Source: Octopus bimaculoides (taxonomy: Eukaryota). From it: 36,009 nucleotides of DNA. How positions within the stretch are numbered: position 1 is the stretch's first letter; every line of letters starts with the position of its first letter. This document shows positions 1 to 36,009 of the stretch, in pieces. The position numbers and the translations under genes were made by a program. The notes beneath the pieces were generated by a model. The model did no database searches. It had not been told where the DNA came from and saw only the letters and a list, made by a program, of their open reading frames with translations. The stretch spans positions 80,759 through 116,767 of the forward strand of contig NC_068992.1 in assembly GCF_001194135.2 (NCBI RefSeq), given 5' to 3'.

Positions 1-227
1 TGGCACATAAAAGACACCATTTCGAGCGTGGCCGTTTTCGTGCGGGTGACACGTAAAAGTACCCACTACACTCTCTGAGTGGTTGGCGTTAGGAAGGGCA
101 TCCAGCTGTAGAAACTCTGCCAAATCAGACTGGAGCCTGGTGTTGCCATCCGGTTTCACCAGTCCTCAGTCAAATCGTCCAACCCATGCTAGCATGGAAA
201 GCGGACGTTAAACGATGATGATGATGA
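1..227 (+). mobile_element. Interspersed retroelement family C, 3' end with (GAT)n tail
   Basis: ...ggttggcgttaggaagggcatccagctgtagaa...catgctagcatggaaagcggacgttaaacgatgatgat; recurs at 22606-22768 (-), 25437-25950 (+), and more diverged near 31220-31350, 35290-35380 and 35680-35780. Confidence 0.78.
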
Positions 228-719
228 TATATATATATATATATATATATTTATAATTGTCTGTTTTTTATCAAGTTATATATTAAAAACAATTTTACTT
301 TTAACTGAAAGATTGCTCAATACTTTTAGTCAAACACTGTTTTATTCCCTTTTACTATGATTAGGTTGATATTGATGATGGCAATCAAACCAGAACTTTG
401 CAGTCACTGTCAACCCTCTTCTTGTAAAAGTTAATATATATATATATAATAGAACTCAATAGAACTCAATAGACATATGCCTCTGAATGAGGCTTTCATC
501 AAATACTGAGCATTAATAAGAAAATAGATGACAAAGGAATAAACAATTACATTTTGAACTTTGTTAGCTTACAGCTGTTTCAGCAATAAGATGTCGCGGA
601 CTCAACTATGAGGCCATCACATTTTGTAATGGAAACAGCTGTAAGGTAACGAAGTTCAAAAGGTAATTGCTTATTTCTTTGTCATCTCTTTTTTCATATA
701 TTCTTTTATTCTTTGATTT

Positions 720-935
720 TTTCACTTGTTTCAGTCATTTGACTGCAGCCATGCTGGAGCACTGCTTGTAGTCGAGAAAATCTCCCCCAGGACTTATTCT
801 TCGTAAGCCTAATACTTATTCTATCATTCTATTTTGCCAAACCGGTAAGTTACATGGATGTAAACACACCAGTATCGGTTGTCAAGTGATGTTGTGGGGA
901 CAAGCACGACACACAAACATATACACACATATACA

Positions 936-979
<44 letters not shown>

Positions 980-1362
980 NNNNNNNNNNATCCAAAATTA
1001 CAGGTAAAAAACTCAATTAAAATCAATTTATAAAAAATTAAAATTAAATTAAACTATATGTGATAGTGGATTTTCATCGATGAGTTCTTGAAAATTGGTT
1101 ATTTTCCCTAAAACTATATATATATATATATATGATGGGATTCTTTCAGTTTCCGTTTACCAAATCCACTCACAAGACAGAAGCCCGTCATATATATATA
1201 TATATATATTATACAACAGGCTTCTTTCAGTTTCCACTCAAAAGGCTTTGGTTGGTCAGAGGTTATAGTAGAAGACGCATGTCCAAGGTGCCATGCAGTG
1301 GGTCTGAACCAAAACCATGTGATCGGTAAGCAAGCTACTTGCCACACAGCCACTCCTGTGAT
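720..1362 (-). mobile_element. SINE family A pieces split by (TA)n and a gap
   Basis: Tail at 722-930, head at 1214-1362. Confidence 0.75.
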
Positions 1363-1466
1363 TGAACATTGCTATATCATTACACACCCAGATACACAAT
1401 TCATGCACACACATACACACACACATATACATACATACACACACACACACACATACATACATACAC

Positions 1467-1499
<33 letters not shown>

Positions 1500-1567
1500 C
1501 ATACACACATATATATATTTATATATATGTATGTATGTATAGACACACATACATATTCTTATACATT

Positions 1568-1612
1568 AATTAGCATAATAAATTAGCATAATAAATTAGC
1601 ATAATAAATTAG
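1568..1612. repeat. 13-bp minisatellite (aattagcataata) x3.5
   Basis: Direct reading. Confidence 0.9.
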
Positions 1613-1699
1613 AACTTATGTTTGTGAATGAGATCATTGATTGAAGGATTTAAATTGATAAATATACAAAAAATTCAATGAAATGAAAACATACATAAT

Positions 1700-1976
1700 A
1701 CTCTTTTCTACTCCAGGCACAAAGCCTAAAATTTCTTGGGAGGGGACCAGTTGATTAGATCGACCCCAGTATGCAACTGGTATTTAATTTATCAACCCCA
1801 AAAGGATGAAAGGCAAAGTCAACCTCAGCGGAATTTGAACTCAGAACGTAACGGCAGATGAAATACCACTAAGCATTTTGCCTGGCATGCTAACGTTTCT
1901 GCCAACTTGCTGCCTTACATACATAATATTAAGAATCAAAAAATTATCAGCATAAGAACAAACAACTATATCTCTC

Positions 1977-2013
<37 letters not shown>

Positions 2014-2445
2014 CAATCTTTTGTGCTATAGGCACAACACATGAAATTTCATGGGCAAGTGTAAGTTGATAGCATCAACCCAAGTATTTGACTGGTACTT
2101 GTTTTTTCAGCCCTGAAAGGATAAAAGACAAAGTTGGTTTTTGCAGAATTTGAACTCAGAATGTAAAGTTGGATGAAATGCTGCTAAGCATTTTGTCCTA
2201 CGGGCTAATGTTCTGCCTTAATAATAATGATAATAATAATCCTTTCTACTGGAAGCACAAGGCCTCAAATATTGGGGGAAGGGATTAAGTAGATTACATC
2301 AACTCCAGTACGTAACTGGTACTAGTTTTATTAACCCCGATAGGATGAAAGGCAAAGTTGACCTCGGTGGAATTTGAACTCAAAATCTAAAGGCAGACAA
2401 AATACCGCCTGGCATGCTAATGATTCTGCCAGCTCACCACCTTAA
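1700..2445 (-). mobile_element. Tandem array of three tRNA-derived SINE family B copies
   Basis: Each unit on plus reads ggcacaagg...gacccc...actggtact...gaaaggatgaaaggcaaagt.gacct...gaatttgaactcagaa...ctaagcattt...ctgccagct; separated by (AAT)n. Confidence 0.85.
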
Positions 2446-2449
2446 TAAC

Positions 2450-2491
<42 letters not shown>

Positions 2492-3457
2492 CAGAAGTAG
2501 TGGGGGGAGTATCATTGCCATGTGTTCAGAGGAATTCTTTGGGGTTTGAATGATTCACCTTTGGAAAGATGGGTGTTTTGTTCAACATTCTTAAACAACC
2601 CTTATTCAGGGACCTTTCGACTGGGATAGGCTACTTGACCTGGAGAAAATTCTAACTGGGCACCACCTGTAAGGTCTTGTGCTGTTTATCTTGATAGGAG
2701 TTCACCATGTTGCATACATATGGTTGTGATGCATGTGCCTGGTGCACTCTTATCAGATGAGTAATCATGACTGGTATGTTGGGCTTTGTACTTTTCTATC
2801 CAGGTGTCACTTCAATGGCATGTACTGCTCTCTCACCCAATAATAATAATAATAATAATAATAATATGTCATGCAAAATATAATTTCAAATATTATAAAT
2901 TAAAACACATCAAAAACTTTAGCGTTAAAAGGAATGAATTAAATAAACACATAGTTAATATAGTAAAATATAATTTTATCACACTATGCAAAGTAAGTGA
3001 GACTAGTAGAGTTGTGAGTCTTGTCTAAGAATGCAAGGCTGTGTAACCCTCTTGTCTTTTGTGTTATTAACAATGTGCTGTGTCCTTAAGCAATTAGTTC
3101 ATTCTACTGAGCAGTAAATTGATTTCAGTAGAAGTCATGTGTAATTAGCATTGGTTTCTTTTTCAGCCACAATGGACTCACCCCCACCCACATCACACCC
3201 CAACTGAATCTCAGTTTAAGCAATTCTATCATTTATTGTGCCAAATTGGAGACAAGATTAATGAATTATGTGTTTGTAGGCTATGGAAGCATTCAGAATT
3301 TATAGTGTCTGGCACTTCAACAAAATTTAATCATTTCACTGATTGTCTCACACTCACTCTCTCTCCCTCTATCTCTCCCTCCTACTCTTCGCTAAAGCAA
3401 CAACAGCATCTCAATCTTCTTCTCTGTTGGGCATCTTATATCTCTTTGGATACCAAC

Positions 3458-4158
3458 NNNNNNNNNNNNNNNNNNNNNNNNNNNNNNNNNNNNNNNNNNN
3501 NNNNNNNNNNNNNNNNNNNNNNNNNNNNNNNNNNNNNNNNNNNNNNNNNNNNNNNNNNNNNNNNNNNNNNNNNNNNNNNNNNNNNNNNNNNNNNNNNNNN
3601 NNNNNNNNNNNNNNNNNNNNNNNNNNNNNNNNNNNNNNNNNNNNNNNNNNNNNNNNNNNNNNNNNNNNNNNNNNNNNNNNNNNNNNNNNNNNNNNNNNNN
3701 NNNNNNNNNNNNNNNNNNNNNNNNNNNNNNNNNNNNNNNNNNNNNNNNNNNNNNNNNNNNNNNNNNNNNNNNNNNNNNNNNNNNNNNNNNNNNNNNNNNN
3801 NNNNNNNNNNNNNNNNNNNNNNNNNNNNNNNNNNNNNNNNNNNNNNNNNNNNNNNNNNNNNNNNNNNNNNNNNNNNNNNNNNNNNNNNNNNNNNNNNNNN
3901 NNNNNNNNNNNNNNNNNNNNNNNNNNNNNNNNNNNNNNNNNNNNNNNNNNNNNNNNNNNNNNNNNNNNNNNNNNNNNNNNNNNNNNNNNNNNNNNNNNNN
4001 NNNNNNNNNNNNNNNNNNNNNNNNNNNNNNNNNNNNNNNNNNNNNNNNNNNNNNNNNNNNNNNNNNNNNNNNNNNNNNNNNNNNNNNNNNNNNNNNNNNN
4101 NNNNNNNNNNNNNNNNNNNNNNNNNNNNNNNNNNNNNNNNNNNNNNNNNNNNNNNNNN
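3458..4158. other. Assembly gap (N run); further gaps at 980-989, 15526-15625 and 26745-26782
   Basis: N characters; three of the four gaps (not 15526-15625) abut a (TA)n run. Confidence 1.
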
Positions 4159-4216
<58 letters not shown>

Positions 4217-4979
4217 ATGGAACTTAGATGATGGTGATGATGATTATGTGTGTGTGTCTGTGTGTGCATTTGTATGTATGTGTGTATATATATATGTGTG
4301 TGTGTGTATATGTATATATGTATGTGTGTATATGTATATACATACATATATATGTATGGATGGATGTATGTGATTGTGAGTTATTGTGCTTGTCCACTTC
4401 CACCACTTGACAACCAGTGTTGGTTTGTATACATCCCTGTTACTTAGGTGTATGACAAAAGAGGCCAATAGCATGCGTGTCACACTTAGATAAGTACTGG
4501 GGTCAATTCATTCAATTAAACCTTTCAAGACACTGCTCTAGCATGGCCATAGTCCGAACACTGAAACAAGTAAGAGGTGAAAGATGGAATAATGGAAACT
4601 TTAGTTATTTTCGAAAACCATTCCAAACTGCCAATTATTTTTCAGATTTAATTGTAAAATATTGGTGTTTGTATCTGAATTGAAACAAGATTGCCAAAGA
4701 ATAAGTCCTGGGGTCGACTTGCTCGACTAAAGGCGGTGTTCCAGCATGGCCACAGTCAAAAGACTGAAACAAGTAAAAGAGATTGCCAAAGAATTAAATA
4801 TTAAACTTTTGTTAATGTCCTACATTATGGGGCTGTTATGCTCCTTAATAAAGGTATTTGTGCCTATGGTTAAAACAAAGTTCACTGATTCTTTTATTGG
4901 TTCCTTCCATGCTCAATTAGAACTGACCAAACTACTCAACAATGGCGTTCAGACATAGGAAGACAGCTCACTGAATTTT

Positions 4980-6175
4980 TAGGTATTGGTTTCAAAATTT
5001 TGGTACGAGGCCAAGGCCAGCAATTTCAGAGGTGCGGGTTAAGTTAATTACATCGACCCCATTGCACAACTGGTACTTGTTCTATTGACCTTGAAAGGAT
5101 GAAAGACAAAGTTGGTCCCAGTGACTCATGAACTCAGAATGTAAAGATGAGCAAAATACTGCCAGGAATTCTGCCCAATGTGCTAATGGTTCTGTCAGTT
5201 TGCTGCCTTACTGAATCTTCAAATACTGATTTTCAAATTTTGGCACAAGGCCAACAATTTCAAGGGAGGGTGGGGTAAGTCAATTACATTACTGTCAGGG
5301 CTCAACTGGTACTTATTCTATTGACCCCAGAAGGATGAAAGGCAAAGTCAACCTCAGTAGAATTTGAACTCAGGGCATAACAACAGATGAAATGCTACTA
5401 TGCATGTTAATGATTCTTTTCTACCCTAGGTACAAGGCCCGAAATTTTGGGGGAGGGGCCAGTCGATTAGATTGACCCCATTATGCAACTAGTACTTAAT
5501 TAATCGATCCCAAAAGGATGAAGAGCAAAGTTGACCTGGGCAGAATTTGAACTCAGAACGTAAAGACAGACGAAATACCCCTAAGCATTTCGTCAGGTGT
5601 GCTAACGTTTCTGCTAGCTCTCCATCTTAAAAAATGTTCTTTTCTACTCTAGGCACAAGGCCCAAATTTTTGGGAAGGGGGCCAGTCGATTAGATCAACC
5701 CCAGTACGCAACTGGTACTTAGTTTATTAACTCCAAAAGAAGAAAGGCAAAGTCGACCTCGACGGAATTTGAAGTCAGAATGTAAAGTCCGATGAAATTC
5801 CACTAAACATTTCGTTCGGCATTCTAATGTTTCTGCCAGCTCACTGCCTTAGCATGCTAATTAATACACCAGCTCCACTATTTTGTGTAAGGACAGATGA
5901 AATGCTGCTAAGCATTTTTCCCAGGGTGCTAACGATTCTGCCAGTTCATCACTGAATCTTTGAATATTTGTTACAAGTTTTGACAGAAATTTTAGGGGAG
6001 GTGTATGTCAGTTACATCGTCCCCAGTATTCAACTGGTACATATTTTATTGACCCTGAAGAGATGAAAAGCAGAGTTGATGTTGGCAGAATTTGAATTCA
6101 GAACATGAAGTCAAATGAAACGCCGCTAAGCATTTTGCTTGACATGGTAGCAATTTTGCCAGCTCCCCGCCTAAC
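4980..6175 (-). mobile_element. Tandem array of five to six SINE family B copies
   Basis: Units start near 4985, 5230, 5420, 5640, 5890 (partial) and 5985, all in the same orientation. Confidence 0.85.
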
Positions 6176-6718
6176 ATCTGATTACAAACAATCAATTAAT
6201 TGGATCTATTCAAGTGATAAATACATATTTAATCCCGTTTTAAAATTTAGTTAATCCAACTTATAATCTACCCGACTGAGTAAAAAATGAAAAAATGAAA
6301 GTTGTTATGCATTTGAAGAATCAGATACTTCTGACTATGAACTGCATCTAGTTAGCTTGCCCCATATTTGCACTGCTAGGTCATTGTCAGTTACATTACA
6401 TTTGTTTGTCATTATATTACCAATTAATTACTTGAAAACTATATTTTTTAGTTTAGATGTTTATGTTACCTGAAATAAGGAAGTGGTTAAAATCTTGGGT
6501 TACCAATGACAGACTATCTGGTTTAAGTTGAAAATCTTGCCTGGCCATTGTATCATGTATCTGAACAACACTCTTGAACACAAGTGCCCCCTCTCCACAC
6601 ATACATTTATGCGTATGTTTGCATAAAGGAAGAAAGAGAGAAACAAAGAGTAAGATACAGAGAGAAAGAAATGGTAAAACTGTTGGATAAATAACAAGCG
6701 ATATCCATATCCTACATC

Positions 6719-6798
6719 TCAATGATGGGGATTAATACGAGTCATATGTAATTCTGCAATAGTCGCAGCATATCTAGAACTGATGTCAACACATACAG
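6719..6798 (-). CDS. Candidate terminal exon of an unidentified gene (phase 1 to TGA)
   Basis: (S)VCVDISSRYAATIAELHMTRINPHH*. Acceptor tattatggttgttCAG; 133-nt intron; phase matches the previous exon. Confidence 0.45.
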
Positions 6799-6931
6799 CT
6801 GAACAACCATAATAATAAGGTTGGTTAACAAGTTACAAATGATTAGGATTATCCTTTTAATCTTTTTAGTAGATAAGCTTCAATAATGATATACATCAGA
6901 GAGCATGTGCAGACCATATCAAAAAACTTAC

Positions 6932-7025
6932 AACCATGTTTCACAGTAAAATACTTTTCAGTTTCTGGATATGCTTCACTGATCAGCCATTCATGAATAA
7001 ATAACTGCTGAAGTTGTTTGACTAC
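6932..7025 (-). CDS. Candidate exon of an unidentified gene (94 nt, phase 0 to 1)
   Basis: VVKQLQQLFIHEWLISEAYPETEKYFTVKHG+T. Acceptor ctgatctgtatcattttactgctTAG with a branch-like CTGAT; perfect donor GTAAGT. Confidence 0.5.
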
Positions 7026-7107
7026 CTAAGCAGTAAAATGATACAGATCAGAGCTTTATTGCTTGAGATATACTCGGAGAATGACCCATGTATCAGTACT
7101 GACATAC

Positions 7108-7149
7108 CACAGTTTTATTTTCTTTCTGGTGAAATGTGAAGACCTTTGA
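7108..7149 (-). CDS. Candidate exon of an unidentified gene (42 nt, phase 0 to 0)
   Basis: SKVFTFHQKENKTV. Acceptor ttctttttTAG, donor GTATGT; 82-nt intron to the next candidate exon. Confidence 0.45.
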
Positions 7150-9066
7150 CTAAAAAAGAAAAAAGGAGCCTTCTTATTATAAAAGGCTTACATCAAAGCA
7201 CTTATCAAAATCTCAAGTACTTGTAAAACATGTAACTGATATTCTCAAAACAAGTTTATTAACAAAATGAAATTTTTGACACACTCGGCTAAAAGAAGTC
7301 TCTGTTACTGGTGTAATTGTGCACAAAATAATAACATAAGTGTATATATATTTAGCAAGGATGAAAAATGTATATACTACACTTGCAATATAATTGTTAA
7401 GATAATAAAAAATTAAATGTAAATAATATATTTATACATGTATTTGCAATGTATCATAATCAGACTCCCAAGAGACTAGTGTTGGTGATAAATTGACAAA
7501 AAGAGTTCACTGAACTTGGTGTGAAGATTGGAAGATCCAATGTTTTGGACAGTGTCCTTCTTTAAGGAAAAGTTGACAGTAGAGAAATTAAGGAGAGAGA
7601 GAGAGAGAGCAGAGTGTAATATCCTTTGTAATTCATATGTATTAAAAATGTCTATGTTAACAGATGTATGAAGCCATCACTGTTCACTTTAGAATGTTAC
7701 TGTTTGTTTAGTCTAAGGTGAACCATGAATCAGCAGACCTTTGATCAAAGGCATTCCACAGCCATGGCCATCCCAACTTTTGGTATATCTAGAGCTATAT
7801 TGTTCAATGTGTTCATTCATTTTTGAGATGGTAGGATATGATTTGATAAGATGTTGGCTGCTGTAAAGTTTAACTGGCAACCAATAGAAACATCATTTAC
7901 ACTTGTTGGCCACATATTTTCATGGAATTGAGTGTTACTAGAAAGAAGATGAGAAATTACACAAAGAGGGCCGCAAATAGGTTTACATGAAGACGATGAC
8001 AACTTACTCAAAGATGACCAAAAACTTTAAAATAGTTAAAAGATCAAACGTTTTGAAAGAGAAGTTTAATGGTTTCAGTTGAATGAACCTCAGTTTGAAC
8101 CATGGACTCCACAGAAGCAGGTGGTAGAGAATGATAAGTTAATGAGTGTTTCATTGACATACAATGGTTGAGCTTAAAACCTTTAGAAGTCAAAATCTAC
8201 AAAAGGAAGGTGGTGTAGCAACAACAAAACCAACAACAACAGCAATACAATATCTGGCAGAGTAAGAGATTGGTAACAGAGGCCAATACACTACTACATG
8301 CAACAGAAAAGTTAGACTGCTATAACTATTTGGCTATTGAATCAGCTAGTATATGAGGCAAATGTCACATGAACTTCAACAGTTGGGTAGTGACATGAAG
8401 GCAAACACAGATAAGTATCAAGTTAGGATGGCAATCTATATCCATTACGACATTAAAGTTAAGATACCAACAACTATAAATCTTTATGTTTACTGCTCTA
8501 TTTAAGATGACTGCAGTTGTCTAGTAGCAGTTTAGTTGTACTTTTAATTTGATTTAGCAAACTTAAATCATAACCCAAAGCTTTACTCTTTAGCATAGCT
8601 AAATTATTAAAAAATAAGGAAAGAATGGTTCTCTATAATTCAGTGAGTTGTTGCTAATCTGTAGCTGGAAATTCCATGAAAGGAATTGAATTCGGTGCTT
8701 TTAACCAATGAATTATACAGCTATTTTATTGTGCATTTCTATTTGCAGTGGAATATTTGCTCACCTTATTGTAACTACTTAAATGTATGTGGATGTGGAA
8801 ATAGGGAGAATTAACATCTTAGCCAAGATGTTCACTATAATGTTCATAACAATATATGAACTGCAGATCTGTTGGCTGGTTGTCAGGCTTTCTATAGAGA
8901 GTGATAGTAAAGAACTCAATTCTGTGACATTTAAACAGACATCATTTATTTTATAATAAAATATTCCAGTTTATATTTTCATAATATTCAACACAATATG
9001 TTTCAGCAAGTGTAGTACAAAACTAGTCATCATTAAGCCAAGCACACTATCTTTATTTTATATATA

Positions 9067-9209
9067 CAGTAATACCCCACTTTACGAGGGCCCACTTTGC
9101 GAAACCCTGGGGTTTACGTGCTTTTACGAGTTTTATTTTCTGTTTTACGAGTTTTCGGTTTATGAGTGGTCTCCACGAACAAATTAACTTGTACATCAAG
9201 GCACTACTG
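9067..9209. mobile_element. Small Tc1/mariner-pogo-type MITE (143 bp)
   Basis: TA-CAGTAATACC...GGCACTACTG-TA: imperfect CAGTA-starting TIRs flanked by TA on both sides. Confidence 0.65.
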
Positions 9210-9322
9210 TATACTAGTAGTTTCAAACCCAATGGATAAAGATTGAGTAGTAACCTTCAGAGCAGACATTTTATATTTAGTTTAAATATGAAATAAAATT
9301 ACTTGTTTAAAATTATTACAAT

Positions 9323-9715
9323 AGGCGTAGGAGTGGCTGTGTGGTAAGTAGCTTGCTTTCAAACCACATGGTTCTGGGTTCAGTCCCACTGCATGGCACC
9401 TTGGGCAAGTGTCTTCTACTATAACTTTGGGCTGACCAAAGCCTTGTGAGTGGATTTGGTAGACGGAAACTGAAAGAAGCCTGTCATATATATGTATGTG
9501 TGTGTATATGTTTGTGTGTCTGTGTTTGTCCCCCAACATCATTTGACAACCATTGGTGGTGTGTTTACGCCCCCGTAACTTAGTGGTTCGGCAAAAGAGA
9601 CCGATACAATAAGTACTAGGCTTACAAAGAATAAGTCCTGGGGTCGATTTGTTCGACTAAAGGCAGTGCTCCAGCATGTCCACAGTCAAATGACTGAAGC
9701 GAGTAAAAGAGGACA
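9323..9715 (+). mobile_element. SINE family A, full-length copy
   Basis: Same head, core and tail as 28200-28620. Confidence 0.85.
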
Positions 9716-10239
9716 AGAGAGAGTAGTGATTAAATCACACAAACCTTATGAAACTTTTGAAAAAGAAGTTACAGCAAAACTCTTTATATTTTTTATATTT
9801 TGCAAGAGTTTTTTTTTGAGCAATATATCACACCACAAACAGTCTTGATTACAAATACTGAAGGTGTCAAATTATAGGAGACCATGAAATAGAGCTTTTC
9901 TCAAAGGCATTGAGGATATAAATAAACTTAAATATTTTCAACTTGGTACCGAAATCAAGTCTCACTTTTTTTTTATGGTTTATTGGAAATTTGCTATTTC
10001 ACTTCAGGTTTAGCAGAAGAAAAATTTTAATGTTTTTGATAGTCAACTTTAATGTGACCATCCAAGATGAAAGGGTTTCTATAGCTGCACTATCAGATTA
10101 ATCATTAAGCATATTGATTAAATAGTGATATTTTAAATTGAAGAATTTGAAATTTACCTCCATCTGCAAAAATGGTAAAACTGAATAATTGCATAAGAGG
10201 AAAAAAGCTTTAAAATTTGAAATTGCAGTTTGTAGAAAT

Positions 10240-10332
10240 ATATATATATATATATATATATATACGTATATACATTCACACATACACATATATGTACACA
10301 CCCTACATATACACAGATAGACATATATATAT

Positions 10333-10385
<53 letters not shown>

Positions 10386-10467
10386 TATATATACACACAC
10401 ACATATATATACCCACATATATATATACACACATGTATATATAGATATATATACATATATGCATGTA

Positions 10468-10500
<33 letters not shown>
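10240..10500. repeat. Compound (TA)/(CA)/(TG) microsatellite
   Basis: Direct reading. Confidence 0.95.
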
Positions 10501-10502
<2 letters not shown>

Positions 10503-10839
10503 GCACAACACTACCTCTTTTTCCATAGGGTGGAGTAGTTATTGTCAACGAAATTGACCTCAGGACTTGGCTGGTGTTTATTTTTACCGACTCTAATGGG
10601 GATAAAACACAAGGCCATCCTTAATGGAACTTGATATAACCACCCAAGCTTGTTAACTTGTATGACATATTTCTTTTTAGCTTTCTACTGTTTCTTCCAA
10701 ATAACAACAATAGCAAGAATGAAGTCTTTCACTCATACACAGGCAAAATATTTGTGGGGTATAAGTTGACTGAATTGACCCCAAACAAAAAAAGAAGCTT
10801 TTATGGTGTCTATCACAGTAATCCTTTCTACTAAAGGCA

Positions 10840-11750
10840 CAAAACCTGAAATTTGCGGGGAGGGGACTAGTTGATTAGACTGACCCCAGTGCTTCACTGG
10901 TACCTAATTTATCGACCCTGAACAGATGAAAGGCAAAGTCAAACTCTGTAGAATTTGAACTCAGATCGTGCAGACGGGTGAAATGCTATTAAGCATTTCG
11001 CCTGATGTGCTAACGATTCTGCCAGCTTGCTACCTTAGTAATGATAATGGTTTTCAAGTCAGAATATGAAACGATGCATCATAATTCATTTTTATACCTG
11101 CAGGTCATGCACTAATTGTTCTGATGATAATGGAAGGCTTGAAAATTTTCAATATTAAATTGAATGTTATTTTCTTTAATCCATTTATATATTGAATTAA
11201 TATCTTTCTAAGATATTTTTTTTACATCCTTGGGGTTCTTGGTGTCTTTTGATAAATTCATCAACCCCATTACATGACTGGTACTCATTTTATCAACCCT
11301 GAAAGGATGAAAGTCAAAGTTGACAGCAACAGAATTTGAATTATGAATGTAAAGACAAATGAAATGTCACAAAGTATTTTATCTGACATTGCTAAGGGTT
11401 TTGCCATCTCAATGTCTGAGTAATAATAATGGTAAGGGTCTCATACTTTTGGCACAAGGCCAGCAATTTTGGGGGCAGAGGATAGTTGATTACATCAATC
11501 ATCCTATCGCACAACTGATACTTATTTTGTCTACCCCAGAAAGATGAAAGACAAAATCAATCTCAGTGCAATTTGAACCCAGGACATAAAGATGGATGAA
11601 ATGCTGCTAGGAAAATTGTCCAGCACAGCATGCCACCTTACTACCATTTAAATAATATTGGTTTCAAATTTTAGCACAAGGCCAGCAGTTGGGGGGGGGG
11701 CAGTTAGTCAATTACATAGACTCCATTGCACAACTGGTACTTACTTTATC
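10840..11750 (-). mobile_element. SINE family B cluster (about four copies, interrupted by the duplicated segment)
   Basis: Family B motifs at 10840-11037, 11260-11410, 11430-11640 and 11660-11750. Confidence 0.8.
11059..11260 (+). repeat. Local direct duplication, copy 1 (~200 bp)
   Basis: Near-identical to 12775-12977 (tcagaata..aaacgatgca.cataattcatttttatacctgcaggtcatgcact...cttttgataaattcat). Confidence 0.9.
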
Positions 11751-12774
11751 AGAGGGCCAACCTTGTTACATTCTGTATCACATTGAATCTACTTGAGAAC
11801 TACACTAAGGGTACATGTGTCTGTGGAGTGCTCGGCCATCTGCACATTAATTTCACAAGCAGGCTGTGAAATACAAGCCAAGTCCTTAAGTCAATTTCAT
11901 TGACTATAGCTACTGCCTCCTATAAAAACGCTTGTCATTATGACTCATGGAGTGTCAGTTATACTGTCTCAATTTATATAACATGGGCTGTATTTGATGC
12001 AGGTTGATTGTTTTTGTTTATTACGATTAATAAAACTTCTATAGTTGATCATGTTTTGTCTTGTTCTTTTGTGGAATTCAGTATAAAATTGCTGTAATCA
12101 TTAATTACTTAATTAGTATAATTAGTGTTTTTCTATCTTGTGTGCTTTGTATTTAGATAATGCTTCAATTCTATATAGAAGTCCACAAAGAACTAAAAGA
12201 TTAACTACAGAAGCTTTTTTTATCATAAAATGCAAACCCCAAATCAACCTGCACACATGAATTATATCATTAAAAGTTACTGTGAGTTGAGCATTAAGCA
12301 GTTTTGAACTTATCAATTGCAACATCACTTCCATAATCTCTTTCTGCTATCAGCAATGGAATAATCTTGGTTACAGAAGGTAGCAACAATTTGTCATTAT
12401 ATCATCAGTTCTTCAGTAGTTTGGCTCTGGGAAGAACTTGAACTGTTAATGGACTTCACAATATTTATGTTCTAAATTACATGTAAAAGACTAATGAGGA
12501 AATATGGAATAATTATTAATGAATAAAAAATTAAACACAGTTGTAACATTTCAGAGCGGGAGAGAATGTATGTGTGTATGTACATGTATAGGCATGTTTT
12601 GCTTTGAGTTCTGCATTCAGTGTTGTATGGTAAAAGCAACCACAACTGGGGACAATACTATAGAGATTAAGAATAAAAGTCTGCCACAGAACCAATATGG
12701 TTTCCTGTTCTTTTGTTCTAAATGATCTTAGAATTCAACCTGCTAAGAATTCAACAATGATACCATCCTAGTAA

Positions 12775-12977
12775 TCAGAATACAAAACGATGCACCATAA
12801 TTCATTTTTATACCTGCAGGTCATGCACTGATTGTGCCGATGATAATGGAATGCTTGAAAATTTTCAATATTAAATTGAATGTTATTTTCTTTAATCCAC
12901 TTATATATTCAATTAATATCTTTCTAAGATATTTTTTTTACATCCTTGGGGCTCTTGGTATCTTTTGATAAATTCAT
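12775..12977 (+). repeat. Local direct duplication, copy 2
   Basis: Matches 11059-11260 with scattered substitutions; abuts the LINE remnant. Confidence 0.9.
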
Positions 12978-12984
12978 ATTGTCA

Positions 12985-13860
12985 GCATATCTAGTGAGAG
13001 TAGCTGTTTTGTATAAATGATAACTTATCTGGCAGATCCACAACAAACAACGAGGGTAACAGGATGGTTCCTTGGGGGACTCCACTCACAATAATTGTAT
13101 CTTTGAAAGAACAACATTGGCTGCAACAACTTGATCTCCATCTTAAAAAGTCATGCTGCCACTCTTGTAAACTTAACAAAGCTTGCGGCATATTCTGTAG
13201 CCAACTTTCTCAAAAGCCTTCACAAGATTAAAATATATCACACACATTTGATTAGCTGAGCAGCAGTTTCAACAACCAGTCATAATTCTGTAGAACCTGT
13301 ATGAATTAGCTGAGTGACAATATATCATTTTTCTCTAAGAATGTGATCAGTTTCTCCACTTATAATTCATTCAATAACTTTGCTGTTATATGAAGTCAGA
13401 GAGGCAGACCTGTACATCTTAGTATCTATTCTACTTCCATCCTTTTGAAGAGGACATTTTGTGCTTTGTTTCAATTTTTGTGAGAGCTGATCACTTGCAA
13501 GGAAGCTTTTCAAAGTATCTCAAGAGGCTTTACTTAAGCTCTTTTGCAGGTTTCCAAGAAAATTGTAGGAATCTATTAGGAGTTCTTACTGAATTTTGGT
13601 TCTTTTAATTGATGACTGAAATGACTTGTTCTTCTTTTATAGTGGCATAATAGATGGTTATCCTTTCTCTGTGTTGAACTGTAGCATTGAAGAATTATCT
13701 GACAAATTTATTTCCATGTTTCACATCAAAGTTGTTCATTCAGTCTTTTGCTTCTTCTTTTAAGATCTGCAGTCAGTGAACTATTTTATTGGAATGGCGG
13801 TCTTGTTTTGAAATACAGTAAAGCATTTTCTTTAGAGTTTATGTTTACTGCAGCCCCTAA
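12985..13860 (-). mobile_element. Degenerate non-LTR retrotransposon (CR1/Jockey-like LINE) ORF2 reverse-transcriptase fragment
   Basis: Broken reading frames give MYRSASLTSYNSKVIE (NYRPISLTS motif), VIYFNLVKAFEKV (YLDFxKAFDKV motif) and VSGVPQGTILLPSLFVV (GVPQG motif), with stops and frameshifts. Confidence 0.85.
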
Positions 13861-14891
13861 GCTTTCTTTTTGCATTCTCCTTTTCATGAGAATGTTTTAT
13901 CTTATTCTAGATTTCTAAGAGTGTCTCTTTAAAATAGTTTCTTTCATTGCCCATGGTTTGATGATTTGTTCATCAGAATTTTTGCATGTTTTAAATATAT
14001 TTTTTGCATAATATATATATATATCCCTTTCATTGCCAACCCAGCTGAAACCAGCTCTGGTTCTGAGTACAAATGTCCTGTTTCCATAAGTTTTGAATTA
14101 AAATCTTCCAACCAAACCTTAGTCACAATTTATGTTCCAAACACCAGCTTAATGATAACAAAGTTATTTTACTAAATTCTTTGTTATATTTAAAGTAATT
14201 GAAAGAAACAGAGAGCATCTCAACAGAAATACAGTAACGAAAGGGATATATATCATTATCATCATCGTCATTGTTTAACGTCAGCATGGAAAATGGATGT
14301 TAAACGATGATGATGATCATCATGATGATATTATGCAAAATATATATTCAAAAATACAAAGATATATGTGTGAGTGTGTATATATATATTATTAGTACGT
14401 AGCTAATTTTACCCAGGGAGATGAAAAGGAAAGACAGTTACAGCAAGAATTGAACTCAAAGCCAAGACAGAGGAAATGAACTACAAGATATGTAGCTGGC
14501 ACTCAGTCAGCCTTTACCACTGTTCATGCATCATCCTGGATTGGAAAGTTAAGGTTAAAATCTTCAACAAATTTGTAAAATTTTACAGAAACTGCTGATT
14601 GTTTATATATCCCTGTTCTGATACCAGCAGATTTGAACACTTTAAACGAGGTTATAATTAGAGCAGATAGCAATTAATGTTGGTATGACTAATGAACATT
14701 GGTTGTATGGTTAAGCAAGTTGTCTTTGAAACTTAGTAGTAACAAGTTCAATTCTACTGCAAAGTACCTTGTGAAAATTATCATTTACCATAATCTCAGT
14801 TGAATCAAAGCCTTATCAAAGAAACGATGAAACTCATCACAATGGATGGTTCCTGTTGTTGGGTTGAAAAGTCAATTCTTGCAACAGCTCA

Positions 14892-14896
<5 letters not shown>

Positions 14897-14935
<39 letters not shown>
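14897..14935. repeat. (CTA)n microsatellite
   Basis: Direct reading. Confidence 0.95.
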
Positions 14936-14936
<1 letters not shown>

Positions 14937-15669
14937 TCACTCTTCAACTATAGAAAATAGATATTTTCTCATTAAACAAGAACTGATTTTATTTCATCAT
15001 TTTGATATAACCAACAGATATTTCAATAAAAAATAAATTTAAAATAACAGAAATTAAAATGAAACCAAAAAAGAGAAAATATGCAAAAACTGAACCTTAT
15101 CACAGAAATTTCCATGGTTCCAGTGGATCAGAATTTTTGTTGTGGAACCATAGTCCAAACAGAAAACAAATTGCTGTATTAAACATGTCACAGACGCAAT
15201 CCTGTTGACTGAGGTTTTCCTAGAAGTTTGAAGTATTTAGTAATTTTTTTAATCAGTCTACCAGTTCAATGTGAATTGCAACATTGATAATTTATTAGGG
15301 AAAAGAACATTATGAACAGAAATCACCATCATACAATAGAAATGACTTGATAAACACATTTTGTATTTTCAAACTGATTTCATTTGGATAGGAACACTTT
15401 TTTTCTCATAATATATTAACACATCAAAGAATTCCTGGCATTCAACTAGGCAACTTAGGTTTCTTGCATACAAATGCAATTTTCGTAAATTATATACATA
15501 ATTTATATACATATATTTTTGTATANNNNNNNNNNNNNNNNNNNNNNNNNNNNNNNNNNNNNNNNNNNNNNNNNNNNNNNNNNNNNNNNNNNNNNNNNNN
15601 NNNNNNNNNNNNNNNNNNNNNNNNNATTTTTCATTCCAGGTGCCATTATATTAAACATTTGCAAAGAGT

Positions 15670-16065
15670 AACCATACCATGCACAAAAAATTCAGCAGAT
15701 CTGTCAGATTTTCTAAGAGGTCGTATTGTTGGGCAATCTGAGGCTGATCTTAGCCAGTGAAAAATTGCTGAAAATCTTCAAATTCTTCTTGCTACTGTTA
15801 ATAGAATTAAAGTGCAATTCAAAAGCCATGGTGATGAATCAATGAATTCTCGTCCCAGCCGACCTGAGCCCTTGGAAAGGAAGCTTTGTTGTTTGAAGAG
15901 AATTGTGGAAAACGAACCTCATTTGAAGGCTTCTGACATTGTAAAACAATTAGAAGTTAGTACAAGAACGTGTGTTACATATCTGCATAAGCTTGGGTAT
16001 TATGGATGAGCAGCTAGAAGAGAACCTCTCCTTCAAGCAGTTAATATCAAATAAAAGATTTTGAA
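15670..16065 (+). mobile_element. Tc1-family transposase remnant (N-terminal HTH DNA-binding region only)
   Basis: One frame: PCTKNSADLSDFLRGRIVGQSEADLSQ*KIAENLQILLATVNRIKVQF...SRPSRP...LKRIVENEPHLKASDIVKQLEVSTRTCVTYLHKLGYYG*AARREPLL...NIK*. This is the typical Tc1 paired-like HTH plus AARKPLL layout; no DDE domain follows. Confidence 0.85.
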
Positions 16066-16097
16066 AATTAAAGGTGTTTATTTACTTCCTGCCTGGC

Positions 16098-16131
<34 letters not shown>

Positions 16132-16669
16132 ACCTACACAGTAAACAACCAAAGATGTCATACAAATTCTACAAACTGCCCACATTCCCGCACTTGTAAC
16201 AATAGCATTGTTTCTGTATGAGTTCATGTCTCTACATGTGTACCTTAACATTAGTGTTATCTCATTCATTTAATGTTCCCGTTTGTAGTTAATCTCTTAT
16301 TTCATATTTCACATTCACCATTCTTCACAAACAGAAAAATCCTGTCGTCATATTTTTGTTGTCATGTTGGATTATATTGAATCAGTGGTTTTACTGATTG
16401 ATTTACGTTTCTATTCCATATTATCCTACCACCATTCTGAAGAGTTTATGCTAAACATTAGGGTCATACTCAATTTTATCTGAGAGCAGCTCCTTTGAAT
16501 GAAATAAGCCAGACCACAAAGAGAAGCAGTAACAGATAAATAAATGCAAAGGAAGAAAGCATGTAAAGAGACATAAATTGTTTTGTTTCTTGCTTCTTTT
16601 GATTAGCCACATTTTCTTTGTCTTACTTCATCTCAATAAGCGTCTGATGATTGATTTAATCTTTTATTT

Positions 16670-16911
16670 TTTTTTACCTTTTACTTGTTTCACTCATTAG
16701 ACTGTGACCATGCTGGGGCACCGCCTTGAAAAATTTTAGTCGAATGAATCAACTTATCTTTTCTTTAAGTCCTGTACTTATCCTATTGGTCTCTTTTTAT
16801 CTGACCGCTAAGTAATGGAGATGAAAACACACTAACATTAGTGGCCATGCTGGAGCACTGCCTTGAAGAATTTTAGTCAAACAAATCGACCCCTGACACA
16901 CACACACATTC

Positions 16912-16961
<50 letters not shown>

Positions 16962-17183
16962 CTGTAATATAATATGTGACAATTATTCGGTTGCCATAAT
17001 AAAACTCTGAGTTTCGGATGTCGGAGCGGAGATCATAACTGACGAGATGCCGGAGCTGACATCCAAAACTCAGAGTTTTATTATGGCAACCGAATAATTG
17101 TCACATATTATATTTACAGATAAATTCCTCTATTTCCATAATATCAAGGTCTCATTCGTTCTTTTGTTGTCATATTATTACTA

Positions 17184-17224
<41 letters not shown>

Positions 17225-17945
17225 GACGGGCTTCTTTCAGTTTCCCTCTCTGAAATCCACAGACAAGGCTTTGGTCAGCCCAAGGCTATAGTAGAAGACA
17301 CTTGCCCAAGGCGCCATGCAGTGGGACTGAGCCCAGAATCATGTGGTTCGTAAGCAAGCTACTTACCACACAACCACTCCTGCACCTATTCTTGGTTTTT
17401 CACTTCTACAGATTGAATAGGAGTCAAACATTTTCGACTCTGTATCCAGACTCTATAAAATCACTCTGAATATAAATAAGATTTACAAATCAGCATCATA
17501 ATTTTAACGTCCAATGTTTCATGCTTGCATGGGCTGGACGGAATTTCTTGAGCCAGATTTTCTACACCAACTCTCACCTGTTTCCAAGTAAGGTAATATT
17601 TCCCTGTGGTCAGACATGTTTTCACAGAAAGTTGAGAACAAGGGACACCGCTTGTGAGACAGTGACACTCATTTACAACTGTCAGGTGATGTCAAAGTAA
17701 GGAGACAGTAACACACACACACATACATACATATATACATATATACACACATACATACATACATACATATATACACTAACACACAACAGGCTTGTTTCTG
17801 TTTCTGTCTATCAAATCCACTGAGAAGGTTTTGGCTGGCCCAGGGCCACAGCAGAAGGCTCTTGCCCAATGTGCCATGCAGGGGGATTGAATCTGGAACC
17901 ATGTGGTAGGGAAGCAAACTTTTTACCACACATCCATACCTGCAC
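16670..17945 (-). mobile_element. Cluster of SINE family A fragments (tails 16670-16900; heads 17224-17385 and 17780-17945)
   Basis: Repeated matches to the family A head and tail motifs. Confidence 0.72.
16959..17122. repeat. Long palindromic (fold-back) element, arms ~64 bp, loop ~35 nt
   Basis: tatctgtaatataatatgtgac...gtttcggatgtc versus gacatccaaaac...gtcacatattatatttacagata: one substitution plus one indel. Confidence 0.9.
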
Positions 17946-17949
17946 TTAC

Positions 17950-18303
17950 ATATAGTATCTGTGTATACACACACACGCACACACATGCACATACATACAC
18001 ACAGATACTCACATACGTACATATATATGCATGCACACACACACACACAAGCACACACATATACACATGCATGTACATACATGCACATAGACACACACAC
18101 ATACATATACACATACATACATATATATGCACATACACACACACACATACATACATATACATATGCACATACATACACACACACACACACATTCACATGC
18201 ATGTACATACATGCACACAGACACACATACATACACACACACATACATGTACATATGCACATACATATACATATGCACATACATATGCGCACACACACAC
18301 ACA
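17950..18303. repeat. Compound (CA)/(TACA) microsatellite
   Basis: Direct reading; source of several spurious His/Thr/Cys/Val ORFs. Confidence 0.95.
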
Positions 18304-19155
18304 AAATTACATTTACAGTCTTCTACAGTTTCCACTCACTGGACTGAGACCATACACTGAGGAACCACCTTGAAAGGTTTCGTTTGTCAAGTTGACCTCT
18401 GAATATATTTTAAGTCCAGGAATGTATTCAATCATTTTAATTTTTTTGTCAATCCACAAAATTGCAGCGACATAAACGCTCCACCATTGTCTGTCAAGTT
18501 GTGAATGGCCAACACAAATACAAAGTCGTATGTATTTGCGTTTGTTTGGCAATTTGTGATGGAATGTTTAAGCCTGCAATTGTAGCAGCCTAGCACAAAA
18601 GAAATGGCAAGAATAATTACTGGACTTAAAATATGAACTCAGATTGATATGGTCAATTGAATCTTTCAAGATTGTACCCCTGCATTGGTTGCAGTCCAGT
18701 AAGAGAAATCAATTTTCAACAACTGTATATATGTATATATAGTGTTGCATTTCAGGATGGTCATTTTTTCTTTTTGGGCAAATAAATTCATGCATTATAT
18801 ATTTGTTCTTTGCTTGTTAATTACTGTCCACATGTCCATTGTCCGGAAATCTTTTGTCACACATTTGTGACACTTTCTGTCCTCGTGTGTGCTCCTGCTT
18901 CACTTACCCCATTCTGTACTTCTGTGATGTGTCAGAGAAGAACAGAATGGACTAAACAGAGCAGGAGTACAGATGAGGACAGAAAGATTTACGGACAAAG
19001 GAAATAAGTTAAGATAAGAACAGTAATAAATGAGAGAGGAACAAATATGGAGTCCATGTGTTTATTTGGTAAAGAAAAAAAAAAGAAAATGACCATCCCA
19101 AAATACAATATCTGTTTCAACACATGGCTTCACACCAGGAATCTTACAACACAAT

Positions 19156-19272
<117 letters not shown>

Positions 19273-19335
19273 CATAATTGTTAAACAGAACATACCTAAT
19301 TGTTTAGATCACCTGTGAACTAAACCCCCATACTT

Positions 19336-19377
<42 letters not shown>

Positions 19378-19910
19378 TACATATATATATATGTATATAT
19401 AACTTTTGTAGGACCGAAATTGGTATATAAGAAATTAAACCCATTCTGGAACTTTGAATATCAAAGCTATTGGGGCCTCCCATTTTAAAACACTGTATTA
19501 TATCATATTATTAAAATTGATAATGGTTACGTATTTATAATCACTAGATTATATAGAGAGTTTGTGTCTTTCATGCCTTTCTCAAAAGCATCAGTTAATT
19601 AAACGAAATAGCTCTCACAATCTCTTGAGAAATACTAAATATGTTTTAAGAAGATAATTAATGATGCCCCAAGTTGTTATCTATTGTAATTCTCAATTGA
19701 TGTGATAGAGGGGACTACAGTCAATTGAATGACCCTGTATATTACTGGTACAACTTTTTTTTCTTACTCAACAGGTTAAATGAAATATTTCAAAGTCCCC
19801 CGGTTCTAGCCTGAAACCAGGAGCTGTAAAACATACAGTCTAATAAGAAATCACAGCCATCTTCCTCACCTTCTTCAAAATAATTCTGTGAATGGTACGA
19901 GACCATGATT

Positions 19911-20032
19911 ATGAGGGTGAGTCAGAAAATAATGCAGCTTTTACTTTTTGACCTGTTTCTGTAAATACAATTCAGTAAGTTAAAAAGAAATGCAAATAAA
20001 AATGGCATTCCATTCTGACTCACTCTTTTGTA
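19911..20032. mobile_element. Possible degenerate mariner-type MITE
   Basis: gggtgagtcagaa (19915-19927) and ttctgactcactc (20013-20025) are inverted 13-mers with one mismatch, with TA dinucleotides just outside. Confidence 0.3.
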
Positions 20033-20269
20033 TATTTAAGACAGGTGGAATAACCAACTCAATGGAAGTCAGTCTATGGCTGTTCTTTATTGAAAATGTT
20101 CTGGAAACATTTGAAGTCCAAGGAGGACAAAAATACTAGGATACATTGCAGTATTTAGTTACATCCTCCGAAATTTCCTCTTCCAGCCCACTTGTGCACA
20201 AATCATCATTTTAGTTCCCACTTTATAAATAATAGTTTCTAGTTTAGGGGCCAAGGCCAGCAATTCTGA

Positions 20270-22050
20270 GGGGAGAGGCATTAGCTGATATTGTCAAAAC
20301 CAGTGCTTGACTGATACTTTGTTTTATTGATCCTGAAAGGCTAAAAGGCAAATTTGGACGTGGTAGGATTTGAACTTAGAATGGAAGAACCAGAAGTTGA
20401 TGTTCTAATGATTCTGCTAATCCAATGAAAAACATGCACGAGAAACATGGCAATTTCATATTTCTATTCATAGTTTCATTTGCCTCTCCTCTCGAAATTG
20501 CTGGCCTTGTGCAAAAATTAGAAAGAATTGTTAAATATTTCGAGTGCAACACTCCAGCCTGTTTAATTATGTTAAAAATATTTCGATTTTATCTTTGATC
20601 TCATTCTGTAGTTTTGGGGTCTATTTTCACTCTCTGACCACTGCCACCTTCCCCATCCGCTAACCTTCTCACCTCCCTTCTTTTCTCATTATCTAATTAC
20701 AAACAATTAACAACAACAATTGAAGTGAAGTAAAGGTTATTTCCCTTTGAAAATTTGACACTCATCATGTCAAGTTGAATAATAATGATAATAATAATAA
20801 CAATAACAACGATTTCAAATTTTGGCACTAGGCCAGCAATTTTGGGGACGGGGTAAGTCGATTGCTTTGACCCCAGTACTCAATTGGTACTTATTTTATC
20901 GACCCTGAAAAGATGGAAGGCAAAGTTGACCTCGGCAGAATTTGAACTCAGAATGTAACGACAGGCCAAATACCACTAAGCATTTTTTCTGACGTGCTAA
21001 CAATTCTGCCAGCTCACCACCTTAATAATAATAATCCTTTCTACTATAGGTACAAGGCCTGAAATTGTTGGGGAGGGAGCTAGTTAATTACATCGACCCC
21101 AGTGTTTCACTGGTACTTAATTTATTGACCCCGAAAGGATGATAGGCAAAGTCAGCCTTGGCAGAATTTGAACTCAGAATGAAGTGATGGGGCAAAATAC
21201 TGCTAAGCATTTCGTCCAGTGTGCTAACAATTCTGCCAGCTCACCACCTTAATATTAGAATAATAATAATAATTATAATAATAATAATAATAATAATAAT
21301 AATGTTTTCAAATTTTGGGACAAGGCCAGCAAGTCCGGGGGAGGGTATAAGTCGATTGCATTGACCCCAGTACTCAACTGGCACTTAATTTATTGACCCT
21401 GAAAGGATGAAAGGCAAAGTCGACTGTGGCAGAATTTGAACTCAGAATGTAAAGACGGGTGAAAAACTGTTAAGCCCGGTGTGCTAATGATTCTGCCAGG
21501 TCACCGCCTTAATAATAATAGTAATAATAATAATAATGATAATAATAATAATAACCTGGTAATTAAGAACTATCCGAGAGTCTTTCATAATAAACAAAAT
21601 AATAATGACGATAATATACCATGTTGGAACAATCCAGAAAGGGTGATGGAGGGGTAGAGTTGATTAAATCAACCTCAGTGTATAACTGGTATCGTTTTTT
21701 ATTGATACAACAAAGATGAAAGGCAAAGTTAACACTGTTGGGATTTGAAATCAAAACAGTGAAGTTAAAATTCCTCAAAGCATTTTGTTTCTTTGGTGCT
21801 CTACCGATTTTCCATAATAATAATCATAATAATGGTTTCAAATTTTGGCAAAAGGCCAGCAATTTCAGAGTGGGGTAAGTCGATTACATCAACCTGCCTC
21901 AGTACATGACTGGTACTCACTTTATCAACCCTGAAAGGATGAAAGGCAAAGTTGACCTCAATGGGATTTGAACTCAGAATGTAAAGGTGAACAAAATGCT
22001 GCTGAACATTTTGCCTGGTGTGCTAATGATTCTGCCACCTTGCTACCATG

Positions 22051-22129
<79 letters not shown>

Positions 22130-22318
22130 TGATGATGATGATGATGATTATTTCAAATATCGGCTCAATTTTTCGAGGGGGGTGGGTTAAGTTGATTACT
22201 TCGACCCCAGTGATCAAGTGGTACTCATTTTATTGACCCTGGGAAGATGAAATGCAAATTGACCTCAGCAGAATTTGACCTAAGAATGTCAAAACGGATG
22301 AAATGGAAATGCTGCTGC

Positions 22319-22352
<34 letters not shown>

Positions 22353-22567
22353 CCTTTCTGCTCTAGGCACAAGGCCTGAAATTTTGGGGGAGGGGACTAG
22401 TCAGTTACATCAACCCCAGTATGCAACTGGTACTTAATTTATCAATCCCGAAAAGATGAAAGGCAAAGTCGACCTCAGCGGAATTTGAACTCAGAACGTA
22501 GCGACGGGTGAAATACCACTAAGCATTTTGTCCAGAGTGCTAATATTTCTGCCAGCTTTCTGCCTTA
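20270..22567 (-). mobile_element. Largest SINE family B array (about eight copies) with (AAT)n spacers
   Basis: Units at about 20270, 20812, 21035, 21305, 21630, 21835, 22150 and 22350, all on minus. Confidence 0.87.
22051..22148. repeat. (AAT)n(GAT)n microsatellite
   Basis: Direct reading. Confidence 0.95.
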
Positions 22568-22605
22568 GTAGTAATAATAATAATAATAATAATCATCATC
22601 ATCAT

Positions 22606-22768
22606 CATCGTCGTTTAACGTCCGCTTTCCATGCTAGCATGGGTTGGACGATTTGACTGAGGACTGGTGAAACCGGATGGCTACACCAGGCTCCAGTCTG
22701 ATTTGGCAGAGTTTCTACAGCTGGATGCCCTTCCTAATGCCAACCACTCAGAGAGTGTAGTGGGTGAA
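22606..22768 (-). mobile_element. Family C 3' end, near-identical to 60-227
   Basis: Reverse complement of the window-start copy. Confidence 0.8.
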
Positions 22769-22779
22769 TAATGGTAATA

Positions 22780-24360
22780 ACAACAACAACAATCAGAATA
22801 TTAATGTTACCTTAATGAAAGACTCAATTTCCATCTGATAACGATGAAGTTGTAAATGAATCAGAAATTGTGTTGATATAAATATCTGGAAATTGAGATA
22901 ACAGTGTGGGGACTGAAAACAGAAGGAAACCCTTGTGGTTATAGAGGGAACTCCCTGTAATTATAGGGTGTTTTGAGAATGATGAAAGAAATATATCTAC
23001 TGGTAAATGTATCCCCAAAACCCTATAACTTACAAATATGAACAATATACAGAAAATGGTGCAACTAGACACTGCACACATGTTGTGAAGAATTGTGTGA
23101 AAACAAACAGAAAATATGAAACCAAAGCAAAATACTTCATACGCCCGAGGCATAGAGAGTAGTTCTCAGTCTTGCAGTAAAAACACACACTAAAATAAGA
23201 TTACAAAAAGAAATAATGATAAAAATAAAATAAAATAATATTTTATATTCAAACAGTATGTATTAGAAAAATCTCAGATAAATTTAATGTAGTTGCCTAC
23301 AGTTTATAATATCTGTGCTGGAGAAATTAAACAAATGTACATAAATCATGTTATTCTCTTTGTACACAGAAAAATAAAGGAGATTATTTGGATATGTTTT
23401 ATAGCTGATTAGCCACTTTCCAGAAGATAAGTGCCCCTTATTCATCTGTTTACAAAGAGATCAGAATAGCAAATGCTTTTTAAATCAAATACAAACCAAG
23501 ATTTAACTGAAATGGCTAAACTAATATGTATATATATCATGCATTTGTTGGTGGCATGATTAAATAATTAAGAAATAAGCACAAGGACATTAATTTGGAA
23601 TATGATGGGAGAAGTCGATTTAATCCTCTAAACCCTAATCATGAGATATCTTTAAATAAGTGAAGGTAGTAAATAAATTTAGATTCTATGGACTTGACTG
23701 TTATCATCATTACAGAGTAACATCCAGTTTTGTAAGAATTGAATTCAGAAAAATAAAACAGATTTAATTAAACATTTCAAGAAATTTAATTTTTTGTTTC
23801 TGTCAAACAAATTTCTTACATTTGTTTACAAAAACTTATTTTGTAGAGAAGGGCAAATATCTGAATCAAGTACCCCTGCCCTCAGCGTATGACTGTATTT
23901 TGATAATCCCATGGTATAATAGATTAAATCGACTTCACTATTATCAGGAGTTAGAAACAATGCAGAGGTATTAAACTAAATATTTTCTGCAAAAATCATT
24001 TAGTTTGGGGCTCTGCAATTTCTGCTTAATTCTTCACCCGAGCACCTCATTTGATAACAACAACAACAATAACAACAATAATGTCATCAACAACAACAAC
24101 AACAACAGTTGTAGTAGCAGTAACAACAACAACAATGTTGACTGCTATGTCTATAACAATGAGAATGCATGCGCTGGGGCTGGGGTACAGGCTGGATTTG
24201 TTTCCTTTCTGTTTCTCAGAGGCAATGGAAATGATGATGGTGGCATGGTGGTGGTGGTGGTGGTGGTGGCGGAGGTGGTGGTGTTGGCAGTGGTAGTGGT
24301 GGTGATGATGGCAGTGGAAGAGGTGACAGTCATGGAGTAACAATGCTATGATATCTATGT
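22780..24360 (-). other. Probable Kv-beta 3' UTR, with (CAC)n and (AAC)n tracts near its start
   Basis: About 1.6 kb of unique sequence without recognisable SINEs directly downstream of the terminal exon. The end point was not determined and no clear AATAAA was found. Confidence 0.4.
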
Positions 24361-24573
24361 CTACTGGATAGAACATGGAGGTGAACCGAGTGCTGCATCG
24401 TGCTGGTGGAGGGCATGTCGTGAGGGCATGTGGCTGACAATGTGGGTGGTGGTGGCACCACTGCTGCTGCCGGATTGTCCTGAAGTGCCAGCATTAGCTG
24501 AGCTCCCAGCAGCAGCACCGGCAGCGGTTCCGCTGCCACTACCACCCCCTCCAGCCGCCCTGTCCAAGTCTAG
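24361..24573 (-). CDS. Putative stop-codon readthrough extension of Kv-beta (70 codons + TAG), ending in CaaX-like CSIQ
   Basis: In frame after TGA-CTAG: LDLDRAAGGGGSGSGTAAGAAAGSSANAGTSGQSGSSSGATTTHIVSHMPSRHALHQHDAALGSPPCSIQ*. Hand count gives 130/210 G+C over 24361-24570 in an AT-rich locus. Confidence 0.62.
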   Translation of the reverse strand, partial: LDLDRAAGGGGSGSGTAAGAAAGSSANAGTSGQSGSSSGATTTHIVSHMPSRHALHQHDAALGSPPCSIQ

Positions 24574-24576
24574 TCA
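24570..24576 (-). promoter_or_regulatory. Readthrough-permissive stop context UGA-CUAG
   Basis: Plus strand reads ctagtca at 24570-24576, i.e. TGACTAG on minus. The same context is used by vertebrate AQP4, OPRK1, OPRL1, MAPK10, LDHB and MDH1 readthrough. Confidence 0.75.
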
Positions 24577-24666
24577 CCTGGGTGGATGCTCCTTGCGTGA
24601 AAGAGGTTTGTTGCCAAGTAATTTGTCCAATTCATTCATCAACGATGGTGTTAATTTTGGAACATA
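24574..24666 (-). CDS. KCNAB: Kv-beta terminal coding exon up to the first stop (TGA at 24576-24574)
   Basis: YVPKLTPSLMNELDKLLGNKPLSRKEHPPR* matches [29 protein letters not shown]. Acceptor gttcttgtattaCAG; phase 0 fits the previous exon. Confidence 0.94.
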   Translation of the reverse strand, partial: YVPKLTPSLMNELDKLLGNKPLSRKEHPPR

Positions 24667-25436
24667 CTGTAATACAAGAACAAACAGTGTGGTGAGAGAA
24701 GGTCACTGACGGAATGTAATAACGAGTATTATTAAACATCTAGAATGAATTTTAATAAGCATATATCGTTAGTTATTTCTATTAATGAGGCAGAGATAAA
24801 GAGATTGTAATAAATCTTTGAGTATGTATAATACACACATACACACAGATATATATACACACAGATATATATAATACACACATACACACAGATATATGTG
24901 GAAAAATGAACATTAAAGGGTTGTGATGATAAGTGAGATTCTAGAATTGGAATCTCTTACTCGAATCCAGGAACTCCTTCGAGAGTGTCAGGTTCTTCCA
25001 ATTTAAGTGAAAAAAAGTTTGTTTTTGAATTATATTCATTTGTTTGGTTATGATTAGATGGTTGTGCATGTTATGTGATATACTTTACACAATGGATATA
25101 ACAATATCATTGTTCTTGATCATGTCTATCTATATGACGTTTTGGTTGTTGAAACAACTATAAACTATAGAATAAATGTAAGACCAGCTACTTCATTATT
25201 CACTTATTACATATATTATGAGCAGGTTTGTACAACCATCCAGTATCATTACATTGGTCCCCCTGTGCAGACCTCAAAATGGTTAACACAAACAGAAAGC
25301 TGAGATGGTATGGCCATGTAGTAAGATCCACTTTCTGACCTCTTTCACGACTCTTTATCCAATCTCTCACTTCTTGTTCTGCTTAGTTTATTTTGTCAAC
25401 CATCCTCAACTATAACAATATCTGTTTCAATGCCAA

Positions 25437-25950
25437 GTGAGACCTAAATCCAAGGCCTCCGCCAGGGGTGTAGCCAGCCCACTTATGCGTACCTTCCTTC
25501 ATTGGACACAACTCCACTTGCGAAGACCTGTTGAGGCAAGTGAAATCGGAATCAAAATCAAACTAAATTCGATGACTGGCACCCATGCTAACGCTGTCTC
25601 CCTCATTGGATATGAAACTCGGCTTGTGAAGACCTGTTGGGGCAAGTGAAAGCGAAATCATGATGCCACCTGTGTCCAGCGTCACCTTCCTGGCACTTGT
25701 GCCGGTGGCATGTGTAAAGACATTCAAGCGAGATCGTGCCAGTGCCATTGGACTGGCTCCTGTGCAGGTGGCACGTAAAAGCACCCACTACACTCTCGGA
25801 GTGGTTGGCGTTAGGAAGGGCATCTAGCTGTAGAAACTCTGCCAAATCAGATTGGAGCCTGGTGCAGCCATCTGGTTCGCTAGTCCCCAGTCAAATCAGC
25901 GAACCCATGCTAGCATGGAAAGCGGATGTTGAATGATGATGATGATGATG
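25437..25950 (+). mobile_element. Family C, longer copy (intronic)
   Basis: Contains an internal duplicated gaagacctgttg.ggcaagtgaaa and the family C tail with (GAT)n. Confidence 0.75.
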
Positions 25951-25981
<31 letters not shown>

Positions 25982-26039
25982 CTCATGTTTTGAGTTCTAT
26001 TTTCCTCGTTTACATTGGCAAACCTATATATATATTCTT

Positions 26040-26410
26040 TTATTCTTTTACTTGTCTCAGTCATTTCGACTGCTGCCATGCTGGAGCACCACCTTTAGTC
26101 AAACAAATCGACCCCAGGACTCATTCTTTGCAAGTCTTCTATCGGTGTCTTTGCTGAACCACTAAGTTCCAGGGATGTAAACATGCCAACATCGGTTGTC
26201 AAGCAATGATGGGGTGTGTGACAAACACACACACAGATACACACACATGACAGGCATCTTTCAGCTTCTGTCTACCAAATCCACTCTCAAGGCTTTGGCC
26301 GGCTTGAAGCTACAGTAGAAGACACTTGCTCAAGGTGTCACACAGTGAGACAGAAACCCAGAACTATGTGGTTGGGAAGCAAGCTTCTTACCATACAACC
26401 ACTCCTGCAC
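26040..26410 (-). mobile_element. SINE family A, full-length copy (intronic)
   Basis: Reverse complement of the family A consensus. Confidence 0.82.
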
Positions 26411-26894
26411 TGATATATTTCTTGTAAACGCTAAGTTCTACGTATTACGTTTAAAATTTTAGTTTAAAAGCATTTCTTCGATAAGATAAGTTATGATTTT
26501 ATTTTAAGAAATTTTGTTAAATGTTTTTCGATTATTTATTTATTTATTGTTAAAACAAGTATTTTTTAATATTTTTATTTGATATTTATTATAAGTTACA
26601 ATACGTATATTGATATTATTATTATTATTATTATTATTATTATCTATATCTTAATTTAGACCTGATGTGTGACTATATTTTTGAATAGATTTAATTGCAG
26701 ATCGATTTGCTTATTAATTGAATTGGTTTTATTAGTTATCAATTNNNNNNNNNNNNNNNNNNNNNNNNNNNNNNNNNNNNNNATATATATATATATAGGG
26801 AGAGAGTGAAAGAGATTCGGTGGAATCATGAACTTAAGTTGAAGCACCAAGTCAGTCTGGTGTTATCTGCACAGCTCGAAGTAAGGTGAATAAA

Positions 26895-27179
26895 ATCAAA
26901 ATAAACAACAGCATATCAAATAGTGATGCAGTACGACCGTTTCAAGTGAATTCATTTAATTGAACAATGCAACCATGACATTAATTTAAATGCATTGCTA
27001 TCTTCAGCTGCACAAATTATATTAATGTATCCTACCTGTTGAAATTCCATATATTTTTTTGTGCAGCTGAAGATAGCATTGCATTTAAATTTATGTAATG
27101 ATTGCATTGTTTAATTAAATGGAGCCGCTTGAAGCGGTCGTACTGCATCACTACTTGATATCCTGTTGCTTATTTTGAT
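26895..27179. repeat. Long inverted repeat, 122-bp arms, 41-nt spacer, in the last Kv-beta intron
   Basis: 26895-27016 versus the reverse complement of 27058-27179: 13 mismatches in 122 by hand alignment. Confidence 0.92.
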
Positions 27180-27205
27180 ATCTATCTATCTATCTATATA
27201 TATAT

Positions 27206-27236
<31 letters not shown>

Positions 27237-27400
27237 CGACTGGCTTCTTTCAGTTTCTGTCTACCAAATCCACTCACAAGGCGCTTTGGTCGGCCTAAGG
27301 CTATAATAGAAGACGTTAGCTCAAGGTGCCACACAGTGGGACTAAATCCAGAACCAAGTGGTTAGGAAGCAAGCTTGTTACCACACAACTACTCTTGTGC
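27237..27400 (-). mobile_element. SINE family A, head fragment
   Basis: ggcttctttcagtttc...caaggtgccacacagtgggact...ccacacaact. Confidence 0.8.
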
Positions 27401-27817
27401 TGCACTCTCTCTCTCTCTCTCTCTCTCATTATATATATAAATATAAACAGAATATGAATAGAAATATTGTTCACATTATGTTATAAAGCTTCCACAGAAT
27501 GGTGGTTTATTTGCTCAGTAATGTCTTAATTTCATCAACACATAATGGATCTATTTGCATTCACCAGAGAAGCAATCCCTGTATATCCGCCACTCACTTG
27601 ATGCCAAATCAGACTCACCTCTAATTTGATGAAGATTTTGTTGCTATTTCTAGCACATCAATTGACATGTGTAGAGACTCTTTGTATATAAGCATATGTT
27701 GAAGCACCTTGGCTTAACATGCTTAAATATGATGGTGTTTATTATAGGACCAAAAATACAATATATTTTCAACAGGAATTGACAATCTTAATGCCATTGT
27801 GACATGAGTATAAATAC

Positions 27818-27906
27818 CTGCAGAGCTTGGAGATTTTCATAAAGTTGGTCTACTGATGTAGCTCCAAGTAAAACACAATGAATGGCTTCCTGTCTCAGAC
27901 ACCAGG
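27818..27906 (-). CDS. KCNAB: Kv-beta exon (89 nt, phase 1 to 0); not in the ORF track
   Basis: (A)WCLRQEAIHCVLLGATSVDQLYENLQALQ matches [30 protein letters not shown]. Acceptor ctccttatatttCAG, donor GTATTT. Confidence 0.95.
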
Positions 27907-28199
27907 CTGAAATATAAGGAGAAATTTCAATCTTTGGACAGCAATTTTGCAGTTAAGGTGACTAAATTAGCAAATAGGCATTTTTTTTTAGCTCTCTGTA
28001 CAATCTTCTCAAAATTTCTATCTCTATAGTTAAGATTAATAATGGTTTCAAATTTTGGCACATGGCCAGCAATATCAGAGAAATGGGTAAGTTGATTACA
28101 TCGATCCCAATGCTCAGCTGGGAGCTTGTTTTATCTCCAATCATCACAATACTGTCAACAAATAGACATTCATTGCCAAGAAGAAAATATAATTATTAT

Positions 28200-28620
28200 A
28201 GGCGCAGGAGTGGCTGTGTGGTAAGTAGCTTGCTTACCAACCACATGGTTCCGGGTTCAGTCCCACTGCGTGGCACCTTGGGCAAGTGTCTTCTACTATA
28301 GCCTCGGGCCGACCAAAGCCTTGTGAGTGGATTTGGTAGGCGGAAACTGGAAGAAGTCCGTCGTATATATGTATATATATGTATGTGTTTGTGTGTCTGT
28401 GTTTGTTCCTCCCCCTCCCCCCCAGCATCGCTTGACAACCGATACTGGTGTGTTCACGTCCCCGTAACTTAGCGGTTCGGCAAAAAGTGACCCGATAGAA
28501 TAAGTACTAGGCTTACAAAGAATAAGTCCTGGGGTCGATTTGATTCGACTAAAGGCGGTGCTCCAGCATGGCCGCAGTCAAATGACTGAAACAAGTAAAA
28601 GAGTAAAAGAGAAAAAGAGT
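28200..28620 (+). mobile_element. tRNA-derived SINE family A, full-length copy
   Basis: A-box-like TGGCTGTGTGG, B-box-like GGTTCAGTCCC, ggcaccttgggcaagtgtcttc core, internal (TA/TG)n, and tail ...ccagcatggccgcagtcaaatgactgaaacaagtaaaagag. Many copies in the window. Confidence 0.85.
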
Positions 28621-29050
28621 AACTAAACACATATGAAAGATTAATGGTGATGAAATAGTTAATGGCCAAAGATAGCTGTCTGTCTAAATTGTAAGCCATT
28701 CACCATGAAGATAAGTCGCTTACCTGTTAACAGCTATTCAGACTGAAGCATGCACATATGTATACCATAGTTAAGATCTACAACATTTTATCTATGGATA
28801 TTATTGTTATGGCTTTGTCATCTTTACTAAAGAAATGCTAACCTCAATTTTAGAATTCAAAACATGCCACCCTTTTTTTCTAAATGTAGATCCATCTGAT
28901 TGCTACAGTGATTGAGGTAAGCAACTGCACATAGGTAATATTTAAATTCATACTCGTTGTTAAATAGCTTGATCTTAGAATTAATCACCTGCATGACCTG
29001 TCAGCATTTCACTGTAATTGATTTTGTATGAATAATCAAAGGTCTCTTAC

Positions 29051-29171
29051 CTATTGCCAGTTGAGCTAATGAGCAACCTAATCTATCAGCAACGACTGCC
29101 ACTTCTCTTAGACGTGCTTGCTGTTTGCGGCCCTCCTCACTGAGAATTTTATCTTTCAGCCATCCGTAATT
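29051..29171 (-). CDS. KCNAB: Kv-beta exon (121 nt, phase 0 to 1); not in the ORF track
   Basis: [40 protein letters not shown](A) matches [41 protein letters not shown]. Acceptor atttctctgCAG, donor GTAAGA. Confidence 0.96.
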
Positions 29172-29434
29172 CTGCAGAGAAATGTTTAAAGTAAAATATT
29201 TTAATGTTGATCAATATAGGACATTGAGAGATCAATAAATCTTATTGAACATAAAATAATCAATATATCATACTGAACATAGAATGATGTAGTTGATAGA
29301 ACCAGAAAAAGACTGAGCTAAATGCTTTACTCTGGCAAGTTTTGTTTAGCAAAGATCTGTTTTCAAATCTAACTAGGATTAATTTTATTTTATCTCCATC
29401 TCGTGAGAAAAAGATGTCATTTAAATATTGACTT

Positions 29435-29650
29435 CAAATTTTGGCACAAGGCCAGCAGTTAAGACAGTAAGATCTGCAATTTCAGGGATTAAGTTGATTA
29501 CATTGACTCTCTTTTGCTCAGCTGATTGTTGTTTTATTGATCCCGAAAGTCCACCCCTGGCAGCATTTGAACTCAGAATGTGAAGTTGAAAGAAATGCTA
29601 CAAGTATTTTGTCTGGCGTTGGTGAAATTTCTGCTTGCTCACTGCCTTAA
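29435..29650 (-). mobile_element. SINE family B copy (intronic)
   Basis: Family B tail and B-box motifs. Confidence 0.75.
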
Positions 29651-30404
29651 TGTCATTAATATATTTGTTCAATCACTATCTTGCTTTTTTGCAAAAACTG
29701 GTTTCATGTCCAAGAAAAACCAGTATTTCTAGTATAATGTTGACAGAGAGACTCAAACACTTTAAAGGATTTAGTCTCTTCCCACCAATTTGAGAGTTGG
29801 AATCCTGCCAGTGTTAATATCACTTATTCTGTCTGTGATGATAATAAGATAATAGAAATGCACAATAGAGTACACCTGATGTGAATGATACAAAAGTTCA
29901 ACCGTTATTGCAGTGGAAAGTTGAACAAATGATTTTTACAGTTTTTGAAGGATTATCCTGACAGGTTCTCAGTCTTTCTTGAGATTCTCTTCAGAGACAA
30001 TGCTCTCACTTTTGTTTTCTACAGTTCATGTAAGTTTGATAGTTCTTCAAATAGTTATAAGACTGCAGAAGCAGGTGTTCTTTTTTAGTTCTAATCTTGT
30101 TGATGCCAGCTCCATCACATTCCAGGATGGAACATGGATGTTAAATGAAGGTGATGATAATGATAATGATGATGATGATAATGATGATGACTGAGCTTTG
30201 GCTGCTTAGATACAGAGATGACATGCTCTGGCCCATGGTATCTATTTACAGCTAACTGGACTGGGCCAGGAAACATTAAGTGCTTTGGACATGGATACAA
30301 TGTAGCATTGAAGTGTGAAACAACAATTAATATAGCAATGTAACTTTATGTGAGGTTGGAAATGCAATAAAGTTAACTGGAATTGGCTCCAAAAGAAGAT
30401 ATAC

Positions 30405-30499
30405 CTTTAGGGCAGCACGAGAATAGATCGGTACTCCATCGTCATACTTCCCTGAAAGAATTCCTGATGCTAATGGGGACCAGCAAATTGTTCCAACAC
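30405..30499 (-). CDS. KCNAB: Kv-beta exon (95 nt, phase 1 to 0), cofactor-binding WSPL segment
   Basis: (G)[31 protein letters not shown] matches Kv-beta [32 protein letters not shown]. Acceptor catttctttTAG, donor GTATAT. Confidence 0.96.
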
Positions 30500-30546
30500 C
30501 TAAAAGAAATGGTAAGTAATTAATTATACATTTATATTTAATAATA

Positions 30547-30760
30547 TTGGTTTCAAATTTTGGCACAAGGCCAGCAATTTCGGGTGAGAAGATAAGTCGA
30601 TTACATCAACCCCGGAACTGAAGTGATACTTATTTTATAGACCCCAAAAAATGAAAGACAAAGTTAACCCTGGTGGCTTTGAACTGAGAATGTGAAGTCC
30701 AAAGAAATGTTGCTAAGCATTCTTACTGGTTCTGTAATGATTCTGTGAGTTCACAATCTT
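30547..30760 (-). mobile_element. SINE family B copy (intronic)
   Basis: tggtttcaaattttggcacaaggccagc...gaactgagaatg...ctaagcatt. Confidence 0.8.
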
Positions 30761-30816
30761 AATTTATATTTAATAATGACAAGTGAGCGAAATTTTTGAC
30801 AATATACAGTGCTTGT

Positions 30817-31032
30817 AAGGTGGGGGGAGCTGGCTGAAAAGTTAGCATGCTGGGTGAAATGCTTAGTAGTATTTCGTCTGTCTTTATGTTCTGAGTTCAA
30901 ATTCTGTCAAGGTTGACTTTGCCTTTCATCCTTTCAGGGTCGATAAATTGAGTACCAGTTATGTACTGGGGCTGATCTAATCGACTGGCCCCCTCCCCAA
31001 AAATTTTGGGTCTTGTGCCTAGAGTAGAAAAG
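30817..31032 (+). mobile_element. SINE family B copy in plus orientation (intronic)
   Basis: aaggtggggggagctggc...gttctgagttcaaattc (B box)...ttgtgcctagagtagaaaag. Confidence 0.83.
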
Positions 31033-31637
31033 AATATTTATAGACACAATGAATGAAACAAACTGCACAAGCAAATTTATTTGTCTTGCTAAGGGCACAA
31101 CACAATGGATGCAGTCGGAATTGAACTCATGACCATTTGTGTTCATGAGTTCCTTACCTTCACTTGTACCTTACAGATGTTCCCACACATGTTGTGTAAA
31201 CATCATTACCACCATCATCATCATTTAACATCATTTAACCCTGCTGGCATGGGTTGGATAGTTTGACAGGAGCTTGGTCTGCTGAAGGGTTGCCTGAGCT
31301 CTTTGTTTTGGCATGGTTTCTATGGCTGGATACCCTTCCTAATGCCAAAGGAAGGCTATTCTTATACATTAATAACATAATTTAAAATTAACATCAGATT
31401 GTTGGTTTCAAACAGTATCACATTTCATACATAACATCATCTATATAAAGTGTCCTCTTATGATGAAGAGATCACATGACTAAGATTACGCATGATTCTA
31501 ATGAAACTATCCAATCACAATCACCCGTTGCATATCACATGACCACTTTAATTTATTTTGTTGTAGAAGGATGTATATGAATGTTACTTTATTGTTGTGA
31601 TGAAGATGGCAATGGAGACGATAGAGTAGAACTTTAC

Positions 31638-31758
31638 CAATTTTAGTGTAGATCTCATGCATGTGAAGCTCAACTTTATCTCGATGAAACATGTTATATT
31701 CAGCTTGTTCAGCAGTTGGTGGGATCAGGTTGAACTGGCGTGCCACAGCGTAACTTTC
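31638..31758 (-). CDS. KCNAB: Kv channel beta subunit (aldo-keto reductase family), internal exon (121 nt, phase 0 to 1)
   Basis: Translates [40 protein letters not shown](G), matching vertebrate Kv-beta EAYSVARQFNL.PP.CEQAEYHMFQREKVE...KIG. Acceptor ccctatgTAG, donor GTAAAG. Confidence 0.96.
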
Positions 31759-33079
31759 CTACATAGGGTCAAACAAATAATGGGAAACAATGACAGAAAG
31801 AGCAAAAGTTTTTCAAAAAATCACTATCAAACAACATCTTAGAAATGATGCAGTAGATGACAGTCTGGGATGCATTAAGCTTCCCCAAAAAAACCCCCCA
31901 AAAAACAAAAAAGAAAACCCCCAAAAAAGGAAGGGAATAAAAAATGATAACGTAGTAACAGGTGGAAAGTATTTTGTTTTACCTCAAGTCATGATGGCCA
32001 GCAGGTCTGACCTAGGAGTAACCAATAACAATTTTAGTCATTTTATTCTACATCTATCATGAATGAATGGTGGGTAATCTTTGGTTTTAGGTACGTATAA
32101 TTGAGGGACTAACAATGAAACTAAACAGTCATAGAAAATAGAGAACAGATTCTGGTATCCACGAATAAGTGTTAAGTTATATTTTTAGTCCTGTTGACGT
32201 ATGTACCTAAAAACCAAAGAATGGTGTTCCGAAAAGCTTTGGTGGACATCACAAATTTCCATTTCACTTCTCTGTTAATTAGAGGTCTTGCACTCATCTT
32301 GGAAATCCTAGCAATGATAGGAAACTTAATGGTAAACATTAAGCGAGCAGAATCATCAATCTTAAATGTATGGTTTGTCTTGAAGTCGGAGCATCAATCT
32401 TAAATATATTCCTGGTTTGTCTTGAAGCAAGACTAAGGAGAGACAAGAGTTCATTGCAACTCAACACCAATTCTACCATCTATCCTTGGCTTAAAACGGT
32501 GCGTTATGTCGTCCTACTGTACTTCTTTTAAGTAAAGACAGACTGACGGAGCTGTCTGTCTATGCCATTACCATATTAGCCCGATCAGAAGGTTGAAAAG
32601 CAAAGTATGAAAATTTCTGGTTTAGCAAAAAATGAATCTGTCTCCTGTTGTAGAGTCCCTTCCAGGAAGGAAGGAAGGACATCTATGTGGTGTGATAAAG
32701 AGACAGTCTCTTGTTAGAATTCCATTTGCATTTAGGATTGATGCCAGTTCTTGACTAGCGTTTTATTTTTATAGAATATGAAAGACAAAGTTTATCTTGA
32801 TATAACTTGTCCTGCTAGAAATAACAGCTAAATCTATCTCAAACTACACTTTACTATTTTATAAAAGACTCTTTGACTAATGTTGTCCTAGGTACACTAA
32901 TCCACAAGAAACGACAGTGTAGTCATGGTTGGAATAGCCTTTGGATCCTACATCAGTCTGCTCTGTCAAGGCTGACCTGGGACTAGGAAACTACCCAGCA
33001 AAACATCTAGTGTTAGGTACAGGACACATTCTTCCGACTTTTCAGTGCATTATTTCCAAACAACAATGCCGTGAACTGG

Positions 33080-33275
33080 CAGAAGCGTTAGGATGCCAGA
33101 CAAAATGCTCAGCAGCATTTCTTGATGTTCTGAGTTCAAATTTCGCCGAGGTCGACTTAGCCTTTCATGCTTTCAGGGTCGATGAAATAAGTACCAGTTG
33201 AATCCTGAGGTCGTTGTTATCGAGCAGCCCCAACCCCTAAAAAATTTCAGGCCTTGTGCCTGGAGTAGAAAAGAT
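33080..33275 (+). mobile_element. SINE family B copy
   Basis: gaactggcagaagcgttag...gttctgagttcaaatttcgccgaggtcgac...ccttgtgcctggagtagaaaag. Confidence 0.8.
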
Positions 33276-33459
33276 TATTCCCAAAATGACTCTACGGGGA
33301 GAAAGACCATAATTCAGTTAGAGTTATTTCCCTTGCATTGTAGTGGCTCATTCAGGCTCAAGAATAGACTATTTCTAATATTCCAGTATACGTGTGTGTG
33401 TGTGTGTGTGTGCCTTGTTTATGTGTCACATTGTGTGTGTGTGTGTGTGTTATTTTGAG

Positions 33460-33870
33460 TAGGTGTACTTGTGTGGTAAGAAGCTTGCTTCCAAACTACG
33501 TGGTTCTGGGTTCAGTTCCACTACATGGCACCTCGGGCAAGTGTCTTCTGCTATAGCCTTAGGCTGACTAAAGCTTTGTGAGTGGATTTGATAGAAAGAA
33601 ACTGAAAGAGGCCCGTCGTATATACGTGTATATATGTGTGTGTGTGTGTGTGTGTGTTTGTGCCTGTATGCCCTGCCACCACCACTACTTTACAACTGGT
33701 GCTGGTGTGTTCCCCTACCCTGCAACCTAGTGGTTCATCAACAGAGACTCACAGAATTAGTACCAGGCTTTTAAAAAAAAGTACAGGGTCGATTCATTTG
33801 ACTTAAAGTTCTGCAAGGCAGTGCCCCAGCATGGCCACAGTCTATCGACTGAAACAAGTAGCAGATAAGA
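33460..33870 (+). mobile_element. SINE family A, diverged copy
   Basis: Head gtgtggtaagaagcttgc...gggttcagttcc; tail ccagcatggccacagtc...gactgaaacaagta. Confidence 0.78.
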
Positions 33871-33946
33871 GATTAAAGATAATAGCCATCTATTCCTCCA
33901 CAAGTCCATTTGGGAGCAGATGTGCTTATTTGCATCTTTATTAGTA

Positions 33947-34690
33947 CAGGGCAACCTCCGTTCTCAACCATAGTTTGTTCTGAAAGTCTGTTCAAGAACC
34001 GAATCATTTTTTCCTATTACAATTAATGTAAAAGAGATTAATTCGTTTCCAAGCAGCAGATGAATCTTTATTTACATGTTCAGACTCCATATTTTAGTAT
34101 AAAACCGTTTCTCCAAACTGTAAATAGCACACAAAAGTGCATCATTTCTTCCCTTCCATAAAAACTTTTTGGGGGTTTCTTCCCTTCTTGGTCTCTTTGC
34201 TCAGGTAAATCTTTCTCTGGAGTTTTTTTCTTTTTTTCTTTCAGTGAAAACCTATCCAATGTTAGTTGTTTTTGCCTGCATTGTAAAACTTTTCTAAAAT
34301 GAGACATGACATTGTCATTGAAAAGGTTTACTGCTCTATTTGCTACCACTGTATTATCAGGGTGACATTTTCCCACAAAACTTTGCACATCACCTCATTT
34401 AGCACAAATTTCTTTGATTAAAGAACTTGGGACATCCTCCTTTCCTTCCTCCACCTCATAAGACATTTCCTTAGCCAAAGTCTTTTGCTGATCATTTTGA
34501 AGGTGTACAAGTTCTTCAGTGGTAAATTCAGTACAGTGGTCTCCCCCCAGCTCTTCAATATCTCCACTGTCGACATTCAAGCCCATAGTTTATCCCATAG
34601 AGACAATATCATCAACAGTAGCAATTTCCTCGACAGCAGCAGTTACTTGTAGCTGTCTCAAATCTCTCAAAGTCTTGTTAGAAAAGCACA
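33947..34690 (-). mobile_element. pogo/Tigger-like transposon 3' remnant (transposase C-terminus plus one terminal end)
   Basis: EEIATVDDIVSMG*TMGLNVDSGDIEEL...EDVPSSLIKEICAK*GDVQSFVGKCHPD...RAVNLFNDNVMSHFRKVLQCRQKQLTLDRF, a Tigger-type C-terminus. TA-CAGGGCAACCTCCG at 33945 looks like a TIR end with a TA target. Confidence 0.8.
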
Positions 34691-35384
34691 GCACAACACA
34701 TGAATGTATACAGAATGTATATCTAATGAGAGTCTTGATGTTTTCTGTTATATATGTTCACCTCTTCTTTTATATGAGGGGATTTTGAAAAGTTCCTTGC
34801 TTTGGGTAAAAGTAAATACAGGAGGGTCAGTTAATTATGACTTTATTCAATGTATTCCCCTCTCAGATTCAAATACTTATTGAAGTGGCCCTTCAGTTTT
34901 TCTAAGTCCTGTAAAAGAATTCAGAAGGTTCGGCCTTAAACCAGACCTTTCACGACACCTTTAAAGCCAGAAACTTTTCAATCCCACCCACTCATATATG
35001 CGTGTGTGTATGCACACTTTCAAATGATTCATTTATATCAAACCAAATGATGTTTAAAAATCTATTCTGAGAAAGCAGTTTCTTCCACAACATCCCATAT
35101 TGCCATTTATTGGATAGTAATCTTGGACTGAAACGATCTTTTTGATCTTTGGTTACACTTCACTACACATCTTTACACAATGATAGTAAATCTATCAGAA
35201 CTGTGATGTGATTTAATTGGATGCAATATATATAAAACGGTTGGCTTTAGGAAGGGCACCCAGCCATAGAAACCATGACAAAGCAGACACTGGAGTGTGA
35301 TACAGTCCTTTGACACATTTTTGGTTTCTGTCAAACCATCCAAGCCATGCCAGTATGGAACATTGGCATTAAAGGATGATGTAA

Positions 35385-35590
35385 GGTGGCAAGCAGATGG
35401 AATCGTTAGTTGATATGAGGGAAAAAAATGCTAAGTGGTATGTCTTACAATACTTTACATTCTGAGGTCAAATCCTGCTGTGGTCAGTTTCGGCTTTCGT
35501 CTCTTTTGCATCGAAAAATAAAGTACCAGTCAATGCCAATAAAAGATGGAATCACCATGGCAACTTCTCCTTAAAATAGCTGGTCTTGAA
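35385..35590 (+). mobile_element. Diverged SINE family B copy
   Basis: aaggtggcaagcagatggaatcgttag...ttctgaggtcaaatc...aataaagtaccagt. Confidence 0.6.
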
Positions 35591-35976
35591 TCTTGCAATG
35601 GACTGGCTTCCTGTTCAGAGGTGTTCTTGGTCACTTATGCACTGTGGAATCTGGGTAACTAGGTGTATGAGTTGCACCATCATCATCATCATCATCATTT
35701 AGCATCCGCTTTCCATGCTGGCATGGGTTGGACAGTTTGTCATAGAGACGACTAGCAGGGAGATGCCCAGACTCCAATTGTCTGTTGTGGTTTCGTTTCT
35801 TCATTTCTTTCAAGCCTTTATAAGTCCTCTGTAGTCAAAGTCCATGTGTCACTGCCATGTAACATAGCTGTACATACACAGGCATCATACAATCTGCTTT
35901 CACTCTGAGGGAGAGGCCCTTAGTTACCAACAAAGCTAGAAGCTTTCTGAACTTTGTCCAGCCTGTTCTTATTCAA

Positions 35977-36009
<33 letters not shown>

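Follow-up and report, generated by a model that had tools for sequence, protein, structure and literature searches.

Functional readthrough of stop codons is well documented in flies and mammals. UGA CUA(G) forms a high-readthrough consensus, and readthrough of LDHB adds a targeting signal to the protein (PMC4359377). The octopus gene examined here, encoding a Kv-beta channel subunit, has the same stop codon and 3' context as the mammalian UGA-CUAG genes (LDHB and MDH1, with a peroxisomal PTS1, and AQP4, OPRK1, OPRL1 and MAPK10), and like them it has a conserved in-frame extension. As in LDHBx and MDH1x, a short targeting signal, in this case a predicted one, is found at the very C-terminus of the extension (PMC4359377). 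It differs from the mammalian genes in that this signal is a CaaX lipidation box and not a PTS1, in that the extension is long (35-70 codons) and mostly flexible linker, and in that the stop codon itself belongs to an alternative 5' splice site; the host, moreover, is a molluscan channel auxiliary subunit.

Two further systems resemble parts of the arrangement. The readthrough extension of Drosophila Syx17 has a predicted farnesyltransferase signal and a positive PhyloCSF score (Dunn et al. 2013; PMC3840789, Table 2), so that there too readthrough would append a C-terminal prenylation motif. Syx17 is, however, another gene in another phylum, and its motif is a prediction for one clade, whereas the Kv-beta CaaX box could be tracked over octopods, decapodiforms and two non-cephalopod lophotrochozoans. 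In vertebrates, S-acylation brings Kv-beta2.1 to membranes and microdomains (Roig et al. 2022, PMC8994742, as cited in PMC13031570); lipid modification thus takes a soluble Kv-beta to membranes, as is predicted for the octopus. The vertebrate modification is a palmitoylation of internal cysteines of the normal protein, whereas the one predicted here would put a prenyl group on a recoded C-terminal extension; the sequences are unrelated. A literature search returned no report of functional readthrough in molluscs or for any Kv-beta subunit, in line with the first-pass annotation of this DNA, whose author knew of no such description for a mollusc Kv-beta.

The stretch of DNA that was analyzed (the window; 36,009 nucleotides of Octopus bimaculoides) contains the 3' part of a Kv-beta (KCNAB-like, aldo-keto reductase) gene on the minus strand. 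Its exons were located by stop-to-stop translation of the window, and are listed in Table 1 together with the features discussed below. Over the aligned part, all five agree fully with O. bimaculoides XP_014785454/XP_052827990, which bears out the earlier assignment of the upstream frame to Kv-beta. Identity to Kv-beta proteins of bivalves, annelids and vertebrates, all of which have PF00248, is 60-80%. With an aldo-keto reductase domain and high identity to known subunits, the gene belongs to the Kv-beta/AKR6 family (KCNAB, Hyperkinetic).

Table 1. Features of the Kv-beta locus, in positions of the window.
Feature	Position	Strand	Basis or remark
Kv-beta (aldo-keto reductase fold) coding exon ending YTKIG	31638..31758 (boundaries +/-2 nt)	-	exact match to O. 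bimaculoides P0121/P0122
Kv-beta coding exon, starts (G), ends SRAALK	30405..30499	-	match to O. bimaculoides Kv-beta
Kv-beta coding exon ending SLAQLAI	29051..29171	-	match to O. bimaculoides Kv-beta
Kv-beta coding exon AWCLRQEAIHCV...YENLQALQ	27818..27906	-	match to O. bimaculoides Kv-beta
Last common coding exon YVPKLTPSLMNELDKLLGNKPLSRKEHPPR	24577..24666	-	acceptor ...ttacag directly upstream; short isoforms P0122/P0246/P0248 end here
Alternative 5' splice site CAG/GTGACT	24572..24580	-	long-isoform junctions
First stop UGA, proposed readthrough site	24574..24576	-	TGA in 9/9 taxa examined
CUAG context directly 3' of UGA	24570..24573	-	cross-species comparison
70-codon candidate readthrough extension ORF LDLDRAAGGGGSGSGTAAGAAAGSSANAGTSGQSGSSSGATTTHIVSHMPSRHALHQHDAALGSPPCSIQ	24364..24573	-	in frame, open in every taxon having it
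Gly/Ala/Ser/Thr low-complexity linker, extension residues 6-43	24445..24558	-	composition; length varies among species by whole codons only
Non-repetitive His-rich tail HIVSHMPSRHALHQHDAALGSPP	24376..24444	-	comparison with Argonauta
Predicted farnesylation CaaX box Cys-Ser-Ile-Gln, extreme C-terminus of extension	24364..24375	-	motif conserved across species
Second stop TAG closing the extension	24361..24363	-	same homologous position wherever the extension occurs

Read on the minus strand, the Kv-beta frame closes with ...CAT CCA CCC AGG TGA CTA GAC TTG..., that is, in HPPR followed by a stop. The TGA is supplied by a splice donor (GT-G-A), the UGA lying within the 5' splice site CAG/GTGACT (the slash marks the junction, at 24578/24577). 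Long isoforms, found among RefSeq and other proteins (P0121, P0240-P0245 and Argonauta P0239), run on past this site as ...HPPR/VINNPRLRKWLNEIEYFNTSFILSEHE, with a terminal exon that reads VINNPRLRKW...; the short isoforms are represented by P0122, P0246 and P0248. The spliced junction reads CCACCCAG/GGTTATTAAC (acceptor side GGTTATT) in the decapodiform long transcript L001, and acceptors TTTCAG/GGTCATT are present in Argonauta and O. vulgaris. The long-isoform terminal exon is situated 17.7 kb downstream in Argonauta and 32 kb downstream in O. vulgaris; it is absent from the window, and in O. bimaculoides is more than 24 kb from the exon end. Both forms were recovered from decapodiform RNA assemblies, the short form as four 336-aa sequences (34+6+1+1 contigs) and the long form as 363-aa sequences (ca. 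23 contigs). Beyond its stop, the short-form transcript L003 follows Sepia pharaonis genomic DNA without interruption for ca. 395 nt, and is therefore unspliced.

The same site is thus a donor in some mRNAs and is transcribed through in others, as in a composite terminal exon: exon 24577..24666 is internal in the long isoforms and terminal in the short one. Since the UGA lies within the alternative donor and the long isoforms lose the extension as part of an intron, a leaky stop would exist only in the unspliced short-isoform mRNA. The ...R/GTGA layout is common to many lophotrochozoan Kv-beta genes, in which one R is both the last residue of the short forms and the point from which the long forms run on. 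Other composite terminal exons and intronic polyadenylation isoforms (GTGA or GTAA stop) likewise take their stop from a retained donor. The usual ones simply terminate (TGA TGA TAA in oyster), whereas in the octopus the nucleotides behind the donor GTGA would, in addition, render the stop leaky and lead into an ORF under selection. A splice that joins the preceding exon to an acceptor inside the extension was considered as well and rejected because of a phase mismatch.

Beyond the TGA of TGA-CTAG the frame stays open for 70 codons, up to the TAG at 24363-24361, as the first-pass annotation had read it. Its hand-counted GC content of ca. 62% against AT-rich flanks was computed at 61.4% for positions 24361-24580, as compared with 34.5% and 36.2% in two 1-kb flanks, and its description of a Gly/Ala/Ser linker followed by a non-repetitive His-rich tail agrees with the composition found (13 residues each of Gly, Ala and Ser; five His in the tail). 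Three features do not appear in that annotation: the overlap of the UGA with a splice donor, the conserved CaaX box and the pre-cephalopod age of the arrangement. The 70-aa extension matched no Pfam family and gave 0 matches in an exhaustive HMMER search against 1.84 billion representatives; a protein search with the alignment of exon plus extension yielded 8000 candidates, all low-complexity and none significant. An in-frame stop was absent in 12.7% of composition-matched shuffles (P ~0.13), openness alone being no more than expected by chance, and the +1 frame is likewise open at the extension, for 79 codons. The significance of the extension comes only from cross-species comparison. An open frame of this kind could also be a by-product of GC-rich triplet repeats in a region that is not translated at all, but is conserved as an RNA or DNA element (an intronic regulator of splicing or polyadenylation, or a 3' UTR element beside the alternative donor). 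Much of the extension is indeed triplet-repeat-like (GGN/GCN/ACC), and such repeats hold frame through slippage anyway, a point against the coding reading. An imperfect internal hairpin (24444-24473 / 24518-24547) and ca. 85 nt past the second stop, which also align with few differences between two decapodiforms, are further points in favor of an untranslated element.

UGA-CUA followed by an in-frame extension was found in O. vulgaris, Argonauta hians, Sepia pharaonis, two decapodiform transcriptomes and the transcripts L018 and L019. TGA-CTAG is invariant in six cephalopod sequences (the window and five others), in contrast to the preceding exon, in which all six Leu codons vary synonymously among the same species; L019 has CTAG and L018 CTAA. 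The TGA is kept both in genomic DNA (the window, L015, L016 and L017) and in RNA assemblies, with no replacement by a sense codon in any taxon examined. When the extensions of O. bimaculoides and Argonauta were compared over 63 codons, 4, 5 and 23 differences were counted at codon positions 1, 2 and 3, respectively (dN/dS 0.12). The ratio was 0.18 for O. vulgaris against Argonauta and 0.36 for the decapodiform sequences DecA against DecB; it rose to 0.40 for O. vulgaris against O. bimaculoides, with several replacements and a 6-nt deletion, the tail evolving fairly fast. In the other two sense frames dN/dS was 0.6-3.9, and stops were present. The last 28 extension codons (the His-rich tail with the preceding Thr and the CaaX box) align with Argonauta ungapped and show 11 differences, nine of them at third positions (P=0.0014).

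In frame-blind nucleotide alignments the indels inside the extension are all multiples of three (6; 6,6; 27,12,3,6), while directly past the second stop they are 8,4,21,14,1 and 1,3,2,6, that is, no longer confined to multiples of three. The second stop itself aligns across species even though its codon differs, being TAG in octopods and TGA in decapodiforms. None of this is predicted for an untranslated element: neither the concentration of third-position differences in one frame, nor indels of whole codons that cease to be so exactly at the second stop, nor a stop at the same position made from different codons, nor a Cys-x-x-Gln ending kept in eight sequences while the extension diverges between 35 and 70 codons. 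We hold such an element to be very unlikely. On the antisense strand, a 93-aa ORF over the extension (24428-24709, + strand) was rejected, as it has 3-4 stops in Argonauta and the decapodiforms, and its low dN/dS results from wobble positions shared with the extension frame.

The locus shows the comparative sequence features of the UGA-CUAG readthrough class: a UGA followed by CUA(G), a stop codon kept across species, and a downstream ORF under protein-coding selection that ends at a conserved second stop. The first-pass annotation had proposed readthrough, and had named loss of CUAG, frameshifts or stops in orthologous extensions as grounds for abandoning the proposal and a synonymous bias as a point in its favor. 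Orthologues have CTAG in the six cephalopod sequences and an open frame throughout, indels are of whole codons, and substitutions are mostly synonymous, with an in-frame dN/dS of 0.12-0.40; at the level of comparative sequence analysis the proposal is thus supported.

Outside the cephalopods the distribution is patchy, the extension being present in two of the four transcripts sampled. In L018 (SRR7235720), a bivalve-like transcript with 86% identity to Dreissena, TGA CTAA is followed by 37 codons that end in APCTVQ before the stop; L019 (SRR31406942), an unplaced lophotrochozoan transcript, has TGA CTAG and 35 codons that end in SICVTQ. The extension is missing in the annelid-like L020 (TGA AGTG) and the oyster L023 (TGA TGA TAA), both of which keep the GTGA donor without CUA, which indicates that CUA tracks the extension and not the splice site. 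As CUA overlaps donor positions +5 to +7, part of its conservation could nevertheless serve splicing. Judging from the two non-cephalopod transcripts, UGA-CUA with its extension is older than the cephalopods.

In all eight sequences the extension has a Cys exactly four codons ahead of the stop and a Gln as its last residue. The endings are CSIQ in three octopods, CSLQ in two Sepia-type sequences, CTVQ in DecB and L018, and CVTQ in L019; the a2 residue is thus I, L or V in seven of the eight and T in L019, and the final Q is one of the residues (S, M, Q, A, C) of farnesyl-class CaaX boxes. A Cys at -4 combined with a Gln at -1 is expected by chance at about 1e-3 per random ORF end. The Cys-x-x-Gln-stop ending is conserved in these eight sequences from at least seven taxa, two of them outside the cephalopods. 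Among CaaX boxes with a final Q, those of PDE6A (CCIQ), RAP2A (CNIQ) and STK11 (CKQQ) are given as substrates for the 15-carbon farnesyl group (PMC7674641), and farnesylation of the extended Kv-beta is predicted here from the motif alone.

All of the coding-type conservation described above would fit equally well another way past the stop, namely that ADAR edits the A of UGA to inosine in some short-isoform mRNAs, so that UGG (Trp) is read and the extension is translated without readthrough. The product of such stop-loss recoding would again be the extended protein, with Trp in place of the stop. Cephalopods recode neural transcripts massively, and decapodiform Kv-beta mRNA is clearly edited at other sites, as seen from A-to-G-type variants (K/E/G in AD-x-LGC, R/G in RL-x-EV and R/G in NNP-x-LRK). 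In published screens for editing in squid, ORFs were followed no further than a stop codon, and stop loss would probably have gone unrecorded (PMC4384741). At the level of assembled consensus, however, TGA was present in 12/12 RNA-derived decapodiform contigs that reach the stop (10 Sepia-type and 2 DecB; two more contigs end earlier), and a TGG-extended form in 0/25 members of three cephalopod protein clusters, even though variants edited elsewhere had been assembled. The sequence context is not that of a favored target either: a 5' G is the least favored ADAR neighbor, and UAG would be the expected codon at edited stops. No inverted repeat or long duplex was found over the stop, the predicted pairing probability of its A ranging among species from 0.03 to 0.81. 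Furthermore, the conserved CUA is not needed for editing, and UGA-CUA, extension and CaaX box occur together in two transcripts from outside the cephalopods, in groups that are not known to recode on a large scale. Taken together, these observations make editing of the stop an unlikely source of the extended form, though the most serious competitor of readthrough, and at a low level it could still contribute.

A third route into the extension is implied by a 2015 gene model (UniProt A0A0L8G026), in which an 18-nt micro-intron, GTGACTAGACTTGGACAG, is removed to give ...HPPR-AAGGGG.... This junction is exactly present in P0247 (A0A0L8G026, 473 aa), and GT...AG ends flank the 18 nt in 6/6 cephalopod sequences. 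Against it, 18 nt is far below the length that any metazoan spliceosomal intron is known to require. The junction was dropped from the current RefSeq models, and no assembled transcript lacks the 18 nt. In the outgroups the GT...AG interval measures 22 nt (L018) and 28 nt (L019), and its removal would break the frame of the CaaX ending. The five codons within the supposed intron also change conservatively (D/E third-position swaps; LDLD, LDLE, LESD, LELD), as expected if they are translated. The micro-intron was rejected for its length and for its failure to preserve frame in the outgroups, and we hold it to be extremely unlikely.

Selenoprotein genes, too, are classically recognized in comparisons by an in-frame UGA that is conserved along with the coding sequence behind it, and the UGA would in this case encode selenocysteine in a Kv-beta isoform. 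A search for a SECIS element produced no family match, even at E<=10, in the decapodiform transcripts L003 and L013 (the latter from SRR27666080), the outgroup transcripts L018 and L019, or positions 21000-24800 of the window (3.8 kb around and downstream of the stop). No orthologue has a Cys at the UGA position, the site falls in a disordered linker and not in a redox center, and the CUAG context is typical of readthrough and not of selenocysteine insertion; we regard this reading as improbable in the extreme.

Ribosomal readthrough is how we infer the stop to be bypassed, and on the comparative evidence it is likely that programmed readthrough of the UGA appends a flexible linker and a predicted prenylation signal to a minor form of Kv-beta. 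The proposed sequence of events is as follows. When the donor CAG/GTGACT is used, the exon is joined to the terminal exon more than 24 kb away, giving the long isoforms (...HPPR-VINNPRLRKWLNEIEYFNTSFILSEHE). When it is left unused, the transcript continues into the intron, and the donor GUGA provides the UGA stop of the short isoform (...HPPR-stop). In this unspliced mRNA the stop is set in UGA-CUAG, the leakiest known metazoan context, and a fraction of the ribosomes may insert a near-cognate amino acid (Trp, Arg or Cys) at the UGA and translate 70 more codons. The appended peptide would consist of the Gly/Ala/Ser/Thr linker, the short His-rich segment and the C-terminal CaaX box CSIQ. Farnesyltransferase could then prenylate CSIQ and so tether an otherwise soluble channel subunit to the membrane; the extended form, as predicted, is probably membrane-anchored, and any effect on the channel would follow from this.

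A broader and more tentative proposal, to which we would give slightly less than an even chance, is that of an ancient three-way switch that predates the cephalopods and is possibly lophotrochozoan-wide. In it, nine nucleotides, CAG/GUGACUAG, would act at once as 5' splice site, stop codon and leaky-stop context, and the products would be a spliced long Kv-beta, a soluble short one and a readthrough form that is farnesyl-anchored on a flexible tether. Should such a switch exist, it would be the first documented readthrough gene in molluscs, and for no earlier ion-channel subunit would translational recoding have been found to determine membrane anchoring; neurons could then adjust how much of Kv-beta, which is a redox sensor that binds NADPH, is at the membrane without changing the alpha subunits. 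If readthrough itself is confirmed, the UGA-CUAG rule extends to Lophotrochozoa over several hundred million years, lipid anchoring is added to the few functions that readthrough extensions are known to supply, up to now chiefly targeting to peroxisomes and nuclei, and a stop codon is dual-coded with a splice donor, linking the choice of splicing to recoding. A membrane-tethered pool of Kv-beta in cephalopod neurons, reached by a route other than the RNA editing that is typical of these animals, is the corresponding prediction.

The analysis also corrects existing annotation, in that the 18-nt intron by which UniProt A0A0L8G026 arrives at the extension is impossibly short and the extension is missing from the RefSeq models. 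As to RNA structure, no consistently conserved readthrough-stimulating fold was found downstream of the stop (z-scores -0.3 to -3.1); a stem beginning ca. 12-13 nt past the stop is missing in octopods and L018 and is seen in the decapodiforms and L019.

On the minus strand of the window, the Kv-beta coding sequence runs through its stop codon as ...AAG GAG CAT CCA CCC AGG TGA CTA GAC TTG GAC AGG..., and the frame upstream of the TGA is that of Kv-beta, five exons of which lie in the window. The first-pass annotation had described a TGA-CTAG followed by a GC-rich, 70-codon open frame at the end of the Kv-beta frame, and the sequence, the GC content and the exon matches all bear this out. The extension (the in-frame codons between first and second stop) encodes LDLDR, then a Gly/Ala/Ser/Thr run, then HIVSHMPSRHALHQHDAALGSPPCSIQ; its GC content is 61-62%, compared to ~35% in the flanks. 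An open frame here is unremarkable in itself, as 12.7% of composition-matched shuffles of the extension were stop-free, the +1 frame is also open across the region (79 codons), and a 93-aa antisense ORF overlaps it. Directly past the second stop, the minus strand carries extended triplet microsatellites, (CAC/CAT)n followed by (GTT)n, which hold several frames open and give rise to spurious ORFs on either strand (60-111 aa).

The region was compared with the genomes of O. vulgaris (L016), Argonauta hians (L015) and Sepia pharaonis (L017), and with two transcriptomes, L003-L010 (Sepia-type, closely related) and L013/L014 (a second decapodiform). AGG TGA CTAG is present in all five of these further cephalopod sequences, and the extension is open in frame for 68 codons in both O. 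vulgaris and Argonauta and for 54 in each of the other three, up to a second stop at a homologous position (TAG in octopods, TGA in decapodiforms).

Codon differences in the extension; DecA and DecB are two decapodiform sequences, DecB being the one that ends in CTVQ
Pair	Aligned codons	Differences at positions 1/2/3	dN/dS
O. bimaculoides vs Argonauta	63	4/5/23	0.12
O. vulgaris vs Argonauta	61	6/6/22	0.18
DecA vs DecB	54	8/3/12	0.36
O. bimaculoides vs O. vulgaris	68	3/2/6	0.40

By the same procedure the other two sense frames yielded dN/dS values of 0.6-3.9 and contained stops. In the last 28 codons, which are mostly non-repetitive and align without gaps, 9 of the 11 differences between Octopus and Argonauta fall at third positions (P=0.0014). 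In frame-blind nucleotide alignments, indels inside the extension were exclusively multiples of three (6; 6,6; 27,12,3,6), and those directly past the second stop included lengths that are not (8,4,21,14,1 and 1,3,2,6). From the substitution pattern, the indels and the control frames we conclude that the extension is under protein-level purifying selection, a constraint weaker than that on the enzyme core, the preceding exon having a dN/dS of 0.01-0.04. The antisense frame was rejected as coding: it shares wobble positions and so mimics a low dN/dS, and in both Argonauta and the decapodiforms it is broken by 3-4 stops. The readthrough interpretation thus came through the orthologue comparison suggested for it earlier (conserved TGA-CTAG, frame-preserving indels, synonymous bias). 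The finding is real, and we have little doubt that the extension is both translated and selected.

Cephalopod Kv-beta proteins have C-termini of two kinds, a short one ending in ...KEHPPR and a long one continuing as ...KEHPPR-VINNPRLRKWLNEIEYFNTSFILSEHE. The 5' splice site of the long forms is CAG/GTGACT, which spans the stop, so that the TGA is donor nucleotides +2 to +4; the earlier reading held for the TGA-CTAG context and overlooked this overlap with an alternative splice site. For the long isoforms these 70 codons are intronic; the short one has them as its proximal 3' UTR. The junction in the decapodiform long transcript L001 reads CCACCCAG/GGTTATTAAC. The distance downstream to the acceptor of the long-form terminal exon, TTTCAG/GGTCATT, is 17.7 kb in Argonauta and 32 kb in O. 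vulgaris, and this exon was not found in the 24.5 kb of the window downstream of the donor. There is a real and abundant short-isoform mRNA; contigs carrying short sequences are at least as numerous as those carrying long ones in decapodiform RNA assemblies, and one decapodiform short-isoform transcript is colinear with S. pharaonis genomic DNA for ~395 nt past the stop. The ...R/GTGA architecture is widespread among lophotrochozoan Kv-beta genes. Octopus and Argonauta share the same 27-aa long-isoform tail, VINNPRLRKWLNEIEYFNTSFILSE(H/Q)E, and decapodiforms differ from it by one residue; its conservation far exceeds that of the readthrough extension, and we know of no function for it.

Ribosomal readthrough is probably the main route past the UGA. 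It is favored because UGA CUA(G) is an experimentally derived high-readthrough consensus (PMC4359377), because CTA follows the stop without variation in 8/8 extension-bearing sequences, unlike all six Leu codons of the preceding exon, which vary synonymously among four aligned species, and because CUA is missing where there is no extension. Two sampled taxa lacking the extension, annelid-like L020 (TGA AGTG) and oyster L023 (TGA TGA TAA), retain the GTGA donor but not CUA, a pattern suggesting that CUA tracks the extension and not splicing. The three tandem stops of the oyster short isoform, at the same retained donor, are the opposite design, fail-safe termination. A stimulatory RNA structure was not consistently present across the sequences examined.

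A-to-I editing, turning UGA into UGG, is the serious rival, since Kv-beta mRNA is edited at other sites (K/E/G and R/G variants); however, TGA was read in 12/12 RNA contigs reaching the stop, the extended variant was seen in 0/25 cluster members, no duplex partner covering the stop was found, and the design is present outside cephalopods too. The A-to-G-type recodings AD(K/E/G)LGC, RL(R/G)EV and NNP(R/G)LRK occur within one species in proteins P0250-P0260 (decapodiform Logan assemblies), and these positions, in the core and the long-isoform tail, are probably edited by A-to-I conversion. Decoding of UGA as selenocysteine is unlikely, as a SECIS search of L003, L013, L018, L019 and window 21000-24800 gave no match at E<=10. 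Also rejected, as too short, was the 18-nt micro-intron by which UniProt A0A0L8G026 (P0247), a 2015 O. bimaculoides gene model, enters the extension; matching GT...AG intervals in outgroups (22 and 28 nt) would disrupt the frame. The N-terminus of this model, MMQFTLPEIWKRHALLLG..., is unrelated and probably a mis-fused neighboring or repeat-derived ORF, and the model looks like an annotation artefact containing a real coding extension by chance.

In the refined picture, which keeps readthrough, CAG/GTGACT is dual-coded, serving both as 5' splice site and as leaky stop, and the product would carry a linker and a conserved CaaX (C-terminal prenylation) box. Every extension terminates in Cys-x-x-Gln-stop, while the remainder varies in sequence and length: the three octopods (O. 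bimaculoides, O. vulgaris, Argonauta) have CSIQ, both Sepia-type sequences CSLQ and the second decapodiform CTVQ. With Q as X, Cys-aliphatic-aliphatic-X makes a CaaX box of the farnesyltransferase type; proteins listed as farnesylated include PDE6A (CCIQ), RAP2A (CNIQ) and STK11 (CKQQ) (PMC7674641). A membrane tether would be expected to have this anatomy of flexible low-complexity linker, a few basic/His residues and terminal CaaX, and from the motif we lean slightly towards farnesylation of this end. The same design was found in two short-isoform transcripts from outside cephalopods: L018, with a Kv-beta 86% identical to Dreissena (TGA CTAA, 37 codons ending ...NAPCTVQ-stop), and L019, an unplaced lophotrochozoan best matched by a chiton at 79% (TGA CTAG, 35 codons ending ...PSICVTQ-stop). 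A random ORF end has a ~1e-3 chance of Cys at -4 and Gln at -1, a combination seen in 2/4 outgroup transcripts. The UGA-CUA, extension and CaaX arrangement predates cephalopods.

The likeness is to the UGA-CUAG functional readthrough genes, chiefly LDHB and MDH1, whose extension brings a C-terminal targeting signal; the Kv-beta extension agrees with this class in every sequence-level feature tested. For a readthrough-appended farnesylation signal there is one earlier prediction, in the extension of Drosophila Syx17 (PMC3840789). S-acylation is reported to give vertebrate Kv-beta2.1 a lipid-dependent membrane localisation (PMC8994742, as cited in PMC13031570), by an unrelated route. Literature searches turned up no account of readthrough in a Kv-beta, nor in any nuclear gene of cephalopods or other molluscs.

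Coordinates of the features (window positions unless a sequence handle is given)
Feature	Position	Strand	Remark
First stop TGA	24576-24574	minus	sequence read
Second stop TAG	24363-24361	minus	closes 70-codon open frame
Kv-beta exons	~31758-31638, 30499-30405, 29171-29051, 27906-27818, 24666-24577	minus	identical to O. bimaculoides Kv-beta proteins
A0A0L8G026 match	24364-24577		
Triplet microsatellites	24050-24330		
Long-isoform tail	L015 89921-90001; L016 62555; L001 around 1640-1725		
Tandem stops, oyster	L023 1314-1322		
Inverted repeat pair	22595-22766, 25782-25952		
SINE-like repeat copies	28206-28410, 33461-33665		direct
SINE-like repeat copies	26221-26358, 27283-27400		inverted
Hairpin arms	26895-27016, 27058-27179		intronic
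ORF pair	34083-34589	minus	intronic
N runs (assembly gaps)	980-989, 3458-4158, 15526-15625, 26745-26782		one inside Kv-beta intron

Two adjoining intronic ORFs of 64 and 104 aa (TMGLNVDSGDIEELGG... / GDVQSFVGKCHPDNTVV...), without a match in a Pfam search, look like a decayed mobile-element gene. A SINE-like interspersed repeat (~130-200 nt, 75-84% identity) has at least four copies in Kv-beta introns, with spurious ORFs of (TH)n-type translation. A near-perfect hairpin (122-nt arms, 89% complementary, 41-nt loop) looks MITE-like. The exon and extension are bracketed by an inverted repeat pair (~170 nt, 87-94% complementary) whose copies, in the upstream intron and downstream, lie ~3 kb apart; their pairing in the pre-mRNA could loop out the exon, and this might touch splicing choice, editing or back-splicing.

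Follow-up and report, generated by a model that had tools for sequence, protein, structure and literature searches.

A farnesylation-type CaaX box at the end of a conserved, putative stop-codon readthrough extension of cephalopod Kv-beta

The stretch of Octopus bimaculoides DNA analysed here (the window; 36,009 nt) carries on its minus strand the 3' part of the gene encoding Kv-beta, an AKR-type K+-channel beta subunit. It shows 100% identity to the O. bimaculoides Kv-beta-2 isoforms XP_052827990 and XP_014785454 and 64-76% identity to other metazoan Kv-beta proteins, and residues 10-158 of the assembled C-terminal protein match the Pfam family PF00248 (Aldo_ket_red) with E = 6.4e-22. Five coding exons are present in the window, all on the minus strand. 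The first (31638..31758, ending ...YTKIG) was assigned by AG/GT boundaries, protein match and tblastn, the following three at 30405..30499 (...SRAALK), 29051..29171 (...AQLAI) and 27818..27906 (AWCLRQEAIHCVLLGATSVDQLYENLQALQ) by exon boundaries and tblastn, and the last core coding exon, YVPKLTPSLMNELDKLLGNKPLSRKEHPPR, at 24577..24666 by reading of the sequence. In the spliced isoforms this last core exon ends at 24578, base 24577 being position +1 of the intron.

The short Kv-beta isoform (...HPPR) terminates at a TGA at 24576-24574 (minus strand), which forms bases +2 to +4 of a 5' splice donor that is in use, CAG|GTGACT, with the GT at 24577-24576. The octamer GTGACTAG (24570..24577, minus strand; sequence reading) combines the splice donor, the first stop and the adjoining CTAG and is identical in 6 cephalopod taxa. 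Use of the donor at the TGA gives Kv-beta a second, spliced C-terminus, VINNPRLRKWLNEIEYFNTSFILSEHE; isoforms from Octopus, Argonauta and decapodiforms read ...HPPR|VINNPRL... across the junction, i.e. the spliced isoforms are conserved. The VINN exon follows further downstream, at a distance of 17.7 kb in Argonauta and of 32.4 kb in O. vulgaris; none was found within the window. The first stop is carried only by the unspliced, short-isoform mRNA, and this stop-bearing mRNA is a major form: decapodiform RNA assemblies contain the 335/336-aa products (...PPR-stop) on 44 contigs vs 23 contigs for the 363-aa spliced form. The first downstream poly(A)-signal-like hexamer, ATTAAA at 23785..23790 (minus strand; pattern match), 786 nt past the TGA, is a candidate for the 3' end of the short-isoform mRNA.

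Directly after the TGA, 70 codons (24573-24364) follow without a stop, consisting of a linker of 66 codons (24376..24573, minus strand), Gly/Ser/Ala/Thr-rich (63%), His-rich toward its end and with no Pfam domain found in it, and of the four codons TGT TCT ATC CAG (24364..24375, minus strand; Cys codon TGT at 24375-24373) encoding the CaaX box Cys-Ser-Ile-Gln, before a second stop, TAG, at 24361..24363 (minus strand). The reverse complement of window positions 24361-24375, TGTTCTATCCAGTAG, reads C-S-I-Q-stop, confirming on the minus strand the ending that the initial annotation had placed at these coordinates; its naming of Kv-beta as the host gene is borne out by the isoform match and the PF00248 hit. 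The open frame by itself is weak, non-significant evidence, since its composition is G+C-rich and stop-poor: the extension stretch has 62% G+C vs ~35% in the window as a whole, stops are few across it in all three minus-strand frames, and a 70-codon open run is expected ~14% of the time at such composition, as estimated from base counts. Among the 1,177 stop-delimited ORFs of the window, 4.9% have a Cys at position -4 and 0.25% match C-x-[ILVM]-[QSMAC]; C-x-[ILV]-Q is found in one of them, the Kv-beta extension, in line with the earlier claim that a random C-terminus seldom fits the CaaX pattern.

Comparison of the extension between Octopus and Argonauta revealed 21 synonymous and 10 non-synonymous differences (dN/dS 0.13; Fisher p = 1.9e-7), distributed 4/5/22 over the codon positions (chi-square p = 5e-5), with dN/dS >1 in frames +1 and +2. 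Over the compared pairs, dN/dS is 0.13-0.40 in frame 0 and >1 in the other frames (0.85 in one pair). In nucleotide alignments prepared without protein guidance, the indels inside the extension are all 6 nt and in frame, whereas those past the second stop measure 1, 4, 8, 14, 17, 20, 21, 31 and 47 nt; the identity is 83% in the last exon, 75% in the extension and 25% past the second stop. By this signature the extension evolves as protein, and together with the recurrence of its frame and type of ending in six cephalopod taxa and a bivalve, we consider the comparative data decisive against chance.

Orthologous extensions of 70, 68, 68, 54, 54, 54 and 37 codons are present in seven taxa. They end in CSIQ in O. 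bimaculoides, O. vulgaris and Argonauta hians, in CSLQ in Acanthosepion pharaonis and a near-identical cuttlefish, and in CTVQ in a second decapodiform; a heterodont bivalve transcript reads AGG TGA CTA, then 37 codons, and also ends in CTVQ. Insect Kv-beta tails end in CEIQ in Vanessa RefSeq, in CDIQ in Papilio and in ...ISFCEI- in an Anopheles gene model, and butterfly RefSeq isoforms end ...FCEIQ with no intervening stop, the tail being the ordinary annotated C-terminus in Lepidoptera. Every orthologous extension recovered keeps, without exception, the Cys at -4, an aliphatic residue at -2 and the Gln at the end, whereas the linker is nearly unalignable between taxa and the tails outside the box are 15-30% identical. 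The residues preceding the Cys are conserved within phyla, PPC in molluscs and (K/R)xFC in insects, and the second stop is found at a homologous position in all taxa, as TAG in octopods and as TGA in decapodiforms and the bivalve. A check foreseen in the initial annotation, namely whether the Cys at -4 and the CaaX end are kept despite divergence of the linker, was run across six cephalopod taxa, the bivalve and insects and came out positive. The proposal of a readthrough-type extension likewise stands, with an in-frame extension in seven taxa, a frame-specific coding signature and a leaky UGA C context in which the stop is retained. Judged from these sequences, the extension and its farnesyl-type end have persisted in molluscs and insects over hundreds of millions of years.

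Among the cluster members of 10 non-cephalopod spiralian Kv-betas no tail-containing models were found, and a metagenome scan for further relatives found none. Querying 5.8 billion proteins with a profile of the extension alone returned no useful match, suggesting that the tail is annotated nowhere as a cluster representative. A 375-aa Dreissena protein considered as a tail-containing Kv-beta was rejected as an internal-duplication artefact. The JGI contig P0364 (R-W-...-NFCSLQ-W-...) fits the architecture; its W is ambiguous between TGA and TGG, and it was not counted as evidence. Decapodiform A and A. pharaonis differ by one synonymous change in the extension.

The rules derived experimentally for farnesyltransferase ask for an uncharged a2 residue, preferably I/L/V/M, and for S, M, A, Q or C at X, not K/P/R (PMC10320760). 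Every recovered Kv-beta tail has I, L or V at a2 and Q at X with a1 varying (S, T, E, D), and the motifs obey these rules, in agreement with the farnesyltransferase-type CaaX assigned at the outset. In the available portion of the in vivo yeast CXXX screen, the insect endings CEIQ and CDIQ are enriched 2.4-fold and 3.0-fold, with neighbouring non-substrates at 0.15-0.33 (PMC10320760). Upstream of the box, the tails are composed of G/S/A/T to 56-63% and have Pro-Pro before the Cys, from which composition they may be disordered. No second membrane signal beside the CaaX box, i.e. a polybasic stretch or a palmitoylatable Cys, was found in the sequences, suggesting that farnesyl alone would hold membranes weakly. 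Our literature searches found no report on Kv-beta or Hyperkinetic prenylation, on the motifs CSIQ, CSLQ, CTVQ or a Kv-beta CaaX end, or on cephalopod readthrough or octopus stop-codon editing.

The Cys standing without a second membrane signal beside it and the lack of prenylation data found for any Kv-beta would also fit a translated extension in which the C-x-[ILV]-Q end acts as a docking motif, a redox/metal-sensitive Cys or a degradation signal instead of a prenylation site, as would the residues before the Cys, which are conserved within phyla and unneeded for a bare CaaX box. We regard such a role as unlikely, as the features invariant over two phyla are the ones which farnesyltransferase reads (Cys at -4, I/L/V at -2, Gln, stop), a1 is free to vary as the enzyme allows, and CEIQ and CDIQ behave as in vivo substrates within the portion of the yeast data available. 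Furthermore, the last residue being Gln, the end fits neither a class I PDZ ligand nor a PTS1 signal.

Farnesylation of this end presupposes bypass of the first stop, for which translational readthrough is, from the sequence context, the most likely route. UGA_CUAG is the best-characterised readthrough context, with 6-17% readthrough of UGA_CUAG genes in validated mammalian cases (PMC5868278). The sequence TGA CTA GA is unchanged in 6/6 cephalopods, the bivalve having TGA CTAA; since the stop and the next bases double as splice donor, readthrough alone does not get full credit for their conservation. Cephalopods recode thousands of neural transcripts by A-to-I editing, and the stop might instead be removed from the translated extension by conversion of UGA to UGI, read as UGG (Trp). 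This would be compatible with the exceptionally common RNA editing noted for cephalopods (PMC5868278), with K/E and R/G differences among decapodiform Kv-beta transcripts, of the kind that A-to-I recoding typically leaves, and with many metagenome-derived Kv-beta fragments carrying W exactly at the stop position, suggesting that UGG is tolerated there in some lineages. We nevertheless judge editing to be quite unlikely. TGA is present in every assembled transcript recovered (L003-L010, L013, L014, L016-L019, L023), although consensus assemblies could hide low-level editing, and in A. pharaonis, for which transcript (L019) and genomic sequence (L020) could be compared, the two agree. No protein of ~390 aa joining the core to the tail was found among decapodiform cluster members or in the profile search of the 5.8 billion proteins. 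The A to be edited is preceded by a G, no conserved duplex takes in the stop, and insects and the bivalve reach the same tail without cephalopod-scale editing. Of all 5' neighbours, ADAR favours G the least. A search for conserved RNA structure downstream of the stop found none, the Z-scores being only -1.2 to -2.6 and the octopod and decapodiform folds differing.

An untranslated extension conserved as RNA or DNA, e.g. for control of intron retention or as a 3'UTR element with an incidental CaaX-like end, or in a variant with the UGA as selenocysteine codon, is very improbable and appears largely refuted by the sequence comparisons. The extension does stand at the start of an intron that is retained in some mRNAs, a frequent place for the binding of splicing regulators, and its G+C-rich and repetitive sequence makes open frames cheap; against this, substitutions pile up at the third positions in a single frame, indels keep the frame within the extension but not beyond it, conservation ends at the second stop, and the four-residue ending persists across phyla despite divergence of the nucleotide sequence. 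Window positions 21000-24800 (3.8 kb) and the transcripts L003, L016, L019 and L023 gave no Rfam match, SECIS included, at E <= 1. Joining of the tail by splicing, either by removal of the 18-nt GT..AG stretch GTGACTAGACTTGGACAG (24577-24560) or as an ordinary exon as in Lepidoptera, where butterfly RefSeq isoforms run into the CaaX tail uninterrupted by a stop, has a very low probability: the GT and AG are present in 6/6 cephalopods, the frame would be kept as 18 is a multiple of 3, and the old 473-aa model UniRef A0A0L8G026 (P0129) was built with this intron, but 18 nt is to our knowledge far below the size needed by animal spliceosomal introns, all recovered transcripts retain the 18 nt, the only database protein without them is this ab initio model, which is chimeric at its N-terminus, the 'AG' is part of a conserved Arg codon and the five intervening codons evolve as codons (GAC/GAT/GAA, AGG/AGA). 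We rejected the 18-nt intron of A0A0L8G026 as a gene-prediction artefact of impossible size.

Translational readthrough of Kv-beta has counterparts in insects, as Hk-RD of Drosophila and AGAP010067 of Anopheles are catalogued as 'Ancient' TGA-C readthrough genes (PMC5100048 supplement). The molluscan extension resembles the Hk/AGAP010067 readthrough (Jungreis et al. 2016) in being located in the orthologous gene, with the same stop after a conserved ...R and with TGA followed by C; the insect extensions comprise 49 and 45 codons vs 37-70 in molluscs. The catalogue provides coordinates only, gives no function and has molluscs outside its coverage, and none of the terms prenyl, CaaX, farnesyl and potassium appears in its text (PMC5100048); Hk is unlisted in those supplements of the Drosophila ribosome-profiling paper that were available. 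Readthrough of fly and mosquito Kv-beta is thus already catalogued; for the CaaX end of the extension, our searches found no earlier report.

In mammalian lactate and malate dehydrogenases, UGA_CUAG readthrough appends a peroxisomal PTS1 (PMC5868278). These cases share with Kv-beta the leaky UGA CUAG, the strong conservation of only the C-terminal sorting motif, an oligomeric enzyme of which one extended subunit can carry others and, presumably for Kv-beta, a minor proteoform destined for another compartment. Kv-beta differs in its signal being a lipid-anchor box, in its much longer, linker-like extension and in the stop lying inside a splice donor. Another parallel is the large antigen of hepatitis delta virus, whose prenylation box with its terminal Gln becomes C-terminal only after bypass of an upstream stop; in contrast to Kv-beta, the antigen is viral, its amber codon is bypassed through editing by ADAR and not by ribosomes reading through a UGA, and there is no sequence relationship. 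The classical farnesylated proteins with a terminal Gln or a similar residue, i.e. PRL phosphatases, CENP-E/F, STK11 and lamins, have in common with the Kv-beta tail the Cys at -4, an aliphatic a2 and a farnesyltransferase-class X, but their box is constitutive, whereas that of Kv-beta would be conditional on isoform choice and stop bypass. We know of no lipidation described for Kv-beta, an ion-channel auxiliary subunit.

We propose as the probable reading that readthrough of the short-isoform UGA yields a farnesylated, membrane-tethered minor Kv-beta proteoform; the long conservation of the tail with its lipid-anchor signal suggests that occasional readthrough of the stop probably has this product. 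According to this model, the pre-mRNA past the last core exon would have two fates, splicing at CAG|GTGACT or retention. Splicing would join the distant exon and give the tail VINNPRL...SEHE, whereas the unspliced form would be polyadenylated within the intron and the UGA at donor positions +2 to +4 would end the protein at ...HPPR. Some ribosomes may pass the UGA in its leaky UGA CUAG context, adding one residue and 70 more, i.e. a predicted flexible Gly/Ser/Ala/Thr/His-rich linker followed by Cys-Ser-Ile-Gln. Farnesyltransferase would then lipidate the Cys, after which aaX would presumably be cleaved off and the new end methylated, and the outcome would be a minor membrane-tethered proteoform of a subunit otherwise hanging below the T1 domain of the channel. 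Kv-beta being tetrameric, readthrough of 5-15% would by arithmetic, not measurement, place at least one anchored subunit in ~20-50% of complexes. The sequences bear out the exon structure, the donor/stop octamer, the conserved coding extension and its conserved CaaX-type end, whereas we infer ribosomal bypass, farnesylation of the Cys and any effects on channel trafficking or gating. In its widest form, according to which a conditional Kv-beta lipid anchor that works via the donor/stop octamer and UGA readthrough pre-dates the mollusc-arthropod split and alters location or gating of Kv1/Shaker-type channels (or location of the free oxidoreductase), we hold the model to be evenly balanced between true and false.

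Kv-beta is viewed as a soluble protein of the cytoplasm that partners Shaker/Kv1 channels, and fly Kv-beta links the cellular redox state to excitability and sleep. If the model is true, a conditional membrane-anchored Kv-beta would constitute a new layer of control over protostome neuronal K+ channels, and would be the first lipidated Kv-beta as well as carry the first cellular CaaX box exposed by translational readthrough. It would moreover assign a function to a readthrough event so far functionless in the Drosophila and Anopheles catalogues, and extend readthrough-appended sorting signals from peroxisomal signals to lipid anchors. The locus suggests that one octamer can act as both splice donor and leaky stop, and it is relevant for genome annotation, because automated pipelines either overlook the tail or predict impossible introns that lead into it.

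The initial annotation placed a Cys-Ser-Ile-Gln end followed by a stop at 24361-24375, and the minus strand indeed reads TGT TCT ATC CAG TAG there. Five exons upstream on the same strand (31758-31638, 30499-30405, 29171-29051, 27906-27818 and the last exon, 24666-24577), all with canonical AG/GT borders, code for the last 172 residues of Kv-beta, a subunit of the aldo-keto-reductase type (Pfam PF00248, E = 6.4e-22), and the sequence matches the Octopus bimaculoides isoforms of voltage-gated potassium channel subunit beta-2 at 100% identity. The frame closes with ...KEHPPR and TGA (24576-24574), followed by 70 sense codons (24573-24364) and TAG (24363-24361).

The underlying gene model needs correcting, as the first stop doubles as a splice donor. 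Its surroundings read CCCAG/GTGACTAG, and conserved isoforms of O. bimaculoides, O. sinensis, Argonauta hians and decapodiforms run past the stop site from ...HPPR into VINNPRLRKWLNEIEYFNTSFILSE(H/Q)E. CAG/GT is therefore a used 5' splice site with the TGA occupying donor positions +2 to +4, and only mRNAs keeping this intron unspliced encounter the stop. The unspliced form is the annotated isoform X2 of 375 aa and is abundant, the ...PPR-stop product being present on 44 contigs of decapodiform RNA assemblies versus 23 for the spliced form. The alternative terminal exon encoding VINNPRLRKWLNEIEYFNTSFILSE(H/Q)E, here called the VINN exon, is near-invariant among coleoid cephalopods; it is located at 80915-80998 of the Argonauta sequence L021 (17.7 kb downstream of the donor), at 61549-61632 of the O. 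vulgaris sequence L022 (32.4 kb) and at 1644-1725 of the decapodiform transcript L001. It was not found in the window and lies more than 24.5 kb downstream of the donor at 24577 in O. bimaculoides. The window contains four assembly gaps (980-989, 3458-4158, 15526-15625 and 26745-26782), the 701-nt gap being able to conceal sequence; a location of the VINN exon inside one of the four is unlikely. Among the tails of other molluscs we saw no counterpart of the VINN tail. In molluscs, annelids, nemerteans and rotifers, the short Kv-beta isoforms nearly all end ...R-stop, the outcome of an unspliced phase-2 donor AG/GTRA, and the arrangement is therefore old. From the common ...R donor, spiralian lineages splice to dissimilar alternative tails (proteins P0004-P0050), with SSRRSIQTQPKT in oysters, NWLQRSTSKP in mussels and ...HRQFLRNFSLAKIFPWGKT in heterobranch gastropods, making the Kv-beta C-terminus a hotspot of isoform diversity.

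We obtained the post-stop sequence for six cephalopod taxa and one bivalve, with transcripts or genomes as the source. TGA CTAG is followed by 70 codons ending ...DAALGSPPCSIQ-TAG in O. bimaculoides, by 68 codons ending ...NDAAPPPCSIQ-TAG in O. vulgaris, by 68 codons ending ...DAALASPPCSIQ-TAG-TAG and then a (TAGA)n microsatellite in A. hians, by 54 codons ending ...DALGSPPCSLQ-TGA in Acanthosepion pharaonis (genome and transcript) and a near-identical cuttlefish, and by 54 codons ending ...DALGTPPCTVQ-TGA-TAG in a second decapodiform. In a heterodont bivalve, whose protein is 88.6% identical to that of Dreissena, TGA CTAA precedes 37 codons ending ...SNFNAPCTVQ-TGA. In every recovered tail the Cys is at -4, the residue at -2 is aliphatic, Gln comes last and a stop follows directly, the a1 residue varying between Ser and Thr. 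Conservation of Cys -4 in related species had been named as a refuting test of the proposed CaaX box, and with the residue present in 6/6 cephalopod taxa and the bivalve, the interpretation as a putative prenyl anchor survives it at the sequence level.

Insects have a comparable tail. Among the readthrough candidates classed as 'Ancient' in the supplement of Jungreis et al. 2016 are two orthologues, D. melanogaster Hk-RD (49 codons, known here from the catalogue entry) and Anopheles gambiae AGAP010067-RA (45 codons), both with TGA-C and TGA as second stop; the text mentions neither prenylation nor potassium channels (PMC5100048). Searching protein cluster representatives and fragments for insect tails, we found RefSeq isoform X2 of Vanessa tameamea and V. 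atalanta ending ...AKESGRGFCEIQ and a Papilio machaon protein ending ...AKESGRSFCDIQ; in Lepidoptera no stop intervenes before the tail, which is therefore an ordinary alternative C-terminus there. An Anopheles dirus model reads ...STLALR/ESGVP...QKISFCEI(H)/KFNN..., as a predictor splicing at CA/GTGA within ...FCEIQ-TGA would yield, and an A. sinensis model starts the corresponding region with L-E-S, the three residues with which the cuttlefish extension also begins. Between phyla the tails are 15-30% identical over 37-70 residues, all ending C-x-[ILV]-Q. Many metagenome Kv-beta fragments (ENA, JGI, MERC; P0343-P0357, P0365, P0366, P0375, P0389 and others) end ...STLQQR-W-A(A/T)TGG(M/V)PP(Q/C), with Trp exactly at the stop position of other lineages and a 9-residue tail without CaaX; they could represent a lineage in which a sense codon replaced the stop and the tail became shorter. 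The JGI contig protein P0364 (133 aa), known from its protein sequence alone, reads ...STLALR-W-QSMCPPGG...KNVNFCSLQ-W-RTSS..., with Trp at both expected stop positions and a CSLQ box in between, which fits the same architecture translated with TGA read as Trp, from an arthropod-like organism.

The open frame by itself is not beyond chance: the extension is triplet-repeat-rich, has 62% G+C versus 35% in the window and is open in most frames, and an open run of 70 codons would be expected in about 1 of 7 cases, as estimated from its base composition. The ending is a different matter. A permissive farnesyl CaaX is matched by 0.25% of the 1,177 ORF ends in the window, and C-x-[ILV]-Q by a single one, that of the extension itself, bearing out the earlier claim that random C-termini seldom match. 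Octopus and Argonauta extensions differ at 4, 5 and 22 sites in codon positions 1, 2 and 3 (chi-square p = 5e-5), with 21 synonymous and 10 non-synonymous changes and dN/dS of 0.13 (Fisher p = 1.9e-7), versus 2.8 and 6.7 for the same nucleotides in frames +1 and +2. dN/dS is 0.36 between the near-identical cuttlefish (decapodiform A) and the second decapodiform (B) and 0.23-0.39 for deep pairs, always being lowest in frame 0. A nucleotide alignment without protein guidance contains only two gaps within the extension, each of 6 nt, versus gaps of 1, 4, 8, 14, 17, 20, 21, 31 and 47 nt past the second stop, and Octopus-Argonauta identity falls from 83% in the last exon and 75% in the extension to 25% just past the second stop. 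Such a pattern is the standard signature of translated sequence that extends as far as the second stop, and we regard the tail as almost certainly a conserved coding region with a selected C-x-[ILV]-Q ending. Triplet-repeat runs adjoin the second stop (24040-24340, minus strand; CAC/CCA/ACC, then GTT/GTTGTT), keeping nearly all six frames open with mechanical ORFs of 100-150 codons; these repeats are not kept in Argonauta, which has the (TAGA)n microsatellite there.

We are fairly confident that cephalopods reach the tail by ribosomal readthrough. All six cephalopods share UGA followed by CUAG, the best-characterised autonomous readthrough context, with 6-17% in validated genes (PMC5868278); moreover, readthrough is favoured since the insect orthologues are TGA-C readthrough candidates (PMC5100048) and since the C at donor +5 is off the splice consensus yet suits the readthrough context. 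The main rival, RNA editing of the stop from UGA to UGG, is opposed by TGA being present in the genome and every assembled transcript, by the absence of a fused product of ~390 aa from the protein collection searched, by the 5' neighbour G, which ADAR disfavours, and by the tail's presence in bivalve and insects; editing at a low level is conceivable, as the consensus assemblies used here could miss it. Elsewhere in Kv-beta, decapodiform assemblies vary at K/E and R/G (L003, L013, L018, L019; P0132-P0142; e.g. ADKLGC/ADELGC, RLREV/RLGEV, VINNPR/VINNPG), being of the A-to-G type typical of cephalopod A-to-I recoding, apart from one misfitting E/D difference. Selenocysteine insertion at the UGA lacks support, no SECIS match being found, and a splice that takes out 18 nt is implausible as a mechanism and has no transcript support. 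The early O. bimaculoides model UniRef A0A0L8G026 (473 aa) includes the CSIQ tail, evidence that the region looked coding to a gene predictor; we treat it as an artefact that skips an 18-nt 'intron', GTGACTAGACTTGGACAG, and has a chimeric N-terminus. No conserved RNA structure was detected after the stop. The 8-mer CAGCAGCA, reported to be the most enriched in Drosophila readthrough regions (PMC5100048), is present inside the octopus extension (24462-24469, minus strand) and may simply reflect Ser/Gly-rich repeats.

A Gln at the terminus belongs to the farnesyl class of X residues. Fit to FARNESYLTRANSFERASE was judged by an in vivo yeast farnesyltransferase screen of all 8,000 CXXX motifs, in which a1 accepts most residues, I/L/M/V are favourable at a2, and activity is limited mainly by D/E/K/R at a2 and K/P/R at X (PMC10320760). 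All five observed motifs (CSIQ, CSLQ, CTVQ, CEIQ and CDIQ) comply with these rules, upholding the farnesyl-type assignment originally made for CSIQ; the scores used cover the two insect motifs, CEIQ and CDIQ being enriched 2.4-fold and 3.0-fold, with CEIP, CDIR and CEKA scoring 0.15-0.33 (PMC10320760). The Cys of the tail is predicted to be farnesylated, which we consider likely. The C-x-[ILV]-Q motif fits neither a PDZ class I ligand nor a PTS1 signal. Near the CaaX we found neither a polybasic stretch nor another Cys, so membrane binding by the lipid alone would be weak; for a subunit that the channel already keeps beneath the membrane, this may suffice. Judged from the Kv1.2-beta2 architecture, a flexible linker of 37-70 residues would have roughly the length needed to bridge the tens of angstroms from beta tetramer to bilayer.

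The full chain of conserved coding tail, ribosomal readthrough and farnesylated Cys we hold to be moderately probable. Insect Kv-beta readthrough (as a catalogue entry), the UGA_CUAG motif, readthrough-appended sorting signals and a viral prenylation box uncovered by stop bypass are already known. Within the limits of the literature searched, the farnesyl-type CaaX box at the extension end, its being the single feature kept from molluscs to insects, the stop doubling as splice donor and the system being common to cephalopods and a bivalve appear to be new.

Two longer intronic ORF fragments on the minus strand (34083-34589 and 12994-13209), one with a lysine-rich tail and the other with a GVPQGTILLPSLF motif recalling reverse transcriptases, had no Pfam match at E <= 0.01. 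A short interspersed repeat family with recurring ORF fragments (...LHSEFKF..GQLCLSSFQG...) runs through intron and intergenic DNA on both strands, e.g. at 20899-21021, 6049-6195, 5693-5848, 5492-5626, 5085-5207, 2334-2441 and 2110-2217, with more copies present.
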